From: Pecten maximus
Lineage: Eukaryota
Direction: 5' to 3'
DNA: 64,000 bases
Assembly: GCF_902652985.1 (NCBI RefSeq)
Contig: NC_047020.1
Coordinates: 12,958,001 to 13,022,000 of the forward strand
A program made the position numbers and the translations under genes. Shown here in pieces: positions 1-64,000 of the stretch (position 1 is its first letter; each line of letters begins with the position of its first letter). The notes below the pieces were generated by a model that saw only the letters and a program-made list of their open reading frames with translations, was not told the origin of the DNA and made no database searches.

Positions 1-404
1 CGGACCCTTGGAAATCGTATATGTCAATCGACAGCTTTGAATATGTCATTTATGACATATATGCATATATTAAGCCTACTAATGTTTCAAATGAAGATGG
101 TTTCACGGTAATATAGTTCAAAACGTGAGTATAAATTATTGTAAATAAGCTCCAGTCATATAAAGAATAAAATTCTGTCCATCTTCAAAACAGTATTTTA
201 TTTCCTTGATATTATTGATTGTGACTACAACTTCCCTGTATCAGTTTTGGTGAATCTACATACTAAAAATACCCAATTTGATTTAGCCTTATACAACCTT
301 CTTTTACACCGTCAAAACATTAATAGCCAGTAACAGTTCACACTGTAAGTATCAAGTGGTCTAAGGAATATATCCACTGCATTCAGACAACATATCTGTA
401 TTAT

Positions 405-520
405 AAAAAAAAACAAACTAAAAACTAAAAAAAAAAAAACAATAAACAAAAAATAAAACCACAAAAATCAAACACGCAAACAAACAAACAAACTAACAAA
501 CAAACAAACTAACTAACACA
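405..520. repeat. A-rich / (CAAA)n / (TAAC)n simple repeat
   Basis: Directly visible low-complexity tract. Confidence 0.85.
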
Positions 521-2281
521 TAAATGGAAATTTAGTATAGCACATTGAATACTGATTCCGTCACAGACATATTAAATAATTCATATCACAAAATAAAATC
601 GACTTTTTGTATATAGAAATAATCTCCTCATTATTCTTGTATACATACGAAATCTTTATATCATAAAAAGAACAAAATCTCTTCATTACAAAAAGAATAT
701 GATAACGAGGAAAAATATAATATCGATACATAAACCAGTTTCCAATTGACATATATATCAATATCCATTACGCTGTTAACCAAAATACTGCATTCGTAGT
801 ATTTCCACCCTTTTTTCTGAAATAATTATATATTTTCCACATCTATCTTATCTAAGATTGCTTCTATAAGAACAAAGCCCCCTTTATAACGTGTTGTCTT
901 TGTTTACTTTCCTGTCCATTCTTTTATTGTTATAGAGGTATTGTTCCAGATTCCTCCCCTCTTTTTAGATGGACAGGTTTATGATTTAGTTATTATCAAA
1001 AGGCTAAGGAAGATACTTCTTCCTGTTGGGTGGTCGGTATGACTTCCACTGTCAGTTATTATGTCATGAATTATATTTAAAACGGTTTAGACACAATGGC
1101 TCATCTTATAATAATATAAATTTCATGTAGCAAACTCACCGAATCTGTAGCAATAATCTAACATATATAATCTAAGAGAAAAAAGTTTAGATTGCATCAG
1201 TGTTCGACACGAAACCAATTTAAGTTTTTTCCCGATTCTATCAATTTATCGTTGAGTTGCTTACTCGCCGGAGAGATAACGTATACAAAAGTGAGTTACT
1301 GTTATCACCAAGTTAATTTGTGGCCTGGTGACATACACAGCCTAACGTCTTAATACACTGCTAAACACTCTAAATGTCCATTTCCATTTATCACTTTTCA
1401 AATAAGTAGTTCGTAAAGGTTTTACTAACCACTTTGCTTCAGACCTACATTTAAGAATTAATTCCTTCCGCCTATGTAAACTGTCAATCATTGCGTCATA
1501 TCCATGAGTGCCAAGAACGCGTTGTGATCGGAAGAAGTAGTGCTGCTCGACACTAAAGTAGAGAAAAAATCTTGGCATGAATGAAACCAGTGAGGATATA
1601 TCGCTCATGGTAATTACAGGAAGCAAGTTATGTAGGCAAAGACACGCGCTTTTAAAATGATATTGTTGCAATTGTCTGCCAATCCGTCCAATAAAAAAAC
1701 GGTGTATTAAGGAAAAATCACTTGATGTTATCAAGAGAAGGGAAGTCTTTCTTTAAACAGGGGTGTTTATTTTAGAAGCAGAATCCTATAACGCGGCTTT
1801 GGACTTTTCTGTTATATCTTACTAAGCAGTTAAGGTCTTATTGACATCACCAAAAGTTAAATTTTCATTAGGACGAGAACATATGTTTGAAAAAAATATC
1901 TCTTATTTAAATACATTGTATACTATTCATACTTAGTTTATTACGCTCATAGTTTAGATTTACCATTAGTAATAATAGGCATGTTAATATAGATGTAAGG
2001 GTAACTATTAGTCCTGGTATCACATCCTGTTAAATACATCATTATAGTATTAACGTCAGTAAAATATTACTGTCTGTTTTTGATTTACCATTTTACCTAA
2101 ACCGAAATGTTATGTTCTGATGCGTTTCATCTCACTAACAGAAATTTCCTGATTGATATTTATACTACACTGCTATATGGCAGTGACCGCAAATGTATTG
2201 TATTGTATGCTATATGTACTGATGGGCTGTAAAGCTCAAAGTCAATAAATGAATAGAAATGTTCTGAGTTAGGCGTTCCAT

Positions 2282-2358
2282 TTCACTTACAGAAGTGGAA
2301 TATACCTATACCATATCACTTACAGAAGTGGAATAGACCTATACCATATCACCTACAG
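2282..2358. repeat. 33-bp tandem duplication (about 2.4 units)
   Basis: TCACTTACAGAAGTGGAATA(T/G)ACCTATACCATA repeated. Confidence 0.85.
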
Positions 2359-4264
2359 ATATGACATGTTCCAAGGTCGACACATTAGTCTAAGAGTTAT
2401 AATTTCTGTTAAAGGAAATAAAGAGTGTAATCTTCTGTAGTATACTTATCGTTTCTCTAAAATAAATGTCCTGATGGATATTAGCCTGTCTATCCAGAAT
2501 TGTTGTACTCTGTGTAAGCAATTGTCCTATATTCATGTTCTTGTTTCAGGCGTAATACTTAGCTGAGTAGAAGTGGTGTGTTCAGGCTTCGTTCCAAATC
2601 ATTCGATTATCAAATATACATACAGATAAACCCCTTTAAAACATCACCTAATGCAAACATTGCATGAGCATTGATAACCTATGAATATCATTGTAATAAA
2701 ATACTGACACGCGTCATAATCTCCCGAAAATCTTAAAATTTCGGCAAGGTGTCAAATCGCGTAATTTACGCGAACTCGTCCATCTCTAGCATACCAAAAC
2801 AAAACGATAAATAAAACAAAATGAAATATCGTATTCATTCGGATATTACAATAGAGGAGATTTTTTAAAATACATGTGATCACTGATCTTTGCGCATTTG
2901 TCATTTCCACAGTAGAATTTAACACATATATGCAAATTTCAAGAGCAGTGTGTTAACATATGTTATGTCTTGACAGAGATACATAGCATTTTTTTTCTAA
3001 AATGATGTTTATGATTATGATTTGAAATTGGTTCCAGATAAGATAAATCAAGTTGGTATCTATTTGTCATATTTTAAAAGGTTTGGCATGATTTATCAGG
3101 TCTTGTAGTAATGTAATACGATGTTATCCATCTCCAAATCAAAGTTTAAACGGATGCATGTTCTCCTATACACATCCCTTTTAGAAAGAATTATTAGGGT
3201 TTTACTTTTTCTAGTTTGAATCAGTTTTAATTAAGGACATGCTCTTACATCTATGCTAGGATATCACACAGGTTTGTTCCACACTAATATACACAGATAG
3301 ATTGAAATGTCAACCGTTGACATAAACCGATATTTTCTGCCAGAAAATCACTTCCGTTTTGCAACCTCATGGGTTGCCAAGGAGAAAAAAGAGTCGAAAA
3401 TGAATTGTATGCCAGGCTGGTAGCGTATTTCACAAGCCGGCAACATTTTTGCCATTTACTCAAAGCTTGGTACGTATATATGACACATGTCATCCCTCTC
3501 GACCATGACAAGATGCTGTTACAAGCATGATGGGCGTTAGTAAGTAAGCTATACATAGAAAACATCAATCAAGATGGCGTGAATATTAGTTTTATTGCTG
3601 TAACAAACTAATTTAAAGTCATATGTGTGACAATGATACAATTATAAACCTGTATCTGGTGTTTGCCTTATATCAGACTTATCCATATCGTAGCATGTTT
3701 ATTGTTTGTAGTTATGGTAACGCTGTTATCGGTAACTGTTTTATATAATCGGTACAAATACATGTAGTTTGACATGTGTGTAAAACAGCAGGACGTAGGT
3801 TTGTTTATATTGAATACACGCAGTCCAGGCCATGACCATTGTATTCATAACCCATGAACTTCGTCGAAGTTCAAAACTACAGAAACAGGGAGTTCTGACC
3901 TCTTTATACCAGCGTAGTATAGAATGAGATTTATACAACAATTAGAAACAATGACCAGAAATAGATTCTGATTTCCTTTGTTTTAAATAATGATTTCTGT
4001 TTTTTGACGTTACAGCAATACTTCTTACAAATTAAAGAGCAAAACACCAAACCTTACCAATTTGTCTCAATTGTTCAGACGTGAAACAGTCATAGTGTTA
4101 CTGGCTTTATCTAATTAGGTGTTGTATAGACAGAGGCTTGAGCAAACCAGCACGTTTTAATATATAATAGTATATTATAGACATAAAATTATATTCTTTA
4201 TAATATTATATAAAAAGCAGATAACGAGATGTTCAATCTCAGACAAGATGATACCCGTGCAATG

Positions 4265-4735
4265 AGGTGAACCCAACTGTCTGGTCAACGAAAAATAAAG
4301 TGAGCCTTACATTCTTGTCAACGATTAGTGTATGTGAAACACATCAATAGATAGTGTATGTTAACCAAACTGTGAATATTAAATGTGAATCAGTCAATTT
4401 TAGTCAATGAATAATGAAGTGAGCCTTACATTCTAGTCAACGATTAGTGTATGTGAAAAATACCAACAAAAAGTTAATGTAAACCAAACTGTCTGTTCAG
4501 CGGATTATAAATGCGAACAAATACATTCTACTTAACGTTTATATGAAACAAACTGTCTAATAATAATGCATGCAAACCAAACTATCTAGACAATAGATAA
4601 TATAAGGAAACCTCAATGTCTAATCAAAGAAAAGTGCATGTAAAACCTGACTATCTAGTCAGCGAATGGTGAATGTGAAATTGTCTGTCTATTCAACAAA
4701 TAAGAAAGATGAAGCTCAATTAATAGTCTGCGAAT
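4265..4735. repeat. Old degenerate tandem repeat (unit about 35 bp)
   Basis: Recurrent AAACCAAACTGTCTAGTCAACGA-like blocks. GTGAGCCTTACATTCT.GTCAACGATTAGTGTATGTGAAA occurs twice. Confidence 0.6.
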
Positions 4736-7700
4736 AGTACCTTTGAGAGGTACAGTCAACACATGAATCAACAAATCCATGTTTTATCTGCATTAAGTAT
4801 TATGTCAGTGTTATCTAGAGAGGTTGCCAGGTATATGCGGTTCAGATGTACTAATTAAATAGCCAATATGATAACCGGAAATGACAAACATATCAACACA
4901 CAATCGTATAAGGAATAAACCATTCGTTACATTTTGTGCTTTCGTTGATATCAATTCTTGCATGGTGTAATTTCTATCATATTGACGAAAAGATGTATTA
5001 AATTACATCCAATATGTAAAACGAAACTAGTATTTATGATGTTTTTTTGTTTACTTATTAGTTATAGCCGAATACTTAATAATGATATCCGTTACACTTT
5101 TTTATTTCTTAAATAAAAAATCATGGATATATGGTATAAAGTGCTCTTCCATAGATAATAGAGCAAATGTTAAAAATAGTGTCTTGAGAGATATCAAATG
5201 CATTTCATGAAAGCCGCTAAGATATGGCATCTTTCACGAGTGAATTTCAAAATATAGTCACACTTGCGAAAAATATGTATTTTCTATGTATTTTCATTAT
5301 CAGCGAATTCCTCGACAGTCACCATTTTCAGACTGTTTTCTAAATCAACCTGATATAATATGTGTAATTATTATGGAGCTTTAAGATTGGTTAGTTATAT
5401 TAAGTCGTTTATGTTCTGGATTTTCATTGGTAATTGACTGTAAAATGTTATTTCTCACAAATGGAGTGTAATACATGTATTTCAACTTTTATATGTTTCA
5501 TTTTTCTGGATATTTCACTGGTGAAAGTGTGATAAAAACTTATTGCTGAATGAAAAGGTAGTTTTTGTTCTAACCTTGAACTTGTTTAAAGGTTACAGAC
5601 CCTAGGCTAACGCTATATAATTTATTGAACTATTTTCGTACTAGATCGTACACTTGTAGTGACCATATGTGAATTTATAATAGAATTTTACATTAACTCC
5701 GTAGGCAATAATTAGAGCTATTTCCTTTGTTTATGGATTTTGAACTCTATAGAGAAGAGACCTACGGCGATTTGACGGTATTGTCGAGAACTTAGACGCC
5801 ATTCCTGCAAGTTAGAAAGTACATGTTAATAAAATATCCCCATAATACGTTTATTAACGTTAGGGGCTCCCATTAGGGTGAATTAGGGATCCCCAGCTCT
5901 CCCCGATCCTACACAACCTTAGAAGAACCTACACACGCGTAATTAAGGATACGTAGGCTAACGTATTACTATGATAGCAGGAGCACTGAGCGATAATTAG
6001 ACGTTCTGATAGCAGGAACACCAATAGCAGAGCGAGTTCGGTAGGCAGGGTGTAAGCTGGTATGGCGAACATGTCGGTGAGTAAGTATCAGGAATGGTCC
6101 ATACTCAAAGAGGTGTGTAACAGATAATACTATCAAACCGGGTACGAAATCAGATTTCAATATCAATACAAATGAAATAGTTTTCCTCTCTTCTGGTCCA
6201 ATATTTTTAGATACCAAATGGCAATAATTACTTAAGTAACAATAAATTACGTATCAATCATTTATTAACAACGTTATATCACAATAATAAACAATAACGT
6301 TATTTCAGACACTCTTGAATAATATTTACAATAATACTATAATCCATGTATAAGGTTTAATATTTTTAGTTTTTCCTGGGAAATGTTAAGTTTATTTAAC
6401 GAAGAATGTTAAAGCGGCTCAAATAATGAACTGGTCAAATTAAAAAATGTAAATGGAATAAATTATATAATTATGCAGAATTTTTATAAGTTATGGTGAT
6501 TCTTTTCGGAATTTGTACAAATTTGAATAAACTTAATGGTCAACGTCCGCTTCAAAATATTCTATAGTACATTTGCAAAAACAAGGAAGACATCCGTTTC
6601 CAATATTCGATCTAAATAGCAATTAAACATGTTTAATGTTACCTGCAAAAAGTCATTTATACGTCTAACGCTACATTCTAGGCACTCGTAGCAAGCCCTC
6701 ATTGTATCCGACCACTCTGACGCCGTTACTTACAAACAAAACACCATTATCAATACTAATCAAAGCCAAATACATCGTACATTTGGTGTTCTTTAATGAA
6801 ATATTTTCAAAAAAATACCTAAAACGTAATATAAAGTATTCAAAAGCATGTACTGACAGTGGTGCCACCTATGAAAGCACTAAAGGGGACAAACCTATGC
6901 AGAAATAACTGATTGCACGTTTTTTCATATTAAAACAACTTCTGTTATTTCTGATATTAAGGATAATCCTGGTCATTAATTATATAATTAACCTGTATAT
7001 ACCTTGTATATTTTGATGTTGTTACCAAATTCACCAACAACACAGTTACTACTACCAAGTAAAATGTTTGGGATCCAATGTCATGAGACGACTTTAGTGG
7101 TACACTGAAGGTGAGAAGTCAATTCCGACTCAAGTGGGTCTGAGCGGCCGCTGTCAGTTCTCTACACCACATAAATAGCATTTTCTCATTGCTAAACCAG
7201 ATTATATAATGTGTGGCGAAGGGATTCTGTTACTTATATATACATGAAAAGTTAGCCGTTAATAAAATGCGAATGCCTTCAATTACAGCTAATTTTCCCA
7301 GGCTTATATGAAACAGCGGTAGCTGATTTTCTGATTAAACATTCATTTACATCGTCGCGAGGGAGAATTTAAATTTTGCCTATTTAAGAAGTATGGCGTG
7401 GAGATTTTATGTATATGCCTTAAAGCGATAATTGCGTCATACATTCAAAATGCCAAACTCTGATAAACTGATTTCAGAGGCTATCAAATACACATAAATA
7501 AACTACACATATCTATATTTTCAGTAGGAAACGTTTGACATTAATTTCGGGGTGACATTTCAGATGAAGTTGTTCTTAGTTTTTTCTTTAGTTGGTAACG
7601 AAATGTTACTCAACAATGTTGAGAACTAAGATTATATGTAGTTAATTAGTTAATACATTTTAAGGGAGGAATTTACATCAGGAAAGGAATTCGGTTTTAG

Positions 7701-8479
7701 ATAGAAGCCTTTAATTACGACCGTTAAAATACAGGAAATATAAATACAAAAATAACACGAATGTCTCCGCAAATTGCAATATCATTAGCAGACGTTTTGT
7801 AGACATTACTATTTGCAAAGGGCACTATTTAAGGGATATGAATTGCAGCTATAGGGTATCTCTTTAATTTCCGAAGTCTATCATACTGTACAAGTATGGG
7901 ATATTCATTTTCAAATTTAATTATCTTAGATATCAATTCAACAGCGGGATTAAGATTTTATCATATAATAAAAAAACGATTTGTTTAAAAAAAATCTATT
8001 CTAACAACAAAAGATAGAAATAGTAGGTCATTTAGTGTAGGAAACTAAACATCCACTATTTCCTTGTTCAGCTAATATCACCAAAGTTTGACCTCGGTGC
8101 ATCAGATTTTTGTGACGATGTTGTGGCGTTTTCGAAGCAAATTGGAAGTTATATATTGTTACCTATGCAATCATTAAGCTGTTGGCAGTTGCACAGCTAT
8201 GATGATATATAAACAATTTTATTCACCAACATTGAAAATTCGATTACCAGCAAAGCCACAAATGTTTAAGCTACAAGTAAGTCAATTAATTCAGTATTAT
8301 ATCATATCCAATACAGTTAGTGTGGCGCATCAAGATTTAAACCGCATTATCGATTTAGAGATTAGTGCAATCATAGATTGCCGCATCACATATTTCCTAA
8401 TATATGTAGTAGACATGTACATCTACAGCATTTTCAGTATCCTAAACATGTAAATATGTTTAACACCATGGTCTGGAAT

Positions 8480-9870
8480 CCATCATTACGTTATTTAAAG
8501 ACATAACAGTTAGTCCTGTAATACGAAGGGGCCGCGATGGCCAAGTGGTTAAGGTGTCCCGACACTTTATCACTAGCCCTCCACCTCTGGGTTGCGAGTT
8601 CGAAACCTACGTGAGGCAGTTGCCAGGTACTGACCGTGGGCCGGTGGTTTTTTCTCCGGGTACTCCGGCTTTCCTCCACCTTCAAAACCTGGCACGTCCT
8701 TAAATCACACTGGCTGTTAAAAGGACGTTAAACAAAAACAAACCAAACCAAATCTGTAATACAATAAGCTCATTGTAATGTCATTTAAAGACAAAAAACA
8801 TTAGTCCTGTAATTAAATAAATAAATAAAAAAATAAAATCCTGTAATACATTAAACTCATCGTAATGTCATATAAAAACAAAACATTAGTCCTGCAATAC
8901 AATAAATGTATCGTAATTTAATTTAAATGTAAAAACATTTAGCCCAGGAACACATTCAGTTCATCGTAATATCATTTAAAGACAAAATATTTAGCCCTGT
9001 AATACATTAAGCTCATCATGATATAATTAAACGACAAAACATTTAGTCATGTAATTCAATTAGCTCATCGGAATGTCATTTATAGACAAAAAAAAAATAA
9101 TCCTGTAATTAAATACAAAAAATATATTCCCTGTAATACTTTGAGCTCATCGTAATATCATTTAAAGACAAAACATTTAGTCCTGTAATTCAATAAGCTA
9201 AATGCAATGTCATTTAAAGACAAAATAATTTAGTCCTGGAATACATTAAGTTCATCGTAATATATTTTAATGAAAACATATTTAGTCCTGTAATTCAATT
9301 AGCTCACCATAATAGCATTTAAAGACAAAACATTTAGTCCTGTAATTCAATAAGCTAAATACAATGTCATTTAAAGACAAAATCATTTAGTCCTGGAATA
9401 CATTAAGTTCATCGTAGTATATGTTAATGAAAAAATATTTAGTCCTGTAATTCAATCAGCTCACCATAATAGCATTAAAAGACAAAAACGTTTAGTCCTG
9501 GAATACATTAAGCTCATCATTATGTCATTAAAAGACAAAAACATTTAGTCCTGGAATACATTAAGCTAAATACAATGTCATTTAAAGACAAAATCATTTA
9601 GTCCTGGAATACATTAAGCTAAATACAATGTCATTTAAAGACAACATTTAGTCCTGGAATACATTAAGCTAAATACAATGTCATTTAAAGACAAAAACAT
9701 TTAGTCCTGGAATACATTAAGCTAAATACAATGTCATTTAAAGACAAAAACATTTAGTCCTGGAATACATTAAGCTCATCATTATGTCATTTATAGACAA
9801 CATTTAATCATGAAATACAATAAGCTCATCTTTATGTTATTCGAAGACAATAGCATCAAGTTCTGTAACA
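8480..9870. repeat. Tandem repeat, unit about 52-53 bp
   Basis: Consensus AAAGACAAAACATTTAGTCCTG(G/T)AATACATTAAGCTCATCGTAATGTCATTT, about 20 units. Interrupted by the SINE at 8528-8753. Confidence 0.92.
8528..8753 (+). mobile_element. Full-length tRNA-derived SINE with V-domain-like core
   Basis: Pol III A box TGGCCAAGTGG, B box GTTCGAAAC, core GGTTTTTTCTCCGGGTACTCCGGCTTTCCTCCA and a (AAACC)n-type tail. Flanked by direct repeats CTGTAATAC (8516-8524 and 8754-8762). Confidence 0.88.
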
Positions 9871-11899
9871 CAATAGTACAAATGCATATATATATATAAA
9901 TGTTTTGAAATGCACTGCTCCAACTCAAACACACATATGTATTTACGAATCTATGACCAACAAGTAATCAAGGATACTTAACTGTGTCAGTATCTATAAA
10001 AATATTTATATTCAATCTCCCTTTGTGTCAGTCCAAAAAGGTTACAAAATATCACTGCCAAATAATTATGCATTTCATAAGAAAACACCAAGATACCTAT
10101 GCGGATTATAAGAATCGTAGAGAACAAGGAGGTTCAGAAGACGTGGAACTTAATCAGCGGCGTTATGACAATAGTGTACCTTTATTTCAATGTCGACTCG
10201 TTCTGGATGCGTCTTTCCGTTTTGATATTGTGTTATACACAGTAGATAAATCACATTAGAATATTTTGTGCGAGTTTCATAATTTCTTTTTGTTTTGATC
10301 CCGTGTGTGACGTCGTTACAAGGCAGTAGTTTTGTTTTGTTTTACTTCTAAAACTGTTAAGTTCAGATTCCAAGGTGTCGTTCACCTAGCTGGCTGTACT
10401 GAATGATCCTAGTGATACATATTGCTCATCCTGTGACTAAGTTCATTTTCTATAACATTTAAATGAGACAATAAATATCGCGTTACTTACACATTGATGC
10501 GTGTTATTCTAAACCTGTTAGATTGGCCCTAGGCACCCATAACTATTGTAAAATGTAGACAAATTTTGTGAGTTTGGCTGTAGGCAGGTATCGACTAAAT
10601 GTACGTAGATAACGATGTAGATAGGTGTCTCTCGTCCATTATCTGATGCATTTATTCCGTGGTATTTCCGGACCTCTCATACCGACCCGCGGGAATTAAA
10701 TATTGGGCAATGCCGTCTATGCGAATCTTAGTCACGGTGCTTTCTCATACTAATATGTCAAGTTTCCCTATCTCTGGATTGTCCGTAGAAGGAGGTATTG
10801 TTGTTTAATGGGCTTGTTTTTTGTTTTGTTTTGTTTTTTATTCTGTAGATTTCAAATTTACTATCTGTTTTTAATGTATGAAGAAAAGGGAAAATGGCTC
10901 TGCTGGCTTTATTGATGACCATAAAAAAGATAGACTATAAGGTAATATCTTTGTAGAAATAGCCTGTCTTGGAATAGAAATATCGTTCAGATTGATGACT
11001 AGAGAAAAAACAGGAAAAAAGGAGGAAAAAGTCATTATAAATTCAGCATTTTGTCCACTTAAAACGGCTTTGCTGATATTTGCTGTATGAATACATACGG
11101 GTTTCACAGGAACCTTCCACGTGACAGCGACTAATATAAATGGCCCCTGTGTATTCATTTCTACTTTCGATTTATCTGCGTGCACTGTTATTTGCCGTAT
11201 AACCGTAACTGCCATCGTTACTCATGCCAATTACTCGGCCGGCCCAGTCATTAAATGGGGTTTACCTCCGCCGAGCTGTGGAGTCTACCAAGTCGAATGG
11301 ACTCGACGCTATCATTTATTTACTGAAATTTATGTGTAATATATAAATTTGTGTGACCCTCAAATCCATCTTGTCTACTCCTATCTGAAGCTGTCTAACA
11401 TTTACAAATTGTCTTAGCTTTTCTGGTGGTCTAATGATTTAGAATAATGATGTCACCGATACTTACTGGCATAAACAAAGACGGTCTCTTAAACCTTCTC
11501 CCTTCCCTGGGCGGACCTCTACTGCAACAATGTATATAGCTTCGTGTGGATTTATCATTCAGGCGAACTTGACAATTATTTATCTTTATACGATACAAGT
11601 TTTATCCTCCCCTTGAATACCATTTGTAACTTACTTGTAGATCTACCCCTTTCAGCCAATCAGACGTTGAGCGAATTCAAATGTTAACTATTAGATTGTA
11701 CCATAGGCCATGAGAATTAGAACAATAGAAAATATTCAAACTCCAATCTAAATATGAATTCCCAAAATATTGCAAAATTAAACGTTGTTATTCTGATAGA
11801 TTTTACCTTATGAAAACATAAATATATTCAGAACAACAATATACTTATTAGGACTATGATATAACACAGTGTCCACTCGTTCTCCACTTTGTAATTTCT

Positions 11900-11991
11900 A
11901 TTGCTGTTCACGTATATTATGACTTTGTATATTAAAATATGTGCTAATGGGCAATATGGCCACAGTCAATAAAGAAATTGAATTGAATTGA
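11900..11991 (+). mobile_element. LINE-type 3' tail remnant
   Basis: Short stem region followed by CAATAAAG and an (AATTG)n tail. A similar end (AGTCAATAAATG) occurs near 2220-2256. Confidence 0.45.
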
Positions 11992-13172
11992 CAGAGGCCA
12001 AAAAATGTTATACAACAGCTCAAAACAAAGCTTATATTGTAAACTTAAGTGTAGAATTACGACAACAGCAGATCATCAATACTAGAATGATAAAATATAC
12101 CACAGCCCTGTAGTGTGAGCCTAGCATATACACAATACATTTATATATTAGTATACAATAATATATAGTATATAATAAAAACATAAAGAACACATACTAT
12201 TAATGGGCACTGATGGATTAGAGTAACTAAGGACAGATAATCTCAGTTATTAGTGTTGAAAAGTGTGATCAATGTTATATTATAATATACAATGCACGTG
12301 AATCAAGAATCAAACTAGACTGTATATATTATGCAATACAACTATGAATCAAAATAAACATTTATGTTGATCCCTTTATCTGAAAAGATATCTAGATGTC
12401 TATTCATTATTTCAAACCTTTGATTGTGTTTGCCGAATCACCTATCTGTACTTCTTACCCAGCATTTGTCTGACTGGTATAAACACGAACACTCGGGTCG
12501 TTATACAGTGTATGACAGACATTCATATATACATTTGCGATGTTTTGACGAGAGTGTCCGGTAATAAGTCTCTCTGTTATTGCCCCCCTCCCCCTAGTTA
12601 TGGTCCCACTCAGCCAGAATACGTAGCTTTGGAATCCAACCCCTGCAGGTTAATAAGGAGCCTTGTTACTCAGCAGCGACTGTTGTAGACATTTCTCCAT
12701 TACGGCGCTAATATTCCCTCCGCCCAATACACGCCGCGGTACTGAAGCCTTCCACATCCTGTCTCTGACGAGACACATATATAATGTCATGTTTCTGCCG
12801 CGTATTGTTCAGAACATTGTGATTAGCGATATTACCACCTCTGTGATGAGGTTACAGACGAGATAACAAGCATTAAACAGTTTAACCCCTGTTACGGAGC
12901 ATATTGTACAGCAAACATCAAATCAATCTTCTAGGTGCCACAATCTATTAGTCCCGCATGGAAATATTTTCATTACTTTCCTCCACTGGGTTTCGTTATG
13001 CAGTTACATTTTAAGAAGGATGTTGATAAGTACATCTTAATATAATGGGTATGTAAAGGGATTAAGTTGGAGAAACAATAGGATTAAATTGTATGTTAAA
13101 TAATTATAATATAATTTAATCATATTTATTTGCAAACACAGTCTGCCAGTTTCTATATATTGAGAAGAACAT

Positions 13173-13400
13173 GGTGGTCGGGTGGCACAGCGGTAACAAA
13201 CTTGTCATTAACCTAGGCGAGTTCGATTTCCCGATCGGACGTTAAAGGTATAGGGTTACCTGCAGGACCACGTGATTTACGACAGGTGCTTCCTACAGTA
13301 AGACCCTCGCGTGCGGTTCCATCCTAACTCGCCAACAATTGTGATTTATATATGTTGATATAATTGGTTTGCAATTGTTTTAAAACAAATGAAGTTTACA
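13173..13400 (+). mobile_element. Diverged copy of the SINE family at 18560-18802
   Basis: A box TGGCACAGCGG and B box GAGTTCGATTTC. Shares blocks CCTAGGCG, AAAGGTAT.GGGT.ACCTGC, GACCACGTG and ACAGTAAGACCC.CGCG with the other copy. Confidence 0.75.
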
Positions 13401-13512
13401 TATGTACATCACGGTTTTTTACTAGATCATAACCCTTTAGGTTTGAATTCACAATTCCATTTTATCAAAATAAAATCTATTTTCTAAATTTAGGATTCAG
13501 AATCAGTCTACT

Positions 13513-13545
13513 CAGAGACTTGTATATCAGGTATATACGTCTCTG
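13513..13545 (+). mobile_element. 33-bp palindromic micro-MITE, copy 1
   Basis: CAGAGACTTGTATATCAGGTATATACGTCTCTG, with terminal inverted repeats CAGAGAC/GTCTCTG and a perfect 7-bp TSD GTCTACT (13506-13512 and 13546-13552). Confidence 0.85.
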
Positions 13546-16011
13546 GTCTACTGGAGTTAACATATCGGTTTGACTCTAGTCTTCATTTGCCCTGACTAAT
13601 GTATAATATACCATTTTAATGTTTGTGTATTGCTTTTATTTGATCTGTAGACTTAATGAGGAGTTAGTGTATTTCTACTAAATTAAGGATTTAATGTGTA
13701 TCCACTATCCGATATATGTCAGTATTAGTTTACCATTTTGTCAATCAGCGATCATACAATCTTCCCATATGTAATGGTATCACACATACTCGTGTGTCTG
13801 TCTTCTTTAAACGTAGTTTCTCGTAAAAATGTACTTCTGTTGGCAATCTGGTGTTACAGCCTAACCTTGTAACGTTTAAACGCTCCCTGGTAACTTTGTA
13901 TTTCTATCATAGCATGTGGAAATCGACAATTTCAGATAGAAACAGGAATGGTGTGACTACAGACTGGCATCCCAAAGACCCATGTAAGACGACACTTCCT
14001 TCCATTCATAAAGTAAGGTCGAAGTTGTTTCCCAGACGTATACACACTCCCAATCCAGATAAGTTGTATGTGGATACGGTTATATCATCCCATATCAAAC
14101 TGCCAAGGCATTTTTGTCTGTCTTTACAGCACTGTTAGGTAGTTAAAACTTACTATCTTACCAACTCTATGTAGAATTCTAATATCTGCTGTATTTAATG
14201 GGCCTCATAAAACCCGTCAAAATGATGGATTTGGAAATTAATAAATTGTCTTTTTTTTCTCAGATGTATAGATACAATGAAATACGCATATACATGATGC
14301 AATATATTTATTTAAAAGCAAAAAAGAACCCTCAATGTTTGAATAATCAAGGGCTGGACCGGGTGATAAATTCATTTTATAACGGTTTTGTTGACTAGAT
14401 TAGTCTACATAGCCTACGGCTCGTAACTTTCGTACTTTATTTCTTTACTTCAATAAAATCCGAATTTTACCCATTATTAGGTTCCAATAATCTCTATGCA
14501 ATCTTTCTTACTATTATCAATGCTTCACCATCATGGCGCTAAAAGACATTTATTATAGTATGATGGAGATTTGCTAGAAACTTTTATGAATTAAAAACAA
14601 AAAAAATCCTGCCATAATATTCATATTTGTTCACAAACGTCAATTTTGTCAAGTAAGCCTTCTTATCAGCCTGAATGCTGGCGCCGACGTGCTGAGTGCC
14701 AGAATTAGCGGTAGTAGTGGTGATATTTTACTTGGAGAAAAATAGTGCTTCTTATCTTTCTATCATGAAAACTCCCTCCTACAACACTTATTAAGCTTAT
14801 CTTGATTACACATAACGACCAGTAGGGTATTTGGTGTCATGTTTAAATGAACAGTTACAAAGATATGACTCTTGTAAAATCTAACCCAAGTCCGCATGAA
14901 CAAAGATTAAGATAATTAAATCATACTTGGAGAACAAAGTAGTTTATTGAATTCGTGCATTCCATGACAATTTAAATGACATTTTAAGCATCAGTGGTGA
15001 AATTCGCCGTTTTGAAGATATCATATTGATATGTTAAGGTCATTCAATCGGTAACAAAATTCCATATTGAAGATATAATATAACTTGTATGATGCTTGTT
15101 CGGTTTGGGTTCAAAAGAATAAAATGAACATCAAAGAAATATCCATGACGTTATAGAGATAGCTTTTTATCACGTGACATAGTTGAGAGAAAGTTCATAG
15201 TAAGTGCGATATACCTACTGTAACTCCTGCCAAGCGAATTTTGTACGTAAATTTGGCGGACCTATCATTTCGCAAACACTTCTTATCGCGAGCACTTTTT
15301 TCGCGAACACTTCATTACTTGAGCATTTCTTTCGCGAACACATTAAACTCTTCTGTTATTATTGAACACATTAATATGTAAAGTGGCCTGTCTGAACTCA
15401 AATAAATTGACAAAGATGTAAAAAGTAGCAAAGAATTTTCCTTTTCGGAGAGGTCTTTTCGAGCAAACATGCAGGAATACATTTTATATGTCTAGACAAG
15501 TGATGTTTTTTAAATGAACAAAACTAATCACACACAATAATTAAATACAAAGACTTGTTCTGACAATAGTGAGGTTTTCAACACCGTTGCGGTTTGATTT
15601 TGATGTGGTGTATGATCACTATGACGTCATGTCAATGAAATGTACGTCTTTTTCTTATGACGTCTTATCAGCTCGGTGTTAAATGACTCCCCAGTGAATA
15701 AAACCTTTATATATTAATTTTGTAAAAAATACAGTAATATGTCACATGATTAACACAGCATCGCACAGCTATTTAGTCTCTCTAAGATTAGTCAGTGATG
15801 ATAAAGATCAAATGAATGGAATTACAAAGAATAAACTATGAAGGTAAAAAGTCACAATATAGAAGAGAAGTGTGCTATTTCTCCTAATTATCATAACGAT
15901 TTAGTTTCTTCTCAAGGTAATGTAAGTAAATATATAATACCTTTATGATACAGATGTATACAGGTGAAATAGTCAATAATAGAAAGGTACAGTATTTTCG
16001 AAATTATCATG

Positions 16012-16372
16012 TTATAATTTAATTTTGTATGAAACGCGCATTTTCATTGGCTGAAATAATTTTGTTATACCTCCATAACAAAATTTTTGACGTTGCGAAA
16101 TGTAACGTCATTTTTGATTGGCTGATGACGTTGCGTAATAATTTATCACAGAAAAGAGTTCGCCAAAGAAAGTGAAATATCTTGGTGTGTATAAGACGAA
16201 ATTAAATTATAAGAATTAACATTAATTATTTTTTCTGTTATACAGTCATAACATAAAAAAACTGGAGTGTACTCTCTTCATAAACCGCTTCGCGGTTTAT
16301 TTAGAGTACACTCCAGTTTTTTCTGTTATGACTGTATAACAGAAAAAATAATTGATGTTAATCCTTAAATAA
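16012..16372 (+). mobile_element. Non-autonomous DNA element with a long terminal hairpin (possibly Crypton-like)
   Basis: Inverted repeat of about 75 bp (16210-16288 / 16292-16367) around a TTC loop, plus a second IR pair (16012-16028 / 16196-16212). Same architecture as 59751-60227. The superfamily assignment is an inference. Confidence 0.65.
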
Positions 16373-16379
16373 CTCAAGG

Positions 16380-16935
16380 TAATACATGTTAACATGTAAC
16401 ACGTGTAAATATGTAATACAGGTAGATATGCAATACATGTAAATGTGTAATACATGTATGTATGTAATACATGTAAATATGTAACACATGTTAATATGTA
16501 ATACAGGTAGATATGTAATACATGTAAATATGTTATACAGGTAGATATGTAATACATGTAAATATGTAATACAGGTAGATATGTAATACAGGTAGATATG
16601 TAATACAGGTAAGTATGTAATACATGTAGATATGTAACACATGCAAATATGTAATACAGGTATGTGTGTAATACAGGAAAATATGTAACACACGTAAATA
16701 TGTAATACATGTTAATATGTAATACATGTAAATATGTATTACATGTAATCAATATGTTATACAGGTAAATTTTCTACAGAAAATTATGTAAAACAGGTGT
16801 ATATATATAATACATGTAAATATGAAATACAGGTAAATGTGTAATACAGGTAAATTTGTTACAAGAAGTTATGTAATACAGGTAAGTTTGTTATACAGAT
16901 GAGTGTACAGTACAGGAAAATAATTATGTAATACA
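16380..16935. repeat. 18-bp minisatellite
   Basis: ATATGTAATACA(G/T)GTA(G/A) units. Source of the Y/I/T/C-rich ORFs at 16297-16752. Confidence 0.92.
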
Positions 16936-17341
16936 GCTGTATAAACGCCATACAATTGATTTACACGTGCATGTCATGTTAGGATAGGTAATTGACGAAT
17001 AAGATTATTTCTTTGGGCGTAACTTCAATGTGTTAATAGTGTTAGTTTGATTTTGTTAGCCTGACCTACCATTCCTTAGAAACATTTGACATTTTATCTG
17101 CTCTGAAAATTGATATATGTTACCGATGAACTAATTTGGTATACAGACATATAAACATATTATAACGAAGTCGGTTACTTTTCACTGGTGTTAGTGAAGA
17201 CAGTTACATTACATAGTGTTAACAGCTGATCGTTATTTTACAGTGTATTGTGACCGTTGTCACATCGTGTGGGATGATTGTTATATAGGATTATTGTAGC
17301 TGTTCGTACATGATTTATACAGTATCAATATAAAGATATGT

Positions 17342-17889
17342 TGTAACTAGACAATAGTATTAGGCTTTTATACAGGTAGCTACACAATTCATTATTATAT
17401 CGGTTCGACTATAACTATAACTTATCAGTGAGTAAGTATGATTAAATACCTACATTTTGTATATGGATAAGATCGATTAACCCATTAGTAGGTCTATATA
17501 CTCTTTGATAACATATACTTATATTAGATTGATATATATATTTTTCAGTTATAACTTGTATCTTGAATTGGGACCGGATTCCATGTAGTTAGTATATAGA
17601 TAAGTTCTCCTGTGAGTATGAAGGAAGGGATATTGAGCTTACTGTATTGTAACTTATTTATTGGTTGGATTTATTCAATATAACATTTATAATTTGAAAA
17701 CACGCCATCGTTATTCATTTCTGGTCATTTTGAGTTTGTTAACTCTGACTGACGTGGACGCCCGGATTGTTAAACTGAGTTCGTTACTCTGACTGACATG
17801 GACGCCCGGTTGTCTAACTGGGTAGTCTGTGACTACTGATTCTCCATACTAGAGAAGAGGACCCAGCAGAGCGGCAGAAAAACGTTACA
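17342..17889. mobile_element. Probable solo LTR (548 bp)
   Basis: Starts TGTAAC and ends GTTACA (TG..CA, 6-bp IR). Flanks ATGT / ATAT fit a 4-bp TSD with one mismatch. Internal TATA-like and AATATA motifs, and an internal duplication of about 40 bp (17744-17822). Confidence 0.5.
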
Positions 17890-18559
17890 ATATTGACATG
17901 CCATAGTGTTGTTGTGAATTGGTATTTTGAATTGTTCCTCAGACTCTTAAGATTGTGTTTAATATTTTGAAAAATACTAATACATACTGACAATTTTACG
18001 CTGAATTTAATTGAAGCGTTGTTCAGTTTATCAACCTATTTACAACAATGTATTGGTCATCAAATCTTCTTTCTTGTAACACAATTGCTTTCATGAAATA
18101 AAAACTGAATTATAATTGATGAGACCTTCCCGAAAAAAGAAGACATATTTTATTTTTATCCATCCAGGATACCCAAGCAGATCAGGTGACTGAACATACA
18201 GAACGTTTGATGGTACAGAATTAGGTGTACTTTGTTTAGAACGATATTTACAGGAACGTGTATCCCTGAAGGATGCACCACCTTGTCTTTCAGGGGACAT
18301 ACCTAAAACATTTATCTTATTTGTTTACATCTTGAAGCATCATTGTGATCTTATTCAACACAATATATACCATGTTGTTTTAATAGTTCTGATATCATCT
18401 TCAGAGGCCCTCTTTTACCGCTCTCGTATGTAGTCATGTTTGCCATTTCATGTTGTTTTATATGGACCATTCCTATTCTTAATGATTCCTTCTTTATTAG
18501 AATGTGTTATGAACAAAATGTTAAAACCAGTAGGTCGTTATCATTGCTCTTAAAATTTT

Positions 18560-18802
18560 AAAACTTTATTTATTTTAATACCATTGCCATCTAACAATAA
18601 TGTATACCAAATAACATTAATCACTCTTGTTAGTCCGAATGGAAGATCGCGAGGGGTCTTACTGTGGGAGGACACCAGAGTACCCGGGGAAAACCCACGT
18701 GGTCGGGCAGGTGACCCCATACCTTTCCACGTCCCATCGGGGAATCAACCCCCGGCCGCCTAGGAGAACGCCAAGTGTGTTACCACTGTGCCACTCGATC
18801 AC
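18560..18802 (-). mobile_element. tRNA-derived V-domain SINE (second family)
   Basis: The minus strand reads GTGGCACAGTGG (A box), GGTTGATTCCCC (B-box-like), GTGGGTTTTCCCCGGGTACTCTGGTGTCCTCCCACAG (V core) and an AATAAATAAAG tail. Colinear with the copy at 13173-13400. Confidence 0.82.
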
Positions 18803-20164
18803 TGTATTTATAAGATGTAAACGAAAACAAATATGAAAATTATGTTTTGTATCATTAATTAATAAGTTCACTTGCTGACTGGTTTGTTATGTCTATCGAT
18901 ATATGATTATATATAGTAAGATGTGTCACCACACATCAGTATGTGTACATAGTTTACTTGTCAGATTTACTGATTTAATTCTTGTTTCAGCATTGATCAT
19001 AACGTTATATCAAATGTTCTTTGCTTTACAACAGGTGGCACCAGTTTCACAATTCATTTATCCATTTTATTAAGAATTCACAAATGGAATCGATGTTATC
19101 GTTATCATCTTCATCTGCTTTTGGGAAATATGCATTAATAGATTGCAATAAAATTGAAATAGAATTCGAAACTTAATTGAGAACAATAGCGGTTATTTTT
19201 GGTTAAATCTATTATTTTAGCGGAAAGTCTCAGAAAAAAGTTTCTGAAAATATCTGCATGTCTACTAAATGTAAACAAAGCAATAAAAACTTATAAAGTA
19301 TACGTACGTCCTCATGATAACATAGATTACATTGATACTGTATAAGGAAATCGTGTCATTGAGTACTAATTAAATCTGAAAACATCGTGATGAAAATGTC
19401 AAAAAATGTATTATATTTATGTGTGGCTCTTAGTTTAGCTACCATGTAGATATACCACCATGAACGCAGTGCTAATTACGCGCAGGTGGTGAGCGCCCAC
19501 GGATGGCACACCTGGACCCCAAGACCAGAAGAAAAGAAACATCCCTCCACGTCTGTTTAAACTCGTGGCACCTAGTGGCAGCACTTAAATTCGAAACGTA
19601 AGAAATCATTCCAAACAAACAGCGTTTAATTACTGAAAACAAAACCACCAATTAACAACTTTTATCACTGAAATAGAATTTTGTTAGTTTTGAATAATGC
19701 CATGCTTCAGTGATTGCAATATCTAAATTATTTTTTATCATAAAACGATTTAATTACGTTTCACGTTTTGAATTATTTTATGAAAACTTTTGGAAATTAT
19801 TCAATGTATTCCTGGAAAACACTGAGGATTATTGAAGTTTAATTTCTGTTAATACATGCCATTACCTAACAGCTGTCAAGAATATATCACCAATGTTAAA
19901 TGTTTTATTGATCAATATTCGTTATCAAATGCACTTAAAGATTTATGCAATAAAGACTAGCTCCCCATATTTTGGAAGCAGGTATTAGAGGTGAGAGATT
20001 CCTTTATTTCAGCCGTTAGAATGCGAAATACTATAACATTATTTACCATCAATGTTGTTTTGGCGTTGTTTCTTCTGGAATAATGGTATATGTCAATGCT
20101 GGCTACTACTTTGATAACTCCTCGGTTCCAGTTGATTTGTTGTTCCCTCGATTCCATTTTTGTT

Positions 20165-23100
20165 TTATTTCCTTGGCTCCTGTTGGTTTTGTGTATCCTC
20201 GGCTCCTGTTGGATCGATGTGTCCTCGGCTCCTGTTGGATTGATGTGTCCTCGGCTCCTGTTTGATTGATGTGTCCTCGGCTCCTGTTAGATTGATGTGT
20301 TCTCGGCTCCTGTTGGATTGATGTGTCCACGACTCCTGTTTGATTGATGTGTCCTCGGCTCCTGTTAGATTGATGTGTCCTCGGCTCCTGTTGGATTGAT
20401 GTGTCCACGGCTCCTGTTGGATTGATGTGTCCACGACTGCTGTTGGATTGATATGTCCTCAACTCCTGTTGGATTGATGTGTCCTCGCCTTCTGTTGGAT
20501 TGATGTGTCCTCGACTCCTGTTGGATTGATGTGTCCTCGCCATCTGTTGGATTGATGTGTCCTCGGCTCCTGTTGGATTGATGTGTCCTCGGCTCCTGTT
20601 GGATTGATGTGTCCGCGACTCCTGTTGGATTGATGTGTCCTCGGCCCCTGTTAGTTGATGTGTCCTCAACTCCTGTTGGATTGATGTGTCCTCGGCCCCT
20701 GTTGGATTGATGTGTCCTCGGCTCCTGTTGGATTGATGTGTCCTCGGCTCCTGTTGGATTGATGTGTCCTCGGCTCCTGTTAGTTGATGTGTCCTCAACT
20801 CCTGTTGGATTGATGTGTCCTCGGCCCCTGTTGGATTGATGTGTCCTCGGCCCCTGTTTGATTGATGTGTCCTCGGCCCCTGTTTGTTTAGTGTATCCTC
20901 GGCTCCTGTTAGTTGATGTGTCTACGGCTCCTGTTAGTTGATGTGTCCTTACTTCTTTTGTGTAATGTGTCTTCGACTACGGTAGTCCCTTGGATCCTGT
21001 TGGATTGGTGTGATCTTGACTCCTATTGGTTTGGTGTGTCCTCTATATTTCTGTTAGTTTGGTTTGGCGTTGTGTCCTATTGATTGTGTGTGTCCTTGTG
21101 TCCTGTTGATTCGGTGTGTCAATGGGTCCTGTTGGTTTTATGTATTCTTGGCTCCTGATGGTTTTGTGTGTCTTTAGCTCCTATAAGTTTGGTGTGCCCT
21201 TGTCTCCTGTGTGTCCGCTACTTGTGTTGATTTGGTGTATTATTGTGACGTGTGAGTTGAGTACGTCCCTTAATCCTGTTTTGCTCATCCTTGACTCCTG
21301 TTAGTTTTGCGCTTGGTGTATCTTCGATTACAGTCTTTTTTTATTCCTTGTTTCCTTTCGGTTAGTGTCTCCTTGGCTCCTGTTGGTTTTGTGCATCCTT
21401 TGCTCCTGTTGGTTTTGTGTATCCTTTGCTCCTGTTGGATTTGTGTGCCCTTGGCTCCAGTTGGTTTTTTGTGTCCTTGGCTCCTGTTGGTTTTGTTTGT
21501 CCTTGTCTCATGTTGGTTTTGTGTATCCTTGGCTCCTCTTGGTTTTGTGTGTCATTGTCTTCTGTTGGTTTTGTGTATCCTTGGCTCCTGTTAGCTTTGT
21601 GTATCCTTGGCTCCTGTTGGTTTTGTGTGTCATTGTCTCCTGTTGGTTTTGTGTATCCTTGGCTCCTGTTAGTTTTGTGTATCCTTTGCTCCTGTTGGTT
21701 TTGTGTATCCTTTGCTCCTGTTGGTTTTGTGTGTCATTGTCTCCTGTTGGTTTTGTGTATCCTTTGCTCCTGTTGGTTTTGTGTGTCCTTGTCTTCTGTT
21801 GGTTTTGTGTATCCTTTGCTCCTGTTGGTTTTGTGTGTCATTGTCTTCTGTTGGTTTTGTTTATCCTTGGCTCCTGTTGGTTTTGTGTATCCTTGTCTCC
21901 TGTTGGTTTTGTGTGTCCTTGGCTCCTGTTGGTTTTGTGTGTCCTTTGCAACTGTTAGTTTTGTGTATCCTAGGCTCCTGTTGGTTTTGTGTGCCCTTTG
22001 CAACTGTGAGTTTTGTGTATCCTTGTCTCCTGTTGGTTTTGTGTGTCCTTGGCTCCTGTTGGTTTTGTGTATCCTTTGCCCCTGTTGGTTTTGTGTGGCA
22101 TTGGCTCCTGTTGGTTTTGTGTATCATTGGCTTCTGTTGGTTTTGTGTGTCCCTGGCTTCTGTTGGTTTTGTGTATCCTTGGCTCCTGTTGGTTTTGTGT
22201 GTCCTTGTCTCCTGTTGGTTTTGTGTGTCCTTTGCAACTGTTAGTTTTGTGTATCCTAGGCTCCTGTTGGTTTTGTGTGCCCTTTGCAACTGTGAGTTTT
22301 GTGTATCCTTGTCTCCTGTTGGTTTTGTGTGTCCTTGGCTCCTGTTGGTTTTGTGTATCCTTTGCCCCTGTTGGTTTTGTGTGGCATTGGCTCCTGTTGG
22401 TTTGTGTATCATTGGCTTCTGTTGGTTTTGTGTGTCCCTGGCTTCTGTTGGTTTTGTGTATCCTTGGCTCCTGTTGGTTTTGTGTGTCATTGTCTCCTGT
22501 TGGTTTTGTGTATCCTTGTCTCCTGTTGGTTTTGTGTGTCCTTGGCTCCTGTTGGTTTTGTGTATCCTTTGCCCCTGTTGGTTTTGTGTGGCATTGGCTC
22601 CAGTTGGTTTTGTGTATCATTGGCTTCTGTTGGTTTTGTGTGTCCCTGGCTTCTGTTGGTTTTGTGTATCCTTGGCTCCTGTTGGTTTTGTGTGTCCTTG
22701 TCTCCTGTTGGTTTTGTGTATCCTTGTCTCCTGTTGGTTTTGTGTGTCCTTGGCTCCTGTTGGTTTTGTGTGTCCTTGGCTCCTGTTGGTTTTGGGTGTC
22801 CTTGGCTCCTGTTGGTTTTGTGTGTCCTTGGTTCCTGTTGGTTTTGTATGTCCTTGGCTCCTGTTGGTTTTGTGTGTCATTGGCTCCTGTTGGTTTTGTG
22901 TATCCTTGGCTCCTGTTGGTTTTGTGTGTCCTTGGCTCCTGTTGTTTTTTTGTGTCCTTGGCTCCTGTTGGTTTTGTGTGTCCTTGACTCCTGTTGGTTT
23001 TATGTGTCCTTGGCTCCTGTTGGTTTTGTGTGTCCTTGGCTCCTGTTGTTTTTTTGTGTCCTTGGCTCCTGTTGGTTTTGTGTGTCCTTGTCTTCTGTTG

Positions 23101-23545
23101 GTTTTGTGTATTCTTGGCTCCTGCTGGTTTTGTGTGTCATTGTCTTCTGTTGGTTTTGTGTGTCCTTGGCTTCTGTTGGTTTTGTGTGTCCTTGGCTCTT
23201 GTTGGTTTTGTGTATCCTTGGCTCCTATTGGTTTTGTGTATCCTTGGCTCCTGTTGGTTTTGTGTGTCCTTGGCTCCTGCTGGTTTTGTGTGTCCTTAGC
23301 TCCTGTTGGTTTTGTGTGTCATTGGCTCCTGTTGGTTTTATGTGTCCTTTGCCCCTGTTGTTTTTATGTGTCCTTTGCCCCTGTTGGTTTTATGTGTCCT
23401 TTGCCCCTGTTGGTTTTGTGTGTCCTTGGCTCCTGTTGGTTTTGTGTATTCTTGGCTTCTGTTGGTTTTGTGTATCCTTTGCTCCTGTTGGTTTTGTGTA
23501 TCCTTGGCTCCTGTTGGTTTTGTGTGTCCGCTGCTCCTGTTAATT
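20165..23545. repeat. 26-bp minisatellite of about 3.4 kb with two sub-arrays
   Basis: GTGTCCTCGGCTCCTGTTGGATTGAT (about 20165-20950) and GTGTCCTTGGCTCCTGTTGGTTTTGT (about 21370-23545), joined by degenerate units. Confidence 0.97.
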
Positions 23546-26500
23546 TGGTATGCCCTGGATTTCTGTTGCATGATTTGATGTTGCCTTCTTTCCTGGAATT
23601 GTCTCTGGTTCCTATTTTTTTCTGTTAAAGTCCTCGTTTCTCTATTGATTTGATGTGTCCTAGTTTCCTAGTTTTGATGTTTCACCAGTTACTGGTAGAT
23701 TGTTGCATTTGTTCTTTCTCTATGGTGTTACCACGCCTCATTTTGCTGGCCTTTCGTGTCGACTTTACCACTGGTTTGCACTAGCGAGCTAACGTTATCT
23801 TTGGCATAAAACATTTGTTCTTATTTAATATTACAGCTATCTTTACTATATTGCCGGGAAAGATTCGATAATGTTGGCATCGATTAATGCTCTATGTAGG
23901 TTTGAAACGTATGTGCATACGTCACTGTGTCAATTCATTATTTTAGTAAAAAGAATATTGCCGTTAATTATAGTCAAAAATAGCCAGTGAATAATACAAG
24001 CATATTCCGTAAGATCAAAATAGCCCGTTAATCAAAAGGAAAACGGGCTAATGGTAGCACTTACTACTTAATGCAAAAATATTTATGACTTTGACCCAAA
24101 ATGCAGAATTTATGGTCATGCACTTTCACAAAGAAACACGCACATGCATTGTCTCAGACTAAAACATGTACTAAAATCTTAATTAAAATCTAGTTCAACA
24201 GCACCTGTGCGTCAAGTATGCATGCCTTTCATAAAACATGTGCATGACTGCAGGTGTTAAAGCAAGGAGCTTGAGCATGCTTGACTTGGGACAAATAATA
24301 ATGTTCCAGTGCCATTTCAATTAATGGCATTGAAAAGCATCCTTAGGTACGAAAACAACGAACCGTAATAATGGCCAAAGTCGCTAAATCGAGGGTAACA
24401 TATAAATATATACTGTACACTTTCGAATGTACAATAAGTGTAGGACCATCTGTTCCGGAAAAAACAAACGTCTTATATCTATAAAAAGGAGATCATGGCA
24501 CCTTGTCGAAATATTTACTGACAAAACGCGACGATAAAATTATCTACCTTACTTGAGGGTTTTATCTCGTGTTGGATAATTATATCTATCTATATACATG
24601 ATTGCATGTTAACGTTATCTTATATTTACCTTTAATTATCAAATTGATATACAATATTCTAATATATAAGTTAGTGTTCCTTCGCTTGTGATAGTGAAAC
24701 TCAAAGATATTATATAATGGGTTATACGAAGAGTAAGATGTAATTAAATATTTAATTCCCTGTCCACGTCAGCATTGTAACCTTGTAGATACAATCAGTG
24801 CTCCAAACTGACGAGTGCACTTTAATTTTTACTCTGAATGTCCCACTCTTGTCTGTCGATCAACTCTTAGGAGGAGTAAACATCGAGCATTTCATCAACG
24901 ATCTCCTAAAAAACACTCATCCTGGGACAAAAACTAGAGAAAATTGGCTAAGCATGTCACCCTTATCTCGAACTCTTATGTGATAATGTCGAACCGCTGT
25001 GCTGCAAAATATTGTATAAATATGTCTATTAAAGTCACATTTTATTATTAGTTTATCTGAAATTTTCAACCGCTTGCCCGTTATCGCTGCCAAATATCTT
25101 AAGTATTTTACTAGAAATATCGTGGGCCATGGTGTGTTACGGTCTACGCTGGGTTTAGCTATATCTACGTAAGGATGGATGCATACGTAATAGTATCAAT
25201 GAAAACAATTAAGAAACCACCGAACTACGACAAAGTACTTCTGATTTTACAAGAAATGCTATTCTAACTATTGAAAAAATCATATTTTAATCCGTATAGC
25301 TGTTATATTTTAAAGTCTTTTTTTTTTGAAATGCATACAGTTCGTGCAATTTTTACTTGATTGATTCCACTTCAGAATTGAAAGGTTTATAGCTTCACAA
25401 AAACTCACTTTTCTTTATACCATGCCGAGATTAAAACTACTTTAATGACAAATAATGGTGCATCATCCTTCAAGCCGAGATTTGTCCCGAAGGATTCGTC
25501 TTCATAAACTAGTTTTGCAGCACTGTAAGTTTTTTTTTTTTTTTAATTTTATTTGGACAAAATGATATAATCTTAATGTTTTCCAATTCTGTTTAAGAGA
25601 TTGTTTTGTTCTATATTATTGATTAATATCTATGTTTGAAATAATATTTGTTTTATAACTTATTGCATTACTTAGCTAAATATGATTTTGATTTAATATT
25701 TATGTACATGGCACTATGACGTGACAAAATATTACATATAATGACTTAAGGTTTCAGTTTGCACTAAGAATATATTTTAAGAATTAATTTAATTAAATTG
25801 TTTTTTTTTTTTCATGGGTCTAAATCAATATTTTTGTTCCTATTTTACCCTGATGTTGTTGATTATCAGTTAGATTTAAGATTTCCTTATTATATCGGTA
25901 CTGAATTTGTCCGTCATATTATGTATGGTTTTCTTAATAAACATATAATATATACATATATAACCTCGTTTTTATTGATAACTGTTAATTATATATCAAT
26001 TACTAAATAGCATTCTATATTTCATTATACAATAAACAGCATCATTCATAGCATGTGTATATTAAATATCATTTTTCTTGATATATAAAGTAAATGAAAT
26101 TAAAAGATATTGTATTTTGATAATTAATTTTGTACACAGCATTGTCGAGTGTTATTTATTTTTTTAATGTGTGGGTTAATTTTGAAAGTTGCACTTTGAC
26201 CAGACATGGGTACGTCCTATACTGAACACACATGTCCTACAAAATACATCCCTTTTGTTTTATTCAGTGGATGATGTATTGCCAGACCCTGTGATAGACG
26301 GAGACTCCGTGTTTGATACTATATAATATTAGTGTACTTATTGGTGAGGAAATGCATTATAAATCAACTTTTTTGTGATAATTGTTATTTCTATTCAAAG
26401 AAACGTATACTAAACAGTTATAATAGTGCTAACTATCACAACAACGAGATTTAACTCTATAAAGAATTGTCCTTACGATATAGTTTGCTTTATAGAACAG

Positions 26501-28320
26501 CGAAGCCGTTTTTCTCTGCCTAGCGAGGAATAACACTGGCGATGTCGATACTAATTTGGTTTAAACTTCCAGAAACGATAACCATATGCGATATAATTTA
26601 ATATCAAAAGGCTGGATCGATGAGAATTATGCCGTGAATTCTGTGGAACTACTGACGCCTGGGGCATTTGTCTGGAGCAGGAGAGGCCAGGAAACAGATC
26701 AATAGCACGGTGCTGTTCATTTCGGGGAGAAATTAACACTGCTGTGTCCTTTGCAAGGAAAATTATCACTAAACAACATTGTGTCTTGCTACCCAAATCG
26801 AATAGCCTTGTTATGTCTGTCTATAATTAACACCATTGGTTACCAAAATTACACATTCCAATATTCCTGGGATGTTAGAGGTGTTACATAATGATTTTCT
26901 AACAAACACGATCAAATATGACAAAACAGTTAATTCACGGTTTATACATAGTTGGTTATATGAACCTTCTTTAAAACGCTTATGATATCATTAACACACG
27001 AATATGGTTCTATTTTCATTGTTCTATTTCTTAACATCCCATATAAGTGTGTTTGTTACATTGCATGATAGAGAACGTTTCATGAGTATGTCAAATATGA
27101 TAAATGTCCTGTATACTAGAGAACGTTTCATCAGTATTTCCATTATAATAATGGTTCTGAATTCAGTAACGGTTATAATGTCATCATGATATTTATTACG
27201 TTTTGTTTTATCTTTCGGTCATTTCGATTAATTTTTTTAGCTGATTTCTTAATCTTTTTTATGTCATTGCGTAGATAATTTGTTTCCACTTTACTTGAAG
27301 ATCAGAGAGTGTCTCAAAGTGATATTATGTCAAAATGTTTAGGTATGTCTCCAAGCCAACATGTATGTTTCCAAGCCAACATGTATGTTTTGTAGGAAAT
27401 ATGTCTAATCCCAATTCATCGTTGTGATATACACATATAACCATTAGCAAAATAAGCTTCCCATCACAAAACATTATATGTGTAGGTTAACTCATAATAT
27501 ACTATTTTGAATTCTGAAAATGACACTAAAATTCAATATGTGAAATGTTGGGAAGACCCGTAATTTCAAGCAATATTTGTTCACGAATTTCCGAACATTT
27601 AGTCACCAAAACATAATTGTGAGAAGCCAATATTCATTAATGATACTGATTGTAAAATGTTATTTTAAATGAATATCTTAATTAGAAAAATCAATTTCAA
27701 TTAACCATGTCCTATGTAAATACCTTTGTGACATAAAAAAATGTCGATGATGTATTAAACTGTATACATGATTTAGATATACAATATTAAGCAACTATTC
27801 CAATTCAGTTATTCTTTTCGGCACGGGTTTTGATCTTCTACAATTATCTAGTGCGCACAATCACAAAATTGATTAACATAAATGACGATTGCACAATCCT
27901 TTGAACATTTTTCATTTATCTAATCAGTTTTTGATGACTGTCTTTCTGTCCCCTATCGTAATACTAAGAGGAGGAAGAATCGGTACGGGTTTTACATTGT
28001 CTGATTAGTGTGGTTCACCTTTTTGTGGTGTGTTAAATCCTTCACACGCCATTGTCCTGCGCACAGTTTAAAATTATTTCATTTGGAATCGGTGTTTGAT
28101 AATGATTTCTTGATACCATTAAATTTAATAAATATATATTATTTGAATTATTGTATATCGTGTAGGAACTGAGGCAATCAACAAAGCTAGACGGGAATTT
28201 TTCCAAATAAAATGTGTACAAATTTATACCTGCCGTTACTAGGTATGTGTATTTGTGTAGAGTTATGTAAGTAAAACATATAAATGATAACAGGACATCT
28301 TTTTGTGAAAATCATTTGTG

Positions 28321-28326
28321 TTTATT
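28321..28326 (-). terminator. Candidate Hand polyadenylation signal (AATAAA), implying a 3' UTR of about 1.5 kb
   Basis: First canonical minus-strand AATAAA I found downstream of the stop codon, followed by a T-rich tract. Confidence 0.35.
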
Positions 28327-29839
28327 TTCTGGGCTGGCAGCACATGATGCCGACATGCCCAAACATTATCTCTGTAGAGCTTAACGTATAGTAACTGAGG
28401 ATTGATCCAACAAACCCTTTCTATAGTTTGGCACACCGTATAACGTAAATATAAAACTCACTCATCAATTTCATTAAATAAGGAACAATTATAAACATCC
28501 TTCACATACAATTAGTAAAATAAGTAAATGTATGCTAATCGTTTTGATTTGAGAGCTTAATATTAAATAAAACTATTACAATGATAATGCCTTCACACCG
28601 AGTATTCGAACTAAAATGATAAAAATGCCAATCTCTGAATATACCTAAATGGTCTCACATTTCTTCCGACATTTTCATCTATGGAATTCCGTGATAATGT
28701 TTGCATCTAGCATAGGGTTTTGAAGGAAATAAATTATATTAATACATGTGATTTCAATGAAAAAATAAAAAAGGAAGTTTCATTCAAATGATTATTTGAT
28801 TGATAATGCAATGTTAAATTTAACATACACACAAAAAGTAGACGCTTTTACACCGACTCTCATGTAATCCGTACTATCGACCAAAATATACATTTTATAA
28901 ACTCTTTTACAAACACACAAAAACACACACAGACACTCGCGCTGCCGGTGTAAATCAGCCCCTCAGTATTCCCTTCTCACTTACACGCCCATTTCACACG
29001 GTCCCAAACCATCCCGGTATCGACTAGGACGATAGGGTAGACTCATGTCGTGTCAGGTCTGACCCCACTGACTCAGGTAGCTAGCCCTTTCTGCTGTATC
29101 TATACATATTTTTGTTTACATTTTACACTATCGCAACGTCCTTCGGATGAATAAGGCATGAAAGATTCATACATGTTTAAAAAAGAGATCTATTTATGAA
29201 AGAAATGCATTAGAAAGATGTGCAGACAAGATTCTGTATGGAAATCAGAGGTCACCGTCGATCTTTCTAATGCATCCATCTCAGATGAAAGATGGTAAAC
29301 AAAATTAAACATAATCTTAAAAATAAAAGATAACACGATGAATAAAATTGTTACTTTGATGAAACTATAACACGTCACATCATCTAAATAAAACTCTCTG
29401 TTGACAAATAGTTACCAAAAATAATCATAAAAACTCAATTCCAATAAATATACTAAAGTTGTAGAACTCACATCCACTTTCCGCAGTCAGTGTTCAAGCC
29501 TGAAATGTCTTCACCATTTCGTAAACCTTTGTACGTTCCTATGCATTCCTTTTGCTTTATATCATAATCAGATATAATATAAGCCCGTATACGCCTTCGA
29601 ACCACATCGCACAATTGTGCGTCCTGCTTCCCATACGTCGTCTTGACGACCACTCTCGTTCATTCTCGTTCTGTTTGGATTTCCGGATCCGGTTTGTATC
29701 CGACAACATGTTTGGTCACCGTTCGGGAGCTCTGCGCTTCGTGGAAACAGATTTCCGTGGATACTGCCCACAGGATATGGAATCATTGGAAAACGGAATT
29801 AATTGCTGCAGGGTTTTACGCAAATTAAGTTTGGCCTCA

Positions 29840-29944
29840 TTATTGTTTAAGTTCTGAAGCCCACACGTGCTGTGGCCACCCTGTGCGCCCCTTGCTTTTC
29901 TTGTCTATACTGGATGGGCTCGTGGAATCGGAAGAGTCCGAGTT
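29840..29944 (-). CDS. Hand: Hand coding exon 2 (NSDSSDSTSPSSIDKKSKGRTGWPQHVWASELKQ*)
   Basis: Translated by hand on the minus strand after an A/T-rich tract and TGTAG acceptor (AG = 29946-29945). It is in frame with exon 1 and encodes the diagnostic Hand C-terminal motif KGRTGWPQHVWA-ELKQ, followed by tandem stops TAA TGA. Too short to appear in the ORF track. Confidence 0.97.
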   Translation of the reverse strand, partial: NSDSSDSTSPSSIDKKSKGRTGWPQHVWASELKQ

Positions 29945-30944
29945 CTACAAATATAAAAATATAAAAAAGTATAAGTATATTATTATTATATTCACTATCA
30001 TTAAATCAAAGCTTTTCGAAAGACGTAAATGAGAATAAACTTTAATTTTGTCTCAAATATTTTACACACTACAGCCATTTATATCGTTTGTGGAAAATGA
30101 TCAATAACCTATCTGGACATATTTCAGAGAAAAAACAATGGAATTATTCTTGTATTTTTTATTATCAGTTATCTGTAGAAACATTTTCAAATAAACCTAA
30201 AGCTTTATTTCCTGTGAGGATTGTAAAAAATACCGACAAGAAATTAGCACCTTAAAAACAAATAATTGGCTGGTTTTTTGTTTTGTTCATTTGTTTGTTT
30301 GATGGTTTTTTTTTACGTAATGCTGTTGAATACTTAAGGAGTTGATATATAAATCAGCACATTTATTCAATTTCTTTTGTTTTGGTGGGTTTACCTACAC
30401 CAGGAGTGCCTAACGTGAAGCCTATCTTTGACTTCCCTATTTATACACTTGTTAAGATACAGGAGTGGCTGCCAGGAGAAACGGGGAACCCTTCCTGTGT
30501 GATCCCTGATGACCTTTGACCCTTATCCTGCCAAAACCTATCTCGGCGCTGCCACAGCTCGTTAAAGTATTACTAATTAAATATCACATTCATCCTCAAT
30601 GTAGGCATCAGTTTTCCCAGCATGATATTGAACCACTTCATTTTTACCACTAGAGATAAGATAAGACGAAAAACAATGTCGTGTAGTATACTTAATACCG
30701 GACACACACGGATTTTGTAATTTATAACATTATGTTTATCGTAATAAAACATATTCGATCTAATTCGTTTTAAAAACAACATATGCATAAAACCATGAAA
30801 AGGTTTTATTCCATGTGATATTTATGACAAAATGTGTCAGAAACTTCCGTTTTAGTGACGTACTGCCGAGCTTAAATAAAAAGGGGAAATATCAAAATCG
30901 GAGAGTCTGCTGCTCTTTTGATTTAAAAATCATATTTCCAATTA

Positions 30945-31152
30945 TTACCAGTTTAAACAGTACGCTATTACCAATTAAGCAGTGGACTATTACAATTTAT
31001 CAGTACTCTATTACCAATTTAACAGTGGACTATTACCAATCTAACATTACACTATTACAATTTAACATTACACTAATACCAATTTAACAGTGGAATATTA
31101 CAATTTAACAATGGACTATTAACAATTTAACAGTGCACTGTTACCAAATTAA
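30945..31152. repeat. Degenerate tandem repeat (unit about 22 bp)
   Basis: TTAACAGTGGACTATTACCAAT-like units. Confidence 0.75.
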
Positions 31153-33294
31153 TAATTTCATGATGAATTCATATTTATCAAAATGGCAATTGTAAACTTA
31201 AGTGCTGAAACATTATTTCTGATTGTTGCCGTGCATTTAAACATGTGTCCATACAGTAACCTATTTAGTATTTGCCTATGAAACAAGACAGTATATCATT
31301 ATGCCAATAATAAATGATCATTTCCCATGCGAACAGGTGTAAGCTTGTTACTAAGTCCGTCCAACCCCACGATAGACCCAGTGCTGTAAAAGGTAGAAGG
31401 CTATATGGTGATCTGCGATACATAAGCATCTGATGCCGGAAATATATGTCACCTTACTACAATTGTTGGCACATCAAGCAAAGGAAATAAAACAGCGTGA
31501 AACCATTTTTCTGTTCTTTGTTTTATGTTTCTGCTACTGTTCAAAATCACTTTCGCAATAAATGTTCCGTGACTTGAGAGCTTACTAGTGAGCAAGTTCC
31601 TGGATAAACGTTACAGGTTTAATATCATATAAAGCATTATATGTATAAAAAAAAAACAATAGATGTGACGTTAGCTAGTGTTTCCGTAAGTAATTAAATA
31701 ACAAAATTACTGTGACGTAAGCTAATGATAAAATCAACAACGAGGTACCATAATGTTAAAATTGTATCTGCTCTTCAAAATGGGTTGGTCATTTCCATAG
31801 AACATGTCCTATAAGAAAGGGACAACAATGGAGGATAACAATAGAAAAGCCATTTTAATTATGTTTAAAAGTGCTTTTAGGCCAGTTTTACTCACTACAA
31901 TATTATCGTGAGTTTCATGGGGCAATTACAATAGTTGGTAATTTATCAATCGTTATCGGTTGTAAATACACCAAGGACAATATACAATGAGGCCTATAGT
32001 ATTGAGATTCTCACGAGGATCATAACTTAGCTCCTGATAGGCTGCTCGTTGTTGAACTCCACTCCATGTCAACTTTTTTCTTGATTTCGTTTTTAATGTA
32101 ATTTACCATCCAAACAGACTGTCTATAGATAAGTAACAGAGCAAAATTAGCCTTTATTAGCCTCCTTCAACTATTGAGCATCTATCTATTTTCGCGACCC
32201 TGGTGGTCCCTCGACCGTTTTACGTGAATTCAGAAGTCTTCCGAGACTGCCTGACGCCCCAGTGAACGTCGGATCAACACGATTACATCAAACTTTGACA
32301 GAACTATAATTATTTCTCTCCAATACACCACTTATATTTCATTTCTCTGATTGTCGCCTGTACAGCGATTTCAAAAATAGAGAAATTCAATATGTATCAG
32401 ATTATACTGGAGAAAAGTAACTAACAGAACACAAATAAGTGGTTACATGTTGATACTGAAATGAGATTAAGATTTTTTTCCTTGCTCCATTTCGAACTTC
32501 ACTTAAAATGTATTTATTTTTTAAAAACAAAATAAAGAAGATAATACGTCCATTTTATTCGTGTATACTATCAATCATTCACAGCAAACTTAAATAGTTT
32601 ACGGTGAAACAATGATATTTTGCGCGCCAAACAGTGTGATAATATCTGCCGGGACTTGTTCGGATATGATAAGCGGAGGGAGAAACACGACAGGGAATCG
32701 TGGGTTCTACACAATTCTCACGTGGAGGCCTGATAACAACCCTCTCGTGTATCCTTCCGCCATGTTTTTTATTTTGTATTCGTCCTTCTTTTATTCCACT
32801 GTGGTGAATTATTTATTCGCAGACATGACTTTATTAAATAAGTTGTTGAATGCATGGTATACATATCATTTGATAGACTATCAAATTTATTGTTTAGATA
32901 TTAAACATTTCCCGCTGTGATTTGTGTTGATGAATTTATATTATATCTATTAATATGACCACGTGAATATTCCATGAATAACCTGAAGCAACACTTCTAC
33001 TTACCATACATGTATTTAATATCAAGCAACTTATAGAGTACATGAGTGTTGATCAATATTTTTATGATCAAGCAGGACGATTTATTTCTATAATACCAAT
33101 ATAATTCAGTAGCAGCTATATTTCATAACCATGTTAATCTTACGTTAGCTCTCGCAATGTTTTATAAACACTTCTAGACGCAAGTAGTTTCTAGTTAGAT
33201 ATAAAGACATGTGTCTTACGCATGACGTTTTAACAAAAGCAATCTACCCTGAATACTCTATTTGATATATAGACCTACACAACCGAAGTCCACC

Positions 33295-33721
33295 TAGCCC
33301 ACGTTAGTTTCCCTACAGCATTCGCCTACCTTGGTTTCCCTACAGTCCTCCCCTACCTTGGTTTCCCTACAGTACTCCCCTACCTTGGTTTCCCTACAGT
33401 CCTCCCCTACCTTGGTTTCCCTACAGTACTCCCCTACCTTGGTTTCCCTACAGTCCTCCCCTACCTTGGTTTCCCTACAGTACTCCCCTACCTTGGTTTC
33501 CCTACAGTTCTCCCCCACCTTGGTATCTACAGTAATCACCCAACTTAGTTTTCCTATAGCAATCGCCCACCTTGGTTTCCCTACAGTAATCGCACAACTT
33601 AGTTTCCCTATAGCAATCGCCCAACTTGGTTCCGTACAGTAATCGCACAACTTAGTTTCCCTATAGCAATCGCCCACCTTGGTTTCCCTACAGTAATCGC
33701 ACAACTTAGTTTCCCTACAGT
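33295..33721. repeat. 27/28-bp minisatellite in the Hand intron
   Basis: CCCTACCTTGGTTTCCCTACAGT(C/A)CTC units, followed by 28-bp variants. Confidence 0.93.
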
Positions 33722-34035
33722 CTTTACTATCAGTCTCTAATGCATTTGCAATCAGTTTGACAACAAAATGTTAGTACAGTCTACAACACGTTCTTACATT
33801 GAAGCATGGAATAATGGTTACAACCAAACTGGATGACTTCATGATTAAAATTTACATAACATCATTCTGGTTACTTTTGCTTGTCACATAATAATTCACA
33901 GCAAATATATCTTATATTAAAGATTTATAGACAGGTAGTATTTGATATCAGGGTTTTCTACTTCAGAAATCCCGTCCAACGCTGCAGTATTGTGTAATTG
34001 TCTACACGATGAGGTTCCAGTGTCCACTCGTATTT

Positions 34036-34092
34036 CTCCCGAGTGACACCCGAGTGACTCCCGAGTGACTCCCGAGTGACACCCGAGTGACA
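34036..34092. repeat. 11-bp tandem repeat x5
   Basis: C(T/A)CCCGAGTGA repeated five times. Confidence 0.9.
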
Positions 34093-36680
34093 GGAGACCA
34101 CACAACAATTGTGTCACACGTGGTTTATATTGTAAACTGGTGGAACAGTATTTCAGGTCCCTATTGTACTTACATTAACATTTACTTGTCTCGTGCATAT
34201 TATATTAATATTGACAGTATCTCCCTCATCAGTGATTACATCACCATATCATTTAACCCAGATTCCCCTACACAAATTAATCATATACGACTCTCGTTGA
34301 TTACATGTACCACACCGTTATTCTATTATATATACATGAATAGTACATTAAATGTCTTTTATCTTTCATTCGCTCCAGTGTTACCTATTTTCATACTTCA
34401 TTTTGCCTATACTTCGTTACTTCCTAAACACGGGGATCTCACCCGACCACGCGCCAGTGTTTGGAACAGAACCTCGGTGTTGGCACTGATCAGATATCTA
34501 TAATTTCGTTTTCTCTCCTCAGACTTATTCTGTGAAATTGGCAATGTCTAGCTCGGCTAATCCACATCGGTGTTGGCTTTATAATAGTCTTTGTTTACAT
34601 TTATTTTCATTTTCTTCCAGAACTTTTAATACCTCAGACACATTCGTGTCAGAGACAAAATGAGTACGAGACCTTCTGATGAAACGTTGTGACCCTTTTG
34701 TACTATAGGGATATGATACCGTATCTAATTACGTTATAACAATATACTTTATATATTTATTTATGTATTACATATACTTTATGTTTTGAAAGAACGAAAT
34801 AACTGCATCATTAAAAAAAATGCACGACCATGTAAATTACGGTGAATATTTGTATATATGAACAATAATACGACATTAAGCCCTTGTGTCCTAGTCAGGC
34901 ATTAACAATAATCTGGTTGTGTTCTCGTAATTTCCCTTACGTCCCGGAACAACCTAAGATGCGAGGCATCAGCTCAGACAAATATGCTGCACTTGTATAA
35001 TGACCGCACATTAAATGTCTCAGATATTTTTATTTGTCTTTTCGAAGGATGACAATATAGATAAAGGGATATGACCCTGCACCTGCACGTTGGACACACG
35101 AGACAGGGATGTTCATATCATCACGTTCGCCTTATCAATAAGCAGAGAATGATAAATAAACATATGAATTACAATGGAGTGCCGTGTGACGGTAAAACCC
35201 AGGTTAGGCTATACTCTACACTGATTACGATCCACTTGAATACATTTTACAGCTTCACACGTGTGATCAAGGTTAAGATGATGAAATTAAGATTATGACT
35301 TGAGAGATAACATAGAAATATGTAACAAGACATTGTGTACATACCTATGACCCGACACACTATTCTCATACACCACTGCCAAAGATTAACAGCTAGAAAT
35401 GCTCATCAATTCGGGGCGGGTACAGCGAAGCGCTGTTACGGGTTTTAATAAAGAAATTTACGAGATAAATTATAGTATTTATGTGTACAGTTACGTTTCT
35501 AAACTTAGCAGGGTCAATACCCCTATAATAAATCCTGAATACCATCACATTTATATTGTGGAAAAAGAAGAAAAACAACAAAATTGTAACTCAAAAAACA
35601 TACAAAAAATGTACAACGAGGACAAAATGTGGCCAAACAGGTAGATTTAAACAAAGTACAATAATGATAAGACCAGCTGCTCCGGGATCTGTTTCATCAC
35701 ATAGATTACCCACCTAAAACAACGTGTACACGAGATAAAACCAGACATTTACCAATAGTCATTGTTTTACGGCTGTATTCCTCCTATCGGATACAATATA
35801 CAAAAACACAAATATAAATATATAAACTATTGTAACTGACATATATCAAACTATTCCCTCTTTCCTAAAAAAACCCCAATAAACTGGCGCTTACATTCAC
35901 AAAACCATCTCCATATGACCTTAGCTTGGGAGGACGCAAAATCCATTACAAAAGAACTTATTAAAGTATTAACTTTGAAATATGTTCTGTTGGGTGGAAG
36001 GGTTTAATTACGAATGTATATCACACTACACACTCGTTTGCTTGACTAATTAACCAATGCAATGATACCTTTTAAGTCATAATTTAAAAAGGCCCTATTG
36101 CTTGCATCAACAGATTGACTTTTGAAGTGGTCATTGTCGTGCCGCCTGGCTCACACAATAGACCTACAACCGCCACTGGCTATTGACGTAGAATGTAGCG
36201 ACATTCATGGGCCCGCTATTCATTAGGTCTAAATGCATTATTGTTAGGTCGACATAACGTTAAGATATCTCTCCTTGGAAACCATTACACAGTGCCCCTA
36301 ACTTAATATGTCACACACGTTACCGATAATGCACCGTCCGCTCGTTGTGCGCGCGACCATCTCGTGCCTAAATTCGCCGAGGACGTGCGCACAAGATTAA
36401 CCTGCTATCAAAATTGCAGATCAATCTTATTCAGATTTGAAACAATTATATCTTATTCCAAATGACTGTTCCGGGGGAATTTATTCCCATTACGATCGGA
36501 CAGTATTACCGCTATTAGTATTAATTTTGTTTTGATTAGGGTTAAGAATTCCCATGTGATCGATAGCAAGATTTAAATAATGGGGCTAATATTTGTCATC
36601 ATTATGACAATACAGCGATTTCAATTGGTGACACTAGCATTTAGGGACGAGATACCGTAAAAATTCTTCTAAGTCTACTT

Positions 36681-36814
36681 GCACTTCACGACACATTCTA
36701 GAACTTCTCGGACGATGTTACTGCCGGTAACACACCATCATATAGAAAGTCTACATGCACTTCACGACACATTCTAGAACTTCTCGGACGTAACACACCA
36801 TCATATAGAAAGTC
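36681..36814. repeat. Local direct duplication
   Basis: GCACTTCACGACACATTCTAGAACTTCTCGGACG and GTAACACACCATCATATAGAAAGTCT each occur twice, with an internal deletion in the second copy. Confidence 0.85.
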
Positions 36815-38282
36815 TGCTTACACTTTGTATCTTGATACTTGTTCAAGGGGAATAGAATGCATGAGCTAGAAATCTCACGTGACTTAAGAATGCCACGTTC
36901 TCTATTGTTTTGATTCTGATATTAGACTGGACAATAAATAGTATGACAACCATGTGATATATATTTATGTAATATGAAATTCTTACCAGCTTAATATCGT
37001 GCATGCTGTATAGAATAGCAGTTATTAGATTCAGACAATAGAATATTTACATATAAGTTTCTGGGAATTGTTTAAATGTGTCAATACTTTGTAAAAGCAT
37101 TATATATAGTGACATCACTGAACACTACATTTGTATATTATTGTAAATACACAGCCGAGATGTAAACAAATCCCTCAGTAGAACCCAATACTGGATAGTT
37201 ACAGTTCAACATTATCGACTATGTAATTTGTCAAAATAAAGGAGGGCAGCTCTGTGATTTATCGGTCACAAATCCTTGTTATGCCTCTCTGCATCACATC
37301 CAACATGTACACGTCGTCCCAGCCTCTATGTCATGAAGACCATATTCCTGGTTCGTCGGTCACTGGAGGTATTTTAATGAATTAGTTTCGACTCATTGCT
37401 TGTATCGTTTCGTTAGTTTTTATGAGCATTTATTGTTCCTATAATTTAATTAACATTGTATAACCAAAGAGATATTATGGTTTTCCGCTATAAGCAATAT
37501 ACTCACGACTCATCTTTTCACTCTGCCATTTTAAGATGGCATCTGGTTCAAAAGAAATTATGCTACCGATTTCTCTTTTTTATGGTTGTGTGGTTTCTGG
37601 CCAGATGGAGGGACGGCCATTTCAGCTCCGTCCTAATCAAATGTAGAGGGAGTAATCAATGCTGATTGGATGTTTGGATACAGTATTGTCGATAATTCCG
37701 CTGTAGTAATTAGTGTATCAATTTCACAATTACTCCGCTGTCTCAGGCTAGTAAATCTCGTTTATGGAGATGTCATCAATTAGCTATATTAAAATTGATA
37801 CCGGTTAATTCCTTGGGAATTTCCGTTATTCACACAAAATGTCTATACGCCGACAATAAAAAATTAATTGAATTACCGAATGATGGCCTGGGGATTATTT
37901 TCTGATCGCGCATTGATACAACCGATTGAAGAGGTCGATAGACGTTGCATCAAATAACGTTATCAAAACAGACAGTCAGGGAGTGACGTTGTCACTGCTG
38001 TTCCAAGACGAAAATGGCGTCAAGTTTCCTCAAAACAACAAAAAAATTATCAGGTGGCGAGAAAGCTGCTCCTTTAACGCCAGTCCTGAATGGGGAATGA
38101 CGGCTGGGATAATATTGTCACCATGTTGGTGATAAAATAGCACTTGTGTTGGCTACAGATAATGAGTGAGGTCGAATCAGATCAAACTGTCTTTTATACC
38201 CGGGTACGGAAACAAAGGCCAGCTAAAGAAAATAATGGTCAGTTTATGTCTGTGTTACAGTCAAACAAACATTAAGTTGCGA

Positions 38283-38433
38283 CACGGTGAATATCCACGC
38301 TAAGTGAAGGGCGTATGTCGTTTTATTGTCTAACACGGTGAATATCCACGCTGAGTGAAGGACGTATGTCGTTTTATTGTCTAACACGGTGAATATCCAC
38401 GCTAAGTGAAGGACGTATGTCGTTTTATTGTCT
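38283..38433. repeat. 51-bp tandem repeat x3
   Basis: CACGGTGAATATCCACGCTAAGTGAAGGACGTATGTCGTTTTATTGTCTAA, three near-identical copies. Confidence 0.93.
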
Positions 38434-41400
38434 ATCAATTCATTTTGGTTTTGACTTAATCGTTTTACTGAGCGTTTTCATTAGTTGTCATTTTAAGTCA
38501 TGGAGCTATGTATATGCTTTCAAAATATCATATTTATTAGATTATTAAAACGTTTACATATATAATACGCTATGGGGTTCGGCCATCTTTGTTGTCAGTA
38601 ATAACACGTTTAGAGTATTATCTCTTTATTTACATGAAGTAAAAATAGAAATATCAGAATATTAAAAACTTACATTTACTACATCACGTAAACAAATTGT
38701 CGTTGTGATGTTATTTTGATAACTGCTCTTTGAAACCAATGAATTTGAAAGACCCAAGGTTAATGAAGAATTTGAGCTATGGTTTCCGAGGCAATGCCAT
38801 TATCTACGCATATTTGACACCTATTGACACATTTGTTTGTAATGAAACATCTGTGTACATTTCAATGAATGTTTTTGTTGTATTAATCCAACATATAGCT
38901 CCTATATCCCGTATCGTGTCACGGCGTACTATACTCATACAGCTGGGATAACAGCAGTCCCCACATCGCCATTTACTAATGACAGTCACGGAGCTCACTG
39001 GTTTTGCACGCGAAGCTTTCTCCAAAATGAAATTTAGCTGATGCACGGTTGTATGTCTATATAAGGTATGCATGCTTGTATTGGCATGAGTCTGACACTC
39101 CGTTTTCCTACTGTTGTATTTATGGTTGTACATGTTGCCAAAATTGGATTTCCATTACTCTATTCCATAATTCAATTCGGGGTGTCCCAACCAATTAGGT
39201 TTACTTACATTTGCATGTTCTCCGGCGGTTTTATTTTTTAATGACAAACAAAGTTGTTTCTGTTTTTGGATGCATGTATGTAATTTTTTCAATGTTTCTT
39301 TTGTTTCTAAATTTATTTTTCAAAGACATGCGATCATTAGAAACAGATGCATGTATTTCACGAGTGAAGACATTTTCGTTAATAAACATACTTCAAACAG
39401 ATTATTGTTAAATTAACGATATAATCTGATAGTATTTGATAGATATATCAAGATTGGGCATAACAAAGGACACAAGCATGCGCCAACAATTTTGTTTTGA
39501 TGGCCACGTGTCTTTATTTACACAAACATAAACACCGAGCCTCCGTACGATGATCGTCTGTCAAAAGACGACGGGCGGTCCGGACCGAGAACCCGGTATC
39601 CGAGTTGGTGTATTATACAACCTTATGGCGACTACAAATTTTGAGACGGTTGTCGGACGAGAAAACCCTGTGTGATCCGATCTCACTTTCCCTATGCTGT
39701 CTTATCTGTTTAATGACGAGTACTTGGTGAGATCGTTTAGAGTGGATAATCATCCTCAAGGGTCCTCATACCGTGGAAAGTGGGGCACTCAGCGTATATA
39801 TTTAGTTAGAAAATTAGTGACACAACCTACTCGTATTAACTCCATACTCATAACTTTAAAGAGCTGAGACGCGTAAACCACTCGAAAATGGATACCGTAT
39901 CTAACCTCTAGAATTATCTTCAAATTAAAGAGTTATCATATAAATTTGAGATAAGTTATTCGATATAGCCTAACGGTTTCCTACTTAGAAGAATGCGATG
40001 TTGTTTTCATGAGAGTTGTTGAACCGGGAGGATGGGAACGGTTATGATGTGAGAAAACAAGTCTTTTCCTGTGAAGGGTGAAAGTTGAGGAGCACCGCGG
40101 TCGTCTTATTTTCATATTTGCCAAGAAAAAAAGTAATAAAATTTATCAAAAAGATTCTTTCTTGAAAGACGTGTAACAAGTAACCTGAGAAAGGATTGTG
40201 AATCTCCTCAACGGTCTTAGAATCTATGTGTGATTTGAAGTCATACATTAAAAATAAACATTACTAATGAACGAGTGTCCAATTTTTTTCTTTGTGTTAT
40301 AGACTATATTTTCTATAAGGTTTCATTTTAATTGTGGTAGTTTTTGGCAAAAACAGTTTTTTCTTTCTTTTTCTTTTTCCTTTTTTTTTTTTACTCCATG
40401 AAATGGGTTTTACTACCCCGAGAGGACGTGAGGATGTGGAGAATTAATGAAGAATGGCAACACTTATCATCTTGTTGAAAACAAGGCTAAAACCGATCCG
40501 TTCAGAACGACGATGTCAAAAGTCCCGTCAAATTAATACAGTCATCATTTTCGGGTTACCCGTTCATAAATAGGAGAGTCTAGTAGGGGAGGGAAAAACA
40601 AGTCGTAAATTAACCGTAACGTTATATTCTCACTGACACGTATATTGCCGAATCATTAAGGATGTAAAACTATTTTGTCGGATGCTTGGTCCCGTCCTGC
40701 TTAGCCCCTTCAGTAGAAGATAGAGACGTATGGGGCCCTGGGTCCAATGCTGATTTGCGGTGGGGTAAGCGACCCTGGAAATCTCGCGTTTGACGTTTTG
40801 AACGTGATCAAGTACGACAGCTAACACTATGCGTTGAGTCAAAGAAAGACACAAATTGATTTCAAATGTGAAGAAGTCTACATTTTTTCCCATTTTCAAT
40901 TAGTGGGCCACTTAAAATGGGGATTTGTGAATTCCTCCACATCAACGAAGTTTGTCAACTAAGTATATAAACGTTCTGGTGGATTAGGATACAGTTTGCT
41001 TCCGTACGGCACCGTTAATATTCTCGGTACTTGTTCAACACAAAACGTTATACGCCGAGATATAGAGATTTACAGGGCACCTGTTGCTTTATCAGAATTA
41101 TTGTTTTTATTGGTAGGCCCATTTATACACTGATACAGATCTACACTAGTATTATCGGTTACAATGTTAAATATTGTCAGCTGCTTGTCAGACATGTGAT
41201 GTCGTATAGAATTTTAATCTGGTCTATTCTTATTTGTTCAGCTTGGTTTACAAGTAATTGTTTTTTCGATTTAAATGAAGCAATTTGTCACTTAATACTT
41301 AAAAAAGATTAAATAATTAATTCAATATATACTCTACAAACAGCTACAATTATGTGGCTATCGATATTTAAAACTAATTTATGTTAAACTAAGATATTTT

Positions 41401-42054
41401 AATTTCAAACAATTATGCCAATGAAAATGGTTCCTTTCTGAGGTGAAACCCAATTCGTCCATTTTAGATGTTTCAGTGAGTAAAAACATGAAATTTATTG
41501 GTATGACTTCACAATGTTATTGTAAAACTATACTGGAGTCGCGACCACGGAACTCGTTGTTTTGACGGGAATATTAACCTACTTGGAATACTCATAGCAT
41601 GAACGATTGTATTACTGTACGAAGATAGAATGCTAATTTCAAATCTCAGTTCAAACATTTTTTATTTATGTCACACTTATTTCTGATTCCTTTTTATATA
41701 CTTTATATGTTGTATACATATTATAAATGGATAAATAAAATACTGTTTATCTAAAAATCATGCAACGAAGGCTTCGGAATGAAATGTTATATTAATTTTA
41801 TTGTAGTAACATGTAAGCTTATTATTAGGTTATTAATTATTTGTGTTTATCTGTGTTTGAGCTAATGAAATTCCACATATCCTATATTTTTGATTGACTA
41901 TCTGATATTCCAGTTCTAAAATCCGAAGATTTTGGTCTATAAAATTGTTTTGTTGAAGCGACAAACGATCTATTTCTCTGACTGTTTACAATAATAATAC
42001 TGTATCATAAATTATACGTTCGGAAAATAGTATTTATGTCAGTGGAAATAAGCC

Positions 42055-42540
42055 TGTGGTTTTACGACAATCCCAACGTTTTTCTTATTACCGAGCAGTG
42101 TAGTAGAAATGGGCAAGAGAAATTGAACGGGGTACACCTATTAAAACTCTGTGGGTCCACCTCCTTACTGTCGCCACTAGGGCCTCGCTCCTCAGCCTTT
42201 CTCCACGGGGCCCCTCCCCACGAGAAATTGAGATGGACATTCGGGATTTTAGAGTGGTCAATCTTATCGGTCATTCTCACAGTCCTCTTGGTCATTCGTG
42301 TATGAGTCTGTCAGCTGACCAGCTGAGAGAAATATTTCCCGAGTTGCCCCTCCCGTCGGGGGATTCAACCGAGCCTCTGTGGGTAGGCTTTATCTGGTAA
42401 TTTTCTGGGATGTGATAAAATAAGTAATACTAAGAGTGTAACTGTGTAGTAGCTGAGAGATACATAGATACTCTACCGGGGATTAGCATGTTCCCCAATT
42501 TTCTCAGATATTTATCTAGATTATAGAAACACATACCACA
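42055..42540. mobile_element. Possible solo LTR in the Hand intron
   Basis: GC-richer block bounded by TGTGGT and ACCACA. No convincing TSD. Confidence 0.3.
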
Positions 42541-44713
42541 AATACACCCCATTCAAACTAGCTAGCTTATCTTAACAATACCATGAGAAGTTAAAAAGAA
42601 TCTTTAATTTATCAAAACTTGTGTAATTTTCATTGTATACTTTGGTGAATATTAATGCGGATCATGTGTTTTCCTGCAATAACAGTGCAGTTAAGGCGAT
42701 TATGACACCTGTTGTATTTTAACATATGTAATATTTATTTACACAAACAATACGAGGTGGAAACGTGTATTGAGGAAATTATTAACGTGTGACATGCAAT
42801 TTTATTTATAGATGTGTTTTCACTAAAAATATTTTTCAACAATTCCATTTTCGTAATTTTATATATTTATGAATTCACATTTTGTTTTGTTATATTTTAT
42901 TTGTAACACACCGAAAAAATGGGGGTAAAAATAAAAAATAAAATGAATTAATCATTTATTCTTCTAGTAGTAAGATTCTCCGAGTAATATTATATTGTAT
43001 CGTGTGTCATCGGCCGATAACGATATTACACGTGGCCGATAATACACAATATGTAATCCGACACGCGCCACGTGACATGTAAACACACGTGAAACGAAAA
43101 CAAAAATCTATATTGTCGTAAAAAAAAAAGAGAAATAAGGACGATTTTATATTTTAGTTATTCGGCAATTACAGAAATATTCAGTAATGAAGTAATAAAG
43201 TTTATATATATTAAATTATAATGAATATTGAAGTTTCTTAATTCCAGCTGTGATAAATATATATAATCATGATAATATTTATGCTCTGTTCGGGTAGTAG
43301 AATCACTTGTACAATGTGAAATACTTGTAGTAGTATAACACCCGAGGGGTCTGACGACACTATCTAGAGTATAGTTAGAGGGGGGAAGGATTGTGGTCTT
43401 TCCTAGATTCTAAACAAGGATAGTCACACGTTTATACCTGTGTTATCTGTGAAAGGTTTATCCCTCCCCCAGGGAGAGTTGAGAGCTTCGGAACGATATT
43501 AAACTGTGTTGTCTTGTGGATAACTCTAAATTTACTTATATCAGCAAATAAATAAACAGTATGCGTAATTCACAATAATAGAGAAAAAACTACACGTTGA
43601 TGGAAACGGGGGGACGCCTGAAATATTTTTACAATCAGATGTACTTTAACATACTTTTTTCCTTTTTTTTTGTATTCTTCTGATTTTTAAAAAATGGGTC
43701 AATAATTGTTTTGTGTATTTTCAACGATAACGGCATATCACTGTGACAATTAACGCGCGCTATGTTCATCATACATTTATTCCAATATCGGAAACTTTAA
43801 CATTAAAAGTACATTGCCGATAGAAGAAAATTCACAGATTTGCTAAAGTTTGTCTACATTTTTTACAATTTATCACGAATTCTTGATGGTTAAAGGAAAC
43901 GGCTCGGGACGTACCCCGCGGTTAACTTGGGAGGAATTATCACTACCAGTATCAACGTCAGATAGGGCTGCCCGAAGCTTGACTTTTTTTCAACGATAAA
44001 GTCCTCGATTCTCTCCTCGAATGAGAATTTAGAATTTCGACTCAGAGGTCAACGCAAAATCGTGAAGTGTCACTGCATTAGAATATTTGAAAGAAAACAG
44101 CAGATAAGTAGCCGAATAAAAATAATAGTACGATTACCCAATAGTCTGTATCCAAATGTGTTTATCGTTTGAGTTTTTATAATCCGAAAATAACAATAAA
44201 ATGAATGCGTATAAATTAATAATAAAGTTAAATGCCCAAGAATTATCTACGGGTTTAAGACCACAGTAGGACCGACCTAGAAAAATGCTGAGAAATGGTC
44301 GTGCTGTTTTAGTGTAGCCATCAAGTATACATTTTATTGTGTCACTATTCCAAATGTCTTCGAGCACAAGATAAGTGTACACAAAAAAATAGATTACAAG
44401 ACTTAAAAAGTTTCCCTGTGGTCGCGGAAATATAAAGATAAACTAGAAAGATTTACTTATCATTGTATGTTTTCGAAAAATAAATTATTTTTGTACTTAT
44501 ATCAGATAAAGCTGTTTTGAAATATTTAGTTTTAAATATATATTCGTCCAGGCGTACTAGAAGAATAGATTTCTTGCAAATTAATTCGCATATAAAAGAG
44601 ACAAATATTCATATGTCTCTCAGAAAATATTTCTGTAAAATAAAAATATTTCTAAATGATATACCAAGGTGTATTTCCCCGCTATATGTCCATTTTGTAT
44701 TTTTAATACATAC

Positions 44714-45274
44714 CATGTGTTCCTTATGCTTTTTTTCTTCTGGTGTTGATTTTTTGTCATTTTTCTTTACAAGTTCTGCTTTGAATCCGTCTTCCGTGAG
44801 TTGGGGGTCGTCCTTTTCCAGCACGTCCATCAGATAAGATATATAACTAGTTGCCAGTCGTAATGTTTTAATTTTTGATAATTTTGTGTCCGATGGAACA
44901 TTGGGTATACAACCCCTTAATGTAGCAAAAGCTGAATTGATTGAAAGTGTCCTCCGTCTTTCCTTTTTGTTGGCGGATGTTCTTCTTTTGACACACCTTT
45001 CTATCGGTACACCGTCACCATTGTACCGTATACCGTCTGATACATAATGTCCCATCACATGGAAATCCGTGGGGGAAGGGGTACACATCCCATAGGACTC
45101 GGGAGACATTTGTACATCCGGGTGGTGTCCATTTAGTACCCAGTTCTGGAAATAGGTGGCATCAGCACAATGATCGGAATACCTCGGCATTTGAGGGTAT
45201 TGGTATAGGTCGTGCCCCGTTGGTCCCGGGTGGGGATACCCTTGATGGGAATACCCGGTCACACTCAGACTCAT
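44714..45274 (-). CDS. Hand: Hand bHLH transcription factor, coding exon 1 (187 codons, MSLSVTG...EEKKHKEHM)
   Basis: The ORF contains a Hand-type bHLH ([57 protein letters not shown]), the N-terminal YFQNWVL motif and the post-HLH FKAEL motif. The ATG at 45274-45272 gives an MSL- start as in HAND2. The exon ends at a GTATGT donor starting at 44713, at the position of the vertebrate Hand intron. Confidence 0.97.
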
Positions 45275-45514
45275 CCTGTTGGCCTCTCCCGCGAAACCAC
45301 TAAACAGACTTATTTTTGTTGGTAGATAATTCACTATCCAGGAATATTATGAATAATCTACTTTCCTTTGAGATATTTTCCTGATTCCTGAGCCGTTCAT
45401 GAGTATAGAAAATTATAAGATTTTTCAAAAAAAAAAATTCTTATAATGATATTAAGTTTGCAAGTGCTTTAGCAGATGTATTTACTCAGAGTTCCAATGA
45501 CTGTGTCTCAACAT

Positions 45515-45680
45515 CTGAAGTGATCTACCATACATGATCTCGCTATTTACTGCATACCGCAGTTTTGCGCTGACTTCGAACGACCAATCAGAAGCCAGTA
45601 TCGCCCTGGGACGTTTTATCTCTGACGTTCGGAGATGTCACGCTGGATGATTTGCCCCGCCCACTTGATAGGCTCACGGT
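45515..45680 (-). promoter_or_regulatory. Probable Hand core and proximal promoter
   Basis: Minus-strand TATA-like TAAATA (45549-45544) lies about 28 nt upstream of an Inr-like TCACTTC (A at 45521). Also present: CCAAT box (GACCAATCAG, about 45582-45591), GATA site TTATCT (45616-45621), GC box CCCCGCCC (45655-45662), and an NK2 site CACTTGA (45662-45668) overlapping TGATAG (45666-45671). Confidence 0.6.
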
Positions 45681-48600
45681 GTGTGGGGCACAAGACCAGT
45701 AAAATTGTTATATAACAAATTGTCAAATTGTCAACGAAATGGTTTACCAATAACGTTAATTCAAACATTATCTTAAATCATTATTAATTCAATTTTAATA
45801 AAAGACATTAAAGTAGGGCATAGTTTCGTCGCGTTTTTGTAATAACTTATCATTTTGACGAGTTTATGAAAGGGGCGTGTCGAAACAACATTCAGTCAGT
45901 ATTACTGTTATGCTTAAAAACCTCACTTCTTATAGACAATAGCAATTTTAACTAGAAAGATAAAGAGAATTCTTTTCCGGATTTACCGGAGAATAAAAAA
46001 AAATGTTTTATTTTATAAATGTTACAAATACTATAAAACTATTTAAGATATGCTTCTCGTTTTGGCTGGATTGGCTGTGGGACAAAATTGGTGCCCCGTT
46101 TCCCAGATGGTCTGTTGATGGTTGTCAGAATTTACTATAACCATGCTCTTGGTTAGCTTTTATCAATGGAAGTTAGAAGGTGTCATTGACTCTTTGCCAA
46201 TGGCAAATGCACGAGCTTGACGGGGCACGTGATAAGGGACATATTTGATACCTTTTCACATGCACACACGAGCGCACACATCGCACTCTCCCGGATAACG
46301 ACCATATCATGTAAACGGACACTTCAGAATATATTATGAAACGTATACTGATATAGATAATAATTACTTACTTTTATTATCCCGGAGATAATTAACTGAA
46401 TTATTAAATGTGAATTTTTAGTCTGATTGTTGGGGCTTCAATGAGTAGATAAAGCAATAGGTTTTGTTTGATTTCGTGTAATTAACTAATTAATTTACAT
46501 GTCATGTCAACAGCTCATTATGCTATCAAACACATCCTAATTTATTGTTTCTGCGAGAAAAAATCCGCTGCACATTATTTGAATTAAAACAAAGGATCAA
46601 ATCAAATACTTATTGCTAACACACAACAGTAATACCGAATTAATCAGTAGAAAGTGTATACACGTATACACCGTACACGCACGGGAAGACCGACACAAAG
46701 GTACCGTGTGGTAATCATGAAATTGATTTCAGACGGTTGTCTCACATTAAAACCGGAAATGATATCGCGAGTTTAAATGATAAATGAGATATATGATCAA
46801 AAAGCGTATGACGTTCATATCAGAAAATTAAAAATAAGGACATAATATATTATTTCACTAGAAGAAATAAAAACCAAACGTAAGCCTATATTTCCTATGA
46901 CCACAGACACCTGTTCAGTCCAATTATTGATTTACATATTTTATAACTATTAATTGTATTAGGTATATGGAGGCATCCCTGTCAGTTCGTTTGGAACTTC
47001 GATGTTTGACAATTTTTACAAAACATCACTTTGTAAATAGTCTGATTTAAATGATGCCGACACTTGTAAGTACTAATTGTGAAAGGACGTAAGTAAGTTG
47101 TACAACTTTTGTCCAATCCATTTACTTTTATCTGCAAATAAAATTGATTTAAACTAATGATTGGTTTATTTATCGCCGAATAAGGATAATCCAACACATA
47201 ATTATATTATTGTAACTGCAGAATAATTACATTCAGCCACAGGGACTTGTTATAAATAATTACATTCTGTAAGACATTCTGTAAATATTATAATCTAACT
47301 ATAAGTAAATGCGTGCCCCTGTGATGCGGCAGTGAGAAACACTTGTACCACATTACTGTAAGCGACGATTTCAATGTTTTTCACATTTTAATTAAGAGTT
47401 GACTTGTAATTCCGCTTTCTTAAGGTACACTCCAATACAACATTATCCTACGGTTTATATTATATATTTATAATTAAATATTTCAATTATTTCCTCACCA
47501 TAATTCAGTTGAAAATATATGTATCCAATACGGGATTAAATGTTTAAGTACTATACGTCATATAACTTACACTTGAGATTATTAATTAGGGTAATTATAT
47601 AATTCAGAGATGATTAATTTAAAATTAAAACAACTATCCTATACAAACAAGTACGTGTTATATGGAGGAAGTTAAGCACTTTAAAATTTATTTTCTGCAA
47701 AGTTTTTCGTCGACAGAAAATTTATCAAGCGTCGATAGAGACAAGCTCCTGACTCCGGATCTCATTAAACGATTACCAACCGTGACGCATTTTACGATGA
47801 CACGTCATGGTTGAGTTACGTCACGTATACTTACACGGGGATTGCGCGGTGATCCGTAACTTCAACCACTCGAAGGAGTGGGTAGAGAGAAAGGGGAAGA
47901 GATGGAGGGGGTGAAATGGAGAACTGATGAGGGGATGGGAGAGGCATCTACAGCTCGATTCAAGACTGATTAAAATGGCATAAATCACCTTCCTATTCGC
48001 TAAAACCTAGCGAGGTCATTGGAACCCTACTCCCATCACTTAGTACGATGTCTGACAGAAATTGTCCTATAGTTATAAATACATATATTTTAATTACGTT
48101 TGTTTAGTACTTTTCTGTATACGTAATGTCTGTGATATAATACGGACCTCTGGATGTCTTCTACAGTAAAGTCGAACTTAATTACATACATGTATATTAT
48201 ACATATAATCTTTACAAGTCAAGTACATTTTGTGACAGAAAGTTTAAACTATATTTTTATCAAAATGGAATCACTTGATAAAACACTTTTAATCCACTGT
48301 TGCACACCGATAAGCTGAACATGCTTTACAATCCTGATTTAGTAATACTTTTTTATTCTGCACTTATTGACGGCAACTAACTGAAAACAGAAGAGAAGCT
48401 ACGTACGCGAACAGATGGATTATTGAATAATAATATTAATAACACCCACTCTGGTTTTAGGTCACTGTTTACGAGACCAGACCGGATAAGAAGTGTCTTA
48501 AATCAAAATTATGAATGTTTTTGAATTTATTCCGGTACATAACCACTGTAAATTATGAAAAACAAATTATATTCAATCCATACAAACTGACAGCTATCAG

Positions 48601-48914
48601 TAGCCTTAATATAAAATAACATAATCTACGTAAGTATTTTCTTGGTTCCTGGAAAAAATAATGGACAGATAGATACACAACATCTTACAGTCTCCAGTTT
48701 TGCCTATTTTAACTTTCTAAAAACAATGCGTATTCCTACACTAGGATCAATATTGTTTAACATTTCGTTAACACGTTTTGTAACTGTTATAGTCAATAAT
48801 ATGAAAGTTCAGACCCATGCAGTCCTAAACAACTGTATACTATTAAGAAGTCACGTTGTTTAGAATAAGCTGACAATATTATGTTGATCACCCTCAGTTT
48901 TTCATGTGATCATG

Positions 48915-48973
48915 TTGTTATTTTTACTTATGGACCGATAGGTCCACGGAATAAAATGATCTTGAACTTGAAC
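48915..48973 (+). mobile_element. LINE-type 3' tail remnant
   Basis: Stem-loop TGGACC-GATA-GGTCCA, then AATAAA and a (CTTGAA)2 tail. Confidence 0.45.
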
Positions 48974-49502
48974 ACGTGTATGTGTCAAACCCAACTGTTT
49001 ACGTGTAGGTCTGCCACATGTGTTATGATGCACGTCCGGTACCTGTGGTATATACACAGTCGGACGAGTGACACACGTACCTAATTACGGTAATACACAC
49101 GCGTACACATACTCACTACAGATTTGTATACAGCTACGTGTCAAATCGTAAGGCGTAGGATGTTAATTAAGGAACCATTAAACAGGTGATTAAAAGTAAT
49201 ATCGGTTAAATAATTGTCAATTTCCACTATTTAGATATTATACATTAGTATATAAATATTATGGTTCAGAGCATGTACTGCATATATACAAATGTACAGT
49301 GTTCATACTGCACAGGGTTTACGCGTGCTAATGCACGTGCTGCCAGATACTCGAGGATTGATGTGTAAACACAGGAACAATGTAGTTTCTTGCCTATTCC
49401 TTAAAATTTGTATGATGTACTAATACAACATTTCCATGGCAATACCTGATAGAAACTAGATAATTTAAAACAACAGGCGCCAGTATATTCTCAATACGAC
49501 GT

Positions 49503-50543
49503 TACGTTATATTCTCTCTCTACCACCATACGTTATATTCTCTCTCTACCACCATACATGTACGTTATATTCTCTCTACCACCATACGTTATATTCTCTC
49601 TACCACCATACGTTATATTCTCTCCCTACCACCATACGTTATATTCTCCCTACCACCATACGTTATATTCTCCCCCTACCACCATACGTTATATTCTCTC
49701 CCTACCACCATACGTTATATTCTCCCTACCACCATACGTTATATTCTCTCTACCACCATACGTTATATTCTCCCTACCACCATACGTTATATTCTCTCTA
49801 CCACCATACGTTATATTCTCTCTACCACCATACGTTATATTCTCCCCCTACCACCATACGTTATATTCTCTCCCTACCACCATACGTTATATTCTCCCTA
49901 CCACCATACGTTATATTCTCTCTACCACCATACGTTATATTCTCCCTACCACCATACGTTATATTCTCCCCCTACCACCATACGTTATATTCTCTCCCTA
50001 CCACCATACGTTATATTCTCCCTACCACCATACGTTATATTCTCTCTACCACCATACGTTATATTGTCTCTACCACCATACGTTATATTGTCTCTACCAC
50101 CATACGTTATATTCTCTCTACCACCATACGTTATATTCTCCCTACCACCATACGTTATATTCTCTCTCTACCACCATACGTTATATTCTCCCTACCACCA
50201 TACGTTATATTCTCTCTACCACCATACGTTATATTCTCTCTACCACCTTACGTTATATTCTCTCTACCACCATACGTTATATTCTCTCTACCACCATACG
50301 TTATATTCTCCCTACCACCATACGTTATATTCTCTCTACCACCATACGTTATATTCTCTCTACCACCTTACGTTATATTCTCTCTACCACCATACGTTAT
50401 ATTCTCTCTGCCACCATACGTTATATTCTCTCTACCACCATACGTTATATTATCTCTACCACCATACGTTATATTCTCTCTACCACCATACGTTATGTTC
50501 TCCCTACCACCATACGTTATATTCTCTCTCTGCCACCATACGT
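49503..50543. repeat. 24/26-bp minisatellite of about 1 kb
   Basis: TACGTTATATTCTC(TC)(T/C)CTACCACCA units, about 40 copies. Confidence 0.96.
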
Positions 50544-52876
50544 GATAAATTCATGATACCTATTGTTAGATTTGATTTTTTTTACAAACTGCTGTCTAAT
50601 ATCGGATGTCAAATATATAAGAATTATAATCAGGCCACTTATTTTCACCCTTTTGTCGATATTAAGTTGATTCAGTGTTGTTTTTAGGTTACCTTACTCT
50701 AAATTCGTCAACTAATTTGTGTGAATTTAATAAAATATTCTTTTGAAGGTGACGAATTTAAACTGAGCGTCAAGATTTTGTCTATAACATCTTTTGGTGT
50801 AAGGGTGGTTGACCATACTCTCGAACTCGCGAGATTTATACGAGATTAAACCGTTAGACAACCCTGGAGCCTCGTTGAGTACTAATTGACCACCGGGGAC
50901 ATTTTACTGGTGACATACAGCATGCCAGACCCAAATGACGTCGTTATTCGGGTCATTAACTATCCAAAGATAAAGTTCACCGTTAGCCCATGTGACGTAA
51001 CAGAACATATTTCCTAATTTCCTTTATAAAGCTTAGATAATGAAAACAAGGCGTTCGGGGCCAACATCGGTTGGAATTATGCAAAATGCATGTTTTAAAC
51101 TTCTCGGTAAAGTCGAGCGTTTTTGCAATACATTTTTTTTTTCTAAATATAAATTTTGATTATAGGTATTAAAGGACAACATTTCCTTCCCTGACCGCGA
51201 ACTTTGAAAGAGAAAAATATATTTTACCGGAACTATTAAAACCAAACATCTGAATGAAAGGGATCGGGGTCAAACACGTGATGTCAATAAATCAATTAAC
51301 AGAGGAAATGACCAACTGAAATTAGTTTTATGTCGACGTACTTACGACTGGTAATAAAGTATCTTCCATTTTCCCGTCTTAGTGTACGTATGAAGAAATT
51401 CAATTAAACTGAGTGAAATATATTTATTTGTCTTACGGAGAAAATCATTGCACTTTTCCTCGAGTCGTCGTATAAACAAATGAAGCAAGGAAATGATTGG
51501 TTGGGTTTACAACCCTACGATTAATTGAATATAGCCAAAGGTTATCGTTCTTCTACACTATTACAGGAAAACCGCAATTTCATAAAATCAACATACATGC
51601 TAGCTCAAAGATGATATAGAAGATTTATATACAGTACAAACGCCGGGTGCGGCGGACCGACTCCGAGTCCTGCCATTACACTACTATAACGGCCCCCGAT
51701 TGTTTACACTCAATACAAACAAGTTCTCATATTAATTTACTCCGCATTTCCTACACATCTGAAAGTACTTCATGAAATAACGTCAATGCACGCGCATATA
51801 TGTTTTAAGGACAAACTAAGCGTTGTAAAAACCCACATTGTTTTTTGTTCACATCAACCCACCTAGCACTTGATGTGTGTAGGAGCGGGTCGCAAACTCT
51901 AGCGAGGGGGACGGATAGTCATGGAGAGGATAGATGGATCAAATTTGTCGCAACGACCACCCAGGCCCGACCTAGAGGAATCGCCCCGCCCCAGGGCGAC
52001 AAGGTTAATTTCGCCGTATATTTTCTTTGGGTTGATGCACTTGGCGAGTAGTAAAATGGGAAGCGAAACCTAAGCGGGCGATATCCTTTATGTGTTTATT
52101 TTGAGGAATTCTTCCGAGATGTAGTTCTCAAGTAAAGACCCGTTATCGCCGCCCTCCGATCTGATACGGCTATCATCGCATCAGCGTATATGTCCATCCG
52201 CGGTCCAAGTGTCTCCCTAACACGTGCTTATACTTAGCGACATATATACAACCACTGATCATTTTTATACAAAAAGTTGAAATTCTGGATGAGGATCTAT
52301 AATTCAATTAAGTGGTTCTCTTTGGGGAAATCATTCTGAATTTCTTCCTAACTTACACTGATAAATTGAAAATGACAGTCCGGGAATAAACGATTCCGAG
52401 TGCAGGGCCTGTGTATCATTAGAGTTCCTCTGCAACGAACAAAATTCTTGTATTTGACTGAAAACTATTTCCCTTCAAGAGCCGCTAATTGCATATTAAT
52501 CATTAGTAACATATTTTCTGCAGTTATAAGAAATTCTCCATAATCAAGCACTCGAGGATTCCATGTTAAAAATTTCTTTTACAACGTTGTACTGACCAGA
52601 ATGAATTATAGTATAGGACAAGTCAATGTTATGCTGTTTTAATTGTAAAATATGTCAGTTTTAATTTCATTGCCTTTTTATCATTTTTATAAAATTTGTC
52701 TTATTTCAAACATCAGTAATTCATAAAACCAAACCAAATCTGCGAAAAGATTTAATACTTTGATATTTAAAACGGAGTAAGTCTTTCAAGTCTTCCAAAC
52801 TTTATTTCATTCTTTTCACAAAATTAGATGCACAGAGAAAAAAACATACAGCAATGTACAAAATAAAAAGCAAATT

Positions 52877-53263
52877 TGATGTGGAGGACAGATCATGTGG
52901 AGGAGAGATCATGTGGAGGACGGATCATGTGGAGGACGGATCATGTGGAGGACAGATCATGTGGAGGAGAGATCATGTGGAGGACAGATCATGTGGAGGA
53001 CGGATCATGTGGAGGACAGATCATGTGAAGGACGGATCATGTGGAGGACAGACATGTGGAGAACAGACATGTGGAGGACAGATCATGTGGAGGACGGATC
53101 ATGTGGAGGAGAGATCAAGTGGAGGAGAGATCATGTGGAGGACAGATCATGTGGAGGACAGATCGTGTGGAGGACAGATCGTGTGGAGGACGGATCGTGT
53201 TTAGGACAGATCATGTGGAGGACGGATCATGTGGAGGACGGATCATGTGGAGGACAGATCATG
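52877..53263. repeat. 16-bp minisatellite
   Basis: GATCATGTGGAGGAC(A/G) units, about 24 copies. Confidence 0.95.
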
Positions 53264-55927
53264 AGACTTTTTTGAAACATAATTTTACAAATCTTCATAA
53301 ATTTCTTACCTTTTTGAAATTTGTGTGTTCATTATTTCTGAAAATTTAATAACATTTGGTAATTCATATACATACTGATCTAGATATATTTTTCTTTCTG
53401 TATAAGGATAATTAAAATACCCTTGGTTTGATACTCACCTTCCCTGTATTGTAACCTTGGCGATTTTTCAGACAAGCGGAATGTGAAAACTAATTATGTT
53501 CATATTTATGGATTAACCGGACACCGCACGCGCATTATCTAGCGACCCATGAACAATTTCGTAACACGGAGCACGTGCTGGATTAAAAAAAGAACTATTA
53601 GAATTAATTGGCATATCGAATGATTCTTAACTTGTCACCCATTCCGCATGTGTAAAATTCATATGTTGTGCGTATTATTATAACATAAAATGTTATGCAC
53701 GATAAACAACATAAATGCAACATGCATGCGTTCTATGCACGTGAGAAGCGTCCCATGTCAATGAACATATTATGTGAATACGGTGAGTTATGGATTACAT
53801 ACATAAAGCTATTTTAGGAGGATATGCAATATGTTAACCTGAGATATGTGAGGTAACAGACATGTGTATTTGTGTTAGAGCTAATCAAATCTGACACTAG
53901 CTAACGACTACAACGTACAAAATGAGGCGACTTTTGCAGACACATTTTCCGGACCCACTGCAATCGTAAACGGTTCTGTGATTATCAAATACAAAGCGTC
54001 CAATCGGAACCCCTCGTCATTTTTGTCCTAATAATCGCTAAACGTACATTTTATGTAATTCTTCAAATTGCTCATCTTAAAGTCTTTGGCATCATTTTCG
54101 GTTAAAACAATTATTCCTACTGGCGACAGTTAATACATCGTCAATGTCCCGCTTTTAGTGGCATGTAGAGTTACACGATCATTTCGTTACCGAGAAAATA
54201 AAAACTTTACAATCAATGGAAATGAGATGTTGGAAAACATCAACGAGAAGCCGTAGTGTTGGTTTAATGATACTTCTTTGTTAGATTTGTGAGACTGTTC
54301 ACAAGTTGTTGTAACGGTACATGGTGTCGAGTTATGTCATGTTCATAATTCATTGTCTATTTTCGAGGAAGGGCGTCCATAACGTTTTTACAACTTGTGT
54401 CCAATCCTCTTGTCACGGCTTTGGCAAATAAATATGTTGAACTAAGAAAACTTTGTGCGGTAATGGAACAAAAAATTGTTTTCAAACTATATTCAATAAG
54501 AAATATTAACTTAAATTAATTAGATTTAAGCTGCAATAACAAATGAATGAACTGTCTTTACGATATGAAGATAAGTGTAGTTTTAATATTTAAACGATAT
54601 CGTTAGGGGCTTTGTTTCACGGAAAACATTTAAGACAAATTCAAAAGTCCAAATTATGACAAGATTGATATAATTATCTATCTCTAGTGACGTAGCGCCT
54701 TTGTCGGTTACGAGTGTGAGTCTGTTTTACGGCAGGTATACCTCCTGAAATCAGGTGCATCACACAGTTCTCTCACTCCCCAGTCCATACACACACAATA
54801 GCTGTCACGCCGACCTCGATACGTCCCTGATAATATGCATCTGTTTCCTGTAAAATTCGTACACTTACGCGGGGTTTCTATGTTCCTACATTTCCCTTAT
54901 CTATGAAATATACATGATATATTTCTGTAAATTCTCTTACACGATTCCGTGTCGGAATTAGAAAGAAACAATAGCCTATCGACATCGCCATCACGCTTCA
55001 AACGCGCATGCCCCGAAGACGGTGTTGATTTCATCCGAAGATCCACAAAGTCATTCGGATAACCTCGTTTGTAACCGAAGATGTTTTGTCGCCTGCGGTG
55101 CAAATAAAAATATTTGTGTCTGTTTCACTTAGCGTGCGTTTGATGAGGTACACATAAGAAGAGTATACATTGTAGATGTTATCGATAATCACAGAACCGT
55201 GGCTAATCTGATCACACCGATGGCGGCCTCTCTTTAAGATTGTATCGTTTATTGACGAACACGATGCATATCATATCATTTAATTGTTTAACCGATGCAT
55301 CAGTTTGTCAACATATACCCAATAAAAGTGAAACGTATAGATACCGCTAACTGATGTTTAACGATCGTGTAGCTTATCATTAACAATAATAACGATAGCA
55401 GGTTACACATGTTTTATTGTAGTGACTCGGGAGTGTTACAACACAATGGACCAGACTAACAAGCCTTGCTACAATAACATCGATAAAACAATGATTTTTA
55501 TATCAGAAGTTTGACTAATAAGTAAAAGTAAGAAGCCCTGGTTCCATAACATCAATAATGATTTTTATATCAGAAGTTTGACTCATAACGTCAATAAAAC
55601 TTATATTTTAGAAGTGTAACAAAGACAATTGTAGTTGTCTCTATTGTCTTTGCCTAACTTAGAAGATTCTACGTCGCTGACATCTTATACACTGCTTCTA
55701 AAAGAATGTATAAAATGGCACCCACAGAATAAAAATATATCTAATTGACAGCAACAAATAAAAGTGCCCTTATAATGATTACGTATACGACAGAAAGTAA
55801 CATGCACAACAATCAGAAAGTGCATGGTTATTTTCAGGATTAATCATTTATCCACTTTATCTAATTTAAGTTGAAGTAAAATTCGAAGCCCAAACTTCTG
55901 GAGTGAGGTAACAGTGTAATGTACATT

Positions 55928-55960
55928 CAGAGACGTATATACCTGATATACAAGTCTCTG
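55928..55960 (-). mobile_element. 33-bp palindromic micro-MITE, copy 2
   Basis: Exact reverse complement of 13513-13545, flanked by GTACATT / GTTCATT (7-bp TSD, one mismatch). Confidence 0.85.
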
Positions 55961-58877
55961 GTTCATTGTAAGTAACTTTTAGTATTGTAGAAGTATACAC
56001 TATCAGATCCTTATTTTCAATCGATCGTGATAATTCTTTTTCGGAAATTCAACCTCTTTACTGAAATAACAGTTAATACAAGGGACAAACCTCGTCTAAA
56101 CAAGTGATTATAGCGACTGAAAAACAATCAGCAGTATATTTCTGTAAGAGAATGCAAACAACAACAGTGTGGGAAGGCAGAATTGTATTAATTATAACTT
56201 TAACAGAAATATAACAAAAGTGGGTTGTTTACTTTATAGAGTGTAGCAAAAGTAGCAAGCCTTGTCTTAGTACTGAACGTTTAGTAAACCAATAGTTTAA
56301 TTCTGTCAAAACAAAGAATTAATGTGGCAAGTCAAACTTAACAGGCAACAACTTATGCAACAAGAATTTTATAAATCATCACAGTACAGTTACAAAGATA
56401 TACCTGGGTAATTAAAACAAAGAAGAGAAGAAAGCCTGTATATCAAGTCCAAAACAGAGTTATTTCCCTTGTCGTTATATTAATATTACATTGTATGTAC
56501 TGATGGCAGTATCAGGAAGTAAATTGTAACAACTATTACCGTACAAAGGGCGATAATGTACACTTGTCAGAAGTAATTTTAACTTCATTCGTTTCCCCCT
56601 ACAGTATACACTTGCAATAATTATCAGTCTATTTGATTACCCTGTTCCGTTTATTCGTTTACTCATTTATTTTAATTGCAGAGATATTTTCTTTGATTTT
56701 TGCATTCTAAGATCTAACATTGAGTTAGCATTTTATCCTGTTCTGAAATCAATACAGAGAAAAAAAAACCTGAACCCTTTTTCATATCGCTAAAACTTAA
56801 TTTGAATCATATTTGTCCGAACGTGATCACTCTGGGTGTGTTCTCGAGGCGCGGGGAGGAGACAAAGTTAGTGGAGGGCGGTTAGTACTTCTGTAAGTAA
56901 TACGTCAGTAAAGATGGGCGGGGTTGTTGGAAGGTAGGTAGGTAAAACAATAAAATAACATCGAGAAATACATGCTACACACTGAGTAATAACAGTGAGG
57001 AATGATATTACGGAAAATATACATACAGACCGCAACAGTCCGGAGTATAAACTTACGGCGAAACGCAGATGAAAGAAACAGGCCAATTATTGAGACGGAG
57101 GGGGAGGTCTTTGTGTATGTCACTATCCGTCCCGACCCCCACGGGGGCTGATAGCGACACACAGGGGTCAGGGTGATAGCGACCTCTCCCCCCAGTAGGA
57201 CCGCCCTTGAAAATATATCCACCGTCAGATAGGGTTATGCCACCCACGGCGGCTCGCCCATTGTGGACACACGTGGTCAGTGAGCGTACAGGGCACGTGC
57301 CTCTATGACGGTACATACACGTGTATTTCGTTCCTAATTTCACGACATTAACCCCAGTAAACAAAAAATCTCATTTGAGGCGTACACGTGCATTAGTGCA
57401 TGAACGTGCATTATTAAAACACATAAGTCAGTTTTGTATTTAGGGAACGTTAGAAGACATAGTCCCCTTCTGTGAACAGAAACTGCCCAGTGGTCAAGTA
57501 ACTTTAAACCCAAGTTTATTGAGGCATAAAATCGGCCAGAGTCGATGGTTGTGGTTGGTCTATTAGTAACGATTTACATCAATTAACAGCTGATTGATCC
57601 ACAGGTCGTATGTCCAGTCATACAGAGGCACTATTGTAGTCTCCAGCAACAGGGATTGAAATCAAACTTTGTGGCTTAATTTAGCCTATTTTAGTGGACG
57701 AGGAGCCAATTTTTGCGTGAAAAATCTGCCTCCTCGACTAAAGCTTGAACGATATTTTGGTGGTTCTGAATCCTTTAGACATTTCTGCATCGTCTGTACC
57801 CGCTCTCTGGCGTGTGTGATAAAGATCGAGGAAAATCCAGTACGTAATGTCCTTGGCGAGTTCTCACCTGACAAAGGGTAGTGACTCTTATTTAAATGTA
57901 AACAAACAAACAAATATTAAAAAGGACTACCGAAAGCTAGTAAACATATGTTCTCGTGTTCCGACAATAGATCTAGGTAAATATTTACATACATACATAC
58001 GTAAGATGACAATAACTCGCTGTCGGCCATACATGGAGCCTTTACACCACAAAACGCCCTTATCATAACCGACCGATTGCGATCTCGATCCGATTTGTTT
58101 ACATTTAATTTTTTCGCTTCCGGCTTATAGTTGTTCTTGCCAGAAACATGGGAAAACATACGTTTTTATATAGCAGTGTTTTTATGTACATTGTATATGT
58201 CAGTAGTAAGAATATTGGGGACACTAACCAACATAAAATTTCTAATATCTTCTTATTTAGTTAATTTCTGGATGTGATCTTTCTATATGGTTTTATTTAC
58301 TTGAAGGCCTCTTATTCCCTTGAATGAGTTAAGAAGGACTGAAGTTGTTTGGATTTATGTAGACATGCTTCGGCAAAATAACTATCGTTCAATAATCTTT
58401 TGCCACGCATGTAAACATGATGGTGAATGGAGGCAGTTGTTTGTGTTCCTTCTTTAAGGCCGAGAAATTGAATGGACAGAAAAATATAAGAGGGCAAATA
58501 TTCTAACTTGAAAATGACAAATCGATCGCAAAAATACTAACAAAACATTCAATGCTTGGAGACTGTTGATAAAGCACTAGGAAATATAAGACCAGGCGTT
58601 CCTTGAGGGTAGGCGTATCTTCTGCTTCATCGACAACACTTCATAGTAACCCCTCTTTCACTTTGTTGAAGTTGAACCTTTCACGGCGTCCAGTATCGGT
58701 ACGATATGAAGAGTTCCTCTTTAGAAAGAGCGAAGGTAACATTTGGGCATTGTGGCCTGTACTACTGAAAGGATGCTCAGAACAGAAGGAACTATTTTAC
58801 TATATACATGTCAATCAAACAAATGTATCATTTACCTCGGCACAACACGACTTTACTCCGAATAAACTTATCGATAA

Positions 58878-58945
58878 CTGACCAGGTGTGTGTTTCCTGG
58901 GTACTCCGGTTTCCTCTCATGAACGACCCAGTACATTCACGTTTA
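58878..58945 (+). mobile_element. V-domain SINE fragment
   Basis: TTTCCTGGGTACTCCGGTTTCCTCTCA matches the core of the SINEs at 8528 and 18560. Confidence 0.6.
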
Positions 58946-59750
58946 ATGCTCTTTTCAATTTTGCAGTAGATGATGAATTGGAATCACTTGTGAAATTAAT
59001 GAAGCAAACAAGTATACAACTCAACACTATTTAATATAAGCTCTTGTTTAACAAATGTATCCATGTATTTTATCGTATGTTCTGATCAGTAATATATCAT
59101 ATAAACTGATGACCGAGAAGTCTGGCAGTTTGATTGACTTACTGAATTATGCGTTTGCTTGAATTCCAAAGTTAATAATTAAGGATTGTTACATTTGAAA
59201 TTAGGAACGGACCAATATTCATGAAACGTAGCAGTGACATCTAGGTTACGTAAGCGCTCCATATTAACACACACACACACACACACACAAAATCAGATTG
59301 TATTATAATGTTGAAATAATCACACAAGGCGAATATATATATATTTGAAGAAAAAAAAAACAAAAAAAAGACAGAGATAAATTGTACGCGTTCCTTGTTT
59401 ACTCATCGAAGTCGATCGGTGAAAATGTTAAATACATGGTCGGTATGCTATAAATTATAACTACATGTACTAACGGTGTGTTGTATTCGTACAAGCATTG
59501 ATATAAATTATACATATATGTGTAGTTACCTTAAACAGTATTTTATTTAATTCATAGACATAGGATACAAATTTAAAAATACAAAATATCAGTTCATAAT
59601 TTGTGTATTTCATAAACGTATATAACCCCATATAAAACCTAATATGTGTCATGTAAAACTACATTTGTACCTAAAGTTATAACAATGAATCCGATTAACA
59701 ATGATGCATAAATTATATGAAATATAATACACAAATGTGATTTATTTTCA

Positions 59751-60227
59751 TATAATTAATTTTCTTTGTTTTCATGGTAAATACTCAGATATAATTATTT
59801 TTTCTTTGTTTTCATGGTAAATACTCAAATGTGATTGGTCGAAAACTTCTTTTCATTCTTCTTTGAAAGAAATTCCGAGAATGGCGCGAAATATGTGATG
59901 TCACAATACGACAATTGACGTTGCGTATTGATTTGAGGAAAAGAATCCCATTTAAAACCAGTAAAATTGTACATAAAACATGTTTTAAATTAGAAAATCA
60001 TTTTCAAAAATTAATTATAAGCGTTGATGTCAATTATTTTTTAGTTTCATCGGGGTATGAAACAAATTTTGTTTGCAAACTGTATGAATCCGCGTAGGGG
60101 TATGAAACTAATTTTGTTTGCAAACTTCTGTAAGAATCCGCTACGCGGATTCATACAGTTTGCAAACAAAATTTGTTTCATACCCCGATGAAACTAAAAA
60201 AAAAAAATGACATCAATGCTTAAATAA
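59751..60227 (+). mobile_element. Non-autonomous DNA element with a long terminal hairpin (possibly Crypton-like)
   Basis: Hairpin arms 60018-60097 / 60141-60222 bounded by TTATAAG and CTTAAATAA. Body motifs ATTGG..GA and TGACGTTGCGTA are shared with 16012-16372. The 5' 39 bp are tandemly duplicated. Confidence 0.65.
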
Positions 60228-60949
60228 ATTGTATATAATACATTAAATCATTATTATAATAGCGACATTGTATTTATTGTATACATTGTGCCATAAGGGC
60301 ATTGTGTACATTTGATATAGCAATGTATATTTGATGAAATGCATAGTTTCCTATTTTGTACTACAAGACTATAATATTCCCGATATGATAATGACATACC
60401 TAAATCAAAATTATTATGCAAGAATAATGAATTTATTATGCAAGAATAACGAATATGTATATTTCTCCCTATTTCAAAGTGTAGTAGTAGTAATCCTGTT
60501 ACGTACATCTGAGACCACTGACCAGATCCGGTCAGATACTGAAACAGTATATCACATCTCACGAGCGCATCATGCATAGAAATTACACGTTAAATGCGCG
60601 TGATGCACGCGACAGTTGCCTTTCATGTAGGATAAGATATCAACATATCACGGATTGACTATGATGTATGATAAATTGTTTATCTAATATCTCCTCCAAA
60701 CTCACTCATATATTGAGATAAATCTACAGAGCGTCCATCTTTGATCAGCTGCTCCGAGACTACTGATGGTCGTGTTGACAGTTGTAGGGTGGGGAGGGCG
60801 GCCCGCCATAGAACTCTAATTTGTAAACTGTCATTGCCGTGGGTAGCCCGATTATAATGATACGTCTGATTTAAGATGGATGTAATCTGTTTGATGTCAC
60901 GTAAAGACATAAAACTATAAACATTTCATGCGAGTGATTAGTCTTCAGA

Positions 60950-61232
60950 CATTATCTTAATGAAGTATTTTCGACTCCATGTAAATACTGAATTATATTA
61001 AATTATCTATATGAAGTATATTGAACTCCACGTAAAGAGTGAATTCTATTTATTCATCTAAATGATTAACATTTGTATATTCAACTCCATGCAAATACTG
61101 AACTATATTAAGTTATCTTAATGAATTATATCCAACTCCACGTCAATAGAGAAATCTGCTAATTCATCTAAATGAATTATATTCAACTCTATGTAAATAC
61201 CGAATTACATTAAGTTATCTTAATGAAGTATA
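60950..61232. repeat. Degenerate tandem repeat (unit about 50 bp)
   Basis: AACTCCATGTAAATACTGAATTATATTAAGTTATCTTAATGAAGTAT-like units in two alternating variants. Confidence 0.75.
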
Positions 61233-61860
61233 CTATGTACACAATTAGAGTAGCTTATTGACAAGATTTTATAATAAAATCAAAACGTAACAAAGACAAC
61301 AGTGCCAGTATTCAACTTTATCTGTTTGGATTATTGTGAACCTCAAGGTTAAACTAATCCGAGGAAAGAATGGCAGACAGAATGTTTTTTATCTGATATA
61401 TAATATGTTATTTAAATATCAACATTGAGCAACAGCTTCAAAGAAGTTATGGTTTAAACGAGATTTGAAGAATGGCTGTATGGTTCTCATCTTATCGACA
61501 TAACCGACTTCTCAAAAAAGAGACTTTTTCTTGAAGGTATCTATGTATTTCCGAACAATGTTTTTATTATCTAGATTTAGCGTGTATCTACAAATATATA
61601 TTGGGATGATAGACGTCCTTTAATTAGACAAGAAGAATTTGTTATCTAGGTTTACAGGATGAATCTCACCGACACATTGAAGTTTAAGAAAACACGCCGT
61701 TTTATTTACTCTTAGTTCCGTCTGGTTTTTCATTCTTTGTCAAATCATAAATATTATATTTTTTTTCATCATCATACCACCTTTATGTATCATGAGTATA
61801 GAAAAAATTGTTAAAAATAGATTTGCTTATTTGAGAAAACCTTTTGGACTTGTTCCCTTA

Positions 61861-62110
61861 TAGTAGTTGATACTCCTATGTAGCGTTCAGCATTTTCGGA
61901 GTGGGACGACTACTTCACCCATTGTCAGTATAATGTGACAGGGGGTGGTGTTCTGTTGGGTGTGTTCAGGAGTATGCTTCAGTGAGGTAGCACTTCTAAG
62001 TCGACATCACTTCCGCGCTAACACAGTGAGGCAGGCACGAGCATACCACAATGATCCAAAACACACACATGTACCACACCACGCCATAGCTGTGGATAGG
62101 TATTAAACAA
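61861..62110 (+). mobile_element. Degenerate, 5'-truncated Meta-domain-type SINE
   Basis: CAGCATT..GGAGTGGGACGACT...GTCAGTATAATGTGAC...GCTTCAGTGAGGTAGCAC matches my recollection of the molluscan Meta/MESC SINE core. The 3' end TAGCTGTGGATAGGTATTAAACAAA resembles the tail of the SINE at 8528-8753. Confidence 0.65.
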
Positions 62111-64000
62111 ATCTTTGACAGAGAGCTCAAATTATCAAAACTTGTGATTGCAGTTGTATAGAGGATAAAGAAAGGCTTAAATACGTATCTAACAAACCTG
62201 AATAGTTTAAAATTGATAATATAAACCGTTTTGTAAAATTCCTCTATTAAGTCTATATTCTAGTTTCTCTAACGAGAGTATAACTTGCATCGTATAGGCT
62301 AACACTATTGCACAAATCGTGTGGAGTTGTTGTTCTGCAGGAAACTTACTGATATTTAATTGAAAATCAAAATAAGACAACAACTATTAAATCACTAACG
62401 ACTCATTTGTCTGTGTCCTAGGTTCTCCTGAACCCCCTACCCCTGAGGAACCTGCCATATCAACCTGTCACAGTGTCTCCCCTCCCTCAACACATCTAAT
62501 ATCCCTCTAGTGACTCTAAACTACCATACAACCACTGGTCAGTTCAACAGAATGACGATTCAGTACTGACCACCATGACATCGGTCATTACGGTTGACCA
62601 CAATCCCCCTGGGTTTCTGACTCCGGCCAATTTGGCGATATAATGATGTTAGCAGGACCTACGACTGTTTAATTTGTTGTTCCTACTAATGAAGTATGGC
62701 CTGTAACTCTGTCACACGACCACGTTACGACCATTAGACCATTGGCGTGTCACCGCTGCCCGCATGAAAATTAAATTTAAATTGTTTTGATAATATATGT
62801 TTAAAATACCTAATTGATGAATAAATATTTTCATTCGTAAACTGGAAAGTATCGACTATTGGCAACAATGAAATCTGAAAGGTGGCACGAACTTTGGTAA
62901 ACAATGTTATGTATTAAATATGAATTAATTCGTACGCCTCTGTCTCCACTGTCCTCCAGAGTAGTTCGGCAAACACGATCTTCAACAACAAGTGTACAAT
63001 GCAGAATTTTGAGATTTTCATATTACAGAAGTCCCATCAAAAACATCAGCATCTATCATTAAATGAATTTGCGATTCCTATTGTACATTTCCAATAAAAT
63101 AATCAAAAGAATTGCATAAATAATTTCTCTGAACATTGTCAACTTTTCAACGGTGCCATGCTGGTCTCAAAATTTCCCAAAGAAATCTCGTCTCAAACGT
63201 ATTTTTTTTCAATTAAATTCCCCCTTTTTAACACATTTATGATTATTGTAATTATTTGATTGTTATAAAAACATGCCATCGTTATGGGATAAACGTGTAT
63301 GTCATACAATGTCAAACTGTGTACAGACCAATCTTCTCCAATGTATTGGGGGGAAATAATGTAGGATCAAATAGACTGTCGATCCGAGAATGGTCCTTTT
63401 TCTAGCAGATTAGATAACGGAACAGTACATGTAATTGTAGGGTTTCCAATGCCTATGTGCACTAATAAACTCAACATGCCCCTGCGATTTCAAAGCCATA
63501 TTTACACATACAACCTAAATTGTTAAAGCATTCTGAGATTGAAATAAGATTTATTAGATGCGATTCTCTCTGGTAACCAAGCTCTATTTTTTTGTATAGA
63601 AAGAATTTCTTGCTCTCATCAAGTGACATCAGTTTATCATGGAATATCTAACCTGTTGAATCATATATTTTAACAAAGCTTACAATTAATAATGACACCA
63701 TACAATGTCCGAAGCATTCATTCTGCATGAAAACACCTAATGATGACTCCGACCGACAGTAGGTATATATTCATAAGACAGGTTCCAGAAACATTCAATG
63801 TGCATGATCTAGATGTAAAACATTCTCCATCTATAGACACTACACTAAGAAAACAAAATGGTACATTTAAGCTGAGTGTCATTAATTAATCTTTGTTAAA
63901 ATATATGATTCAACAGTTTCATGGCCCCGTTCTCTTCTGGAGGCAATGCTGGCTGCTCGTTTCACCATCGGAAACTGAGTGGACAGAAATGATGAAGTGC

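What the first reader, a model, noticed from the sequence alone, without database searches (positions are those of the whole stretch)
13506..13552. A 33-bp micro-transposon present twice, 42 kb apart, each copy with its own 7-bp TSD
Seen: CAGAGACTTGTATATCAGGTATATACGTCTCTG at 13513-13545 and its exact reverse complement at 55928-55960. The flanks are unrelated, and each copy sits between 7-bp direct repeats (GTCTACT/GTCTACT and GTACATT/GTTCATT). Known: CA..TG termini and 7-bp GT-starting TSDs characterise the Galileo branch of the P-element superfamily. Inference: this is a minimal mobilisable unit made essentially of two fused TIR tips, far smaller than typical MITEs and likely missed by repeat pipelines. 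Two identical copies in 64 kb suggest a large, recent family. An alternative is a stereotyped internal-deletion or abortive-repair product of a longer element.
Basis: partly seen in the sequence, partly recalled or inferred. Interest (0 to 1): 0.8.

Follow-up and report, generated by a model that had tools for sequence, protein, structure and literature searches.

The report
Scars left by jumping P-type transposons
The 33-base palindrome found twice in this king-scallop window is most likely not a tiny transposon but the scar left when a longer P-type cut-and-paste transposon jumped out, one of about 2,700 such scars in the genome, which together suggest that the enzyme cuts about 19 bases inside each transposon end.

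Summary
The 33-mer lies at 13513-13545 (+) and 55928-55960 (-), with 7-bp duplications matching 7/7 and 6/7.

Genome-wide (Pecten maximus assembly) it has 223 near-copies, 97 of them exact. Of 32 copies inspected, 25 have perfect 7-bp TSDs.

It is not a self-mobilising micro-transposon. It equals the first 19 and last 19 nt of a 1.9-10 kb non-autonomous element family, overlapped by 5 nt (TCAGG against TCTGG, mismatch at position 17).

Among 223 elements with these tips, only 97 carry this junction. The rest vary at the centre in length, filler and the base at position 17.

I found a 10.3-kb relative with the same tips, a 7-bp TSD and an ORF holding all three P-transposase domains. Its scars keep at most 19 nt per end, with one ambiguous 20.

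TSDs fit GTWNWAC, like Galileo. About 2,700 such scars exist.

Best reading: excision footprints of P-superfamily elements joined by end joining.

Copy 1 is present in three independent samples, and no empty allele was seen.

Earlier reports of this scan reached the same reading on other DNA of this genome.

The parts
13506..13512 (.). Left copy of the 7-bp target-site duplication of scar 1 (GTCTACT)
   Evidence: It is identical to 13546-13552.
13513..13545 (+). Scar 1. The 33-bp excision footprint is left-end nt 1-19 (13513-13531) plus right-end nt 19-1 (13527-13545), overlapping by 5 nt (13527-13531). The mismatch position 17 is at 13529.
13546..13552. Right copy of the 7-bp TSD of scar 1 (GTCTACT)
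55921..55927 (.). TSD copy of scar 2 (GTACATT)
   Evidence: It matches 55961-55967 at 6 of 7 positions.
55928..55960 (-). Scar 2. The same 33-bp footprint in the opposite orientation. The left-end tip starts at 55960, and position 17 is at 55944.
55961..55967 (.). TSD copy of scar 2 (GTTCATT)

Best explanation
Each 33-mer is an excision footprint. A non-autonomous P-superfamily element inserted at the site and made a 7-bp duplication. This element is 1.9-10 kb long, with left end CAGAGACTTGTATATCAGGGAGAC... and right end ...CTCTGGTATATACGTCTCTG. A P-type transposase supplied in trans later cut it out. The cut is staggered, so about 19 nt of each transposon end stay on the flanking DNA as 3' single strands. 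In this family the last five bases of the two tails can pair (TCAGG against TCTGG, one mismatch at position 17). End joining therefore gives 19+19-5 = 33 bp again and again.

Shown here: the source family, the shared 7-bp TSDs, the transposase-bearing relative with the same tips, the junction spectrum and the 19-nt ceiling. Inferred: the strand chemistry, the 5-nt annealing step, and which transposase copy acted.
For: (1) Source elements. Long copies carry exactly these tips, with perfect 7-bp TSDs in 8 of the 10 copies where both ends were found, plus element B. The left arm has 173 candidate copies and the right arm 197.

(2) Junction diversity. Of 223 elements with perfect 13+13-nt tips (control 0), only 97 carry the 33-mer junction. 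By my hand count of the first 100 listed there are 46 exact copies, which is 39 of 92 after collapsing two tandem arrays. There are also 7 with T, 3 with G and 1 with C at position 17. The rest are length variants of 26-47 bp, some with templated fillers.

(3) Ceiling. Measured against a 25-bp perfect TIR, 18 palindromic scars keep at most 19 nt in 13 cases, 17 nt in 4 and 20 nt in 1. The modal class is 19+19 = 38 bp.

(4) P link. Element C4:52489941-52500252 is 10,312 bp long. It has the same tips, the TSD AACTAGG, and a 973-aa ORF with TNP-like RNaseH_N, GTP-binding and RNaseH_C domains, all above their cut-offs. Its only PDB match is the Drosophila P transposase. Its left arm is 73-74% identical over about 720 bp to the left arm of the non-autonomous family.

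(5) Target. The TSD consensus from 69 sites is GTWNWAC, against Galileo's GTANTAC (PMC4168063 passages).

(6) Generality. There are 2,843 CAGAGAC..GTCTCTG units of 26-56 bp against 142 for the control. In an unselected set of 50, the TSD is 7/7 in 31 and 6/7 in 9.

(7) Literature. P transposase makes a 17-nt staggered cut, and the donor break is repaired by NHEJ or HR (PMC7776569 passages).
Against: No site was found where one haplotype or paralog holds the long element and another holds the scar with the same TSD. Excision at a given locus is therefore inferred and not seen.

The transposase-bearing element has T-type tips at both ends. The source family of the 33-mer has a different right tip beyond the first 7 nt, so cross-mobilisation is assumed.

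The A:T ratio at position 17 is 39:7, not the 1:1 that simple segregation of a heteroduplex would give.

A point variant (G at position 17) recurs at 3 independent loci, which copying of a variant master would also explain.

Two of 92 junctions keep more than 19 nt on one side (22 and about 21; hand reading).

My sample of this family is biased, because 30 loci were fetched as exact 33-mers.

No THAP domain was detected in the 973-aa ORF at E<=0.001.
Confidence: 0.85

Rival explanations
1. Micro-MITE. The 33-bp unit is itself mobilised in trans by a P-type transposase and amplified from a master copy. Each copy would make its own 7-bp TSD on insertion.
For: There are 97 exact copies and 223 near-copies, almost all with their own TSD. 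The variant with G at position 17 lies at 3 independent loci with different flanks.
Against: Variation is concentrated at the centre. 126 of 223 elements with perfect tips differ there, mostly in length. That is several times the decay seen in the 26 tip positions (my estimate).

The same architecture, with many junctions, occurs in every tip family.

Retention per side stops at 19 nt. That is a property of cleavage, not of a replicating unit.

The one rare junction seen twice sits in a 364-bp tandem duplication with identical flanks.

Drosophila P needs at least 138 bp at one end and 216 bp at the other for transposition and excision (PMC1562414 passage). A 33-bp duplex also cannot loop to pair its own ends (established DNA stiffness; inference).
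Confidence: 0.06
2. In-situ internal deletion without excision. Replication slippage, hairpin processing or aborted synthesis-dependent gap repair would remove the interior of a resident long element and leave only its tips.
For: A few units keep more than 19 nt of one end. One is 22 nt. The 53-bp derivative of the unrelated 10.9-kb P element keeps 18 plus at least 29 nt. The long family holds internal tandem repeats that favour slippage.
Against: Slippage or aborted copying should give a continuum of breakpoints. Observed breakpoints instead stack at 16-19 nt from each end, and there is a hard ceiling at 19 within a 25-bp perfect TIR. The interior of the left/right family is not palindromic, so hairpin deletion does not apply.
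Confidence: 0.07
3. Chance palindromes, or a functional host motif unrelated to transposons.
For: None beyond the palindromic form.
Against: Controls give 0 of 223, 0 of 223 and 142 of 2,843. Each copy has its own 7-bp TSD. The tips are identical to the ends of long elements.
Confidence: 0.01

Closest known systems
Excision footprints of the Drosophila P element (17-nt staggered cleavage, end joining)
   Same: Both TSD copies are kept. A remnant of each inverted-repeat tip lies between them. The remnant length is bounded by the stagger. Junctions vary by microhomology and filler. The transposase carries the same three TNP-like domains (PMC7776569 passages).
   Different: The ceiling here is 19 nt, not 17. 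The TSD is 7 bp, not 8. The scars are natural, germ-line and number in the thousands in a mollusc genome, not laboratory revertants. That laboratory P footprints retain up to about 17 nt per side is recalled by me, not read in a call.
Galileo / 1360 branch of the P superfamily (Drosophila)
   Same: A 7-bp TSD with a palindromic GT...AC consensus. Galileo is GTANTAC or GTATTAC in PMC4168063, and GTWNWAC here. Non-autonomous copies with internal repeats are abundant.
   Different: No kb-long foldback TIRs here. The perfect TIR is 25 bp. I did not test phylogenetic placement of the transposase, so 'Galileo branch' is a resemblance and not a shown membership.
P-MITEs (Anopheles gambiae P-MITEs; BuT5 of Drosophila repleta group)
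   Same: Non-autonomous derivatives that share tips and TSD length with a P master (PMC1562414 passages; PMC3698922 abstract only). The 1.9-kb basic unit of the source family (L062) fits this kind.
   Different: P-MITEs keep tens to about 100 bp of each end and amplify. The 33-mer keeps 19 nt per end and shows a repair-junction spectrum instead of a master-copy pattern.
Tandem-repeat-containing MITE-like elements of bivalves (pearl, DTC84)
   Same: They occur in bivalves and have internal tandem repeats, as the source family does.
   Different: Those have an AA 'TSD' and are thought Helitron-like (PMC3879986 passages). The family here makes 7-bp TSDs and has P-type tips, so it is not a member.

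Membership tests
P superfamily DNA transposon (source elements) | Transposase with a split RNase H fold interrupted by a GTP-binding insertion domain | tested here: met
   The 973-aa ORF L136:3714-6632(-) lies inside the element with the same tips. It scores 78.6 bits on PF21787, 71 bits on PF21788 and 28.6 bits on PF21789, all above cut-off. Its only PDB hit is 6p5a, the P transposase, at E 8e-12.
P superfamily DNA transposon (source elements) | 7- or 8-bp target-site duplication | tested here: met
   The autonomous candidate has AACTAGG on both sides. Long non-autonomous copies have perfect TSDs in 8 of 10 with both ends found, plus element B. The unrelated 10.9-kb P element also has 7-bp TSDs, GTCAGTG and GCCTAGC.
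P superfamily DNA transposon (source elements) | Palindromic target preference (GTANTAC in Galileo) | tested here: met
   Symmetrised logo of 69 perfect-TSD sites: G .41, T .72, W, N, W, A .72, C .41, against a background of G/C .18 and A/T .32. Compared with PMC4168063.
P superfamily DNA transposon (source elements) | Unusually long staggered cleavage inside the TIR (17 nt in Drosophila) | tested here: met
   The test is indirect. Retained tip length is capped at 19 nt in 17 of 18 palindromic scars, with one at 20, although the TIR is perfect for 25 nt. This is not a biochemical mapping.
P superfamily DNA transposon (source elements) | N-terminal THAP DNA-binding domain | tested here: inconclusive
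   There is no THAP hit at E<=0.001 in the stop-to-stop ORF. Upstream exons were not modelled.
Transposase excision footprint | Both TSD copies kept, with remnants of both element ends between them, and source elements with the same ends present in the genome | tested here: met
Transposase excision footprint | Junction heterogeneity (microhomology, deletions, templated fillers) at the centre with conserved tips | tested here: met
   (223 sites, 97 with the modal junction).
Transposase excision footprint | Same site seen occupied by the full element in another haplotype, paralog or species | tested here: not met
   Contigs of four runs showed only the scar allele at copy 1 and no joint. Stored loci gave no informative paralog. 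Contigs cannot show absence, so this is 'not found' and not 'excluded'.
   The spectrum is dominated by junction variation at the centre. The rare 37-mer seen twice is a local tandem duplication. The G-17 variant at 3 loci remains compatible with either reading.
   Drosophila P needs 138 bp at one end and 216 bp at the other (PMC1562414 passage). The requirement of the scallop enzyme is unknown.

The most novel reading that the evidence does not exclude
A subset of the exact 33-mers is not a primary scar but was re-mobilised. Because a scar keeps the 19 nt of each end that a P-type transposase holds at cleavage, the enzyme might still cut and paste it, or pair two nearby scars as the ends of a larger unit. 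That would make it the smallest eukaryotic mobile unit. It could also explain recurrent point variants such as G at position 17 at three loci, and the local clusters of scars.
Probability: 0.05. Interest if true: 0.8.

Novelty: new member of a known kind. Interest (0 to 1): 0.42.

Why it matters
Cut-and-paste transposons normally leave scars too small to recognise, so their excision history is invisible. Here the long stagger of a P-type enzyme leaves scars of 26-50 bp. That gives roughly 2,700 dated, mappable excision events in a wild mollusc genome.

From sequence alone the scars give three things. The first is the cleavage offset of a non-model P transposase, about 19 nt against 17 in Drosophila. 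The second is its target motif. The third is the germ-line end-joining spectrum of a bivalve: microhomology use, templated fillers and the fate of a defined mismatch.

The scars also warn annotators that such 'micro-MITEs' are repair products.

The kind of event is textbook, and this scan has already reported it elsewhere in the same genome. The value is therefore incremental: the source family of this particular 33-mer, a transposase-bearing relative, and the 19+19-5 arithmetic.

Tried and rejected
The Pfam family PF12017 gave no hit in the genome, and its controls also rang nowhere. I replaced it with PF21787, which gave 44 hits.

ORFs inside long copies of the source family are nested LINE reverse transcriptase or endonuclease, or have no family. 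tblastn with two P-like ORFs found nothing in these copies. The family is therefore non-autonomous.

Four other P-like loci do not carry CAGAGAC tips: L064, L065, L135 and L137. L065 belongs to a separate 10.9-kb P element with CACAGG... tips and 7-bp TSDs. I found only one micro-derivative of it.

A search for paralogous empty sites among stored loci returned only tandem-array artefacts.

ORFs near both window copies gave no credible Pfam family, so I could not test a link to promoters here.

The pearl/DTC84 type of bivalve MITE was rejected, because it has an AA TSD.

Papers: four searches listed no paper describing natural genome-wide P-type footprints. I read passages only of PMC7776569, PMC10983969, PMC4168063, PMC3879986, PMC10294476, PMC7191990 and PMC1562414. 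Supplements were not opened. The Galileo TSD tables in the supplements of PMC4168063 might refine the target comparison.

The counts of junction classes are my hand count of the 100 rows shown. The other 123 rows were not listed.

Full report
**Observation.** The 33-mer CAGAGACTTGTATATCAGGTATATACGTCTCTG is at window 13513-13545 on the + strand. Its exact reverse complement is at 55928-55960. None of 100 shuffles gave a match. Copy 1 lies between GTCTACT and GTCTACT. Copy 2 lies between GTACATT and GTTCATT. No other CAGAGAC...GTCTCTG pair of up to 5 kb exists in the window, and the window has no N.

**Genome.** G000 has 918,306,378 bp in 3,983 contigs, and its longest contig is 60,076,705 bp. 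These three figures equal those printed for the Pecten maximus assembly in PMC7191990 (passages). The window is C6:12958001-13022000.

**Census of the 33-mer.** At <=2 mismatches there are 223 matches (108 + 115), against 0 for the reversed control. 97 rows are exact. Among 32 distinct copies (30 loci plus the two in the window), the 7-bp flanks match 7/7 in 25, 6/7 in 5 and less in 2. One of the last two lies inside a tandem array. TSD sequences differ from copy to copy. Two pairs of loci share flanks (L001/L004 and L014/L015) and are duplicated loci.

**The tips belong to long elements.**
- The left 16-mer occurs 856 times and the right 16-mer 278 times, far more often than the 33-mer.
- Pairs of hits 9-10 kb apart led to elements of 10,485 and 9,379 bp. 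They start CAGAGACTTGTATATCAGGGAGACTGG and end CTCTGGTATATACGTCTCTG. The second has a perfect TSD, GTTCACA.
- The first 340 bp has 173 candidate copies and the last 400 bp has 197. Forty of each were scored, at 81-100% identity.
- I fetched 13 further copies. Both ends were found in 10, and 8 of those have perfect 7-bp TSDs.
- The basic unit is about 1.9 kb (L062), with internal repeats of about 210 bp. Larger copies hold more repeats or nested LINEs.
- No transposase remnant is present. This is a non-autonomous family.

**How the 33-mer is built.** The 33-mer is left-end nt 1-19 followed by right-end nt 16-1, sharing GG. Equivalently, it is 19 nt of each end overlapped by 5 nt: TCAGG from the left and TCTGG from the right. 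The single mismatch falls at position 17, so 14+5+14 = 33 (ends; the arithmetic is mine).

**The junction is the variable part.**
- Requiring only 13 exact nt at each tip gives 223 sites, with control 0. 97 of them have the 33-mer junction.
- In my hand count of the 100 rows shown, 46 are the exact 33-mer. That is 39 of 92 after collapsing a 7-unit array on C6 and a pair on C3.
- At position 17, seven have T, three have G and one has C.
- Three are 34-mers with one more G. Pairs of 35-, 29- and 26-mers occur.
- The rest are single variants of 26-47 bp. Several have fillers copied from adjacent sequence.
- Other 'single' left-tip hits are again tiny units with one side cut back to 7-11 nt.
- Palindromic units built from two left-type tips range from 33 to 44 bp, all with TSDs.
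- The one rare junction seen twice lies in a 364-bp tandem duplication with identical flanks.
- The G-17 variant is at three loci with different flanks.

**A general phenomenon in this genome.** The pattern CAGAGAC-N(12-42)-GTCTCTG has 2,843 sites, against 142 for the control. I took the first 50 sites on C1, which are unselected. They belong to several tip families (CAGAGAC followed by A, C, G or T and a TATAT motif). They measure 26-50 bp and have many different junctions. The TSD is 7/7 in 31 and 6/7 in 9. The three sequences that look like chance matches score 0-2 of 7.

**Link to a P-type transposase.**
- PF21787 has 44 hits in the genome.
- One hit, at C4:52495634, lies 2.6 kb from a left end that is 73-74% identical over about 720 bp to the left arm of the non-autonomous family.
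- Copies on C13 and C1296 lose similarity to the C4 copy exactly at a second CAGAGACTTGTATATCACAGAGACT tip.
- The C4 element runs from 52489941 to 52500252, which is 10,312 bp. It has a 25-bp perfect TIR and AACTAGG on both sides.
- Its 973-aa ORF carries TNP-like RNaseH_N, the GTP-binding insertion domain and RNaseH_C, all above their cut-offs. Its only match among solved structures is the Drosophila P transposase, at E 8e-12.
- Other copies are 94-98% identical.
- A second, unrelated P-type element of 10.9 kb, with tips CACAGGTCC, also makes 7-bp TSDs. It has one 53-bp derivative.

**Retained length.** I measured 18 palindromic scars in my stored loci against the 25-bp TIR. The longer side is 19 nt in 13, 17 nt in 4 and 20 nt in 1. 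The modal class is 19+19 = 38 bp with no overlap. For the left/right family, the left side is 19 nt in 31 of 41. That sample is biased, because 30 loci were fetched as exact 33-mers. Drosophila P transposase cuts 17 nt inside each end and leaves 3' single strands. The donor break is repaired by NHEJ or HR (PMC7776569 passages; PMC10983969 passage). The scallop scars point to the same geometry, with an offset of about 19 nt.

**Target.** Sixty-nine distinct perfect-TSD sites give a symmetrised consensus of GTWNWAC, with T at -3 and A at +3. Galileo TSDs are 7 bp with consensus GTANTAC or GTATTAC (PMC4168063 passages).

**Population check.** Contigs of four runs from four samples and four studies were laid on 12800-14300.
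- The left junction is bridged in X1 and X2, and the right junction in X2 and X4.
- No joint skips the 33-mer.
- Loose ends pile up exactly at 13512/13513 and 13545-13547, as expected for a dispersed repeat with these borders.
- X1 may be the assembly's own sample.
- Contigs cannot show absence, so an empty or occupied allele at low frequency is not excluded.

**Reading.** The data fit excision footprints of P-superfamily elements. The stereotyped 33-mer is the product of two 19-nt tails that pair over 5 nt. Variation at position 17 is what an unrepaired A.A mismatch would give, although the 39:7 bias is unexplained.

A self-mobilising 33-bp unit is disfavoured for three reasons. The first is the junction spectrum. 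The second is the 19-nt ceiling. The third is the cis requirements known for Drosophila P, at least 138 and 216 bp (PMC1562414 passage).

In-situ deletion is a minor rival. What is missing is a site seen both occupied and scarred.

**Earlier work of this scan.** Before I looked, I had recorded the same reading. Follow-up reports s1-792030, s1-802597 and s1-786403 read similar palindromes elsewhere in this genome as P-type scars keeping 17-18 nt. They are not independent support. s1-789112 described an 11-kb two-gene P element. That led me to check the ends of L065.

**Verdict.** This is a new member of a known kind, of moderate interest.

Noticed in passing
window 20170-23541: A 3.4-kb minisatellite of about 130 copies of a 26-bp G/T-rich unit, 82% matching. 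It explains the extreme AT skew of that bin.
   Followed up: partly
L022 (G000:C3:42457586-42460618), about C3:42458800-42459200: At least 10 scars of the 33-mer type stand head to tail. They are separated by GGTATTC (the TSD) or by longer spacers, with (TA)n expansions inside the scars. All share the same junction. This looks like a scar-plus-TSD unit turned into a minisatellite by slippage, and not like serial excisions.
   Followed up: partly
L045 (G000:C6:46604200-46605100): A tandem array with a 65-bp period, in which each unit holds one 33-mer plus 32 bp of flank. At least 8 units are present.
   Followed up: no
L106+L065+L107 (G000:C1:29543249-29554172): A young 10.9-kb P-type element. 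It has long TIRs starting CACAGGTCCTAGCC, 7-bp TSDs and a 793-aa P-like ORF, plus a 621-aa ORF on the other strand. Copies on C1, C11, C2, C4, C35 and C17 are 99-100% identical.
   Followed up: partly
L137 (G000:C6:47237500-47247400), 2146-5029 and 5237-8120: A perfect (100%) inverted duplication of 2,884 bp with a 207-bp spacer. Each arm carries part of a P-like ORF of 711 or 807 aa. It could be a foldback arrangement or an assembly artefact.
   Followed up: no
L046 (G000:C1:3192900-3196100) and L049 (G000:C2:28807500-28808700): Local clusters of scars from different tip families: five in 3.2 kb and four in 1.2 kb. This suggests insertion hot spots. I did not check gene context.
   Followed up: no
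L139 (G000:C13:10314835-10317334), 718-741: A 24-bp scar of another tip family with a perfect TSD, GTGTATG. It lies about 700 bp outside a copy of the transposase-bearing element.
   Followed up: no
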